From: Mayamaea pseudoterrestris
Taxonomy: Eukaryota
Reading direction: 5' to 3'
Assembly (NCBI GenBank): GCA_027923505.1
Contig: BROI01000002.1
Span: 372,001-436,000, forward strand
Length of the DNA: 64,000 bases
Shown here: piece after piece, positions 1-64,000 of the stretch
Position numbering within the stretch: position 1 is the stretch's first letter
Layout: every line of letters begins with the position of its first letter
Translations under genes and position numbers: made by a program
Notes under the pieces: generated by a model
What the model was told of the DNA's origin: nothing
Database searches by the model: none
The model's input: the letters and a program-made list of their open reading frames with translations, nothing else

Positions 1-321
1 AACCATTGATCCTACCACCTCCCCGCCCCGCGAATGTGTTAGCTCGGTTTTAAAGCTACTGTAGTATCTACCAGTACTAGTACAGTACTACTTGACTACT
101 ATCTGCTCAGGTTCGCTCAAGTCGAAAGCCAAGTGAATCCCAGTGACAGCCTTGAAGCTGCGCACCACATGACTACCCTTTTCACATTCATTTTTTTGAT
201 CGTGACGGACGTTGCGCATGCCGACTGCTTGGCTCTTGCCGCGTCGTTGGAAGCGCAGCGAAGGAGGCGCTTGCGGTTACACATATCACTAGCCAAGCTC
301 TGCTGCTCCAGTCAAGCCACC

Positions 322-1748
322 ATGAAGCCAAGCAAGAAATCTTTGATTGAAACATCAAAAGGTCATGATTACGCGCTGCCGCCAACAGGTACTCTGGCGC
401 TGCAGTCGGCGCTTGCAGCTTTAACGCCGTCAACCCATCAGCCACCACTATTCTCCAGCCTTGAACTGCTGCACCTCGAGCAGCTCTTGCAGGCTCGAGC
501 AACGATGCGAGCGCAGCAAGAAGTGCAGCAGCAGCAAATCTATTTGAATCCAATGGAATGGATGCTTCGGCGGCAGCAGCAGCAGCAGCAGCAGCAGCTG
601 TTACTGCAGGCAATGCAGCTACAGTCAAGCTTGCCGCTTGTTCCAACCTTTGCTACTACCTATCCCTTGGCGCCATCATTCCAGCCTGCAGCCATGCCTC
701 TCTCCATGCTATACCAGCAACAGCAAGCTCATGCCACGGTCCAGCTTACCAATCACGCGCTGCAACTACACCAGCTATTGCAACAGCAGCAGCAGGCAAT
801 GCAGCAGCATCCGCAGCCCGTCCTGGCCCATGCATCCAGTCCGTCTCCAGTAAGCCACGCAATCATGCCGGCACGACGCCAGGAGCAACTCGAAGATGCA
901 TCCTTTCCTTCTACATCTGATCATATCAAAAAGTCTTCCGATGGTAGCGAAACGCCAAGCATCAAGCGCTTATTGACTTCAGCTTCAGCGCGAACACGTA
1001 ATGAAAAAGCGACCAAACATTCCACTAGCTCGTTCATGTCTGCTAGCAAGCCAAAATCTATCATTCCACCCAGCAAGAGAGCAGTCACTAAATCCGCTAT
1101 TACTAACAGCAAACCATCCGCGACGAATAGCAACTTTCGCAACAGAAAAAGCCGCAAGCGTCGCATGATTCAAACCTTTCCCATCAAGCTGCACAAGATG
1201 ATTGCTTTCGCCGCCCAAGATGATCACTTGCGTCACTTGCTGGCCTACACCAAAGATGGAACGGCCTTTAGCATGACACATGATACGTACGAGCTGGAGG
1301 AGCAATTGTTTCACAAGTTTTTTGTGAGTCTCTGGCGAATGTGCTGAGCGTTTCCTCGGCAATGTTTCACAGTCTCCTCGCTCAAAGTTCTCCTTTTCTT
1401 CTTCAACAGCGACACAAAAACTTTGCCTCCTTTCGGCGTCAGCTGTGCATTTACGGATTCATCAAGGTTTCAAAAGGTAAGCAGCAGCAGCGGCGAGTGT
1501 TGGCAGAGATTAAAAGCAGCTCCGTTGTTGCATGCATCAGAGAGTATCACTCACTCTTTCTGTTTCAAATTTCAGTCAATAACAAGGTAGCTTACGCTCA
1601 TCCCCTCTTTTTGCGAGACCAGCCGGAGCTTGCCAAGCAAATGGTGCGAGAATCTATTGTGGAGCAGCAGCAGCAGCAGCAGCAAGTGCCGACTGCTAAT
1701 GGCGAAAACTCCGCAGCGACAAGTCTACCTTCCTCCGAATCCTCATGA
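322..1748 (+). CDS. HSF-type DNA-binding transcription factor, Gln-rich N-terminus (paralogue 1); 3 exons 322-1323, 1410-1476, 1576-1748
   Basis: Spliced product FPIKLHKMI...HKFF|RHKNFASFRRQLCIYGFIKVSK|VNNKVAYAHPLFLRDQPELAKQMVR is an HSF winged-helix domain. Introns GTGAGT..CAG (1324-1409) and GTAAGC..CAG (1477-1575). Confidence 0.88.
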
Positions 1749-2328
1749 CACTACTGCTGCTTCGTCTCGTCAATGGAAAAGCATCCAAAAAGCTGAACGC
1801 TGCTCTGCTGCTACAGACTTGATGCATGTCGTATCTTGCGCCTTGCGCCAGGTAATCAAGCGGTAAGACGCCCAACGCGTGACGACGGATAGCAAGCGCA
1901 CAGGCAACAGCTGTTGCTCGCAAGGACTTTCGATTGGTTTTAGCAAACGCATCGCTCGCGCGAGGAGAGTGACGGTCCGACAACCTAGCTATGGTCGAAA
2001 ACCCAGCGTATATCGTTTTGCTCGCGAGCAGATTTCGAGTGTCACGTATATGCGGTACAAGTACAGCCAAATATCTAACACACAATGCTCGTCTCGCCGT
2101 GGCTCGTAAAGAGATTTAAGACATTTTTGACGCAATTGCGGCTAGTACATGGAGTTCTGATGATGCATTTCGACCTTTCCGGCGAAGATGCCGAGGTTTT
2201 TTGAATCCACGGTTACATGAAGGGACTGAACGTGGAAACCCTTACGCCGACGTGTTTCGCGGCGTCATAAAACGCTGTTGCAACAAAAAATAATTTACAG
2301 CGCTTGTATATATCATCTCGCCTTCACC

Positions 2329-3552
2329 ATGGAGCACGACGACATTGACGTCGACTACTTTATTGACCGCAACGACTATTTTGATCCTCCCAATGCTCCC
2401 AACGAACACGCAGGAAGCGATGAGGAGACGCTAGACGACGAAGAAGAAGAAGACGACGAAGAAGAAGAAGAAGACGACGACGGCGATGACGACGGCGACA
2501 ACCCCAGCGTGGACGTTGAAAACTGGGATGACATTCTCCATACCCTGTACCGGGTTCATTTGAAGCCTGAAATCATTAGCAAAATCTCTGGCGAAGCTGA
2601 TGATGCGAGTGACGACGCTGATGGTTATCATAACGACGACGATGATGATGACGACGACGAAGACGACGACGATGATGATTATGTCAGGAACGAATTTGGG
2701 CCTGGAGCTGGCAATCACCTGGATTTGGACGCATTCGGTTTGCTTCCTCTCATTTGCCTTCCACAAGCACGACAAGAGCTGATATCCGCCATTGAAGCGA
2801 AAGGGATCCGCACGATAGAAAAGATTACTATATTTTTTTATAATGACGAGTTTCGCGTCCACGACGAAAGCATTTTGAATGGATGTGTCGAGTGCTTCGA
2901 GGAGTGTGGACGTGTCTTTGCCCTCTGTAAAAAATTGCGGAAGATTGAATTTTATATCGATTTCGATTCGGTGGATATGGATGCATTTTATTCGAGAATG
3001 ATTGCTAATGTTCAACATGTCAAGCAGGTAGCACTTACCATAAGGAACTCTGCTGCAGTAGGCTACGTCCCAACAACCTTTTTGCAAACTGTCAGGTCGC
3101 TGCCTTGCCTTGAAAAGTTTGTGCTTGGCGAAGCAAATACCCCATCAATTCTAGCTTGTCTATCAAGCTTGGAAGCTGTGCCGACATTAAAAGCATTCAC
3201 TTGGGGCATTGAAATATTGGAATATGCGGACTTGAAAGTCATAACCGTCGAGGAGGCTATGGCAGTGTCCCGTCTACTTGCTTTGAACAAGTTCGACAAG
3301 TTTGAGTTGAGATGTTTAAAGCTCACCGATCCTGTGGCGTCGCAGATTATTTGCGGGTCTATCTGTGCTGCTGATCGTCTGAAGCAGCTTGATTTTGTCA
3401 ATCTTGTCCTTGGGTCGACCATGGACGATTTTTTCGGAATAGTCGGGCAGCATCTACCCAGAGAATATATCTTGCGCGCCCTTGAAGCGACACTAATGAT
3501 TAAGCAGAACAGAGTTAATAAAACCACTTTACTTATTTTCTCCAAGAAGTGA
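2329..3552 (+). CDS. Hypothetical protein: Asp/Glu-rich N-terminus plus degenerate LRR/RNI-like repeats; C-terminus runs into the copia LTR (probably truncated)
   Basis: ATG 2329 (MEHDDIDVDY). LxxL-periodic segments LRKIEF, LPCLEKFVL, LKQLDF. The last ~23 codons overlap the LTR at 3483-3662. Confidence 0.55.
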   Translation: MEHDDIDVDYFIDRNDYFDPPNAPNEHAGSDEETLDDEEEEDDEEEEEDDDGDDDGDNPSVDVENWDDILHTLYRVHLKPEIISKISGEADDASDDADGYHNDDDDDDDDEDDDDDDYVRNEFGPGAGNHLDLDAFGLLPLICLPQARQELISAIEAKGIRTIEKITIFFYNDEFRVHDESILNGCVECFEECGRVFALCKKLRKIEFYIDFDSVDMDAFYSRMIANVQHVKQVALTIRNSAAVGYVPTTFLQTVRSLPCLEKFVLGEANTPSILACLSSLEAVPTLKAFTWGIEILEYADLKVITVEEAMAVSRLLALNKFDKFELRCLKLTDPVASQIICGSICAADRLKQLDFVNLVLGSTMDDFFGIVGQHLPREYILRALEATLMIKQNRVNKTTLLIFSKK

Positions 3553-3662
3553 TCGTCCTCGATCCACTCCTTCGGTTGCCGCTTACCGCGCTTACTTAAA
3601 CGTGACCGTCTTCGTGACGTCACCGCTGCCGCTTCGGTTTGGGTTCTCATCCGTGCTCAACA
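3483..3662 (-). repeat. Putative 3' LTR of the copia element (~180 bp, TGTTG...CTTCA)
   Basis: Starts immediately after the purine-rich AAAGGAGTG near the end of pol (the RSVL codons) and has TG..CA ends. The distal boundary is uncertain because no second copy is present. Confidence 0.55.
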
Positions 3663-6600
3663 CACTCCTTTGGGCCGAGTAGTACTTACTGCTCGAGGCC
3701 AGATTCATAACCAGGTTGCGGAGCTTTCCAAACTGGGCTCCCTGCAATGGTTTCGTAAAGAAATCCGCGACCATGTCTCCGGTCGGACAATGCTCAATGT
3801 TGACTTCACCAGCTGCCACAAGATCCTTCACAAAGAAGTACCGAACATTCATGTGTCGCGTGCGCTTTGTACTTGAGCTTCTGCCATTCTTTTCCAACAG
3901 CATTGAACTCATATTGTCTTGATACAATTTCGTGTCTTTGACCCCGAAACCTTGCGCCTTCAGAAAATATCCTGTCCACAGCAACTGCGGTAGCACATCA
4001 CGAACTCCACGACTTCGCTCTCCGTCGAGCTTCTTGTTACCAACTTCTGTTTAGCCGACGTGCTGTACACTGACCCTTGGCCAAGTGTCATTGTTCCACC
4101 AGTGTGACCCTTCATGTCTGGGTGCACCGCGTACGACGCGTCCACCCACCACTGGACTATTCCGGACTGGTCCGCCTTCAGCGTCAACACCATGTCCACG
4201 CTTCCGCGTAAATACTTCACCACTCTTGCAGCCTTCTTATAGTCGTCTTCGTCCGGCTGTTGCAACCTCGTGCTCAAGAAAGAAATTGCTGTGCGAATGT
4301 CCGGTCGCGCTCGCTGGCTCAGGTACAGACACTGCATCACAATTGTCACAAAAATCTGCTTCTTCTCTTCGCTCAGCATGACTGGATTTTCCGATATCTG
4401 AAACAAGTGACTGGCCGCCGGAGTCGCTGCCGTTCCATCCATGTCGTCTGGCGCATGATGGAGGACATTCTTCACATAGTCAATCATGTTGATTGCTACT
4501 TCTCCAGGCTTAGTATAGTCCAATACCATGCCGAGGTAGTCGTGTACTTTTCCGCGTGACTTGTTCATTGGAGTCTCCTTGCCGAACTCCTCATCCATCT
4601 GCGCAATGAACTCATCCACGACGCTCACGTCGACGTGCGAAATCTTCAAATCATCCACGTGCCATCCCACGGTGATTTGCTTCCCATTGACCATCTTGTT
4701 GCACACACACGGATCATACGGGTTCTTCTCGAAGCCCCACTCGAGCAATTTTGCGGACAACTTCTCCCAGAACAGTCGCGCTGCTCGCAGCGTGCCGTAA
4801 AGCGCCATGAGTAATTCAACGTACATGACTTTCTCGCCGTTCTCCATTGTGACGCAAGGCTCGTACATTTCGCGATCAATCTCCAACAGTAGCTCCACCA
4901 TCTTCCCAGTGAAACGAACGTGCACCAACTCGTCCATTTCCGCTTGCATGAACGCGCCCGGAACATCAACCACAGCAACCTCGCGTCCTTCCATAGCGTC
5001 AATGATTGCCGTCAGAAAAATGGCCTCAGTCGCTATCGTGGGAGATGCCGCGTCTTCCTTCGCAGTGTACGCTCGTTGCTTGCGTCCATCTGCACATCCG
5101 CGTCCCTTCACAGTTCCGCACCGCTTGCGCTTGAGAAACATCAAATATGCCAGCGCATCCTTACGCTGCTGTGGAGTCAAAGTGCACTGGGGGACTGCCT
5201 TCATGACGTGTCTATCGTGTAGCTGCTGCATTTCCTTGCGCACTGCCTCCACTCCAGCATCGCCAAACGCCTTCAAACCTTGCCGCATATTCATCTGCGC
5301 CGTGACGAGTGGCTCCGTCACTTCCTCTGCAGCGTCGAGCGTGAACAAATGAGCGAACGATCGAGGTTTGCGCGCACGCAGGCCATACCGACCAGTGCGT
5401 GGGCCATAGCGCGCATCGAAATCCTCTTCATCTGCAGCAGCTGGCACTCCTTCAATTTCGCCTTCATCGGGCACTCCTTCAATTTCGCCATCATCCATGG
5501 CCGGCGCGTCGTCAAGTTCGCCTTCAATGGCCTCACCATCCTCATTGTCCGGCACTCCTTCGATTGCGCCGTCAGCACTATCGTCGTCGTCGCTGTCGTT
5601 GTCGTCATCGGTCGCATTCACTCCTTCGCTTCCGCCGGCAGAGTCGTCGTCGCCGCGAGAAGCGTCGTCATCGTAATCAGAGTCATCATCATCCGCGTCG
5701 TCATCAGCGTGCCACATGACTGGCTCAGCAGCCTCCGCAACACGGTGGCGGTCCATGAACACGATGCCCGGATTGGCCTTCTGTTGACGAGCGAGACGAT
5801 GCACGCGCTCAATGACATCATCAGGCATGGGCAAAGGCGTAGCGTGGCCACGATTCAGAATTTTGCCCGAGGACAAACTGAGGAAATAAAACCCGCCCTG
5901 CACATTACCAGTTGGGCGCAGAGCCAGCGCACCAATCGTGCGCGCCTGCATGTCATTGCTGTGCGACTCATGCGTTTGCACATACTGACCGAATTCATAC
6001 TTGCAATGCCGATGAAAGTCAACTGTCTGACCAGTCACAATGGTACGTGGACTGAGATCCTTCGAAATGCCACGCTCGTTCGGAAACGCATTCAACCAAA
6101 ACACGGCAGACTTCGTCATTTCGATAACCAATCGTGCCGGCACGTGCTTAAACGGCAACGTGTTGTATGTCGCGCGCACCCGTTCCTTCACGACACGGAT
6201 AAAACGTTCGATTTCGCCAACGTGCTCATCCTCAGACGTCGCATTGAGCGCCACTCCGAGATCAGCCAACGCGCCAAGCATTGGAGCGAACTCCCCATCC
6301 ATCAGAGCCGCAACGACGCGGAACCCACCGCGTGCGTAAATCTTCAACACAGACTCGATTGCCTTCAACATAACCGGAAGCGTACGGTTTTGAATCACCT
6401 CGACCGTAGCAAAACGAATGCTGCGGGAGAATGTCACCAACATAGGGACCTTGTTGATATACATGATGTCTGCACAAAGAGTAACGTCTCGATAGCGACT
6501 CATGATAGCCGGTGGAAGCTGCTCAACAATCGCAGGCTTCACCAGATGCGACGCGCGACGCGTCGTCTTTCCTTTTAATGAGCCAACATCGGGTCCAAAG

Positions 6601-8345
6601 ATGTGCTCAGCCGCCAGGATGTCGGCTTTTGTCACGGGGCAGTTCGGCAACTGATTGCTAGTAACGATGCGCAGGTAATCCTTGAGGCTTGGCCGTCCAA
6701 TTTTGATTTGCAATTCCCTAGCTCTAACAGCGCGTAAATAGTCATCATTGGTGTAGTTAGTACGGTTATCGTCTACCGTAGTCAACATCGCCACTCCATC
6801 CTTGACATCGCCGCGCTTGCCCTTCGAAAAACTCTCGCACACATACAGCCCAGAGTCAGTCTCGACAAACTCTCGCTGCTTACCGTCCGGCTTCTCCACG
6901 ACGAACCTTGGACGCTCCACGCCGTGCATGAGATACTCCACGGTAAACTTCTTCCGGACTTGCGCCAAACTCAAAATGTTCGCCAGCCCCTGCGGATACC
7001 ACCACACCGGACCATAGCCCTCCAAGTCGCCCATCATGTTCGTCCTCACTGTACCAGCATTGCACTTGATCACCATCCACGTTGGTACCGGGCGAATGTT
7101 CGTCAGCATCTTGGCGTTGCAGAACAGATCCACTGTCGACTGATTGTCCAAGAGCACGGCCTTCTTCGAAATGTTCACTTTCGACTTCGGCGGCTGCGCG
7201 AACATGTAGCCGATCTCGTCGTCGTCGTCGCTATCTTCCTCGCTACCCAGCGTGAAGTGCTGCGCTCCACTAGCCTCTGCAGCCGGCGCACTCTCCGTAG
7301 ACTCCGTTCTAGTAGGACAGTCTCGCTGCACATGGCCAACCTGTTGGCAGATCCAGCACCTGGGAGGGTCACGCGCGGTACCAGTCGTGTGGAACGCCAC
7401 GCCCTCGTTCGTTGGCAGCGTGGCTTCGCCATCTGCGTGCTCACGACGCTGCATGATGTTGTACGCATCGTGGATCGTCAACGGGAAATTGTCATGCCCG
7501 TCGAGATAGCAGTTGCGCAAGTGCTTGCAATACCCAGCGTACTCGCCCGTTGCGCCACGCACGAAAAGCATCGCAAGCTCAAGCTCCTCGGCGGCCTTGA
7601 TGTCCTCAGCGGTAGCCTGAGTACGGTTGTCATCCTTGGCAATGTTCGACGCGACAATATCATTGTGCATCGTGACGCCAACTGCCTTCGCGACATCTGC
7701 CAGCGTGACCATGCTTTCGTAGTATTTCTGCAGGCTTTCGCGCGCTCCTTGAGTACGTCCGAACAACTCGGCTTGAATGTCCACGACTTGATCCACAAGT
7801 TTGCAGCGCCCTTCGTACGTATGCGAGATCTCCTTGATGATCGCCAGCAACTGAATTCCGTCCGTTTCCTCCTCGGCGTCTCGGAACTTGGCATGCGACT
7901 TGACACGATCCTTCATACGCTCCGTGCATTGTCCATACAACACGGCGTAGAGTCCAGCGAGGAAGTCGGAGTACACACGCACGCGCTCGACATGTTCTTT
8001 CTTGTCGGCCTTGTATTCCTCAAGCATAATGGACCAGTCTCCATCCGTCGTGTCGTCAGCCTTGACTGGACGCGCAGGCTCGGCAGGAATTGCCAGTTCC
8101 ACGTTGCGCATCCCCTTGAGCAGCTCCTTGGTATATTTCTTGTAGGAGCGCCCGACGAAAGTGATGATCTCGTTCGTCGTTCGAATGAATCCATCGGGAT
8201 CGCGCGAACCGTTGTAATCGTAGATGAAACCAGCGAGCGTCGGCTCGCTTCCTTGGAAATTTCCACTCGGCGCACGACTCGGTCCGTTGAGTCTGTTTCC
8301 ATTGCCGTTGCCTTGGTTCCCATGCTGTTCAACCGTCGTAACTGA
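3592..8345 (-). pseudogene. Copia gag-pol polyprotein with a 1-nt frameshift in RNase H (~4007-4010) and no in-frame ATG before 8111
   Basis: Frame is open from 8345 to 3960. RNase H continues in ORF 3592-3996 (DVLPQLLWTGYFL...). GAA GTC GTG GA GTT lacks one base relative to the expected EVVGV. Confidence 0.8.
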
Positions 8346-8623
8346 TTATCACAGCTCGAATTGTCGTATGTATGTTGTGCAGGTGCAAGTGTGCAGCCTT
8401 GAAACCTTAGTCGGTTGTAAAGAGACGCCGGTTTTGTATAACCTTACAATTCACTTTGGAAGGACGCGCTTGATGCGCTTCCTTTTTTCTAAACAAAGTT
8501 AATAAGTGGCAATTGTTTATTTCTTTAAGCCTGACTTGCTTGCAATACTTTTAAGGCATAGAATCGAGACCGTAAATGTGGGCGGCCAGCAGCTTGCCCA
8601 AACAAGCATCCCAAAACTGTCGC

Positions 8624-10171
8624 TTAGAACACGGCTTCAAAGGACAGCGACACTGGTTGCGGTCGCGGCGCCCGCCTTCTCCTCAATCGTTGTGGTTGGT
8701 GTTGCTTACTTGCTTCGCCCTCGTCTTCCCGTCCAGCTTGCTCCAGCTCTACGAAACCCTGCACCAGCAAGCGACAGGTCGAATTCGACCACTGCACGAG
8801 AACGACGGGCCGAACATTCTTGTCCGACATATTTGCAAGCGAGCGAGAAAGTGGATCATGATGCGACCGCAAGTTCCAAGCGTCATTGCCAGTTCCGTAT
8901 TCGATTGTTGCCTTCCACGCCTTGGGTGGACAGCCACCGCCACTTTTCGACGCGCCACTGGCAGCTTCCGCAATGCCGCTGCTACTTGCATCCGTCTGCT
9001 GCTGCCGCGCCACCACGGACCCCAGCGTGCGCGCCAGTCGAAGCATGACGGTCACATAGAGCTGCAGTCCGTGCTGCGCTTCGCGAGGAACGGCCACGGT
9101 GCGCGTCGACGTGGTCGTCGTCTTGCCGCACCCCTGCTTTCGCCGTCGCACCTGCATCCAGTCAATGTGGTGTGCGTAGCTTGTGTCATTATTTGATGGG
9201 GACTGTGGTTGCGTCGTCATGTTGCTCAGTAGCTGAATGCTGCACTGCGCTTGCTGCGGACTCGTCTTGTTGTTATAAGCATTTCCTCGTGCCAAACCAG
9301 CATCACCATTACCACTCTGCGTTCGCAGCAAATCACTCGCCAAAATCAAATGATGCTGCAGCAACTGATGCGGCACGCCATGTCCTTCCAGTATGTAGAC
9401 CTGCGGCGGCACTGCCACATTAGCTTGTCGCTGCACGAGCTTCTTCAGTAACGTGTAAACGGCCTTTTTGCCGCGCAGCAGTCGCTTGGAGGCTTCCGTT
9501 CCCGATTTGGTGGTGGCGGCAGTGGCCGACGTTACACAGTAGGAGCGAGTGTCCAGCAGCGCGGCAACGTGTAACGTTGGTAGGTTCGTAGTGAAAGGTA
9601 ACAATGATGCTGGACGAGGAGGAGGTAGTTGCTGTTGATCATCGGTACTTGATGATGATAATTGACTCTTGACAACATGTTGATGACAACTCAATGAAAG
9701 AATGGTTTGCTGGTTGCAGTCGGTAATCTTTTCAATCGGAGCGCGCTGCACAAATTCACCAACGTCTGGCATCATTGTTTGCTTTAGTTCACCCGTTGCT
9801 GCTGCATGCGGCGTCTTGGCGTTCATACTGTTTCGTGCGTTTCGTCGCACCTTGACTCGTCGGGGATGCTCGGAATGCACAACACTCGTCGTTTTGACTG
9901 CAGACGATGCGCCCTTTTTCTCGCTGTTTTTGCTAATCTTGCTGCTGGACAATTTGGAATCAAGACTCGGAGTGTTGTTAGTACTCGCATTTTCAGTCGC
10001 AGTAGTCGTTGATGATGATGCTGCATTCTTTTTGCGAAAGTGATTGCTGCTGCTGTAGCGATGCCATGTTTTTGATGCAGCAGAACTACTTGACTGCGGC
10101 TGCAGACTCGACATGGCTGGTAGTGCAGCATGACGCAGGCGCATCAAGCTTGTTCGAGACGTCGCAAGCAT
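8624..10171 (-). CDS. Hypothetical protein with mitochondrial-type presequence and a degenerate DIOX_N (2OG-Fe dioxygenase N-terminal)-like segment
   Basis: Long ORF with ATG 10171 (MLATSRTSLMRLR). Motifs LPTLHVAALLD and YILEGHGVPHQLL. Confidence 0.6.
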   Translation of the reverse strand: MLATSRTSLMRLRHAALPAMSSLQPQSSSSAASKTWHRYSSSNHFRKKNAASSSTTTATENASTNNTPSLDSKLSSSKISKNSEKKGASSAVKTTSVVHSEHPRRVKVRRNARNSMNAKTPHAAATGELKQTMMPDVGEFVQRAPIEKITDCNQQTILSLSCHQHVVKSQLSSSSTDDQQQLPPPRPASLLPFTTNLPTLHVAALLDTRSYCVTSATAATTKSGTEASKRLLRGKKAVYTLLKKLVQRQANVAVPPQVYILEGHGVPHQLLQHHLILASDLLRTQSGNGDAGLARGNAYNNKTSPQQAQCSIQLLSNMTTQPQSPSNNDTSYAHHIDWMQVRRRKQGCGKTTTTSTRTVAVPREAQHGLQLYVTVMLRLARTLGSVVARQQQTDASSSGIAEAASGASKSGGGCPPKAWKATIEYGTGNDAWNLRSHHDPLSRSLANMSDKNVRPVVLVQWSNSTCRLLVQGFVELEQAGREDEGEASKQHQPQRLRRRRAPRPQPVSLSFEAVF

Positions 10172-10625
10172 TGGAATGGAGTGCGATAAAGAGAACTGGA
10201 TGTATTGAATAACAGTAAATCGAAACGCAGCGAGCAGCGCAACGAGAAGGGTCGCTGAGAATGTCTCTATGCAAGCCAAGCCAGCAAATTCGTTTCAAGG
10301 CAGCACTTTATATAGTCTTGGTTCAAAGATTTAATATAGAGAGCTAGAATACTTTCAAGGCGAAACTATGCGAGCGAGCAAGGTGCGCGCTGCCATGGTG
10401 ATGTCGTCGCGCGTGTTCGTGCCGGAAGCTTGGAAATGTCGCTCCACAACTCACATCTGGCTCAAGCGGCACTGAAAAGACTTGTAACACCGCGATGAAT
10501 CGCGACATGCGAATCCTCCATTGCCTTCCATCTCGAGCCCTTGGATCATTCTTTGTCCACTGCAAACTAACAGACAAGCAAGCAAGTAGAAGATACTTAT
10601 ATTACGACGAAATACTAGTTGATCA

Positions 10626-11203
10626 ATGACTTTCTCAAATTCCATTTCCAAAGCATCGCGAGCTTTTGCTGCTCGTTCGTCAGCAATGGTTCGAAACAAA
10701 CCAATCATCACGGTGAGTGCTCGCCTTGATTCGAATCGTACCAATGTTGAGCTGCTTATACAATCAAGTGAATCGATCGTTTTGATTTCTTGAAACAATA
10801 GTGTCGCTGCTACTGGATTTTCACGATAATTGCATGATGAAGCATTGCATGAATGGCCTGATGCTTCTCTTTCTCCTTGTACTCACAAATCATTTTTTCA
10901 TTCACATATTATCAGCCGCCACAAGCACTCTATCAGCAGAAGCGTTCATTCGTCGCATCCGGCGTGGCCGCGCCCCGACCCGCCAAGGTGCCTGGCCCCG
11001 AAACGGCCACGTCGAATCCCCCCGCGCCCGGTGGAGGCACATCCATGGTGGAGCGGCTGGGAAGCTTTTTGGTGGGCGCCGGCTTGGCCGGATTGCTGTC
11101 GCAATACTATCTATATCAGGAGCTGCTGACGAGCAACGCGCGCATGATTGAAAGGCAGCATGATTTGGAGAAGCGCATCAAGATGCTGGAAGGAACGAAG
11201 TGA
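10626..11203 (+). CDS. Small single-TM, probably mitochondrial protein; exons 10626-10712 and 10916-11203
   Basis: MTFSNSISKASRAFAARSS presequence. GTGAGT..CAG intron is in phase. TM segment SFLVGAGLAGLL followed by a short coiled coil. Confidence 0.7.
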
Positions 11204-11432
11204 AAATGAAACGAAGTATGATGTTGGATAGAAAGAGCACAGGGAATATAGCTTGAACAATGAAACTACTTTATGCGAAAGTTATTAACAATTGATTATA
11301 ATATACTTGTGTAGTACTGTATGCGCTTGTTTGATGTGATGCATGATAGCCGATGCAGTCTTGCTGCCTCGCGAGCGTGATTCGAGCACCGTTTATGTTC
11401 CTTCGCGGAAACTACTCCTTCCGTCCTCATCA

Positions 11433-14064
11433 TTACTCACGCTTGACTTGTTGCAAGACTTCCGCTTTGCGACACAGCACTTCCACCGCCGCCACAATCT
11501 GCGGCACGGTTTCCGTCGGCCGCTCCGTCCAGTCGCCGTGGCCGTCGCCGCGAAACAAGACGCAGTGGCACGGAGCGTCTTGCGTCAAGAACGTTTCATC
11601 TAGTTGCGCAAAGTCAGTGACGGGAACATTGTTGCGGCGAAAGTATGATTCCACTTGAGCGGCTGGTACGAGTGTGTCTCGCTCACTCAAAAAGACACTG
11701 CATGGAACGTCAATTTGATCGAGAAACAAGGATATCCATGCCCACGGAAAGCTTCGTTGGACGGTCCAATTAACAATGGCGTCGGCGCGTACAAAGTAGG
11801 CCAACTGTCCCAGGTCGGGTGGCAAGTATACAAAGGCCTTGGTCAATCGAGGTTGATGTAGACAAAAGCAAATGGGGTCGAGGAACAGGACGGCCGACAC
11901 GGCGTGCGAGGCAAACTTGATCATGTAGGACAACCACGACGTGCCATACGAGTGACCAATCCATGTTCCGCTCATGTATCCGTGTGTCGCCAGCATGGCA
12001 TTCATGGTGGATGCCACTGTTGCGGGAGACAAGACTGCATCTGGTGATTGCAGTGGACGAAAGGCCGACACGTAGGGAATCTCGGGAAGTAAAACGGGTC
12101 TTCCCGTTGCCAGAAGTGCGTCAATCAAGGGTACGTAGGCAATGAGACCGACACCAATGCCGTGAACAAAGATGATTGGAATGTCGGATGCGTCTGCGTC
12201 ATTATTGTCATAAGTAGCGCCAGAGTATACTTCTTCGCCCAGCGCCCTTTTACCAGGATGCATGTAGTAGCTGACTGGACCAATGGATCGTCGCTCAAAC
12301 CCTCGCCGATGCAGCATGATTCGCAATGGAACCTCCGTCGCGACATTCAACGTGACACAAAACCACAGCGGATACGTGACAATCCCAAGCAACGGATCCG
12401 ACGAGTACTTGGCGAACCGCCGCGGCTCGCGGTGCTGCAGAAACGGCAAGTTTTTGCGAGCATATCCCGTCGCTTGCTCAAACGCTGCTTGCGCCTTTTG
12501 CTCCAGCAGCTCCAACGATTCGTTGCATTCCGTAATGCGCCGCATCATCATGGACATTTGTCGGGCTGGGACAGCCGACGACATTTCGCGCATGCGCTTG
12601 AGCATAATCTTGTAGCCCTTTAGTTGCTGCGTCAGTCGTTGACGCTGCTTCGAAAAGAGACGGGCCTGCTCGAGTCGCTCGCGCATGCTGGCCTTTATTG
12701 TGACCACCGAGTTCCAAGCGTCAAAGAGTTGCGCGCGCGTGGCATGGCTCATGGCAGTCAGTTGCTTGTCAATGCTGGAACCAGGCGTCACGACTGTTTC
12801 GTAAACTTGGTTGGCCGTGGCAATGGCTGTTTCCTCGGCTCCAACAATGGTTTGTTTTGCTTCCGCCATGACAGTCTTCATTTTTGCGGCAGGATCAAAG
12901 TCGGAAACCATTTCCTTCAAGTCTTGAATGGGATGAAACTCTGGTGCCATGCTCATCATTTGATCGTACCGAGTTTTGTAAGCTTCGTAAAAGTCGGAGA
13001 AGAAGCTTGGCTCCTGCACATCGCCAGCGTGCGCGAATCGAAACACTAGCAAGTAGGAAGCAAAAGGGATATAGTGAGGCTCGACGTTCGAGTGACGCTG
13101 ACGAAAGCAACAACGACTGCCCACTCATGTTTCCTAGCCATTCCTTTCACTTACTCTTCTTTGGCTTGGGGAGGTTCCGTCTCCACTCTGGCTCTTCAGC
13201 TTGAAGCCTTCCAATCTCAACTGCATCTCCATTTGCATCCGCTTCCTCATTGGCATGCTCATTATCATGTTCGTCATCATCACCATCCAGCGCTTCACCA
13301 TGCAAGTACAGACTCAATCGATACTCTGCCTCCGCCAAAAACGTTTCCAACTGATCCAACTCCTCCGACGTTAAATGCTCCTGATGCCTTCCTTCAAACA
13401 TGCTCCACGCAATAAAGTCTCGTATATCATAGTTACTAATATCTTCGAGTTGCGAATCAAAGAACCACCCACAGAGAAACGACACTGGATCACTGGACAC
13501 TTCCTCCATCATGCGCTTCCACAGGAGCGCCCGGTCTTTCAGCTCCATGAGCGGCGCCGCCGAAAGACAGGCCTCGAGTGGATCCTTGCGCTGCAACCAA
13601 ACCAAATGAATCTTCATGCACACGTACCAAACGGCTTCCAGCCAGCACCAGGTTTCAATCGCGACGCGCAGTTTGCCTTTTGTAGTTGTTGCATCATCAT
13701 CAAGTCGCAGTATCACACTAACAATTGGACCAACGTTTCGTTGCATATACGAGTCACGCAGCGCCTCCAGTTGCGTCGCATAACGCAGCAGCACGAGAAA
13801 AATGTACGCGTAGCAACCCGGCACCACCAAGTGCACCATGAACCAAATCAAGGCCCAGCCACTCGCGAATCCAACGTAGTCGTCCGGTGTGGGCATATTT
13901 GGTAGGGGAGTCTGAAAGACGCGGCGCGACACGTAGCGGCGTAATGGAGTCAATGGGCGATGATGATTGTTGTGTGATGATGTGCTGCTGCTTGCTGACG
14001 ACAATGATGAATGAGCGCCGCCTTGGCTTGACAATGCTGCCATTGCTCCGGCTCGAGGAGGCAT
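11433..14064 (-). CDS. Membrane-anchored alpha/beta hydrolase; intron ~13046-13154
   Basis: FVHGIGVG oxyanion loop, GHSYG nucleophile elbow, VLFLDP, DGHG. Two ORFs joined by a GTAAGT..TAG intron (PKK M FRFAH). Confidence 0.82.
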
Positions 14065-14498
14065 AGTCTCTCTTTAGTTTTAAACTGTAATTTCTTTGTA
14101 TTTTCAATATTTTCCGACCTTGTTTGACTTTGATTATTGTCGATGCTTGCTATTCGTCTTCCAATGGAATCAGAAAGCAAAGCGCAAATGCTGAACAATT
14201 CAAGGCGACTCGACTCGTCGCTCGCTCAAATGTCCAAAACAGAGTAGCTGAATAACTAGATTATCAAAGTATAAATGACGGAGCTGTAGAGGTCGACTAT
14301 AGCGTCTGCCATGTTTGAATCTCCTCTTTGATGTTCCATCGACAATCAACGACGACGACCACGAAAGCGAGCGTCAATTGTGAAAACCATGTCTTTTCAG
14401 TGGTGCTAGACAAACTTTTCACACTCCTTTCAACACGTCTGTCTGTCACGTTGCGACATTCCAAGCATTGGCTCACGCATCGCATCATTCGTTCCACC

Positions 14499-15626
14499 AT
14501 GTTCCTGGGTCGTTCAGCGTTGGTTCGTTCTATCTTAGTTACTCGCCATTGCTACTACTACTACTCGCTACTACTGCTGTCTCGTTTGCTTGGATCGACG
14601 AAATCATTTTCCGTCATGACGACCAAACCAAGAGGAGCATTCATTGTGCTGGAGGGAGTCGATCGATGCGGCAAGACGACGCAAGTGGCGCGGCTGGTGG
14701 AGCGAATGACCAAGGAGAAACAACAAAATGACAATGAAACAGCAGCATTATCACCCGTCCTCGCCATGCGCTTCCCCGATCGGACGACGCCAGTTGGTCG
14801 CATCATTCACGAGTACTTAACAAGCGATAGCGACAATACACTCGACGACCACGCCATTCACTTGCTCTTCTCCTCCAATCGATGGGAAGCGTCGGAAGCA
14901 ATATTGCAACATTTGCGACAAGGAACCACCATTGTGTGCGACCGCTACGTGCATTCCGGTGTCGCCTTTTCGTCGGCCAAAGTGAAAGCGGCAGCAGAAA
15001 GTGATGGAGATAAGGAAGAAGGTAATACTACTAGTGCAGCAGCAGCCGCTGCATCCGTCACGTCATCATCCGAGAACACCACCACTGATGCATCATCGCT
15101 ACTGTCGCTGGAGTGGTGCATGGCGCCCGATAAAGGCTTGCCGGCACCCGACTGCGTCATTTTCCTCGATATGGAGCCGGAGCAAGCGGCGGAGCGAGGA
15201 GGGTACGTACCAACAGTAGTGTATTGTAATATGATTAGCATGGCCATCAAGTATGCACTTAATGATGCCAGTGACATGAATGACATGGACTCTAACGCTT
15301 GTTGCATTCACTTTTTCTTTCGTTGCGTGTTACTCTCTCGCACCATCTACCATGACAGATACGGAAACGAGCGCTACGAGCAACGTGACATGCAGTTGCG
15401 CGTTCGGAAACGCTTCCACGAGCTCCAAAACATGGATGCGCCGGCAACAGATAGTGTTGCAGACAATAGTACTAGCATTCCTTGGTACACGATTGCCGCG
15501 GCGCAAAGCATGGATCAAGTGGAAGAGGAAATTTACAAAGCAGTCCAAACGACTTTATCAGAGGTCCAACAGGGCAAGCCGCTTGGCAAAATGTGGGAAC
15601 ATGGAGCGTACGACTTGAATGAATGA
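14499..15626 (+). CDS. DTYMK: Thymidylate kinase; intron 15203-15358
   Basis: P-loop EGVDRCGKTTQ, FPDR, HLLFSSNRWE, CDRY, ERGG|YGNERYE. Confidence 0.93.
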   Translation: MFLGRSALVRSILVTRHCYYYYSLLLLSRLLGSTKSFSVMTTKPRGAFIVLEGVDRCGKTTQVARLVERMTKEKQQNDNETAALSPVLAMRFPDRTTPVGRIIHEYLTSDSDNTLDDHAIHLLFSSNRWEASEAILQHLRQGTTIVCDRYVHSGVAFSSAKVKAAAESDGDKEEGNTTSAAAAAASVTSSSENTTTDASSLLSLEWCMAPDKGLPAPDCVIFLDMEPEQAAERGGYVPTVVYCNMISMAIKYALNDASDMNDMDSNACCIHFFFRCVLLSRTIYHDRYGNERYEQRDMQLRVRKRFHELQNMDAPATDSVADNSTSIPWYTIAAAQSMDQVEEEIYKAVQTTLSEVQQGKPLGKMWEHGAYDLNE

Positions 15627-15860
15627 ACGAATAAAAGAATTGTATCTCAGATACTTCGATTGAATATCGTGACGATACGTAAGATTGCTTACATTATTAA
15701 CACTCGCCATGGAGTTGCCTAAATGGAAGTGGCTTGTCAAGGATCCGATTTTCGCGGCCCTTATCAAAGTAAAACATTGTTACAAGTTGTCCTTTTACTA
15801 TTTGCCATATGACAAACTATGAATGTTAAAGTAGCTTGGTCCATTCTATTTAGCCTTATG

Positions 15861-16106
15861 CTATCGCTTTGCGTCCAATTCACTATCATTCAAAATACCA
15901 GTCGCCGTTTCCATTTCCATTTGCTGCTGCTGCTGCTCCAATAACTCTTGATGCCGCTTCTCCACGAGCCGTTGTCTCCAACTTATCGCAAAGGTGGTGA
16001 AGAGTAGTTGCGACGACAAGAGTAGCTTGTAGTGCAACGGCATGCGTTTCAACCAAGCCAGCTTGTCGGCGAGCGATTGTCTTGGCGTTGGTGCTTCTGT
16101 CATCAT
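15861..16106 (-). CDS. Small hypothetical single-TM protein (81 aa)
   Basis: ATG ATG at 16106. Hydrophobic LLLSSQLLFTTFAISW followed by polyQ. Divergent from the enoyl-CoA hydratase gene. Confidence 0.5.
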   Translation of the reverse strand: MMTEAPTPRQSLADKLAWLKRMPLHYKLLLSSQLLFTTFAISWRQRLVEKRHQELLEQQQQQMEMETATGILNDSELDAKR

Positions 16107-16423
16107 TTTCGTCGAATATGAATAAATCAAATAAATACAACAAACTGAAATTTTATACGTGATACTTGGTTCAAACCTTTGCTTTCTCCAGTGTGCTCCT
16201 CCTTCATCTCGTTGTGATCCCACGGCAGGCGCGGTGGATTTGTTGTGAATCATGCCAGTACCGGTAAGACACGAACAGAATCACACCGGTACTAGATCTT
16301 TTTTGGAATACATTCGCAGCGCTGCGCGTCACCATGATGGATGGATGCCTATGCCTATTGACACTTGAAACTCGTTGCAGCGCAAAAAGCATCATACTTT
16401 CCTACATTCTAGTCATCACTACT

Positions 16424-17449
16424 ATGCTGTCTCTCTCGCGTTCTGCCATTTCATCAGCCTCGTGCTTGCACAAGGCGCGCCTGTTGCCAGTGAGCATGAT
16501 TGCTTGTTCGACTCCTCGCTCCTTTTCGTCGTCACAACTCCAAGATTCCTACGACCACATTTTGGTGGAGCGTCGCGACGCCGTCGGACTATTGACGCTG
16601 AATCGCCCCAAGACGCTCAACGCGCTCAGTGACGCCCTCTTTGCCGACTTGATTCACGCCGCAACTGCGCTCGACTCCGACGACTCGATTCGCTGTTTGG
16701 TGCTGACGGGATCATCCAAGGCCTTTGCCGCGGGCGCTGACATTAGTGAAATGAAGAGTCAAACCTTTGATCACGCCTATAAAACCAACATGTTTGCCGG
16801 TTGGAACGACATCAGCAAACTGAGCAAGCCAATCATTGCTTCCGTGAATGGATTCTGCTTGGGTGGTGGCTGCGAGCTGGCCATGATGTGCGATTTTATA
16901 GTGGCGGGCGACAGGGCCAAGTTTGGACAGCCGGAAATTAATCTCGGAGTCATTCCGGTATGTAAAAAATGCAACAGGGAAAATATGAGTGTCTCGTGCA
17001 TTAATTTTGTTTCGCTGTCATGCATCTGCTGTTTCCAAGATGATATTCGCTGCTCACCCACTAACAACTAACTTTTTTCGTCAAAACAGGGCGCCGGCGG
17101 CACCCAGCGCTTGACTCGCGCCATTGGCAAGTCCAAGGCCATGTACATGTGCTTGACGGGCGAACTAATGTCGGCCGCCGAAATGGAAAAGGCTGGCTTG
17201 GTGGCCAAAATATTTCCAGCCGACGAGCTGCTCGAAAAAACGTTGGAGATTGCGCAAACGATTGCAAGCAAGGGACAAATGAGCGTGTTAATGGCCAAGG
17301 AGGCGGTGAATGCTTCGCAGGAAGTGTCGCTGCAGGAAGGGTTGCGGCTGGAGCGACGGTTCTTTCATTCACTCTTTGCCACGGCGGATCAGAAGGAGGG
17401 CATGGATGCCTTTTTGAACAAGCGACCAGCAGAGTTTACGCACAAGTAA
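16424..17449 (+). CDS. ECHS1: Mitochondrial enoyl-CoA hydratase (crotonase); intron 16958-17089
   Basis: LNRPKTLNAL, AFAAGADI, GGGCELAMMCD, FGQPEINLGVIP|GAGGTQRL, EGMDAF. Confidence 0.93.
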
Positions 17450-17669
17450 GATATAATATACATGTGAGAGTAAGAATGTGTAAGCTTCTCTATAATTTGT
17501 AGTGCTCATACTCGTAACTCTAATACTACGCTGCGACGTGTTTGGGGCTTACGAGTCGTCGTGTACAGTGCTGTATCTGATACGAAATGTCAACTAACTT
17601 CCGTATTGGCCCATTTACACTTGCAGATTTGAGTGCGACTTGGCAAGCTGCATGCTTACTCTCTCATGT

Positions 17670-19961
17670 TCAGTCATTCTTCTCGTCGCCGTCTGTCGAG
17701 CTCAAACCTCGACCGACGGCATTGACCAATCTCACAGCCTTTTTAAAGGCAGAGTTTAGCACTGGAAACTCGTAAAAGTCGTATCCATCCTCTCGCATGG
17801 ATTCCATGATGCGCAGCGCCTTGAGTGGCTGTCCTCGACGCTCAAACGACGAAACAGTCGCCGTGTACAAATCCACGTCTGGTACAAAACCGTCACTCCG
17901 CATTTGTCGCAGAAAGAATTCAGCCTGCTTTGGATCGCCCTTGGCAGCCATGGTTCGTACCAGAATATTGTACGTCTGTCGGTTCGGCTTGGCGGCCGAA
18001 TACTCGCTTGACGAAAGAATCTTGTAAACTGTCATGGCTCGTTCCATGCTTTCCTCGGGCGACACTATCGCCGACTTTGCTTCGGCTTGCGCCATGAGCA
18101 CCGTGTTGAAGACGGCAACGTTTGGCGCGAGCGACTCGCGCATCATTTTCTTCAGCAGCAACAGCGCACGCTCCGACTCGCCAGCCTTGCGGCAGCAACT
18201 AATGGCCGCTCCGTAAATAATTTCGTTTGGTGCAACGTTGCGTTCGCGCATCAACTTGAAGACACGACTTGCTCGCCCCGTGTCACCCTTGCGCTCGCAG
18301 GCAGTCATGAGCTCACCATATGTCATAATGGTTGGCTCCAAGCCATCAGTTATGATTTCATCAAACAACAAAAAGGCTCGATCAATGTCCCAAGCTTCGG
18401 CGCATGATCGAATTGCTGCATTGTAAACTTGCACATTGGGGTTTGGAACGGTCGAGTCCTTTTTCAAAACGTTCAGTAGCTTCATCGCCTTGAGATGCGG
18501 ATCGGGTCGCAAGGACGCATCGTCGTCGTCTGGAGAATATATAAAGGCTCCCGAGGAAAGTAGTTTGGCGGTTGCCGTCGCACAAGCGTAAATGGTGGCA
18601 GCAAAGGTGACTTCGTTTGGTTGAATGTTTGATTGTCGCATGCGCTCCAGCAGTCGAAAGGCTTGCACCCATTGCCCTTCGTTTTTACATCCAATGATAG
18701 CCGATGTATACGCCATGACATCGCCTCCGTCAAAGATATCACAATACTCTTTCAGCAGCTTGATCCCTTCCTTCCACGCCCCGCCCTTGGCGCAGGCCGA
18801 AATCACCAACCGATACGCCACGGCATCCGGTCCCTGCAGCGGCTGCTTGTGACCAGCAATCTCCAACCCCGCCGTCTTTCTCTCGTACGTGCCAACCGTC
18901 TTCATGAGTTGCAAGTATGACAGCGCATCCTGCCACAGGCCCAGTTTCTGGCAAGCGTGCAGCACGCTCGTCACCACGAGTCCATCCCACGCGAAACCAT
19001 CGTGCTTCATTTCCTTGGCCATGTTTACCACCAGCTGCCACTGCTGGCTCTTTTCGAGCGCCGCCAGCACCGTGCCGTACGTGACGGCGTCGGGTGCGGG
19101 ACCGTGTGTGCGCATGTGATTCAACAAGTGTAGCGCCATGGTGCAGTCTTCCGCCGCCGCGTATATCGCCGCATTGTATCCCACGACACTCAACGACACG
19201 TTTTGGTGTTTGGCTTGCTGCAGCAGCTCCATGGCTAGTTGCGGTTGCCGACACGACGCGCAGGCGGAAATGGCGGCATTGTAAACCACGCCGTTGGGTG
19301 TCACGTTGCAGCTTTGCATGACTTCAAAGAGTCGCATGGCTTGGTTGACGTTCTTGGCGCGGGCGCAAACACTCATGAGGGCGCCAAAGGTGTAGACGTT
19401 TGGTTGGAGTCGTTGTAATGATGATGATGATGATGATATAGTAGTAGTGCTTGTTGCATTTGCATTCGCCTGATTCACACGACAATATTGGTGCAGCAAC
19501 TGCAAGGCTGTTTCGAGTCGCACGGGTTTCGCCCTGCCGCAGGCATCCATGGCGGCATTCACTTGGCGAATCGTTGGTTGCGCTATCGATTGGAGCAAGT
19601 CGAGCGCAACGTCAATCTTGCCTTTGCGTCCCAAGTTGACAATCTGTCGGTCCAATGGAATCTTACTATTTGAAGTAGAAGCCAGTGTTGGAGGCGAAGC
19701 AGCAGGGGTAGCACGTCGTCTAGATCCTTCCACGGGCAAATCTTGCAGTATTGGTGTAGAAGCGTATAGCAGCGTGGATTGTTGACTGAGAAGTGCTTGA
19801 TGCCTATCATGGTGCAGTACTTGATTCCCTGATATTGGTGCGACTAGCAGGAAACAATCAGCTGGCGGCGGCGAAGAAACCGCTAGCCACGCGACCAGAG
19901 TTGCGGCAATTTCGGATCGTCTCCTGATTCTTCGTCTCATTGTTGCTGTTGGTGTAGTCAT
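17670..19961 (-). CDS. Pentatricopeptide repeat (PPR) protein, likely plastid-targeted
   Basis: Many 35-aa repeats (PNVYTFGALMSVCAR, VYNAAISAC, PDAVTYG...). Signal peptide ending in ADC-F. Confidence 0.92.
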   Translation of the reverse strand: MTTPTATMRRRIRRRSEIAATLVAWLAVSSPPPADCFLLVAPISGNQVLHHDRHQALLSQQSTLLYASTPILQDLPVEGSRRRATPAASPPTLASTSNSKIPLDRQIVNLGRKGKIDVALDLLQSIAQPTIRQVNAAMDACGRAKPVRLETALQLLHQYCRVNQANANATSTTTISSSSSSLQRLQPNVYTFGALMSVCARAKNVNQAMRLFEVMQSCNVTPNGVVYNAAISACASCRQPQLAMELLQQAKHQNVSLSVVGYNAAIYAAAEDCTMALHLLNHMRTHGPAPDAVTYGTVLAALEKSQQWQLVVNMAKEMKHDGFAWDGLVVTSVLHACQKLGLWQDALSYLQLMKTVGTYERKTAGLEIAGHKQPLQGPDAVAYRLVISACAKGGAWKEGIKLLKEYCDIFDGGDVMAYTSAIIGCKNEGQWVQAFRLLERMRQSNIQPNEVTFAATIYACATATAKLLSSGAFIYSPDDDDASLRPDPHLKAMKLLNVLKKDSTVPNPNVQVYNAAIRSCAEAWDIDRAFLLFDEIITDGLEPTIMTYGELMTACERKGDTGRASRVFKLMRERNVAPNEIIYGAAISCCRKAGESERALLLLKKMMRESLAPNVAVFNTVLMAQAEAKSAIVSPEESMERAMTVYKILSSSEYSAAKPNRQTYNILVRTMAAKGDPKQAEFFLRQMRSDGFVPDVDLYTATVSSFERRGQPLKALRIMESMREDGYDFYEFPVLNSAFKKAVRLVNAVGRGLSSTDGDEKND

Positions 19962-20247
19962 ATTATATCTGCGAACAGGAGAAAGCGATGGCAGGTTGAA
20001 GTTTCGAGCGCGGATCGAACAATCGGAGCACGAGCGCCTATGATGTGGCGCGGGGAATAAAGAAAACAAAAATCATGTTGGGAAATGTCATGATACTTTC
20101 TACACTAGCCTCATGGTGCTTTTCAATGGCGTTGACTGTGAGATGACGTCAGACTTGACGCAGCGGGGCACGAACCATCCACCATGGAGATCCATCACCA
20201 TCGAGCGGCGACGCTATGTAGCTACATGCTTATATGCACCAACCACC

Positions 20248-20953
20248 ATGTCATCATCATCACAAAAGGCAGTCATTGATTACTACAAAATACTCAAAGT
20301 ATCCCGCAATGCCTCCATGTCCGACATTAAACTCTCCTATCGCAAACTCGCCATGGAGCATCACCCCGACCGACACGACGGGTGTTCCAACAAGGAGGCT
20401 GCGTTGAAAGTCATCAACGAGGCATACTCGGTGCTGATCAATGTGGCGCGGAAGCGGGAATATGATCAAGAGTTTCATAAAACAAATACGACTACTGGCA
20501 ATCATCATGTTCCGCGCCCAACCAAAGTGTACGCACCGTCACCGCCACCGCAATGGAATGGCAACGTGTGGAACCACCGCCAGCACTACGACTATCACTA
20601 CGGCGATGGCTTTCAGAAGGAAGCCTTTCGACGCATGCGCGAGTCGGCCAAGAAGGAAGGCGCGTTTGAATACCAGTCGCCGCTCGGGCGAGGCTTTTCC
20701 TTTGACGATAATGCGAAACAGACGAGTAGCAGTAGCAATGCGAATGGTCAACATCATGACCAAGATAACAACAACGATATTCCACTCAATCCCTACAGCA
20801 AGGCGCGTCAAGGACCACCAGTTGTTACTATGGAGTACGAGGAGATTGACCGCCACATGACCAGTGGCAAGGAGTTTGTGCGCAAACGCGAGCGCATCGT
20901 GGAAGACTTGCACCAGCGGCGGCAGGAGCGGTACAGTAGTTCTAGTGGACAAA

Positions 20954-20984
<31 letters not shown>

Positions 20985-21045
20985 TGCAAACGAGAATGCA
21001 GCCTTTGCTCGGCGCAAGCGGCCGGATGACTGCGTGATACTATGA
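20248..21045 (+). CDS. DnaJ/J-domain protein
   Basis: DYYKILKV...YRKLAMEHHPDRH...INEAYSVL...RKREYD, with the HPD motif. Confidence 0.88.
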
Positions 21046-21542
21046 TTGAAATGAACAGTGGGCTTGTTGAACAAACATTGGGCTTGTAAAATCTTTCCGA
21101 GCGCCAAGCATGGAGAATGCAAAGAGCTACAGTGCGATCGTCTTGCCATGTGACTCGCGGACAGCAAAATTTACACCCGACTGTGCAAACAGGTTTGGTG
21201 CTGCTGAGAATGTCAATCGTTTCGCTTTTTTGGATTGCCGACCTCTTTGCGGAACGACTCAAACAATTCAAGACTGCAACGCCACACGTAGGAACAAAAT
21301 TTCATAGTGTAATAGATTACATTACATATATTAGCAGTAACATAAATCGCTTTACTAGTACAGCAAAAACGACGCGAGAAAGCAAGAAGTATGAATGGTC
21401 AACGGCAGAAACGGAACGATCAGAAACCACATCATCAAAACGTTCTTGCCGCGACTCGACCGCTGGAGCACGCTTAAATGAATGATGTAGGATCTCGCAA
21501 GCTGCTTAGCATTGCAACAAACATAAGCAAGAGCAAGTGATC

Positions 21543-21652
21543 AAAAAAAGTGTTGCTTCTCTTCGATTATGCGTGTCATTCTTGTTCAGAGACCATGCTA
21601 ATCTTCTCTGTATAGTAAAGCGTTTGTTTAACGTCGACCCCGAAAGGCCGAC
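21543..21652 (-). ncRNA. RNU6: U6 spliceosomal snRNA (divergent)
   Basis: Minus strand reads GTCGGCCTTTCGGGGTCGAC (5' hairpin, UUCG loop) ...ATACAGAGAAGATTAGCATGGTCTCTGAACAAGAATGACACGCATAATCG...TTTTTTT. It has the ACAGAGA box, AGC triad, ISL and a Pol III T-run. Confidence 0.92.
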
Positions 21653-21820
21653 AAATTGCTATTTCGGTGGACCTCTATATAAAGCTTGAAAACTAAGTTA
21701 AGGTTATTATTAAGGATAAAGTGTTCGCAATACCAAAACTATTACCTACTCCCTTTAAACTCATCAATTCCTTTGTATAAAATTTGAGAGAGACTCACCT
21801 TTTCAGCCTGAACATACTAA
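21653..21820 (-). promoter_or_regulatory. U6 Pol III promoter with TATA box (TTTATATA, 21683-21676, i.e. -31 to -24)
   Basis: AT-rich island directly upstream of the U6 +1 G, with TATA at canonical spacing. The upstream limit is approximate. Confidence 0.7.
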
Positions 21821-21922
21821 TTGACTTCAAGTATCGTAGTGGAAACAAGGAAGTATCATGATCGGCTGCCGTAGTGGCGGCATGCAAAGTAAACCACTCC
21901 ACCAATAGAAATGTCGCTTGGA

Positions 21923-24582
21923 CTACATGGTGACAAAGGAGGGAGCATGGCAGTAGCTAAACACGTTTCCTTCCCGATACAGCAAGGTGGATCGCTCAGC
22001 AGCACGTCTTCCAGTCAGTATCAGCTCCTCCAAGTCCTTCAACAATATAGGATTGACGTTAAAGCCGCTGTGTCGAAGGTCCTTAATGTTAGTGTCGAGC
22101 AGCGTCGTGTCAATCACATCCACATCGAGCCAACGATGGTCCAAGGATCGATCGCTCGTAGCCATGGACATTTGAGACTTGCGCTTTTGGAATAGCATAC
22201 GCTGGTCGATGGAGAATTGCTCTTTATCGAGATGATTTTTCTCGTCTTCGTCAATCGCGTCCTTGTCGGAGTCAATTTCTGGAGCATGCAGTAGCTCTAT
22301 ATGCCGTTCATGACCTCTTGATGAAAGCCTTTTGGTCTCGCATCGCCATTTGCTCCATTGAGAAGGGCCGGCTGGCTATAACCAAGATAGTTGGCCGTGC
22401 CGTTGATAAATTGGCTAAAGAAGAGTGCTTGATCGCCTCGATCACCAACAATGGTAATGTGATCGCAAATGCTTCGAATCGACAAAAACGCATGATCCAC
22501 AAAGGCTGCCAGCGAAAAGTCTGGATTCAGCATGGTAATGCTCTTACACGTCATGAGCCGTTCATCCTCTCTATTGTCATTGTCGCCATCGGTGGCAAGT
22601 TGAAAGCATTTGGAAACGTCGCTTGACGATCCATCCGCCTTGTTTTGAAACGCGCCCAGCAAGGTTTGCACGCCCATGGAGTGACTCATAAAGTGTACAT
22701 GGTCAATGCCAGCATCAGATAGGCCTCGCATCAGCTGCAGAAAAAGCTCCTTGTTGCGATTGGAGGCGGCAATGGCCGACGCGTATCGATACGTCAATAT
22801 TTGACCCACCGGCCACTCAAAGACAATGGGATAGACGCGAGCGGATATTTTGGTCATGGCCAGCAACTGTCCGAGCGTTTGGAGTGACCGCTTGAGACAA
22901 GAATTAAAACCAGGGATGAATACGAGGGCTTCCTTGCGAGGACTAGGCAGCCAATCCTGCACCTCGAGTCGAACAATGTTTTGACGAAAACTAGGATCGC
23001 TCCGTCGATAGTGGTGATGGTGCTGCAAGGTAGTAGATTGTTGCTTGTAATCATGATCGGAAGACAATGCTTTTATATCACTTGGCTCAGTCTGTTCGTT
23101 TGATCCAAGTTCGTCATCATGGGAGCAGCATGCCGAGTCATCGCTATTGTCGCAAACAATTGGCGGACTCTCCCTGTCATGGGAGCAGCATGACGAGTCA
23201 TCGCTCTTCTTACAAACAATTGGCGGAATCTCCTCGTCGTTTGCCTCGTGCTCGTCGTCATTGTCTCGTTTGACACGAATCACAATCTCCGAAACTTCGC
23301 TACTATATGGCAAACTGCTTGGCGCATATACATGCCCTTGCACATGCACACCACGCGAATCGCTCGAGGATATAGCCACCATTGTACAAGTATCGTTTTC
23401 GGGCACGAGATGGGCCATGCGATCAAAGCAATCCTGCAGCCAGTGCGGAGTGTCGTTGTCGTCGTCGGTTGCAACAATGTATCCTTGCTCATGCACAATA
23501 ACGTTTGGACCATATATTTCCGTCGCTTCCGGCAAGTGATTGTAAAAGGCTCCCTGCACGCTGCATTCCACACTCGCAACGCCGCATCGTGCCGGTTGCC
23601 GATTGGTGGGAAACAGTTGCTGCTTGGCAAACGCATCATCCGTCGCCATGAAATAGGCCACCGGCACTGCTCGAAACGCATCACCCGTGCCGTAGCGCCG
23701 CGACAAGAACGGCGCGACGGGATTGCCGTTAAGCCACGTGCCGCTCAGCACTTCGCCGCCGTGTGAATCATCCATCCATCGACCCGCGCCGTGCGGCGTG
23801 CCGGCGTCAAATTCGCCCTGATAGTGGCACGAGTGAACATGTGTTTGACCAAGCAGTTGCGTCCAGTGGTAGGAGCCTTGGTAAATCATGGTCCACGCGT
23901 TGCAACTAGTGTGAGTCACTTGCACCTTCCAAAACCATTCGACGCCAACGTGTTCGAAAAACCACTTGGACTGCAGCGTCATGGGGTACAAATAGTGTCG
24001 CGTGACAACAATGCACAGCGTCAAACACTGCGCCAAGACAAAGATTGCCGTGATCCATCGCGTCGCCGATGGATCAGCACTGCCCGTAATCAAAATGGAA
24101 GTAATAATGGCCATGAGGGGCCAGTAGACAAACATCCACACGACGGCACTAAAGAATATCGACTCCTCCAGCAGCGACAACAAAACCACCACCAACATGA
24201 ACCACGCTCCAACGGCCACCATTTGCCACACGCGAATGACTAGCGTCGTCGTCAAAATGCCATGCTCCATGTACGAAGCACTCAAGCCGTAGACGCACAC
24301 GAGCAACACAAACAAAGCGACATGGTGCGTGCGTTGCGATTTGCGCTGCGTGCCCTTGAGGCTTCGCGTCAAGCGACGAAGCTGCATGTTTAAAAAGACA
24401 GTCTGCTGGGCGTGTGATAATGATAGTTGCTGTGAAATGTTGTCGTGGTTGTTGCAGCTTGAATTTTCGTCGATTGATGATCGACTCGCAGCAGCAAGAT
24501 GCTGCTGCTGCTGCTGCTGCTGCTGTCGAGGAGACTGTATTCTAGGGCTGCGAGCCTTTCGTCTCGTCAGCAATGATAGCAT
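21923..24582 (-). CDS. Multi-TM protein with MORN-like repeats and a DUF900-like alpha/beta hydrolase domain; apparent frameshift at ~22300
   Basis: TM helices; YQGEFDAGTPHGAG / LSGTWLNG (MORN-like); FIPGFNS, FEWP, SHSMG. The C-terminus (WLDVDVIDTT..RHSGF) lies in ORF 21923-22198 in another frame. Confidence 0.72.
23116..23228 (-). repeat. 60-bp-period tandem duplication encoding PPIVCxxSDDSxCCSHD twice
   Basis: tcatgggagcagcatg..gagtcatcgct....caaacaattggcgga occurs twice with 60-nt spacing. Confidence 0.85.
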
Positions 24583-25216
24583 GCCGATATGACTACTTGA
24601 TATTTTAGTTAAATGGTTACAAGAGACTGTTTGACGCAACGGTTTCGTGGGTTAAAGTATCAGCAGACGACCCGTTGACGGAACGAATGAAGCTCTCTCA
24701 TGGTCGGCGTTTTCTTCCAAGCGCATGTGAAAAGCTGTTTGTGTGTCGCAGTACTTCTCAGCGCGCCGGTCAATCGTGCATGTCGGATACTTTCCCACTG
24801 TTCGATTCTATTGCTAGCTGATCCTCAACATAGGAGTATACACCATGGATGCGTGGTGCTGCAATGAGACAAATATACCGGTAGAACGGGTGTGGGTCAC
24901 TGGAAATCCGGCAGGCATGTTTTGTTGGCATTTGGCTGCTGTGTGAGGAGTACTAATATTGACTAAACTATGAGGTGTCAGTGTCTATTACAGTATATAG
25001 AGAGTGAAGACATAACATAATCGTTATCACTTTGTTTCTGACCCGCATCAGCACGACGCAAGACATTGTTGCAATGACTGAGTGAGAGCAAAAAATGCCG
25101 GGCGACGGCGCAGCATTGTCCCAAGCATCTTCGCAGCCATCTTTAATTGCATGTCCGTCGCACGCGGCAACTTTAGTAACAACTGATACAAACCTCCAAA
25201 ATTAGTTATTCTTTAT

Positions 25217-26095
25217 TTAAGGAAAAATATTATTATTTGGAACAAAGTCGACGGTTTTGCCTGCTTCAATGTCCTGGGTCAAAAGTTGTGCAGCAAAATT
25301 GTTAAACGGATTTGTAATATAAACATACCCACAGGTAAAATTTGTGGTATCGCAAAGCCCATCATTTCCGGAATCTGTCACTGAGAGTGTATATGTGACA
25401 CCTGGAATCAATGGAACGGTGTATTTGCGAAGTTTTTCGTCGTCTATGATTTCAGTGCCTTGAAATTCCAATTCAGCTAAAGTTTTCTTGTTTGTGATTT
25501 TGATTTTGATTTGTTCAGGGTTCTTATCAAACATGACACGCAGGTTCATGTTGATTGGGGCTCCGGTGGGAGCCGAGGTAGCGGGACGAGTTGGTACGCG
25601 GCTTGGCATCTTGCTTGGCGAGCGGCTAGGCGAACCACTTGGAAGTTTGCTTGGATTGCCACTGGGTTTCTGGCTAGGAAAGTTGCTAGGGGCTTGGCTT
25701 GGCTTCATGCTCGGTCTGTTGCTGGGGTTTCCGCTTGGGACAATGCTGGGTTGCGTACTCGGAGTCTGTGATGGCAGTTTGCTTAGTGGGCATTGATGTC
25801 GCATAACTTTCTTTCTCACTCGTCGGATGACTCGATTCTGTCGCCGAGTCGACAAGTCAGCTAGAACGATTCCACAATCGCGTAAAGCTATAGTTTTTAC
25901 ACAAACATCGAAAGCGTTGTCCGGCTGGCAGGCATTGCCACAAGGAAACTTTGTGCTCTTGAAACATTCCCTTGCCAGCGTGTCTTTTTTGTTCAGATTC
26001 GTTCTCAGCTTGTCGAGGCTTGCTGCGTTGCTTGTCGCCAGTCTGCGAAGTACCAAGAGCAGCGAAAGAGTGACAAAGCTCGGACAGTTCTTCAT
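25217..26095 (-). CDS. Secreted mucin-like protein with PSxx repeats
   Basis: Signal peptide MKNCPSFVTLSLLLVL, Cys-rich N-domain, about 15 PSxx tetrapeptides, C-terminal YTLSVTDSGNDGLC domain. Confidence 0.75.
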   Translation of the reverse strand: MKNCPSFVTLSLLLVLRRLATSNAASLDKLRTNLNKKDTLARECFKSTKFPCGNACQPDNAFDVCVKTIALRDCGIVLADLSTRRQNRVIRRVRKKVMRHQCPLSKLPSQTPSTQPSIVPSGNPSNRPSMKPSQAPSNFPSQKPSGNPSKLPSGSPSRSPSKMPSRVPTRPATSAPTGAPINMNLRVMFDKNPEQIKIKITNKKTLAELEFQGTEIIDDEKLRKYTVPLIPGVTYTLSVTDSGNDGLCDTTNFTCGYVYITNPFNNFAAQLLTQDIEAGKTVDFVPNNNIFP

Positions 26096-26882
26096 TGTAT
26101 CGTCGTCTAGGAAGAATGATTGAGCAGTCGTTGATGGGCCAAATTTGTGGCATGAACTCACAGTCAACGATAAATTTGATGGTGAGTAGTCGTTCTTCTC
26201 ACTCCACAGTCAGTCCCCAACTTGAGGTAAAATTTCTGTAAGCGGTCATTTTGATGACTTTTTCGGATGCTCATCATCTATAGCCTAACAGCCATCTCCA
26301 CGCCAGTAGGTTCGGCATGTTTCCTGCCCTGACGTAATTCGCATTCTGATTGGTTACAAACATCAAGTTGCATTTGGTGCGTATTTTGCGCTGGTAATAT
26401 TACAATGTCCGAGTACAGTTTGACAAAGCCAACATTGGTTTAACGCTGGGACTTTTTCAGGGGTTGATGACAGTTCTCGCGGACAAATCGTGGTTATAGC
26501 CTCGATGACTATGTACCGGTACTCCAAGCTTGGAGCGATGATGAATGGTCGCGCTGGCAACAGTGCGACTTTACTCCAACACCGGTACGACGCCAAGATT
26601 GTAACCACGGCGCGTTTCCATGACACAACATCTTTGGATCCTTTCGTACATACAAACAAACGACGTTCTTGCTTGCATCAAATTAACATTGGGAAGAGGA
26701 AAAGTCTTCATTGTCGATTATCGACTCGTTCTGGTAGTCCCAAAGCTGGAGAGACAAGGATTCTCCGTCAGCTCGACATAATTAAAATTTGATCGAGAAA
26801 CTGACAAACTGACAGACGATCGATTTTCAATTTGGAATGCTATCAAAAGGTTCTTGACAAGACTCTTTATCGCATACAGTTC

Positions 26883-29800
26883 ATGGCTATGAGTAAAACG
26901 ATGCTTCCGAGCGTCCTACTGCTGCTGCTTGCTGCACTAGCGTCGCTGCTGTGGCTCAAAACGTACAAGATTGGCACGTCACTTTTTACGTCTTTCTCTC
27001 CCTCCTCAATCACAACAACATATCCATCCTCATCAGTATTTCTCAAAAAGTTCAACGCCGTAGACAACGCTCGCACACTGAACATTCACATGGTGCCGCA
27101 TACGCACGACGACGTTGGCTGGCTCAAGACGGTGGAGCAATACTACGAGGCGCATTGCAACGACTCGATTGACACGCGCGGCAACGTGCGAGGTATCATC
27201 ACGACAACCATCCAGTCGCTGCTCGAGAACGACGCGCGGACATTTGTCTTTGTGGAAATGAAGTTTTTTCGCATGTGGTGGATGGAGCAGTCGGACGCCA
27301 TTAAGGATTCCGTCCGCTACCTCATTGCCAACGAGCAATTGAGCTTTGCCAACGGCGGCTACTCCATGCACGACGAAGCGTGCGCGCACTACATTGGCAT
27401 GGTGGATCAAACGTCACTGGGTCACGACTTTTTGTGGCAAGAGCTTGGTTACGTGCCAACGGTCGGTTGGCAGCTGGATCCCTTTGGCCATTCCGCCACG
27501 CAGGCAAATCTGTTGACGGCGCGGACCGGATTGGATGCGCTCTACTTTGGACGCATTGACTACCAAGACTTGGAGTTGCGGCAGGCGCGTCGAGAGTGTG
27601 AAGGACTGTGGGACGCAACGTCGTCAAGTAGTAGAAACGGCAGTGACAGTAGCAGCACCAACAGCAGCGAAACCGACGATCGCTTCGACCCAACCATCTT
27701 TTGGGGCCTGACGGGAAGCTACCAAGGCAACTACGGACCGCCAGACGGCTTTTGGTACGATGTTTTGACGCCCGACAATGTGCCGCTCGTGGGCATGGAC
27801 GAACCGCAACGAGTGGAGCGCGTCACCAGCTTTCTGCGCGCCCTCCAAACGCAGGCGGATCAAACGTTGGGCAATCACGTCATGGTGACGCTGGGGAGCG
27901 ACTTTCACTACTCGGAGGCGCACTACAATTTTGCCAATTACGATTTGCTTACCAGCATGATCATGATGTATCAGGAATGGAACGTCATTGATGTTGCAAG
28001 CATGTTTGGTCCAGACTATGACCAAGTCAATGTATTTTACTCGTCGCCGGGATACTACACCAAGCAAAAGCATGAGCAAGCGAAACAGCGTCGCGAGCAT
28101 TCTTCGTCAGCGAATCAAGATTTTAAAAGCACGAGCAGCGAAGCCAGCGTCGATTGGTCCACTAAAACGGACGACTTTTTTCCGTACTCGGACGGTCCGC
28201 ACAACTTTTGGACGGGCTACTTTTCGTCTCGCACAGCCTTTAAACGGTTCGAGCGGGTCGCGTCGGGATTTCTCCTGGCGGCCAGGCAGATCGAGGCCAA
28301 GGCTGTCGCGACAACAGATGGTGCAGATGCAAGCGGCATTGACGCTGGCAACACTAGTTGTTTGCATGCACTCGAGAATGCCCTTGCCGTCGCGCAGCAC
28401 CACGACGCTGTTTCGGGAACGGCCAAGCAACACGTGGCGGATGACTACAGCAAGCGACTGCAGGCTGGTCTGGATGAAGCGGCAGCCTTTGTGGCGCATA
28501 AATTGAAACGCGTCATGCTGGAGCATCCAGCGTTGGATATAGTGGACTTGGAGTATTGTCAGCTTCTGAACGAAACCATTTGCGAAGTATCTGAAAATGT
28601 TACACGGACAAGCGACCGCCCATTGATCGTTGTTGTGTACAACCCACTTGCTTACAAATATGCCTCTATAGTTCGATTGCCAATCGCTGCTGGCACCAAC
28701 TATCAGGTGGAGCGGCTGGATGACTCAAAGGAATTTTTGCCAAGAGTGCAAGTGGTTCAACCGATGCTCGACCCAAGACCCAACCTTGTTGGTGGTCAGA
28801 AACATGTTCTACACTTTAATACGGGGAATTTACCTGCAGCCGGTGCAGTAGCTTTTCGTGTCAGCAAGCTTAACCGCACTAAAAGTGCTACAATTGGCAG
28901 CTTTGAGAGTCAATCTCAACTTTTGGCGACCCAGCGAGGTCTAGGCGACAAAGGCAAGGAAACATCCATTGCTATATCAAATGAGTTTCTGACTGCAACA
29001 TTCAATCGAAGCACGGGCATGTTGGAACATGTCGATGCCTCGCGCGTAGCACTCGACTTGGAGCAAACGTGAGGGTATTATACATCGTTTGATTCGTCGT
29101 TGGACCATGCCGACAATACTTCCAAGCAAAACTCTGGCGCCTATATTTTCCGACCGAGCACACCGGAGCAATCACTCCTTCCTTTGCTGCCAGCCAACGG
29201 GAAGGCGAACTTTATCAAAACCGATGTTGGCACAGAAGTCCACGTTGCTTTTAAGGTACCATGGGTTCATCAAGTGACCCGCATCTTTGAGACCCAGCCA
29301 TTCATCGAGATCGAGTACACTGTCGGTCCCATTCCCATTGACGACGGTCGCGGCAAGGAAATCGTCACGCGCTGGCAATCGAACATTGAAAGCGATGTAA
29401 CCTTTTACACGGACTCGAATGGTCGCGAGTTCCAGGAGCGTCGAAAAAACCATCGACCGTCGTGGAACCTGACAACGTACGAACCAGTGGCTGGCAACTA
29501 TTATCCCGTAAATACTGCAATCTACATCAAGGACAAGACAAACGCCATGTTCATACTCACTGATCGGTCGCAAGGTGGTGCATCTCTCGAGTCGGGTTCC
29601 ATGGAGCTCATGGTGCAGCGTCGCACGTTGGTGGACGACGGTAGAGGCGTCGACGAACCATTGAACGAAACGACGGGCGGCATGACAGCCTATCCGCCCT
29701 ATGGTAACGCCAGTCGAGTCGGAGATGGTGCTGTCATTCGTGGTGTTCATCGCATCATGGTTGGCCAAGCGTCGAACGCAACGCGGCAAGCGCGGAAGAT

Positions 29801-30272
29801 TATGGATCAAGTGTTTGCGCCGCCACTTGTCTTTGTCGGGTCAGAAGCTACTGACAAGCCCGTCGCCTTTCGCCAGCCGTCCTTCTCCGCGCTAAATAAT
29901 GCGCTTCCACCCGAGGTCATGCTCGTTACCTTCGCCAGACTAGCAAGCGACGAGCGGAATCGAACGTCGTTTCGTCTCCGCCTTGCTCATCAACTGGAGG
30001 ATGGAGATGCTGATGAGCCGCAGTCGGTAACTGTGGATCTCACTATGCTATTTACCGATTATGAAGTATTAGAAGTCTCTGAACGAACGCTTAGTGGCAA
30101 CCAAGACTGGGACGATTACTTGGAGCGACGATTGACGTGGACAAAGAAGCAAGAAATGGCTGCGAAGAGGAAGACTCCACCTACGAAAATTGATCCTACC
30201 AACATTAAATTGCAGCCAATGGACATTCGAACGTTTCATGTGGCAGTCAAGCTGATAACTGATGTCGAATAA
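26883..30272 (+). CDS. GH38 lysosomal-type alpha-mannosidase, interrupted by one in-frame TGA (29070-29072)
   Basis: HTHDDVGW, WQLDPFGHS, QHHDAVSGT, SGAYIFRP, FYTDSNGRE, GNYYPVN, DRSQGG. ORFs 26832-29072 and 29100-30272 share the same frame. Confidence 0.88.
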
Positions 30273-30351
30273 AGCTGCTAATAGATATAATTACTACCGT
30301 AGAATTATGTAGCTTCTCCATAGCCCTCGCCGCAGCCATGCCTTTAATCGT

Positions 30352-31671
30352 TTAACCCAACAATACGACATCACCTCCAGCATTGGCTTCATTGTTGCGC
30401 GTCCCCTTGACACTCTTCTTGCGCTTTTTTCGCTGCAACGTCGCCTTGTACGTTGGCTTTGTTGTCAGGTTGCGGTCCATGAGACTGGCCAATCGGTCCT
30501 GCACCAAGCTTCCTTTTGGCTGCAGACTGCGCAGACTTGGTGCCGCGGCCAGTGCCAAAGGAATGGTGGGAGCGCGGCCCGGGTTACGTGTCACCGCCGT
30601 TTCGTCCACGTCCTGTCCGGGAATGCGACTTGGTGCAGTCACTTTCGTCTTGCTACTTTGTTGCTGCTGCAGTTCCTTTCGTTTAAATTCCTTTTTGTAG
30701 ACGGGCAACTCACCCACTTGCTTTTCCAGCTTCTTTTGTCGCTTGCTCAACTGCAGCGACGTTTGCTCCTGTCGGAGTCGCTTTTGCTTGTTGCGCTGGG
30801 CGCGCGTGAGCTTGTCTTCGCGGCGCGGAATGATCGGGCCGAGCGCAGCGTTGACAGTTGCAGCGTCCTTTTCCTCATTGTCGCCATCATCATCACTATC
30901 ATATTCACTCGAGTCGTCGTCGTCGTCATCATTCATTAGCAGTGCCTTGGTTTCGTCGCTCATGCCTTGGGCCAGTGGCTGGGCCAAATTGCGGAGCGTC
31001 TGCTCGCGATTCACTTCCAGTTGCGCCGCCGTCTGCAGCAGTTGTTTGTGGGCCACGGGATCGGGCCGGTACGACTGTCCCGCCTTGGCCACGTCGACGG
31101 CGATAACAGCAGACTTAACTGTTCGCTTGCTGCTGTCGTATTTTCGGGCCTTTGTGGTTTCGTGCGCCGGCTTGACGCCGGCCAGGGTCGATCCACCAAC
31201 GATTGGTTTGATCAAATCTGCTGCGGCAGCATCCATGTCAGCTTGTTTGGCGTCAGCGCCAGTTTGTTTTGCATCACCACCACTATTTCCTTCATCCCAC
31301 AAGTCGAATCCCGGCGCCATATTGTCGTTGACGCGCTTGCGCCCCACCCGCTGGCGGCGCTCCTCATCCTGCTTGCCCTTGCGTGCCATGTCCACTAGTT
31401 GTTCGGCGGAGTGACTCTTCATCAGACGATCCACCTGCAGTTGATCCTTGGCGGATAGTTCCATTCTGCGCTTTTTCAGTTTACTAGTCTTGACACTATT
31501 TGCTGCTGCTGCCGCAATTTTGGAGTTGCCTTGTTTGTCAATGACGAACAAGTCGTCCGCTTGAAGCGTTTCCGACACGAACACTTCGGCCTGACGCTCC
31601 TGCAAGTCTTCCAGTGCGGCGTGGGCACGCTTCTTGGCACGAAGGGCCGCTCCTTGCAGCTTCTTTCCCAT
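30352..31671 (-). CDS. NOP53: Ribosome biogenesis protein NOP53
   Basis: DDLFVIDK (AIM-like motif), FDLW, GQSYRP, TRAQRNKQKR, SLRSLQPKGSLVQDRLASL. Confidence 0.88.
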   Translation of the reverse strand: MGKKLQGAALRAKKRAHAALEDLQERQAEVFVSETLQADDLFVIDKQGNSKIAAAAANSVKTSKLKKRRMELSAKDQLQVDRLMKSHSAEQLVDMARKGKQDEERRQRVGRKRVNDNMAPGFDLWDEGNSGGDAKQTGADAKQADMDAAAADLIKPIVGGSTLAGVKPAHETTKARKYDSSKRTVKSAVIAVDVAKAGQSYRPDPVAHKQLLQTAAQLEVNREQTLRNLAQPLAQGMSDETKALLMNDDDDDDSSEYDSDDDGDNEEKDAATVNAALGPIIPRREDKLTRAQRNKQKRLRQEQTSLQLSKRQKKLEKQVGELPVYKKEFKRKELQQQQSSKTKVTAPSRIPGQDVDETAVTRNPGRAPTIPLALAAAPSLRSLQPKGSLVQDRLASLMDRNLTTKPTYKATLQRKKRKKSVKGTRNNEANAGGDVVLLG

Positions 31672-31934
31672 ATTGTTGAATTGTATAGAGAGATAGTTGT
31701 AAAGTAGTGATCTTAAAGAGAGGGTTGCCGCGTTTTTGATCTGTGATAAATGGAAGAATCGGTGGTCGGCAGCACAGAAAATCTCCGGGTCCTCCGAGTA
31801 CCGGAACGACTTGGTTACGGTGCGACAGAGCGTGACGAAAGGGCGGGAGAGCCATTCAAAGTCGGCCATGGCGACTTGTTCCAATCTCATTCAATCGATA
31901 CAGTCTCATCTATACATTTTCATTCTAAGCAATC

Positions 31935-32915
31935 ATGAAGATTTTTGGAAAGAAGCGCAAACACATTTCTACTGCTAGTGCAGTTCCCTCAGCAAAGGAC
32001 GCGGCCGCCGACAAAGTCGTGCTGAAACTCCTGGCGGAAAAGCCGGACGTTTCGACGCGCAACGCCAAGGAGCGACGACTCGTCAAGCGGTACGAGGAGC
32101 GACTAAAGCAGCGAAATGAGCAAGAAGGAGGAGGAGGAGGAGGAGGCGAGGCATTAGAGGAACGTGGAAATGAGCAAGCGAAAAGTGAAGCTGCAGATGA
32201 ATCTGCTGATGCTCATGAAGAAGCAAGCGACGATGAAGCCCTTGATGGAAGCGAGTCTAGCATTGAAAAAGATGCTAGCGACGAAGCAAGCCAGGAGGAA
32301 GAGGCAAACGACAATGATGAAGAGGAGATGCCGAGCAAGCCGGAATTCGAAACAGCGATTGCCGCCGATGAGCAAACGCAAGACGGAGAACCAGACGCAT
32401 CGTCGTCGGATCAATTGCCCGCAGAAATCACGGCACTGCTCCATCAGATTCCCTCCAAGCAGCGACGCAAATTGGTGAGACAATGGGAGCGAAAGGAAGT
32501 TAGTGTGGCGCAAGTGGAGGAGCAGGCGCGGGCCATCCTGGCGGGTCCTGCGGCAGCATCGACAAGCACTACAACGAAAGATGCCGCAGCAACCACCGAT
32601 ACAACCACTACTACATCTCCACCGGCACGCAAGCGCCGCAAGACGGTCGACGAACGTTTGCTGTCGCCCGAGGAGCGACTGCGTCGCGACGAGCAGCGCC
32701 AGCTGCAGCGAGAGGCCAAAGAGCGGCGCGAAAACGACAAAGCAGCTGATGCAACCAACAAGAAAAAGCACCCGCTCAACAGTGAGCGGCGGCGCGCCAA
32801 TCGGCGCAAGCCAAAGTGGCAAAAAAAGGATAGTGGCAAGCCAGTATCGTTCAAGAGTGAGCATGCGTCGTCGGGGTACATGATTCGAAAGACGCAAAAG
32901 AGTGTTGCGGCGTAG
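31935..32915 (+). CDS. Hypothetical charged (basic/acidic) protein, possibly nucleolar
   Basis: 326-aa ORF divergent from NOP53. NAKERRLVKRY and HPLNSERRRANRRKP blocks. Confidence 0.7.
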   Translation: MKIFGKKRKHISTASAVPSAKDAAADKVVLKLLAEKPDVSTRNAKERRLVKRYEERLKQRNEQEGGGGGGGEALEERGNEQAKSEAADESADAHEEASDDEALDGSESSIEKDASDEASQEEEANDNDEEEMPSKPEFETAIAADEQTQDGEPDASSSDQLPAEITALLHQIPSKQRRKLVRQWERKEVSVAQVEEQARAILAGPAAASTSTTTKDAAATTDTTTTTSPPARKRRKTVDERLLSPEERLRRDEQRQLQREAKERRENDKAADATNKKKHPLNSERRRANRRKPKWQKKDSGKPVSFKSEHASSGYMIRKTQKSVAA

Positions 32916-33137
32916 GTTACAAGTCGGCTGGTACCATTGTAGCGACATTGATAACTAATGATACGTATCTAACTGTAAATGCAGAATTACCGTTGTAACA
33001 CATAATACACAACACTACATGAACTTTACAAATGTTAATTACAAAGGCGCCATGAGTAACTTCAACAAATCACGAGTAATCTGGCAGATCCTCGCATTTC
33101 AATACGTCTCGCGTTCTGCTCAAAACACCACGAATAT

Positions 33138-36100
33138 TCACTCGGACTTGCCATCGCTAAAGTCGCGGTAAATGCTCTTGGCTTGGAAAATGGATCCTCG
33201 CCGAGGCGTGCCTCGGCCTGTTCCAATGTTTGCCCCATATGTACCACTAGCGTCAGACGGTGAGAGCGAGTCCCGATGACCAAAGGAGACGCTTGAATTA
33301 CCCATGAGCACGGCACCGGAACTGTAGGCTCTGCGGCGCGAAGAGTCTGTTTGAGTCAATGGTGGCCGTCTGAGAATGCCTCCGTGAATGGGAGTTGGTG
33401 CTGGTATGGGCATGGGATGTACGTCGTCTTCGTCTTGACTTCCGAAAAAGGGGCCTTGGTCTAGTGTCGGAACTAACATGGGATCCTCGCTTGGAACTTC
33501 GGTCATGGCTGTAAAACGATCCGAATCATCAGGAAGGGGTATCACAACTGCCGGTTCTGTGTGCGAGAATGAAAAGTTTAGAATGAAAGTGTGCGAGGAA
33601 AATATGCAAAACGCATTTTACACGTACCAGCAGTAATAAAACGGTCCGTGTCGGTCCCTGCAATGCAAACTGGTACATAGGCAGCCTTGTGAGCGTCAAC
33701 CAAGAATCGGCGAAACTCCTCGCGACGTTCTGCTCCAGTCTCGGCCGTGGTGTCCCATCCATCGAGCAAGGAGGTTTGGAGCAAGGCTGCATCCGAAAAA
33801 GCTCTCAAGAATTTTCCCTTCATTGATTGCTGGAAAAGATAAATAGGTAGTATTGGAATGGCCGAGAGAACGGCTGGACCCACGGCCTGCTTCAAGGCCA
33901 TCTGGGTTGTCAACAGTATTGCTGTGTGTAGAATGAGATCAATATTAGTTACGACGCAACATTGGAAAGGCGGGGAAATCTCACATCGTGCACGTACATC
34001 CAACAATCATGACACTGATAAACATGTCGAAGATGAATGGCCATCGAGCACCTGTTGACGCGCATATGAAGAATGTCAGTCTAGAGATGTACGTTTTCGT
34101 ATCGAGTGCAGTCATCACTTACCTCCACTGTCGAACTTTGGTCGGTAGACAAAGATGAGGTTTCGTCTCATCAATGGCTCCATGACTATAAAATACATGA
34201 GACAAACCAATGAAACAAGTGGACTTGATGGTCCAAGAGCGACGCAGCACATCTGCAAAAGTAGGAAAAGAAGTAAGCAATGACCAGCGATGTATGGCCA
34301 TCTCTACTTTGCGTCAGCGAAAGAGCACGTACCAGCACAGTTCCAGTATCCACGTAAAGACGGTATGGCAAAGGACCGCCTGGCCCACCGCCTCGCACCA
34401 TGCGAGAACAGCAATTCCAACCGAGACATGCAAAGGCAAACGTGTTGACATTGAGCAGATAATTCATTGGCAAAGTGAGAGTGACACGAAAGATTATCCA
34501 ATTCAGCCACGTCGCGGATAATGTCGAAGGGATCGTCGTCGCCACTTGGCGCAGCACTGCAGCAAATTCCGTTCCGATGGATCCCTCCTTAAATCCGTCA
34601 ATCACCATGTTTGCCAGTAGCTGGCCTGTAAAGGCAGTCACGACCATGAACCACCAGTAGTACTGTAGTGCTTTAAACTCGGCATGAGATACGCTGACCG
34701 CGCCGGACCCAAAGTTCGCGATAGATTTAAACATGGAAGGACAAAGTGCAAAGAAGGTAGTGTAAATGCACGCAGAAATAAGTCCAGACAGCAGATGAGT
34801 GATACTGAAACCAAAAGCCGATTGTGTCCAGCTAGTAATTTGGGGGAACAGACTATCGAGTTGTGCATAGCTCACCAGCTGCGATGCCGTCGTCAAAGGT
34901 ATGGTATAGAAAACATAAATTAAGACAAGCAAGCCCATAGCGCTTTACAAAAGCAAAAAAACATTGCATGAGACTCTCGTCACTTGCTTCCACTATTTTA
35001 CAGCAGAAAATTATCTCACTTACATGTATCTTCTAGCATTCTTCTGCCTGTCCGGGATACTAACAGTCACCGGCCGACAGCAGTTCCGACAAGCGACCAA
35101 ATCAAACGGGGCAGCGTCAGCAAGAGGTGGAATCGGCATGCCCGACAAGTTGTTCCATCGACCGGCTCCGCGCCCGTCCGCAAGGCAGTTTCTTGCAGCA
35201 ACGGCAGCTTGTCTACTTGTAAACGTCACGACCGCATACGTAGAATGCCGAGCCAGAGTGTCAATCGCTTCCACTGATTGAGTCTTTGCCCAACCCTTAA
35301 TTTCTTTAACTGTCCCTGCAACTACATCTTTCAGCCACTTTAGATTTGGTTTCCGAAGCGAGTATCGACCAGATGCAACCGATGCTCGCAAACCAGCCCT
35401 TTTCTTGGCATCCGATGTGGACTCGGAAATGATTGACAATACCATGGCCCATTCGGCGTCTGACACTGTCCGTACACGGTCTGCATCAGATTCAAACCGA
35501 CCCCGATTTGAAACGTCTACGAACTCGTTATTGGGGGAAGTGGGAGATGACTCATGGAATGACGCGCTCTGCTGATACATCGTTGCCTCCAGTTTAAGGT
35601 TGCTACCCATTCGGTTCGTTTCAATGCTTCGACCTCGAGTAGCCGTAGCGGGACGCGCCGGCGATAGGTTTGGAGAGATCTCGTTGATGCTGGTGTCTCG
35701 TTTCACCGGAGCCGGTCGCCCTGGAACAAGTGACATATCCTTCAGCGCTTCTTCCTTGGTCTCGTCCAACGGAGCAGGCTTCTCCACGTCCGCCTCCTCC
35801 GCCTCCTTCTCGACTTCGGCAATAATGTCTGCCAAAGCGACTCGTCGTCGCATTTCTCGTAACTCGAGATTCGCTTGGTGAAACTCTTCGACAGCATCTT
35901 GCTCCAGATCCAGCAACGTGTCTAGACTTGCATCTTCGATTCGCTCCTGATGGCACCCGTATGGACAGCATGGTGCCGCCGCTTGCGCAAACTCTCGACT
36001 ATAAACAGCTGCTTGTTCAGGGCCAAAGGACCAAGGGTTGTACTATTTTGATAAATGTTGTAACGTGAGTGAAATATGATGCTTTCGTGACACACATTTT

Positions 36101-37746
36101 TACCATCAGTTACGCACCATATCGTAGTCAATTGTGTCATCATCCGCAACGGAACCAAACACTTGCTGGTAATACGCCTTCTTGTGATCATTCGCCAAGT
36201 TCATGTAGATTGGCCTTGGCGTATAGACTGTCGTGGGTGATCCATCCGAACTCGTAATGATGCGTTCGCCCTTTTCAAGGTCGCGCGGGTGCATGCCAGT
36301 ATCGCGCGCCAAGCTGTCTTCCTCGTAAACGTTCTCATCATTCTCTTCCTCGCTATCTTCCTCTTGAATGATACCATTCGTTGCATGTATATCGCAATTA
36401 TCCATGGTGTTTGTCTTGTCATCATTCGCCTCGTCTTCCTCATCATCGTCCTGCTCATCAATCTGCTTTAGTCCACTGCCACCTTGCAGTTGCATTTGCT
36501 TTCGCTTGATTTGAATCTGCTTTCTCACAAACCGCAGTCGCCTCAATTTACTCGCCGCCGCATACCACTTGCGCCACGCCAAAGTCATTTCCGACGCCGC
36601 CGGCAGTATCGTCACCGCCGCCACACTACTACTATAACCCGGCATGTTGGGAACGCAGTGATCGAAAAAGGTCGTCGTCAGTGACAATTGCCAGTCCATG
36701 CTTTCGCGGCGACCAAAGTTGACCGCCTCCTCGGCGTCCACGCCTTCGCCCGATTCCACCGGCAGTGACGGCAAGCCTCCCACCAGCAATGAGTACAAGG
36801 CCACGTTGGGCACCGTGTCGCGCTGCTCGGGGTGCGGAATCCATGGCTCGCGGTCAATGAGACAGTCGTCTTCGTTGTTGGCGTGACCGTCGTTGTTGTC
36901 ATCGTCTTTGTTATCTTGCTGCACATTCAAATGCCTTGACGAATATTGCCGCGTGACTGGTTGCGTGTTTTCCTGATGCAGCATTGTCGTTTTGAGTTCC
37001 TTGCGCCGCTCCCCCCAAACATCGTACTCCAAGTAGTAGACGCGCCGCATGGCGAGTATTTGAATCCACTCGCGGTGCAGCAAATACAAAATATATAGTA
37101 AAATGATCCAAAAGGAAAAGGCCGTCACGTATAAGCGCGACAAGATGATCCTCAAGTCGAAGCGATCGCCGTAGTAGGGATGCACATTGGCAATGGTGGT
37201 GCGCTCGTAGTCGGTCAAGTTGCTGATGAACGTAGTGGCGTCCGTGCAATTGTAGTCGATTGTTTCGTTGTTGAATATGCTCGTGCCATTACTTGTGGCA
37301 TTAGCTGCTCCGTGGCATCCTTGCTGCGCATTCGCCGCCGTGTAGTACAGCGGCAGCAAGAGTCCCACGCACAGCAGCGACGCCACTAGCGCAATCCGCG
37401 TACACAATGCGTGAAACCGCAGCAGTATTATGCCATCCAAATTGACCTGCAGAAAGCTGCCACTGTTTCCATCTTGCCTTGTGCCGGTCCCCGGCACACC
37501 CGCCAGTAGCTGCGCGTACGTTAGTTGCATGGTCCAGGATATCCATCCAAACGTCGGACCGCCGCGGTATTGTTCACTGTCGCGAGGTGCCGTGGGATTG
37601 TAAATGACGTTGCGGGGTCGCGCCGCGGCGCGGGGCGCCACAAAGGAGGATTGCTGGCGGACGGCAATACCAAAGAGGGCAATGCTCGACAATCCCACGA
37701 CGGAACCGGCGCAGAGCGTAATGCCAATGCTTTGGAAAGTTGCCAT
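33138..37746 (-). CDS. CSC1/OSCA/TMEM63-family channel, multi-exon (first intron 36043-36117)
   Basis: LDGIILLRF, YAVVTFTSRQAA, IPPLADA, KALQYYWWF, GGPLPYRLY, DAHKAAYVPVC. Several GT-AG introns join ORFs 36106-37746, 35020-35916, 34186-34938, 33578-34006 and 33138-33545. Confidence 0.85.
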
Positions 37747-38417
37747 TTGATGTTACTAGTGAATTGCAAGAGTATTACTGTAGTAGTAGCTTATGATTGC
37801 TGGTGAAGAATGAAGCTATCGGAGTAATCCTGAAGCAAGAAGGCTATCTGGCTGTTGCCCGGTTCAGTTGCTAGCTGCTCTATTCACCTCTTTCCTTGCA
37901 GCAGATTGAAGATTCACACTTTACTGTAAGAGCAACGCTTGATTTGACTCTTGGATAAGGCAAAGATTCGGTACGGAAGATGAATTTGCTCAGCAGCAGA
38001 TGAATGAATGAGCCAAATCGAGATTTCGCTGTCAATCACTGCTGCAGCCTCTGCTCCTTCACACTTTCTCCAGAGCCAAAAGACAATTGCTACACAGTGA
38101 CTAGTTTTGTTCAAAGTATTTCCAAGTAAGACGACTACGCCAAGACAAAAATCCCGACGAAGAGGAAGAAACCAGGCGGCACGTGCAGCAGTTGCTGGTG
38201 CATGTTGTCAACGTTTCGACGACCGTCGGCGAATTTTCGAACCAAAATGTCGTAGCGTGACTGCTTGACGTCATTCTATCGCAGCGGTACTCAAATGGTG
38301 ACTCACTGCGCGCGCTGACTCGTCGTTTTTGTTCTTTTGCCATGACGACATGGCCGCGTTCATTGATCATACACACACCAACCCTCAAATAGACGCAGCA
38401 GCTAGCTAGCTTACAGG

Positions 38418-41021
38418 ATGACAAGAATACACTACTGCTTGTCGCTGCTACTATGTTCGCTACTATGCTTACCAATACTAGCCTTTCGCCCAGCAATTCA
38501 GAATTCGTTCCATCATTCATCAGGGCTGCAACAACATCATAACATTCTGTCATCAACACAACTATATGCAGCAACCAGCACCAAGGACCTTCTGAAAAAC
38601 ATGGAGCAAGACTTTGTCGTGGATGAGGACGGTCAGTTGATTTTACAAGCCATTCGCGGCCGCGGTTTGAACAACGACGACCAAGCCGTCGCTGGCTTGC
38701 GCATGCAACTCGTCGAATTAAACGACAACAATAACAATCAGCAAAAAGACTTGGCACTTCCACTCGTCTACGATCCCGTCAAACTGCAAGCCATCTTTCG
38801 ACAAAGACCCCGAGCAGTATTGACGCGCATACTCCAGCTAGCCACCGTCGGAGGAGGCTTTGCGTTTGAGCTCTTGCTCGACAAGCTGCTGAAACGCATG
38901 AACAATAACCCCGACTTGGAAGTAACACGCGCCGGTCAGTTGCGCGACTTGCTCACGCAGCTGGGGCCCTTTTACATCAAGATTGGACAAGCCTTGTCGA
39001 TTCGCCCCGATGTGCTGTCGCCGCGCAGCATGGTGGAGCTGCAGCAACTCTGCGACAAGGTGCCAAGCTTTGACAGCGTAATTGCGTTTCGCACCATTGA
39101 GCGCGAACTGGGGAAACCGGTGAGTGAATTATTCAGTGAAATCACGCCGGAACCAGTGGCGGCGGCCTCCTTGGGGCAAGTCTACAAGGCCACGCTTCGT
39201 GCCACGAACGACACCGTCGCCGTCAAGGTGCAGCGACCCGCCGTGCTGGAGACCGTCTCGCTCGACTTGTACTTGACGCGGCAAGTGGGACTACTGGCGC
39301 GTAACTTTCCAACACTGACCAGTCGCATTGACGCGGTCGCCCTGCTGGACGAGTTTGCCGGTCGCTTTTACGCGGAACTGGACTACTGCTTGGAGTGCGC
39401 CAACGGAATTCGCATTGCGCAAGACATGAAGGTGCTGCCCATGGTGGTGATTCCGAAAAATTATCCGGAATACACGTCGCGGCGCGTCCACGTGGCCGAG
39501 TGGATCGACGGGGAAAAATTATCGTCGAGCAAGGCGGACGATGTGGGCGCCTTGGTGAATCTTGGTGTTATTACGTACTTGACGCAGTTGCTTGACTCGA
39601 GGTTGTTTCATGCTGATCCTCATCCAGGTGAGTAGTGAGAGAGAGGTTTGCGTCTTTTTTTTTGTTACTTCATAAAGTTTGTTTGTATGGATGAAGACAA
39701 TGTCAGTAAATGCTGCTCACCATACACTTTCGTTTTCCTCTCAATCACAGGCAACATGATGCGAACGAAGGATGGCAAGCTTGCCATTTTGGACTTTGGA
39801 TTAATGACCGAAATCACCGACGATCAAAAGTATGGCATGGTGGAAGCCATTGTGCATTTGATCAACCGCGACTACAGCGAGATTGGTCAAGACTTTATCA
39901 ATCTCGACTTTATACCAAAGGGCACCGACACGACTGGCATTGTTCCGGCGCTCACCAAAGTCTTTGACGTGGCACTGGCTGGCGGCGGCGCCAAGAGCAT
40001 TAATTTTCAGGAACTGGCCGCGGACTTGGCGGAGATTACCTTCGAGTATCCGTTCCGCATTCCGCCATACTTTGCCTTGGTGATTCGTGCCATTAGTGTT
40101 TTGGAAGGCATTGCGCTGGTGGGCAATCCAAACTTTGCCATTATTGACGAAGCATACCCGTACATTGCGCGACGACTGCTGACGGATCGCTCGCCGCGCC
40201 TTCGTCAAGCATTGAAGTACATGATTTACGGACGCGACGGCGAGTTTGACGCGGAAAACTTGATTGACATGCTGCAGGCACTTGAAAAGTTTGGATCCAT
40301 TCGAGATGACGGTGATGGAAGTGCCTTCAAAGTGGATGGTGTGCGAGGCAGCAAAGTGGTGGGACGAGCAGGCGATTTCACCGGCTCGCAGCAGGTGGAT
40401 CTGTCGGATCGTGATACCGACATTGACGGCGGTCGGTTCCGTGTGTCGGCGCCGAACGGGGCAACCGCTTCTCCGGATCCAATGGCTACATCATCATCGT
40501 CAACTACATCCACTACTACCCCACGCAACGACGAACGCACCGTTCGTCAGGCTCTTCAATTCTTCTTTGGCCCGGACGGAAACGTCTTGCGCGAATTTTT
40601 ATTGGAGGAGATTGTTACGGTCGTGGACGCTTCCAGTCGGGACGCGGTGCAAACGCTCATCAAGTCGATTGGCCTCGATAATCTACCGCTGCCGTCCATT
40701 TTTCGCGCACTCAGTCCGGAACTCACAAACCAAGACCGACGCATGGTGCAGCAGATTCGCAAAGTGATTCAGTTTCTACTGGGCGACTTTGAAGCAGCAG
40801 CCGGAGACAACAACCAGCGCATGCAACAATTGATTCCCATCTTGCAGGAGTATGCCAGACCGTTGCGCGAGTTTGGCTTGCTGCTCGTGGCGCGACTGAC
40901 GGAGAAGAATTTGAGTCGAGGCATGCGGTGGTTGGTCGACAGTCGGGCCAAGACAAGTGGCGGTGCAGCGGCAAGTAACGTGAATTCAGTGGCAGAGCTT
41001 GTGCCCGTCAGGAGTCGATAG
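38418..41021 (+). CDS. ABC1/UbiB atypical kinase, likely plastid-targeted; intron 39628-39750
   Basis: LGPFYIKIGQ, AAASLGQVY, VAVKVQRP, FHADPHPG|N, ILDFGL. Signal peptide ending in ILA-F. Confidence 0.93.
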
Positions 41022-41107
41022 CTACCGTCGTGAGGTGATATTTACAGTTAATGAGATTTTAAAACGACTTTCTATATATTCAAAACTGTTCTATGCTGCT
41101 TAGATAC

Positions 41108-41638
41108 TTACTTCTTGGTTGGTTCGTGTTCGTCACTCATGTCGTCATTTCCCTTTGGCTTCCACCAGCTGCGAAGCGTTTCATCCATGACGTAGTCAAC
41201 GCCACGATCAATGGGATGAACAATGAACGGAATGGCTCCCAGTCCAATCACGGTTGGCAGCCAGGTTGTCGCGAAAACTGGTAGTTTCGCAGTTCGTTGC
41301 ACCGCCTGTCGACTCGCCTTTACGATGAGGTTAATGGTCATGCCGGGAAGCGCCACGGACGCGAGTGACTGCCACACCAAGGTATCCATCGTTGCGCGAG
41401 CTGTATGTTGCATGCGATGGCTCTTGTTTTGTTGATGATGATATGCATTATAGCCAGAGTGAGCTGCATCCGCTATGCAATATCCAAAGGCAACGACATA
41501 GGATGGTGCGACGAAGCGCGGAAACTGATAGCGGAACGATTCGCCTACTTCGTTGGCGTAGCCAGCGTAGCGGAGCAGAGAATGGCGAAATACATTGTAG
41601 TCGTCGTCATGTTGTTGCTGCTGCGGGGATTTCGTCAT
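41108..41638 (-). CDS. MTFP1: Mitochondrial fission process protein 1 (MTP18)
   Basis: LRYAGYANEVGESFR, DTLVWQSLASV, PFIVHPID. Confidence 0.92.
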   Translation of the reverse strand: MTKSPQQQQHDDDYNVFRHSLLRYAGYANEVGESFRYQFPRFVAPSYVVAFGYCIADAAHSGYNAYHHQQNKSHRMQHTARATMDTLVWQSLASVALPGMTINLIVKASRQAVQRTAKLPVFATTWLPTVIGLGAIPFIVHPIDRGVDYVMDETLRSWWKPKGNDDMSDEHEPTKK

Positions 41639-41966
41639 GGTCGAAAAAATGGATGGGTGTGTGAGGGTGTGACGGAATTTAAACCAGCCTCGCCAAATTG
41701 CATTGCCGCTGCGATTTTTAAACTATCGGTAGCTAAAAAATGATGTTGCCCCACTCAGTTTTAGTTTAGTCCATGACAATAGACAGCAAATCCATTTGAT
41801 TAGTTTTTACAATTTGTGAATGAAAAGTATAGCGTGTGATTGTGATTGGTCGCACGGTTCTCATCTTCAGGCGTAACAACAACAGGTAGCGACGGCTGGC
41901 TATGTTGTGTAGAACAGGCGTATAAGACAAGTCTACCGGCAGACAGACTACAAGATATGACCGCAC

Positions 41967-43349
41967 TTAGTAATTGAGCTGTTTCTTCTTTAACGAAAGC
42001 GCTTTTAGCACTTGCCGCTTGGCAATCTCCAAGCCCTCCTCGATCTTGTGTGTGCTCAAATTATTCACAGTCTGTCGACGCTGGAACCTACTTTTGTTGA
42101 GCTCCCTCACTGTCGTCGCCACTTCCCTCTCCGTATATCCCAGTGCCTTGCACATTTGCTCTCGCTCACCGCGCGTCAATATCAACTCCGACTTGAATCG
42201 CCGCAGTCGACGCTCCTCAAAGTCACGCAAGTCCAATGGGCGCTTCTTGACAAACTCCCAACCAATGCCAACGCTTGGCCCGTTCGTTGACGCGGGATTG
42301 TCGCACATGATGCGCTGATACATGCGCACACTGACGCTGCCAAACGAGACGCGGCGCGTCGATGCGGTCTTGCCTTGCCGCTTGGAGTGCCTGGATGATG
42401 ACGTTTTGGAAGAGTTGATCAAGCTTCCCACCATGCTGTCTTCAACACTGGGCGCCGCAGAGCCGCCTCGGGATGAAATGGTAAATGGTTTTTGAATGAG
42501 TTCTGGATCCTTGGTATGGCGGTTGGACGGCAAGTCACCAAAGCAACCAGTCAAACCCGTAATATCCGACAAGACGGAGCACGAGTCACTCAAGTCAGTT
42601 TCCGAATCATCAGATACGGCCTCGTTCACCTTTTGAATCAACTCATGCAGGGATGCTCGCGAATGTATTGACGTGTCCTTGCCCAAATCAGATGAAGGAA
42701 TGGTCCGATTCGTCGACCGTGAGCTGCTTGTATCCCGCGTCCCAACGTCGTCCGCTGCTGCTGCAAGCGTCTCCTCGTCTCCTGCTGCAGTGGCTGCGCC
42801 CCAAAAGTCGGGATGATAAATGTCAACTGCGTCTTTGATCACATAGCTAGTACTGCTAATGTCCGAGACAGTCGTCGACATGGCGGACTTGCGACTCTGC
42901 CCAGAGGCTGCGTCCTCAATAGCCAAAGCGCAATCATCGTCACAGTCTCTATCAAACATGCAATCATCGTCATCTTCATCACCGATAATACCATCACGCA
43001 AAAGCTCGCGAAGCTCATGGTCACTACCCTTGTGTTGCTGTTCCACTTGTGCCAAAACTAAATCGGCAATGCGCTCCAGATCCAAATTGAGCCGACTTAT
43101 TGACAATTCGTCGTTGGCACGGCCATTCGCTTCAGCCAGCAAACTGACGACATCCTTGGCAACCATGCGGATCAAGCTATTGGAATGTTTGCTCGTCGGC
43201 ATAGTCATATCTAAATCTCCGCAGTTGCCTTTCGTGCTGCTTCCAATGCTCATTGTCGAGGTTGAATTGGTCGCGGCCGATATTCTCCTTCGTGGCTTGT
43301 AGGAAGTATGATCCTGCGAGGCAAGCTGAGTGGCATCAATGACGGTCAT
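41967..43349 (-). CDS. Hypothetical protein with C-terminal RVSFG..V..Y...DNP...GP.VGIGW domain (CSRNP-like; RVxF motif)
   Basis: 460-aa ORF with a low-complexity Ser-rich N-part and a conserved-looking C-terminal block. Confidence 0.7.
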   Translation of the reverse strand: MTVIDATQLASQDHTSYKPRRRISAATNSTSTMSIGSSTKGNCGDLDMTMPTSKHSNSLIRMVAKDVVSLLAEANGRANDELSISRLNLDLERIADLVLAQVEQQHKGSDHELRELLRDGIIGDEDDDDCMFDRDCDDDCALAIEDAASGQSRKSAMSTTVSDISSTSYVIKDAVDIYHPDFWGAATAAGDEETLAAAADDVGTRDTSSSRSTNRTIPSSDLGKDTSIHSRASLHELIQKVNEAVSDDSETDLSDSCSVLSDITGLTGCFGDLPSNRHTKDPELIQKPFTISSRGGSAAPSVEDSMVGSLINSSKTSSSRHSKRQGKTASTRRVSFGSVSVRMYQRIMCDNPASTNGPSVGIGWEFVKKRPLDLRDFEERRLRRFKSELILTRGEREQMCKALGYTEREVATTVRELNKSRFQRRQTVNNLSTHKIEEGLEIAKRQVLKALSLKKKQLNY

Positions 43350-44251
43350 GGCGTGGAAACGAGGTAAGTGAGATTGTGAAGATCGTGGGATAATGGGCGA
43401 AATCCTCGCAATCGAAGGAAGGGCGCGACGTTTTTGTTCCGCTTTTGTCTGCGGAAGTTGACACCCAATGTGGACGAATCATGGTCATGAGGCAATAGTA
43501 ACTACTCATTGTGACCCGGTTGAGACATATTAGAACTATCAGGCAATATTGATATCTAAATTCACACGACTGGGCAATAGTCAAAGTTCCTTAAATATTC
43601 AAGCGCTTGTCCATCGGGTAGCTCGTCACTTCATTGCTTGGATCAGCCACGCCACAAAAATGAGCACAACTGCCGATGGATTAACAGAGTTATCATGTTT
43701 GAGGTAATGACAGGCAATAGCATCCGAAAGTGGTGACGCACAAATGCCTCGACATGAAAGTGCAATGAGCAGTGCTAGTGAATTTTGCGGCAGAACGGAA
43801 AGCGTCAGCCTACCGCAGCAAGCACAAAGAAAGTGACTAATCCTACAGCACCGTACAGTACTTGGAGGCGCTATTAATTGCTGAAAAGCAGCGGGGCAGT
43901 TTCCGATGCGAGCCAAAGGTAACTTGTTGACCACTCAATGCTTACGATTCGAGATGCTCCCATGACCCCAAACAAGTCTCTTTACGTTAGCTTACCTTGC
44001 AGTCATGCTTGGAAAGCAATTACCTTATTTCTGTGAAACTCGACGCTTGCGCCATATCTTCGGATGACTGTGTGATTCGAAACGCCCTGAACATCCTACT
44101 GCATGTCAAAACGTCTATCCGTCGTACCGGTAATAATCGGAAAATGCGACTTTTGCGATCTCATCGCTGATCCACTTGCACAACTAGCCATGAACAACCT
44201 TTGCCGCCGTCAACTTGACAAGACTATGCAGACGATGCACCATTATCGGTC

Positions 44252-45622
44252 ATGATGAAGCTTTCGTTCAGTTTAATACTATGTTTAGCTGCCGGAGTGT
44301 TTCTATTGGGGTGGAACGTGTACTTGACCATGGAGCAGATTTCATCATTCGCGCGGCTTCCGCCGCATCAACAAAGCACGAGTAGTGCAAGTTTCCATGC
44401 AATCACTGGCGGAAGTCTCGTTCATAGAGACGCTATGACAGTAAAAGAGAAGAACAATGCTAGCGCAACTGCGTTCCTTTCTTCCAAGCAATCGCCAGCG
44501 GCCATTCAAAGTTGGGCGACACCAATGCTGCAAGGACTCGATCCAGTCTATTTGCACCTCCACGAGGAAGCCGTACGGCGCAGCAACGAGGATTACGAAA
44601 CATCTCATACGCGAGGAGACGTTGGTGTTGTCATTGGACCGACCGATGGAAATTTCTTAAGTCACACACTGCTGGCATTGAGAAGTGCCCGGCGCATGCG
44701 AAACATGCTAGTCGACAAGACCATCAGGATTGCGCTACTGACATCAGCGGAACATGTTCAAATTCTCAAGACGCAATGTGGAGACAGCTTGCTATTGTCA
44801 TTGAATGCATCCTTTTCGGAGACGTGCCGATTGTGGGCCAATGGAAGCTTGCTGGACGACTTGATCGTCATGCCGGATAATGAGTTTCAGCATAATGACA
44901 ATTTCACGCGCCCACTTGATACGCCGTCAAAGTACTGGCTCAAGAGTTTGGCAAGCTACAGGCATGCGCCCTACAAGCTTTCGCTGGTGCTGGATTCGGA
45001 TGCCTTTTCCTGTCCCGGCTTTGAAAACTTGTTCGCCCTGCAGAACCCGCAGACGCAAAACCTTTGGCAATTGCCAAACCAAGCCCTGACCGACTTTGCG
45101 GCCGGCATTGATCAATACGCGTTTGGAACGGGAAACAACAAGCACCTAATTCCGGGCGATCCAAAGCTGTTTGGCGACTACTTTGACTTTGCGGAACGCA
45201 ACACCGGAACCATGCTCTTTTCCTTTCACCGCCAGTTGACGCACACATTTACACACTTTGTGCCACTTGTTTCCGAATACGTTTGGACCCACAAGGCATC
45301 TGCCGAGCATTCCATAGTCAACGATCAATGTCCCTTTCGTCTTGCTTTGTACCTGTTTAAACGCTTTCATCCTGATTTTGTCGACCAGCAAATCCCTCAA
45401 CACGCATCCTGTCGCACCTATCCGCATCATCCCTACGCGGGAACGCATTCAGCCAAGTCGCGCATGATGCCGCTCCTTGCGGATGGAACGGAGTGCAACG
45501 ACTGCATGTGTACGCCCTGCTTGATAACACACTTTTCCACCGACTATCCGGTGCCAGTGCAGGGAAGAATGGGATATGAGGAGGACTTTCGATTGTTGCC
45601 GCCGTACCAGCGGCCCGAGTGA
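44252..45622 (+). CDS. Putative GT-A glycosyltransferase (type II membrane protein)
   Basis: N-terminal anchor, SLVLDSD (DxD), ERNTG, NDQCPFR. Confidence 0.68.
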   Translation: MMKLSFSLILCLAAGVFLLGWNVYLTMEQISSFARLPPHQQSTSSASFHAITGGSLVHRDAMTVKEKNNASATAFLSSKQSPAAIQSWATPMLQGLDPVYLHLHEEAVRRSNEDYETSHTRGDVGVVIGPTDGNFLSHTLLALRSARRMRNMLVDKTIRIALLTSAEHVQILKTQCGDSLLLSLNASFSETCRLWANGSLLDDLIVMPDNEFQHNDNFTRPLDTPSKYWLKSLASYRHAPYKLSLVLDSDAFSCPGFENLFALQNPQTQNLWQLPNQALTDFAAGIDQYAFGTGNNKHLIPGDPKLFGDYFDFAERNTGTMLFSFHRQLTHTFTHFVPLVSEYVWTHKASAEHSIVNDQCPFRLALYLFKRFHPDFVDQQIPQHASCRTYPHHPYAGTHSAKSRMMPLLADGTECNDCMCTPCLITHFSTDYPVPVQGRMGYEEDFRLLPPYQRPE

Positions 45623-47045
45623 AAGGCTTTGTGCATGCATTAAGCTCGTTTCATAATGATAGCAACATAGAGAATTTTTACAGTTTGTACATATTGGACG
45701 TATCAGAACATATTCAGTAAAGCGAGGCGGCATCATCGTCCGCAAATCTCAATCGTTCCCAGATTCCAGCCGCGAAAACCAAGCCAAGCCCGACGCTCGG
45801 CCTTCAAATGTCAGATAAACAGTCGTGCTACTACTCCAGGCCACCGTTACCAATAACGACTGCTCGCAGCTGTTCTGCGTGATACTTGACACATCGTCGT
45901 GCATCAAGTCGTAATGTTTGATGGCAATTGAGCCTGCCACTCAACTGGTGTACTACGTGATACCAAGGAACTATGCTTTTCGTAAAAAGCATCTCTTTAT
46001 CGAATTGTGCAGTCCACTGTCATTGAACATTGAAAGTTGCTGGCATTCCGATAGATTCCGACGGCGGCGAGTGCTTGTTAAATTTAGTGCTTGCTGAATC
46101 GATCCCGAGATTGGCGTCCATGCATTGCATTCCTTACTTCCATGCGTTCATTCCGTGTTCTTTCCGTTATCTTTTGAACAACTGTATGCGCGCTTGAATG
46201 TAATGCAGAACATCATTGATGCGTAATGCGCAAGCTTCGTTGTCGTCGTCCTGCGTTCAGTGACAGCTGGCATGTTCCGCTGGTCTGCTTCACAGTTCAA
46301 AGCTCATCAACTCCAAGCAAACCTCTCCGGCTCGCATGGAGAACGAAAACCTGCTTTTCAGTTAAAAAAAATGAGCGCACAACAATCGAATTATCAACTT
46401 GGATTGGGACTGTTCAACACTGTTAGCGTCGTCGAAGGAGAGCAAGCCCAAGCCCTCTCCTACTAGTTTCGCTACCTCTCGCCTCGTCCTCGCTCGAATA
46501 GCCCGAGTGCTTTGCTTCCATCTGTCGCAGTAGTTTTTACTCCTCTTACCGACCTTCAATCGCATTGCTGCTGCTGACTGGCAGTGACAGCCTATCCTAC
46601 GACTGTCATGGAGTCTTACGTTGCGGGCGGAAGATCGACCTCACGACCTCACATAGATTCGGAAAAATGTAATACAGCCGACGCGCCATCCACCAATCGC
46701 ATCGTTTTCAAAATGCTTCTTCAACACGCCCAAGAGTCACCTTCCATAATTGACTGCTACAAACGACGTTTCAGGCGTCGCGGTGAAACTCCGAGGTGTC
46801 GTGCGTACTCTAGGAAGGTGACGGAGTCCAAGGCCAACAGATTCTCGTTCCAAACGTTGGTTACTCACATGAGCACTTTTCGAAGATGATGGAGTAGCAC
46901 TAGTCTTTCTTGGAGTATGTTGTTGGCAGTGGAATGATAATTAGCTGCTCGCCATGCTGCTGATTGCACGAAAGCTCGCCGGGACTGCGCACTGCGAACT
47001 GCGACTGCCTCGATGCTCGATGCGCATAGTTTTGGTGACTACGAC

Positions 47046-48552
47046 CTACGACTCCTCACTGTCAGTCCCAACGGAAGCAGAATTGCTTACCTTCTCTGCT
47101 GCGCTCGCTTTGACATTGGACTCGTCGTTGACAGTCCCCGCCTTGGTTGCAGCAGCAGCGGCAGCAGCATCTTCGACTAGCTCCAGCTCGGATATACGCT
47201 TGATTTGCGGAATCAAGTCGGGTCGTCCCTCGATGAACAGCGGATGCGCATAGCATCCCTTGTTGACTCCCTAGTGACGAGGACGGACGCAACTGGTGAG
47301 GCATTCAAAGTAGAGTTGCAGAGAAACGAAAAACAGTTCATCGTTGAATTGTTGAATCGCACCTGCAGCAGATACGCACCTCGAGGATTCGCAACCAGCC
47401 GTACATTGACAGCTGTCGTTGAAAAGAAGCAAAGTTTTTGTGTCTCTGTCGAACAAGGGAACGAAAAGCTAGAGTGATGAGAGCCACGCTGGTTGCTGCA
47501 TTGCAAATGATCTTATTTGACACAAAGCAACAACTTACAAAGTATTTTGGAAAGACATGCTTCGTCAGCTCCTTTGGCTGCGGGATTCGCACGGCGCTTC
47601 CATCAGCGGTAAAGTGAATCAAGTGACCATGCCTTTCAAGCTTGGCAGTTTCAATCATGCGAAGAAGCTTGCTCGGAAAGGTTACGGTTCGATATTGTCG
47701 GCGAGTGGCGCACTTGAGTCGAACGTTGCCAGGCATTTCACCGGAAGCAGACGCTGCGGCAGCCGCCGCCAGCACCAGTGTTGGAGACTTGATGATGGTG
47801 CGATTAAATGAAGATGGAGATTGCTGCTTATTATTTGATGCTGATATGATAGAACTAGATTGCTTCGAGTCGGGCTGGCCGGTTGCTGCTGCCGATGCTG
47901 AAAATTCAAGCGGTCCTCGACTGCTGCTCCCTGCTTCGCTCCGGTCAGTGCTATAGTGCGCTCCCATTTTGCCTGAGAGTAGCTGATCCAGATTTGATAT
48001 TCCTATAGATGTATCGAAGGCGCCGAGTCGTGGGAAATTTGATGGTTGTTGCTGCTGCTGCTGCCTTGAATCAGTTGAAAGGTTGACGCTTGCTGGAAAC
48101 GGCAGTTGATTAGCGATTGATTTCTGCTGCATGCTCAGCGGCAGCAAGGCTTGATGAAGCGATAGTGAAGGATATGCAGGTTGAAGAGCAGCCGATGATG
48201 TCGAAGATGAATATGGTACTGCAGGCAGCGACCATGTTGAAGCGTTGCCTAATCCAGCATCCATATGCAGCGGCTGCAGTTGCGGCGCGTGCGCCGGCAC
48301 TGGCGCAGATTGATACAAAAGATTATCTTTGGATTGAAGTGACTGCGCGAGCATATTTGACAGCCGCAAGGCTCGAATTCGTCTCTCATGCTGCAGTAAA
48401 AGCATCAACTCTGGCGAATATTCAGTCGCTGAAGCAGCGAGTACCTCCAGTTGCTGCAGCCGCCTCGCCGACTCGCTGGTTTCTGAAAATTGAGATGCAT
48501 CTTCTGATGGAGTCTCTGCGTCTCTTCCATCACCAAGAGAGCGAGAGTTCAT
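47046..48552 (-). CDS. HSF-type transcription factor (paralogue 2); exons 48552-47539, 47445-47380, 47270-47046
   Basis: FPSKLLRMI..FPKYF|RHKNFASFQRQLSMYGWLRILE|GVNKGCYAHPLFIEGRPDLIPQIKR. Confidence 0.87.
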
Positions 48553-50333
48553 TATCAAAGGCGAGACTCGCTGTCAGTCAATATATGTAAAGGAAGGAGT
48601 ATGCCTGCACAGCAGTGCGTCGTCGCAGTTTTGTTGGCTTCTCGTTGCTCTTCGAAAGCCACGGACGTTCCACTTTAAGAAGGGCCCACTGACTCATGGG
48701 ACATCGAGATGACATCGCATTCTACTATTGCCGGTCATTGATTCTTGGATAGGCATATACAAAACATACGTCGGGATCATTTGAAATGACTCAAAATTAT
48801 TGCCTCGAACACTTTGCATGCATACCTCGCGGTCATTTGCAACCTTTCATTCATGCATAGCGGAAGTAGTGATTCCCATCGGCGAAATAATTGATTCGGG
48901 GCCATTGCTTTGATACCGTTGTTATCAAGTGAGTATCCAGCGACAAAACGATACAGTCGACGACTGATTTCTACGATTAGTTATGAGCACGTTGTTATTG
49001 ACGGCCGGAGTTTTAGGAGCTATTGCATGGCTGCATGCACAACAAGATTGGTGTAATGGAAGGAAGTGGCGATGGTGGATGGTGTTTGGCGTCGGCCTTG
49101 CGTGTTGCATGTTGCATGAGTTCTTTTTGCTGACTTTTCCCTCAATGCCGGAAGTGTCAACATGAAGCTCGGACTCTCGCAAGAGACCCCTTCGTTGTGA
49201 GTTGTAAGCCGAGCCTTGAATATCTCCCGTTCGTGGAATCTAAGATGCAAGTCGCTGACGAGCTGACAAGAGGGTGGTTTACGGGACATGATTCAAGTCT
49301 GCTGCGCGCTGACATGAGACGAGGTTAGATGGTAGGCCGAGGACATTGAGACTCTTTACAGATGGGAAATCTTTTCATGACTTCGACTACCCGCTGGACG
49401 TTATGCTTGCCCAGACACTATGCCTTCAAGACGCTGTGCGCTAGGCTACTGCATGAGGTTGCTCAAATTTCCGTCGCTGCCGATGTATCATTCCGATTCG
49501 CTGTATATCATACACTTGGACATTGTCAGAGCAGCTGCGGTGACACCTGTTGTCCCGCCTCGCACCAGAGGGTTGCGCGACGGATGAACGCGTCATAAAC
49601 AGCAAACGCCGGACCTATCGCAACTATGATGCAATCCAAACTCGCTAAATAATGTGGAGTTTTCCTTATCAGCTTGTACCTACTTTCATGGATAAATCCT
49701 TTGCACCTTAGAAGGTATGAATGCGACAACTGGTGGGATAGATCAAGGTGCTAGCACAACAGCGGACTTCCACCTTGTAGGATGGACTCCCTTATCTTTA
49801 GCAGAGAAGAATGGCAGCTGCTAAGCTTCGATAAGAGTTGTACCGGTAGGCAATGCCGTACATTGTATGATAGTTTACGGTAGTTCTTGCCGAATGTCGG
49901 TAGCTTTGGTGATACTACGACACGAGAAAGTGATGGACGATCGCGAAGCCATCTCGAAAACTCAGTCATTTTGAGAATTCGAAGAACCAATCATTGGCTC
50001 AGAAATTGCCACGTACATTCATCGTCACAGTATCATTTGCGAGAATATCACGCGAAGCCATCCAATCAGCGCGTCGATAGACGTCAGCCTACAGACACCG
50101 CCAGTGTATCAATCACAAATTGATTCGGAAAGGCGAAAACGGAAGCTGTTGCCCAAACATGCCTTGCTTGGCAATCATTCGTTCGACGGCCATTGCTATA
50201 GCTACGCAAGTTAAGGAACATCACGATGATGACTGACTAGACTACTAAGGAAATACTCTCAATACTGACGATATGAGACAAAAAGTAACTCAACAGTGCC
50301 AAAATTGAACAAGATTGACTGTCATTTCGCATT

Positions 50334-51712
50334 CTACTCGTCGTCATCCTTGGCCTTGGGCTTGCCTGATCCCTTTTGCGCGGGAGCTTCCAGCTCGGAG
50401 ACTCGCTTGATTTGTGCCACCAAGTCTGGTCGATTCTTGCGAAAGAGTGGATGCATGTATGCGCCTCGGTTAGGGCCTGTGATTGAACGAGCGAGACTGA
50501 GTGACTCGACCTTTTTGACGACAAGCCAAGCTGAAAATGATGCACGAATTTACCTTCCATGATTCGCGTGAATCCATACATTGATAGCTGTCTACGAAAG
50601 GAAGCATAGTTTTGATGTCGCTGTGAAAAGAGGACTAAAGGTTTGAGGCAAGTGTTCATCGCTTTAACTTTTGACGACTATTCTCGACTCACAAAAAACT
50701 TTGGAAAGAGCTCCAGCTCTAGAAATGGCGACGTTTGAAAGGCAGTTCCATCTGATGTAAACGAAATCAAGTGCTCCAAATCCAGTCGCTTTGCTTCCTC
50801 CATCATATTCAAGAGCTTCATTGGAAATGGTTCGCTGCGATAGCGTCGGCTCGTGGCGTCGGAGGAATAAACGTTCGTCGACGACGCCGTTGCGGCACTC
50901 GTATTTCCAGTGTTATCCGACTCGGATATGCGAGGCACTGATTGACTGTCTTGACGAGACACTGATCGAGAAGATGCAAATGATTGCTGTGGATTGGATT
51001 CATTGTCAAACCGAGGGCGCTTCATGGGGAGTCGTCGGCCCGAGAGAAGCGTTCCTTCCTCGCGCGCTCGAATACTTGGTCTTCTGGAGACTGCCAATTC
51101 CCTGGATCGAGCTGCAGCCTGCTCCAACAGTAGCTGCTGCTGCAAACGTTCTTGCTGCTGCTGAATCAAGCTGGAGGATGGTGCTTGCAGATAATTGTTG
51201 AGCGGAAGGTTTGATCCAAGTAATGGCCACTGAGGAGACGTTGAATTCATCAACTGCTGTCGTTGAAGAAGCAGCGCATGCTCCTGCGCCAAGACTTGAC
51301 TCAAGTGAGAATTGGGTAATAGAGGGTTCGCATACACTGCCTGCGACCGAGCCAGTGCTGCAGCCTGCAGTAGCATTTGCTGCTGCGAGGCAGCTGCCGA
51401 TGCCATGGCAGTGTAGTATCGCTCCGCTGCCGTTGGAAAGGGCGAAGCGAAAGGATTTACAGCCAGCATATTGCTCGGTATTTGCAATGCATTACTATTG
51501 ATTCGCTCCTGGAGAAGCATGTCTAGCACGTTTGCCGAAGATTGTGGGAATTGTGAGGCGACTCCTGGTACAGCGAGAAAAGCCGGCTGTTGTGAAAGTT
51601 GCTGCTGCTGATTGCGAGCCAAAAGTAATGCTTGCAAGGCTTGAATCTCTGAGTCGGGTTCTATTACCTCAGCATCGTTATCATCTTCTTCTGCACGATG
51701 GTTGGGTTCCAT
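50334..51712 (-). CDS. HSF-type transcription factor (paralogue 3); exons 51712-50693, 50620-50554, 50476-50334
   Basis: FPMKLLNMM..FPKFF|RHQNYASFRRQLSMYGFTRIME|GPNRGAYMHPLFRKNRPDLVAQIKR. Confidence 0.87.
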
Positions 51713-52186
51713 TGGAATGGGCGGTTGCGAAACATGCGATGCGACTTGATAGCGTATGTAGGGTGACTACCTACAATCGACTTCTGTGATATTCTCATGG
51801 CCGCCGACGTAGCGAGGTCACATTTTCGCGCGATGCATGTTCGCGAAGATTGGGTTCGAACGTCAACCTGACGCTGGGAAGCGATACTGAAAAGAAAACT
51901 TTGTGGCAGAAAACAAGGAGCTATGCTATGTACATCATGAATTCGCGATGATCCACCGGCAAGAGAGTGAACATTGGAAAACGTAACGTCATGTAGCGCT
52001 CCGGTCGAAGAACTATGGTTCACAGTCAGCTGTTAAAAGATGATGCAGGGCTGGCTCCGCGAGACCAAGCAGATAAATTTTACTAGCAATCAGCTTTGGT
52101 TCCAGCAATTGGGTGTGCAGTTGTATAGAAGATTTCTATGCTGTCGGAATAACAAGTGAAGTGATCCGTGGCTAACTCGAGAGAGG

Positions 52187-52777
52187 CTATTTGACCGTCT
52201 GTCGAGTAACAACATCGAATTTCTTCGCGGGCACGGTGGTTCTTCGTCGTTTCACCTGGTCACGATACAAGCGCTGGCCGCATTGAATCTGGTTTGGCGG
52301 ACAGCCGGCTTGCTTACACCCAACTCCACCATCGCAAAGGAAAACATAGCCGCGACCACACACCGGTGCACAAGCAATAAGCGTATATACGTCGTCGCCG
52401 TCAACTATGACTTTGACAGCCGAGGCAGAGTTCACAATAACTTGCTCGTGGTTTTCGTCAGTGTAGTAGAGAAGCATTTCTTTCTCGTAGAATTTTGACG
52501 AACCAAAGTAGCGCGGATAGTCCTTGATTGCGCTAAACGCCTTCTGACGGACGAATGTCAAGAACTCTGCAGCTTTCTTATCATTTGCGTTGATATACTC
52601 GGTAACATCCAGCAAGATACTCATGCGTCTCGTGGAATACTGGCAAGCCACCTTGAGCACTCGAGGACCTTGCTGCTTGGGCTCGACCTCCATACCAATG
52701 ACATATGACGACGAGGACGAAACCAATGTGCCGTCCGACATCGCCGTGCCCGCAAAGCTATCAATGTTCTTGGTCAT
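52187..52777 (-). CDS. Hypothetical protein with PB1-like segment and Cys cluster
   Basis: 196-aa ORF. LYYTDENHEQVIVNS resembles the PB1 OPCA motif. Five Cys lie near the C-terminus. Confidence 0.5.
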   Translation of the reverse strand: MTKNIDSFAGTAMSDGTLVSSSSSYVIGMEVEPKQQGPRVLKVACQYSTRRMSILLDVTEYINANDKKAAEFLTFVRQKAFSAIKDYPRYFGSSKFYEKEMLLYYTDENHEQVIVNSASAVKVIVDGDDVYTLIACAPVCGRGYVFLCDGGVGCKQAGCPPNQIQCGQRLYRDQVKRRRTTVPAKKFDVVTRQTVK

Positions 52778-53398
52778 GGTCTACTAATTTGGCAAAATGA
52801 ATTACAAAGACCAACATAAATTTGTGCGATACTGTGACGGACGATATCTTTTACAGGTAAACCTAGATTGGGCTCTCAACAAGGCGTCCCTTGAAAGTCC
52901 CAAGATTTCGCATTTCATCGCAAGGCTAAAGCGTCAATGAGTTCCACAATACATTTGCACGCGCAATGGGATGTTTCTTTAGCATTTCTCTGTTCATTCA
53001 CAATGTATTACAAATTGTTGCATATGCGAACATAGCGGTATCTCTTGCGTCTCGAGTCTAAATGAACTTTGCCTCAAGTGGGATAGCTCGCAATCGCATC
53101 GGTATTAACTGCGACATTCGAAAGGCGAAGAACGACGCGCGATGACGAAGAAGTGATGGCGACGATGCACACTTCTTGGAGACCTAATCACTTTTGAGCT
53201 TGATCAGTGCTAAACAAGTAGATTATTAGTATCCAACTAGCGACATCCAGCGCATATAGAAGAGACTCCTGCAGTGCCAGTCAACACGTTCTTGCTTCCT
53301 TTAAACTCAAATCTCAACCAATATTCGCTGCTATTCGGCAAGCTGCACGTTTCGCTTCAGCCATTACAAGCGAGACTTGGACGCGTTTCAGTTCAAGC

Positions 53399-54556
53399 AT
53401 GACTGTTAATGAAAGAAATAATGTCAATGATGAAACTAATATACGACAAGAGACAGCTCCTGAAGTGCATATTCGTCGGCATGCGACCCAAGTCGCCATG
53501 GAAACCCTTTCCTACAAGTCCATTGTCAACAGCGTCACGGCAGGCTACGTGGCTGGTGTTTGCGGAACCGTCATTGGACATCCATTTGATTCGGCCAAGG
53601 TATGGTTGCAAACCAAGGACTATTCAGTGGTTGGAACAACGAGAAGTGTCAGTAGCAGCAACGCAACTGCAGCAAACGTGGCATCAGCCGCATCGCCTGC
53701 AACATCAATCAGCAGCAACAACAACACCTTTCAGTTCACTACTCTTCGACAATACGCCACAAAATCATTGGATTACACGCGAGCACTATACCGAGGCGTC
53801 TCTGGCCCGTTACTAACCGTCGGCCTCGTCCAGTCGGTCAACTTTGCCGTCTACGATGCCTCGCGGCGCATGCTGTACGGACTCGATTATCCGGATCAAG
53901 CTTCCTCGGGCAAAAGTCTCGACTACTTGCACCATGACAGTTTAACGAACGTGGCCATGGCCAGTGCATTCTCCGGTTCCGTCTTGTCACTTTTTACGCT
54001 GCCAATGATTACCATCAAGACGCAGCAGCAGGTGCGCAACGTAAGCTTGCGGCAAGCTTTGACGGAACTGTCGTGGAGGCAGGCACGTCGGGCAATGCTT
54101 CCGCACGTTGCCACGGAGACGGGTGGACGGGCCATTTACTTTGGCACGTATGAAGGACTCAAGCGATACTTGCTCGCGTATCAGCAGCAGCAATCGGCAC
54201 TGCAGCAACTGCCATCAAGTACGTTTCATCACGACACATCATTCACCCTACACAACGTCAAGCACGACACCAAGATTAGCCTGCAGCAACGCATGCTTTG
54301 CGCCGCCGCCAGTGGCTTGACCTGCTGGACGGTCATTTTCCCACTCGACGTTCTTCGGTCTCGCCTGCTGGCTGGTCACGACGCGACGGCTCACGTTAGC
54401 GCGTGGCAGGCCACCAAGGACTTGTATAAACAGTCTGGTGTTCGCGGCTTTTACCGGGGCTTTTCCGTGACAGTCTTAAGGGCGGGGCCAGTCGCGGCGG
54501 TGGTGTTGCCCATTTACGATGTGGCGCTGGAGGCACTGTCGGCGTGGAATGTTTGA
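53399..54556 (+). CDS. Mitochondrial carrier (SLC25, carnitine/basic amino acid-like)
   Basis: PFDSAK and PLDVLR signature motifs, LYRGVSGPL, GFYRGF. Confidence 0.88.
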   Translation: MTVNERNNVNDETNIRQETAPEVHIRRHATQVAMETLSYKSIVNSVTAGYVAGVCGTVIGHPFDSAKVWLQTKDYSVVGTTRSVSSSNATAANVASAASPATSISSNNNTFQFTTLRQYATKSLDYTRALYRGVSGPLLTVGLVQSVNFAVYDASRRMLYGLDYPDQASSGKSLDYLHHDSLTNVAMASAFSGSVLSLFTLPMITIKTQQQVRNVSLRQALTELSWRQARRAMLPHVATETGGRAIYFGTYEGLKRYLLAYQQQQSALQQLPSSTFHHDTSFTLHNVKHDTKISLQQRMLCAAASGLTCWTVIFPLDVLRSRLLAGHDATAHVSAWQATKDLYKQSGVRGFYRGFSVTVLRAGPVAAVVLPIYDVALEALSAWNV

Positions 54557-54842
54557 GTGATGATTTGACGATTGGCATGTCAGCATGCAGTAGGTCATGC
54601 GCTGGCATGATGATAGTGCATCTACTTGTACGGTAGAATTGACGCGTCTGAAACTGACCGACTGCGAGCAAAGTGTCTAATCACACCGCCCGATTTCTCT
54701 ACCTACTACTCATCTTCTCCCATGACGGTTGCTTTCCATCCGGTGCTACATTGTGTAGACAAAACAAGAACGTCCACAAGAGAAGCAAGATGATAGGCTA
54801 GAGATGATACAAATATAGACTCTCGATGTTGTCTGATGGCAA

Positions 54843-55914
54843 CTAGACGCATTTCTTGCCCTTTAGCTGAGAATGGTGAGTTCCCATGAACTTATCAAGA
54901 AATTCAATCTCGGCATAGTTAACGTTCAAGTAGCAGTGGTGATAGTAGTGATACTCTCCGTCAAACAACCAACCCAGAATCCCAGGCGCACCTCCAAAGC
55001 CGGAGTGCCCACAGGCTCCATCCCAGCCGTGCCAGGCAAAGAGACAAAGATGTGTGGCCAAGTGGGTGGGGAACAGCAACACGCAGAAACCAAACGACGG
55101 CAGCTCCATGACAATGTACTCCACAAAGGAATCCAGCCAGGCGCCACTTGCGATAATTTGCTGCAAGATTGTCAAGTAAGGTGAGCACCGAACGGTGTAG
55201 TTAAGCAGTGTGGGTGTGATTGATGAAGCAGAAGGTTTACACACTCACCTTTGGATTCATGTGGTGCCGCCGATGGAATCGATAAAGAGTCGGGTGGTGC
55301 AAAGCGTAGTGTACCGCAAACGCCCAAATCTTTCCAAGTACGTAGCCTGCGACGAGCTTGGCGATAGACTCAACTAACGTATCATGCGATTCTGTGAAGC
55401 GGCCAAAGACCTGTGAGCGGGCTTGCCACAGCCTACACATATCACGCGCCACAACTTACGCGAAACTTCCTTGGCTCGATACCAAAAGCAAAAGGTCATG
55501 AACGGAACAAAAAGTAGAGCCATGTCGAGGCAGAAGCTCTTCCATCCTTCGATGTAGTGCTCTATGGTCGCGACACGACGCGGATTCATTGAAAATTCTT
55601 TCCATTTGCCCGACAAATCGAGGTACATGACAATAGCGCAACATATCGCATGGCTGGTCATCAAGATAACCGCAGCTTGAAGTGCTTTTTGGAGCGCATA
55701 CTCAATCTCACTCATGCAGGGCAACTGCGTCAAAAGTTATTTGGGTTTGGAGCGGACGAAAAGTATTACTTTGAGTTTTGTGAGATGCGCCGAAGGGTGG
55801 CACCAAACCAACCTCGACGACCTCAACCGACTCGAGAGCTACGCGGCGCCGTCCAACGTATATCACAATGGGCCTCGTAACTTTGTCTCCTTCCGATTGC
55901 AACGTTTGTACCAT
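54843..55914 (-). CDS. Fatty acid hydroxylase / sterol desaturase family protein, about 4 exons
   Basis: His boxes HYALHH, HRRHH, HSG..HYYHH. GT-AG introns join ORFs 55708-55974, 55374-55733, 55237-55452 and 54843-55244. Confidence 0.8.
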
Positions 55915-56203
55915 CGTTGCACTTGGACAAAAGATGCGCGCGTTGAAACGATTCGTGATCGCCGGTCGTGCCATCGTAAACGCAAGTGTCAGTTGTGAAT
56001 TTTATTAGAGCTCGACGAGTGTCGCTTGATTGAAAACGGACCAGAGAATCGTTTTCATGATCAAAATAATTGGCAGCGCTCGCCAATTATTTATGCTCGA
56101 AGCATGACGATGCAAACAATACTACCGGTAGTCATTGGAGTTTAAAGTTGGCCATATTTATAGCTTTTATGTAAGTAGCACAAGGGTTTTTGTAGCAAGA
56201 TGG

Positions 56204-57493
56204 TCACACAATCTGAATTGACGGCGCGTCATCCATAGACGCTGACAATGGCTCCCTTTTCGTATCATCAGATTCATGGTCGTTAGCCTTATCATTGCTA
56301 TCATCGCCCGCTAGGTTCACCACCAGAAAACCGATCGACACGGCGACTGCGCCTGCAAAAGACAAAACTGTCCCGACGGCCTTGCCAAGCATGGCATCGG
56401 CCAAGAACGCCATGGGTATCGTCAATCCCAATCCAACCGTGGCAATGGTGGCATTGGTCAAAATGATGGAGCGAAACAGCAGATAGTCGGTCAATACAAA
56501 GTCCATTGCTCCTTTGATCAGAATCAGTCCAAAAATGGCCCATGTGAGCTGGATCTGCGCACTCGCAAGAATGTAAATGGCAACCGGCAGTAGCGGAACA
56601 AAGCAAAAGCAGCCAATGTAGCCCAGTAGCAGCTGCATGCTATACAGTTCCTCATTCTGGGGACAAAAGACGCGAACCTGAATTGTATAGACGGCGTAGC
56701 CAACAGCCGCTAGTACAGCAAACAAGTCTCCGTAGACTGCCGACTTGTTGTTGCTGCTCATTGCCATCATGTCATCATTGCCAACGTCGAAGATGCTGCT
56801 GCTTTCGTTCGAGTCCTGAACGGCCGTCAGCGCCGTCCCAACCACGCTCAGCAACACTCCCACCAGTTTCGCATGACGGTAACCTTCCAATCGCAAAAAG
56901 ACTGCCAGCAGAAACACCAGGACCGACTGCGTCGACACCAGCACGGTGGCCGATGCCACGGACGTGTTGGAGAGTGCCGCGTTAAAGGCCCAGTCGGCGC
57001 CAAACATGGCGGGCGCAATGTATGCAGCAGCCATGACGTGTTTGGAATGGTTCCAAACGGAGATATGGTCATGGATGAGATTGTGCGATTGATGGATTAT
57101 TAAGTTGTAGTAATCGGATATTCGCGACGCCTTGGTAGTCTCTTGGCTAAAGTCTGCATAGGAGGCAACGCTTGACTGATGCGATTGGGACACTTTGCTA
57201 TCAGAATTAGCTGACTGATGTGATTGAGTTATTTTGCTGTCAATACTAGCAGCCTTGTCTTTCGTCCTCGCATTCCGTCGATCCTGCATCAGCTTGACTG
57301 GAAGAAAGACTGCAAGCAAGGACATGCCAATGTAGCTCATGAGAAAGGGCGACTGAAAATTTAGGGCGTCATACAAGTATTGCGTGATTATGGCGGCAAG
57401 AATCCAAACAATGCATTGCAGAAATATGAACAAGAGTCCAAGCACGTAGCGATATGCCGCCGGATTGGTCAACGAAGATAGTGTGTAGTTCAT
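56204..57493 (-). CDS. DMT/EamA transporter, SLC35F5/Thi74-like
   Basis: About 10 TM helices; SPFLMSY, NAALSNTSVAS, GDLFAVLAAVGYAVY, TVGLGLTIP. Confidence 0.87.
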   Translation of the reverse strand: MNYTLSSLTNPAAYRYVLGLLFIFLQCIVWILAAIITQYLYDALNFQSPFLMSYIGMSLLAVFLPVKLMQDRRNARTKDKAASIDSKITQSHQSANSDSKVSQSHQSSVASYADFSQETTKASRISDYYNLIIHQSHNLIHDHISVWNHSKHVMAAAYIAPAMFGADWAFNAALSNTSVASATVLVSTQSVLVFLLAVFLRLEGYRHAKLVGVLLSVVGTALTAVQDSNESSSIFDVGNDDMMAMSSNNKSAVYGDLFAVLAAVGYAVYTIQVRVFCPQNEELYSMQLLLGYIGCFCFVPLLPVAIYILASAQIQLTWAIFGLILIKGAMDFVLTDYLLFRSIILTNATIATVGLGLTIPMAFLADAMLGKAVGTVLSFAGAVAVSIGFLVVNLAGDDSNDKANDHESDDTKREPLSASMDDAPSIQIV

Positions 57494-57884
57494 GATGAGA
57501 ATGGAATGTGCATGGCTTATGGCTCACTCCTTACTCTCGTTGGCTGTTGGCTTGCTTCCTGCTTTCAGCTGCAACGAAAACTAAATGTGACTTGCAGATG
57601 TCTTCGGTTCAGTTGCAGTTTCGAATGTTGAGAGCACCGCGTAAGTCAAACATGGCTGTTGCTTCGTTTGCGAGGTCGTTGGCCGTTTCAACAATCCGTT
57701 TGACTCTCGAATGTGAAGCAGCCTTTGGCATTTGATGCTCGACACCCTGCCGCCCGGCGTTCGAGCGCGACGAGCCTCGCTAAGCAAGGCGTTCCGTCCT
57801 AACAAAGCCCTGCGTTTGCCTTGCGCGGTCGTGACAAGTGCGTCCTGCCTCTAAATAGACTTGGATACTTAGAGAAATGTCACT

Positions 57885-57895
57885 TGGCGAGCCAG
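57885..57895 (+). other. Primer-binding site TGGCGAGCCAG (tRNA-Arg type)
   Basis: Lies 2 nt after TGTCA and is complementary to the ...CUGGCUCGCCA 3' end of a tRNA-Arg. Confidence 0.72.
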
Positions 57896-58048
57896 TCACG
57901 CCAGCGTGTTGGCGACTCAACAGCTCCTTCCACGGTGCTGGTTTCGATCCTTTTTGCCTCACACCCCTTGACCGACGAGCATCTCCTGCCTCTTCTGTCT
58001 CCTTTTGTTGCTCCTTTGCTCCTTTAACCATCTAAACAAGCCTTTATC

Positions 58049-61000
58049 ATGTACTTTGGAAACGCTAGCCAGTCTCTAACTAGTAGCCGCTCGCTCGGAG
58101 CACCCCAAGCTTCAAATGGCACCCGAAGTGGGGACGACGGACAAGATTTGCAGTCACCGTTCCATCAAGGCGGAGGCAGCTTTTCTGCCGTTGTTACGAC
58201 CCCTACGCACCAACCAACTGGTTTACCAAGCAAGCCTCCTGTTACCGTCAACCTTGGAGACAAGGGACAGGCGACTGTCATGGCGATTCCTTCCTTTGGA
58301 GCCGATCCAGCCATCAAGGCGCATGCCTACGACTCCATCCTCCGTCAACTCGAAGGGACGGGCGCTACTAGTAACGCCATTGCCTCTGCCTTCCTTACCA
58401 TCTTTGATGGCGTCATGTCTACTAAAGCGGCCGTCAATGCTGCTATTAAAACGCAAGCTGAGTTCCGTGACAAGCTTTTCAAAGTCAAGTTCATCGAGGA
58501 TTTTACTTTCCTTTCAAGCGACGGCAGCGACATCAAAGGAGGCCTCGATCCTAATCCAAGCAAGCGCCCCGACGACATCAAGTATGTTCGCATGCACTTG
58601 CGTATCCCGGTCAAGGAGCTCCGTCTCCATGCTCACATTGTCGCCAAGGAAGACATTCGCCTCACCGGCTGCCTCGAACTGCCGACGACTTTTCCCTTGA
58701 TGGACATGACGATGCCGACGATGGCCATTACCTCCCTCAGTGTTGATCATTTCGGCTCCTCTGCTTATTCAACGCCCAATATGACGCGCAAACGCAAGAC
58801 CAACATTGAAACGACGGCAGCTTCGACGCGTTCCGGCAGCACCAAGCGCGGAGCACCTCCACCCGTCGAAGGAGGTGCGGGCCAGTTGGATGCGGGCCAG
58901 TCAGGCGGATCCGGCCGCGAAGCGACACCTCCAGCGACACCTCCACCAGCAACACCTCCACCAACCACTGGTGACGATTCAAATGCTACTGTCGAGGCGC
59001 CTCCAACTGCTACTGTCGAGGCGCCTCCAAAGAACACCTTCACCTTTGGTACATTTGCCGGCCCAGCAGGCATTATGGATCAGCAGCTCGAGTTTGATGA
59101 GGTCTTTGGTCCTCAACCATGCCTCCTCTTTGTGGAAAAGGACAAGTATTCGGCCAAGATCAACAGTTCTACTGTCACTAACAACATCAAGAAGATTGAT
59201 CAAGAGCTCTACTGCAGTGTCTTTCTGTCGATTTACCGCGAGCATTATGTCGGCGAAACATCTACAGCTCCTTCTCTGCAGAGCAACATGGATCTTATCC
59301 AGCGCCTTCAACAAGTCAAGCTCTCGACATGCCCGACCATTGCCGACTACCTGCACCGCTTCGTCAGTCTCTCTGATGATCTAAAGGGTGAGCCTGTCGA
59401 CTGGATGTGCGACATTACCGAGCTCTTCTACAATAACCTCTCCACCGACGTCAAGTCCGCCTTGGCTACCAATCCTTGCTTCTTCAAACCTGAGTCACGC
59501 CATTTCCAATGCGCCGATGAGCACCGCGCTGGCATCTCCGTCATCTGGAATCTTGCCAATAAGGAATATCAACGCCTTGCGGATCAAACCTCCTCCATCA
59601 TTGCTGCTATTGAGCTCAAGCAGCAGTCCCTCGCCGCCCATGCCGCCCAGGCTGCTCACGCCGCTCATCATGGCGTTCAAGTCTATCATGATCAACATTC
59701 TTTTCACTTGCCAACTACTGCATCTCCAAGCCGCCCACCGTCTGGCCGTAATCACGTGACTTTCAACGACTCACCATCGGGTATCCTGCGCCCAAGTCAC
59801 CTCTCCGCCTACAACTCTTCCCCAGCTGAACAGACTCTCCGTCGCTATCAGTCTCCTCTCTCGGCTGCTATTCCAGATGGAGCAACTTACACGTATTCCA
59901 TCTTCCCTTGGCTTCCGCCCCACATTCGCAATAACCCTTCTGAAGTGCATGCACCTCGCCCTCGCAACACTCGCATTTGCCTTTGGTGCTTTGAGACTGG
60001 CCATACCTTCCGCCAATGCCCTGCCGAAGGGTCTCGCACGCCTGAAGCTGAGCAACAATTCTTCTCCAACTGGAATATTGCACGTGGCATGATTATTGAG
60101 GACCGCGCTAACCGTGAATCCAGAGCCAGTCTCCGCCAAGCCAACCCTGCTTCCAGCACTACTTCACAGTGGCAACCATCGGCCGCCGTCGCCGCTCATC
60201 ACACTACTGCTCACCGTCACATTAATAACGAGCCTTCTTGGATGACTCGAGATGCAGCTCGCTCCTCGGCCGCACCCTCCGCTCCTCCCCAACCTGACGA
60301 TGACGTGCACTTCTCCGCGCCCTCCTACTTTGGTGCCATTGCCTCCTACCGCATTCAGGCTCAACCAGCTCCAGGCGCCGTTGTTCCTTTTGCCAATCCT
60401 GTTGATGACAATCTCCCTTTCATCACCTTTGTCATCGGTTCTACTGGCAATGACTTCCCCATCACCGCCCTTTTCGACACGGGTTCCACTTCAACTTTGG
60501 GCAACAAGTCCTACCACATCAAATTCTCTGCCGATCATCCATCCGCTGTTGCCAAGTGGTATCACGCCGGCGACAGCATCAACCCAGCTGTTGCCATGGG
60601 ACTGACCGGCATTGTGGCCGATGACGGCCGGCCATCTACCACCTGCCTCAACGACATTGTGGTTTACAACACTCCTGTTGGTGAATGGTCCGTTGCAGTT
60701 GGAGATCATGTCAGCCTACCTACTGTGATGGGCCGCGCCGATCAAAAGCGCTTTGACATGTACTTGATGAAGGTGAACGGCAAGGATGTGATCCGCTCTT
60801 TCAAGCATCGGCAAGACTACACAGTCATCTACCGTCCTCCAACGAATATTAGCCCTCTTCCTCCAGCCACTTCAGCGGCTATCCATCCCTCTTTACCGGT
60901 ACCTTCTCCTCCAGTTGCTCATGCCGCCACCCTCCTACCAAGCCTCGCACCCTCGCTACCTTCACCACCAATTGCAGCCATTCCACCTCCTACTGAGCCC

Positions 61001-61105
61001 TCGTCTCCAGCCTCCTCTCATCCATCCTTGGACGTCCCTTTCGGCACTCATCTGGCGTCCGTCAACAACCTCGCTGAGCACTTGGCCACTAACCGCCCCA
61101 TCTAG
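58049..61105 (+). CDS. Gypsy ORF1: Gag with zinc knuckle plus aspartic protease
   Basis: CLWCFETGHTFRQC (~59978-60019), ALFDTGS and VMGR protease motifs; ends at TAG 61103-61105. Confidence 0.85.
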   Translation: MYFGNASQSLTSSRSLGAPQASNGTRSGDDGQDLQSPFHQGGGSFSAVVTTPTHQPTGLPSKPPVTVNLGDKGQATVMAIPSFGADPAIKAHAYDSILRQLEGTGATSNAIASAFLTIFDGVMSTKAAVNAAIKTQAEFRDKLFKVKFIEDFTFLSSDGSDIKGGLDPNPSKRPDDIKYVRMHLRIPVKELRLHAHIVAKEDIRLTGCLELPTTFPLMDMTMPTMAITSLSVDHFGSSAYSTPNMTRKRKTNIETTAASTRSGSTKRGAPPPVEGGAGQLDAGQSGGSGREATPPATPPPATPPPTTGDDSNATVEAPPTATVEAPPKNTFTFGTFAGPAGIMDQQLEFDEVFGPQPCLLFVEKDKYSAKINSSTVTNNIKKIDQELYCSVFLSIYREHYVGETSTAPSLQSNMDLIQRLQQVKLSTCPTIADYLHRFVSLSDDLKGEPVDWMCDITELFYNNLSTDVKSALATNPCFFKPESRHFQCADEHRAGISVIWNLANKEYQRLADQTSSIIAAIELKQQSLAAHAAQAAHAAHHGVQVYHDQHSFHLPTTASPSRPPSGRNHVTFNDSPSGILRPSHLSAYNSSPAEQTLRRYQSPLSAAIPDGATYTYSIFPWLPPHIRNNPSEVHAPRPRNTRICLWCFETGHTFRQCPAEGSRTPEAEQQFFSNWNIARGMIIEDRANRESRASLRQANPASSTTSQWQPSAAVAAHHTTAHRHINNEPSWMTRDAARSSAAPSAPPQPDDDVHFSAPSYFGAIASYRIQAQPAPGAVVPFANPVDDNLPFITFVIGSTGNDFPITALFDTGSTSTLGNKSYHIKFSADHPSAVAKWYHAGDSINPAVAMGLTGIVADDGRPSTTCLNDIVVYNTPVGEWSVAVGDHVSLPTVMGRADQKRFDMYLMKVNGKDVIRSFKHRQDYTVIYRPPTNISPLPPATSAAIHPSLPVPSPPVAHAATLLPSLAPSLPSPPIAAIPPPTEPSSPASSHPSLDVPFGTHLASVNNLAEHLATNRPI

Positions 61106-64000
61106 GGGTGCCGCTCAGTGAGTAGCCTCGCTGAGCCTTCGTCATCTTTTGCATCATGGCCGGCCGCTCCATTGACCGACTCTGCCTGCCAAGATAATGT
61201 TTCAGCCAAGGCCTTTGCCATTGACGTTCCTCCCAAACGATGGCGCCCCAAGCCGCAAGCTGCCTACCATCCCACTGATGAGTATAACCTGCCCGACAGC
61301 TTCTTCATTCACCGGAAACTTGGCAAAGGAGCGGTTGATGTGAGCATTGACGAGCTGCCTCCTCGTGATGACCTCCTGCATTATGATTCCCTCAAGCACA
61401 AACCATTCATGGAGAAGCACCTCAAGATCGATGCCACTTGCCCTGCCAACATTGCAGCTATCATCAAGGAAACAATCATTCGCAACTTTGATGCATTTGA
61501 TGAGGAAGGCGTCCGACGCCCTGCTAGAGGCATTCTCTTTCACATTGACACTGGCAGTGCTCAGCCCATCTGCGTTCCTCAGCCTCGCTACGGTGTGCAT
61601 GAAGCCCCCATCATGCAACAGCAAATTGATGCTCTCCTCCACAATGGCATGATCAAGCGCAACTATGGACCATGGGCTATGAAACTTGTCCTTGCTCCCA
61701 AGCCCCACCAAGAAGACATTGAGGACATCACTGATTTCATCTGGCGCATGTGTGTCAACTTCCAGCCACTCAACAAGATTACCCTCCTCTTTCGCTACTG
61801 GATTCCCCGTTGCGCCGACGCCTTGCAACTTCTCAATGATAGCCAAGGCCCCTTGTTTGCTATCAGCGTCGATGCCGACAGTGGCTTCCACCAGATTGGA
61901 GTCACCGACGAGACACATGATAAGCTGGCATTCTGGGGTCCCGACCAGCAGAAATATGCCTACACAGTCATGCCATTCGGTCCTACCAACTGCCCTTCCG
62001 TCTTCCAGTGCCTCATGGGCAAGGTCACTGATTACTGCAAGAAACTGATTGCTGCAGGTCTTCCACCAAGTCAAGCAGCCTCCGGCGCCATGTATGTCAT
62101 CAAGAATGTGATCGACGATCTCCTACTGCTCTCCAATGACCGTCACTACCTTTGCTACGTCTTTGACTGCCTCTGTCAAGCATTCATTCACTTCCGGCTC
62201 ACCTTCAAGTTGAAGAAATGCGACTTCTTCTTCAATCGCCTGGAATGGCTTGGTCACGACTGGACTCCCTCTGGCAATGTTCCTGCCCAATCCAAGTTTG
62301 ACTTGATCCGCAACTGGGCCTTGCCCACAACGTCGCAAGCCCTCAACTCCTTCGTCAGCTTCTGTGGCTTCTACCGCAATTACCTACCTTTCTTTGAATA
62401 TATCATCACACCACTTCGCCAGCTTATCCGACAGCACAAGCACTCATCCATCCCTCATACCGCCTGGTCTCCAGTTCTCCTCAAGCTTTTCAACCAACTC
62501 AAAGCCGCCATCACATCTTCTCCCTGCCTAGCCCGTGCCGATTCCTCTACACCCTTCTTCATCAAAACTGACTGGTCTGCCAAGAGTGTTGCCTCCATTC
62601 TCATGCAACCAGACAACTCCGCTGCCTCTCGAGCTGCACTTCTCGCCATGGATGCTGGTGCAGCATGCGCCTTTGACAAAACCAAATCTGGTGCCCGCCT
62701 GCGTCCTATCAGCTTCAACCAGCGGAATTGCTCGGAAATTGAGACCCACTATCATTCCTTTGTGGGAGAGGCCGCGGCTGGTCGCTACGGCATTCACATT
62801 AACCGTCACTTCCTCTGGGGTAAGAAGTTTTACTGGCTCTGTGACTGCAATGCCATCTCTGCACTGCTTTCCTACGAGGGTGACAACCATCTCCTTCGGC
62901 GCTGGGCCATGGACCTTCTTGGCTATACCTTCGAGATCATCCATCGTCCTGAACGCATGATGCAAGATGTTGACGCCTTGAGCCGCCATTACGCACACTG
63001 TGATCCCTTGGTCCGGCAATATAACCTGCAGAGTGATGCCTTGCGCGCCGCCAGCTTCACTGCCAACCCAAGTCAGTTTCTTCCCGTTCCCATGAGTGCA
63101 CTTTCTGCACGAGGCTCCTATATTCCACCAAGCCAGCCTCCCTCAGCTACCTCCACCGCTGCCTTCTCCATCATGGATCCCCTGCCCTCGCCTGCCACTG
63201 TGCCTTCTACGCTATCAACATTCAGCACCATTCTCTGCAGTCATGGCATTCGCTCCTCCGCACGTCAATCGCCTACCAGCGTCATACCAGCCAACCCAAC
63301 TGCACCTCCTACCCTTCAGCACCTCCTTCATTGCGGAGTCAATGTTTCCTCCCCTGTGCACTCCTCTCCCTTGCCCGTCTGCAGTGACTCCAGCGCCATT
63401 GCATCCCACCTTGTGCATCAGCACTATCTTCCCTGGTTATCCATCAATAGCCCACCTGGCGTCCATGCCCTCAGCCATGACTGCATTTTGCCATCAAATC
63501 TTCTTCTGCTCCATCAGTGTGATTCTCGCCGTCAACTCTGTCAGCGCCTCCACTCTGCAAGCATTCATCGCACCTACGACCCGACAGCCCCCATCTTGTC
63601 CGATGCATCAACCCTTGCTGGCTTCTCTTCCTTCGCTGGCTGCGACTCTACCTACTCACCACGTGACGGCCTTCTTTCCACATGGTTATCCTCAACTCTT
63701 GCCCTCTTCACTGGCCTCAGTCACTCCCATGCTCTGCGCCACTTTGTCATCATTATTCCAACGACCATGAGCCCTTCACCATCCTCTACATCAAGTCCAC
63801 CTGCCTACCCTGACTTTGTTGCACCATGTCTTCATCTCCATTCCTCCTCTTGGACAAGCCATGCCTCCATCTCCTGGAGCCAGGACTTTGGTGATCGCAT
63901 TTCTCGAGGCACTCTCTACATTTTTGGTGTCTCCACCTCGGTTGCCGACTGCTCTTCCTTGCTCTCTGCCATCAGCACATTGCCTACCCTCGGCGCGGAT
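61106..64000 (+). CDS. Gypsy Pol (RT - RNase H - extra domain), same frame as ORF1, open to window end (absent from ORF track)
   Basis: Hand translation gives WRMCVNFQPLN, VDADSGFHQI, MPFGPTN, NVIDD, KCDFF, WLGH; RNase H KTDWS, VGEAAA, LCDC, DVDALSR. No stop was seen up to 64000. Confidence 0.9.

Follow-up and report, generated by a model that had tools for sequence, protein, structure and literature searches.

Does the single stop codon that separates the protease from the reverse transcriptase in an otherwise intact retrotransposon of Mayamaea pseudoterrestris mark a lesion, or is it a site at which translation is programmed to continue? The window that we analyzed is a stretch of 64,000 nucleotides (contig BROI01000002.1, positions 372,001 to 436,000; assembly GCA_027923505.1), and all features described here lie on its forward strand. 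As the original prediction had it, a TAG codon at 61103-61105 is the only stop between a Gag-zinc knuckle-protease region and an RT-RNase H region; reading frames of 1,025 and 1,889 codons lie on either side of it in the same phase.

The element is a Ty3/gypsy LTR retrotransposon with the domain order PR-RT-RH-IN. It is preceded by one half of a 4-bp target-site duplication (CGAA; 57708-57711), the twin of which lies past the 3′ LTR and outside the window, and begins with a 405-bp 5′ LTR (57712-58116; 100% over 406 bp by self-BLAST) bounded by TG...AA, its terminus being AA and not CA. The 3′ LTR, located at approximately G000:C2:439683-440087, is identical to the 5′ LTR, while a further genomic copy, C3, has LTRs of 99.75% identity and a 4-bp duplication of its own (CACC); these LTR identities point to recent movement of the element with the stop in place. 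A putative tRNA-type primer-binding site starting with TGG (58117-58135) adjoins the 5′ LTR, although one pattern search gave no match to a primer tRNA, and a purine run of the polypurine-tract type precedes the 3′ LTR. ORF1 (58028-61105; first ATG at 58049, within the LTR) encodes Gag, a CX2CX4HX4C zinc knuckle of the nucleocapsid (59978-60019; aligned in relatives), the protease and a Pro-rich tail. ORF2 (61106-64000, continuing past the window to G000:C2:438775) encodes Pol without a protease. Its first AUG occurs only at codon 102 (61409), downstream of a clade-wide conserved motif, P-x-K-x-W-x-P-K (61220-61255); the reverse transcriptase core (PF00078; 61742-62257), RNase H (PF17919 and PF17917; 62465-62926) and, beyond the window, integrase (PF17921) follow, and no match to a chromodomain was found in the element. 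Named RT matches outside the clade included gypsy-labelled and retrovirus-related Pol polyproteins (22-29%), and the clade stood apart from the five outgroup rows in a quick tree.

A Pfam search did not detect the protease (60386-60847, with its DTG motif within 60470-60487), but the predicted structure upholds the initial call of this domain in ORF1. The region matches a clade HMM (E 8e-42) and a Ddi1 profile (E 0.011), and its AlphaFold model (pLDDT 82) resembles the folds of Ddi1 and retroviral proteases (E 1e-4 to 6e-4), as befits a retropepsin-fold aspartic protease. The junction stop lies 85 codons past the end of this domain and 211 codons downstream of the catalytic motif. Between RNase H and integrase, ORF2 carries a domain of about 380 amino acids with a C5 DNA-methyltransferase fold, only the start of which (63338-64000) falls within the window. 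It is strongly diverged and visible only by language-model features and fold; a Pfam search of ORF2 returned no match for it. KnitGypsy-Dnmt3 from Klebsormidium likewise has a C5-methyltransferase domain in a gypsy Pol, but that domain is Dnmt3-related with conserved key residues, according to the accessible text of PMC5890265, the main text of which does not contain the word "diatom".

Behind the stop, the spacer GGGTGCC (7 nt; 61106-61112) and a 10-bp stem with a TAGC (UAGC in the RNA) tetraloop (61113-61136; arms 61113-61122 and 61127-61136, one G-U pair) were present as first described, and they form a candidate stimulator of readthrough. The stem has a folding energy of -18.3 kcal/mol (z -2.5), and its bases pair with probabilities of 0.89-0.91 when folded within 123 nt of context. 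Beginning 7 nt downstream of the stop, it is the sole perfect stem of at least 10 bp across 10 kb of scanned sequence, and so is the hairpin of the distant copy C12 across its own 10 kb. A single such stem per 10 kb, at this distance from the stop, argues that the hairpin is more than a chance structure. Its 4-nt loop leaves little room for an H-type pseudoknot, a class of fold outside the repertoire of the folding programs used. An 11-nt copy of the 3′ arm upstream of the stop (61069-61079) can pair with the 5′ arm and was considered as an upstream switch; we rejected it, as the pairing loses to the local hairpin and the repeat is not conserved, being absent in C12 and C1.

Four genomic copies were available for comparison, the window element and C3 forming one subfamily and C12 and C1 another. 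The C3 and C1 copies are damaged in Pol, and each subfamily retains an intact ORF2 (1,858-1,889 codons) with 64% amino-acid identity between them in RT-RH; silent sites are saturated, only 153 of 465 four-fold sites over ORF2 matching between the subfamilies. All four copies keep TAG-GG, the hairpin and a spacer of 7 nt, and none has the sense codon that would have spoken against the original proposal. The stop context is UAG-GGG in the window element and C3 and UAG-GGA in C12 and C1; the spacer is constant in length but altered in sequence except for its first GG, with purines at 4/7 positions in the window and 6/7 in C12. All 40 cells of the four-copy hairpin alignment are paired, and two compensatory pair changes (A-U to G-C and G-C to C-G), both of which alter amino acids, distinguish the subfamilies. 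Between them, third positions are kept at 8/8 sites inside the stem-loop versus 0/4 in the flanks. This covariation represents one independent contrast (two subfamilies, four sequences), and its score was reached by 10 of 500 shuffles. One contig from run X1, which may be the source sample, spans the stop with C3-type variants, the TAG kept and no joints; it is not independent and gives no evidence on splicing. Neither a search of viral_contigs, run with the Pol alignment and with a pattern of the hairpin, nor an Rfam search of window-clade junctions (E up to 10) matched a recoding element; the former returned nothing and the latter only sub-threshold, unrelated matches.

We then turned to relatives, examining 84 sequences (four own copies and 80 metagenomic ones), 53 of which hold both PR and RT. 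PR and RT share a frame with exactly one stop between them in 48 of these 53, the same number lacking any spacer, and a PR-RT fusion without a stop was found in none. One further locus in genome_contigs agrees with this pattern, its stop being TGA. The count does not include the 31 sequences without PR upstream. For 28, among which L076 is a decayed copy with PR deleted, fewer than 900 nt precede the RT anchor; the upstream DNA is unrelated in L060 and L093 and contains integrase sequence in L105. Four apparent fusions (L044, L079, L085, L096) proved to be tblastn alignments running across the stop, a TGA appearing in each upon re-anchoring; in L068 the frame stays open over the 186 codons that precede the conserved motif, as far as the contig end, with neither a stop nor PR seen. 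Protease was likewise found in 0/68 Pol relatives and RT in 0/35 protease relatives.

Grouped into 34 clusters, these junctions have PR-to-motif linkers of 63 to 337 codons, all in frame, and the 3,991 linker codons contain 34 in-frame stops, as opposed to 80 and 165 when read in the two alternative frames. The junction stops comprise 30 TGA, four TAG and no TAA codons, while 14 ORF2 ends carry eight TAA, four TAG and two TGA (p 8e-6). A C at position +4 follows 20/30 junction TGAs, compared with 334/1,246 off-frame TGAs (p 8e-6), and is absent from the other 10; the underlying Fisher tests disregard kinship among the clusters, and their p-values serve as indications only. The commonest context is TGA-CTA (7/34 clusters). 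Two of the four TAG clusters, L038 (TAG-CAATCA) and L098 (TAG-CAACTA), show TAG-CARYYA, the type I motif as defined in the accessible part of PMC3159437, and the other two show TAG-G plus hairpin. With UGA-C, UAG-CARYYA and UAG-G plus hairpin all present, all three classical classes of readthrough signal occur at one junction. The original reading needs correcting in that the hairpin is specific to the window subfamily, most of the clade having UGA-C without local structure (no general 3′ structure across the clade; mean z -0.1). The quick tree (SH-aLRT only; L084 left out as too short) has no resolved order at the clade base, so that it does not give the order of the signal changes.

Anatomy, conservation, covariation and stop-context bias are established for this junction, and taken together they make programmed readthrough at a UAG behind the protease the best reading, to which we assign a probability of roughly 85%. 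The proposal that Pol is made by readthrough, with its control point after the protease, accordingly gains support at the sequence level from the conserved stop and the covarying hairpin. An inherited nonsense mutation, with RT and integrase supplied in trans, would fit the existence of decayed copies such as C3 and C1, but is effectively refuted by the intact ORF2 of both subfamilies at saturated silent sites and by the lack of fused members among 53 loci or 103 proteins. That the stop is a sense codon in the hosts, through a variant genetic code or selenocysteine, draws on the predominance of UGA at the relatives' junctions; yet TGG occurs 33-44 times in each of seven full ORF2s and TGA nowhere inside them, TGA and TAG also serve as terminal stops of ORF2, Rfam (SECIS included) gave no family at cut-off in 15 loci, and the window stop is UAG, which makes this notion highly improbable.

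A further alternative is Ogre-like splicing, in which the UAG would provide the acceptor AG in the window subfamily; a minority of transcripts would then have part of the Pro-rich tail removed, which joins PR to RT in phase 0. TAG|G is a valid acceptor of the YAG|G type, a branch-like CACTAAC precedes it in the window (61087-61093) with CTAAC kept in C3, and C1 has a pyrimidine-rich run. The sister clade, moreover, has a non-coding spacer at the PR-RT junction that is intron-like in two loci, L109 and L111: these resemble Ogre, with candidate introns of phase 2 whose GTGAGT donor overlaps the stop and beyond which the frame is rejoined. Ogre itself splices at the same junction (PMC6317226, in its accessible text, where Neumann 2003 and Steinbauerova 2008 are cited). 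Against this, a strong phase-0 donor lies within 450 nt upstream in none of the four own copies, a GTACC-type site is missing from C1 though present in the window element, C3 and C12, and CTAAC is missing from C12 and C1. Nor would splicing explain a covarying hairpin 7 nt past the site; use of the stop's AG is inapplicable to the 30 TGA clusters, and a frame-keeping strong-donor intron over the stop is possible in only 4/34 clusters. We consider splicing an unlikely account. Independent expression of ORF2, driven from an internal promoter or by re-initiation or internal entry, perhaps from a codon other than AUG and helped by the hairpin, is in our view just as unlikely. Tca2 has a weak junction promoter (accessible text of PMC2194720), four sister loci have an AUG 3-5 codons past the last upstream stop (L102, L103, L104, L107), two of them in an AT-rich spacer (L103, GC 0.24; L107, GC 0.28), and an AUG precedes the conserved motif in 12/34 main-clade clusters. 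In the remaining 22, the window element included, none does, the first AUG of the window ORF2 lying 60 codons beyond the motif, and a separate start gives no reason for a shared frame, exactly one stop and the avoidance of TAA.

Under programmed readthrough, one LTR-driven mRNA would yield Gag-NC-protease by termination at the UAG, while a few ribosomes would decode this codon by a near-cognate tRNA and proceed into RT-RNase H-(methyltransferase-like)-integrase, giving a polyprotein of about 2,900 residues. In the window subfamily the leak would be set by a type III-like signal, namely UAG-GG, the 7-nt spacer and a 10-11-bp stem-loop positioned at the mRNA entry of the ribosome; elsewhere in the clade, the type II-like UGA-C or the type I UAG-CARYYA would act at the same junction. 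Protease would be made 1:1 with Gag, and rationing would be limited to RT, RH and IN.

The likeness to MLV that had been proposed holds in part. Gag-UAG-pol of MLV (type III of Beier and Grimm) has in common with the window element UAG-GG, a short spacer, a 3′ RNA structure and an in-frame Pol, but its spacer is 8 nt long and purine-rich, its structure is an H-type pseudoknot rather than a tetraloop hairpin, and the MLV stop precedes the protease catalytic motif rather than following the protease domain (accessible text of PMC3159437, PMC8310308, PMC13517186). Among the hallmarks of type III as defined in PMC13517186, UAG-GGV is present in all four own copies and a conserved structure near the stop in the window subfamilies; an 8-nt purine-rich spacer and a stop between Gag and the protease motif are absent. 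Most tested animal-virus cases have spacers of at least 8 nt (same source), and a 7-nt case has been predicted for the furovirus CP (PMC3159437, in part). Candida albicans Tca2, also an LTR element, shares an in-frame stop, a purine-rich spacer and a predicted structure, but belongs to Ty1/copia and uses a UGA before PR; its MLV-like junction alone gave no readthrough in a S. cerevisiae reporter, which counsels caution here (accessible text of PMC2194720).

An in-frame stop is also listed for Kamikaze, a BEL element of the silkworm, and for RIRE2 of rice. The statement that Ty3/gypsy elements normally frameshift or use one ORF has exceptions in Tj1, Tcry1 and Tosmo1-3, which have a conserved in-frame TGA-CT like most of the window clade; these stops precede the protease, dividing Gag from PR-RT-IN and not Gag-PR from RT-RH-IN, and the elements are chromoviruses, Tj1 being self-primed, whereas the window clade uses several signal classes (PMC4600332, bioRxiv 2022.12.06.519325, accessible portions). 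Plant Ogre elements (Tat lineage) are split as in the window, into a GAG-PROT ORF1 and an RT-RH-INT ORF2, but bridge a spacer of about 274 bp by partial splicing, while the main window clade has one in-frame stop and no spacer (PMC6317226, in its accessible text); a spacer with several stops and splice signals is absent from the window element. The diatom Ty3/gypsy elements GyDi1 and GyDi2 have the same PR-RT-RH-IN order; in the accessible text of PMC2806351, where most elements have one or no stop or frameshift between gag and pol, their descriptions, our only basis for comparison, place no stop after PR and do not discuss readthrough. Gag-stop-Pol readthrough as such is already described for MLV, Tj1 and Tca2 (in the sources above). 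In the literature that we searched, which does not take in the main survey of recoding in retrotransposons (Gao et al. 2003), Havecker's review of 2004 or Steinbauerova 2008, we found no protease-stop-RT case and no account of retrotransposon readthrough in stramenopiles.

We lean toward a broader view, held with less assurance than readthrough itself: a gypsy lineage of diatom type, old, widespread and so far undescribed, and marked by a degenerate DNA-methyltransferase domain, would limit the output of RT and integrase at one fixed junction while leaving protease unrationed, and would have swapped its control device several times, among UGA-C, UAG-CARYYA (on at least two separate branches), UAG-G plus hairpin convergent on retroviral type III, and an intron or re-initiation spacer in the sister clade. 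All three readthrough classes and splicing would then form a natural series of interchangeable devices for a single regulatory task, and this would be the first post-protease readthrough site. In the known readthrough retroelements compared, protease scarcity is part of Gag:Pol control; in the window clade, rationing seems to affect only RT and integrase, with protease reaching a 1:1 ratio to Gag, so that premature processing would be held back in some other way. One junction with three textbook signals offers matched reporter comparisons in a stramenopile. At 34 nt, the UAG-hairpin cassette may also serve as a compact means of tuning readthrough in diatoms. Annotation pipelines are liable to file such intact elements as broken.

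The original prediction held that ORF1 (Gag, zinc knuckle and protease) and RT-RNase H share one reading frame split by a lone TAG that is followed by a spacer and a hairpin, and this arrangement is indeed present in the window element. The ORF1 frame (1,025 codons; 58028-61105) is closed by TAG, beyond which the identical frame (ORF2) stays open for 1,889 codons, up to G000:C2:438775 on the same Mayamaea pseudoterrestris contig. A 10-bp stem capped by a TAGC loop (61113-61136) starts seven bases downstream of the TAG; it folds at -18.3 kcal/mol, with z -2.5 relative to dinucleotide shuffles, and no other perfect stem of at least 10 bp occurs in the 10-kb stretch scanned. The first AUG of ORF2 is codon 102, and a conserved motif (P-x-K-x-W-x-P-K) begins near codon 39. 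The 3' arm of the hairpin is duplicated upstream of the stop (11 nt; 61069-61079), a feature absent from the C12 and C1 copies of this family in the same genome; a short stem able to enclose the window stop itself is not retained in either of them.

The element is flanked by two 405-bp LTRs with 100% identity and has a target duplication of 4 bp, a PBS starting with TGG and a purine tract. ORF1 encodes a protease (60386-60847) preceded by a CCHC knuckle (59978-60019); RT, RNase H and integrase are encoded within ORF2. Pfam did not detect the ORF1 protease, but an AlphaFold model built from 28 relatives (pLDDT 82) matches the folds of Ddi1 and of retroviral proteases, which bears out the predicted position of the protease upstream of the TAG. 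LTR identity, target duplication, domain content and protease fold therefore identify a young Ty3/gypsy element whose stop is located after the protease. The single organism-labelled relative of this protease is a Chaetoceros protein (P0155), in keeping with a diatom-like host. The LTR (57712-58116) terminates in AA and not in the usual CA, in the window and C3 copies alike, and the first ATG of ORF1 (58049) falls within it. The 3' UTR contains a direct repeat of about 320 bp (G000:C2:438891-439553); long tandem arrays occupy the corresponding region of the C12 element, for which no second LTR was found within the 15 kb examined. The insertion point lies about 190 bp upstream of the open frame of an EamA-family transporter (56204-57523, minus strand), and a mitochondrial carrier protein is encoded at 53222-54556 (plus strand).

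All 22 long ORF2 sequences aligned, including that of the sister-clade locus L102, contain an insert of ~380-520 aa between RNase H and integrase. In the window element (63338-64000 and beyond; G000:C2:435338-436477), 28 of its 30 language-model neighbours belong to the DNA_methylase set (top score 0.91, with low feature overlap), and its structural model (pLDDT 71) matches M.HhaI and other C5 methyltransferases (E 4e-8). The insert thus appears to adopt a far-diverged C5 DNA-methyltransferase fold. The catalytic Pro-Cys of these enzymes (motif IV) is not evident in the insert alignment, and the domain is therefore probably inactive.

A hairpin pattern search of the 30.6-Mb genome yielded four matches (reversed control: 0), each downstream of a junction TAG of this gypsy family. 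The C3 copy is 94-95% identical to the window element; its Pol is frameshifted, and its TAG and hairpin are unaltered. The second subfamily, with an RT 65-66% identical to that of the window, comprises C12 (ORF2 intact, 1,858 codons; ORF1 broken) and C1 (ORF1 intact, 1,074 codons; frameshift about 30 codons past the TAG). Of 465 four-fold sites, only 153 agree between window and C12, yet the TAG-GG, the loop and the spacer length are all retained. Third positions match at 8/8 sites inside the stem-loop versus 0/4 in the flanks, and two stem pairs carry substitutions in both arms (A-U to G-C, G-C to C-G), with altered amino acids as a consequence. Selection therefore acts on the pairing, the comparison amounting to one independent contrast. 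Fragments of the gypsy family are bordered or interrupted by copia-type elements, one of which has an uninterrupted frame of 1,954 codons (G000:C7:37136-43992, G000:C1:1-4937).

A search among proteins of 1,165-3,325 aa gave 68 closely related Pol proteins, most of them 1,700-1,900 aa long and none with a protease; conversely, RT is missing from all 35 protease relatives (301-2,000 aa). From 231 metagenomic stretches found to encode a relative we took the best 80 and added the four own copies; 31 of these 84 sequences lacked an upstream protease and were left out (28 through short DNA or truncation). In 48 of the remaining 53, protease and RT share a frame with exactly one stop between them, and no stop-less fusion occurred in any of the 53; none of the four own copies has a sense codon in place of the stop. 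The five deviating sequences are C1 and the sister-clade loci L103, L107, L109 and L111. An additional genome_contigs contig has a lone in-frame TGA at the junction. At 90% identity the 48 one-stop sequences form 34 clusters, and at 70% they form 19; the linkers of the 34 span 63 to 337 codons and never lose the frame, with 34 in-frame stops versus 80 and 165 in the off-frames. The post-protease stop is real and clade-wide; its origin by decay, or a code change making it sense, is excluded. L116 (JAHEJY010000105.1), a clade member on a low-coverage 8.8-kb contig of a bacterial metagenome-assembled genome, is probably mis-binned. At L105:1-1855, integrase C-terminal sequence passes in frame into the region next to RT, and neither a stop nor Gag or protease lies in between; this would reflect a permuted contig or a different gene order.

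Within this sample, the junction stops of the 34 clusters are 30 TGA, 4 TAG and no TAA. ORF2 ends at 14 loci (16 less one duplicate and one sister-clade locus) in 8 TAA, 4 TAG and 2 TGA, none of them TGA-C. A C follows 20 of the 30 junction TGAs versus 27% of off-frame TGAs; TGA-CTA is the commonest context (7 of 34 clusters), and the two TAG junctions outside the own genome continue CAATCA and CAACTA. Compared with the Beier-Grimm readthrough classes, as given in PMC3159437 and PMC13517186, these contexts correspond to types II (UGA-C) and I (UAG-CARYYA), and those of the own subfamilies to type III (UAG-G plus structure). The own copies alone have stable local hairpins (z from -2.7 to -3.7, against a mean of -0.1 across all 35 rows), and L057 has a small 5-bp stem (z -2.7). 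Their confinement fits the requirement for structure stated in those texts for type III and not for type I. Of the conservation anticipated for the junction, TAG-GG and a covarying hairpin thus hold for the four own copies, but the hairpin is not clade-wide and TGA is the commonest stop.

L102-L104, L107, L109 and L111 cluster in a quick tree (support 94). Non-coding DNA follows the ORF1 stop in the four protease-bearing sister loci, the stretch from this stop to the last upstream stop measuring about 190-230 nt in three of them. In L109 and L111, the ORF1 stop lies partly within a GTGAGT donor, and acceptors restoring the frame are present, the candidate introns being 227 or 245 nt long in L109 and 135 or 192 nt in L111; removal of candidate phase-2 introns at L109:915-1141 and L111:1356-1490 would join protease to RT in frame, a solution resembling that of Ogre. 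AT-rich non-coding spacers lacking a convincing splice donor, followed by an early AUG, are found at L103:2547-2772 and L107:2693-2883, where re-initiation, internal entry or a second promoter may operate. L102 and L104 are of this type too, with an early AUG, AT-richness having been measured in L103 and L107. Since the sister clade has the split with other bridging, the split between Gag-PR and RT would predate its bridging device, the base of the tree not being settled.

From the anatomy and conservation of the junction we infer translation through the stop, and programmed readthrough on a single mRNA is the likeliest mechanism (probability roughly 85%). Use of the TAG as a splice acceptor would find a branch-like CTAAC in two own copies; none of these has a strong phase-0 donor, however, and the TGA majority of the clade could not be covered in this way, making splicing improbable. 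We consider independent initiation of ORF2 just as improbable: frame retention and TAA avoidance would be left unexplained, and no AUG precedes the conserved ORF2 motif in 22 of 34 clusters, although Tca2 provides a precedent that such junctions can mislead (PMC2194720). Readthrough between Gag and a protease-containing Pol is known for gammaretroviruses, for the gypsy elements Tj1, Tosmo and Tcry1 (PMC4600332; bioRxiv 2022.12.06.519325) and for copia Tca2 (PMC2194720). Ogre shares the split position of the window clade but bridges it by splicing (PMC6317226). Full-text searches, judged largely from listings and abstracts, gave no account of protease-to-RT readthrough or of readthrough in a diatom gypsy element; the recoding survey of Gao 2003 and details of the GyDi elements may bear on novelty. 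Under programmed readthrough, the stem, 7 nt past the UAG, would be positioned where mRNA enters the ribosome and would delay termination, a role also proposed for the structures of MLV and alphaviruses; Gag-PR would be abundant, and a polyprotein of ~2,900 residues would be the minority product.
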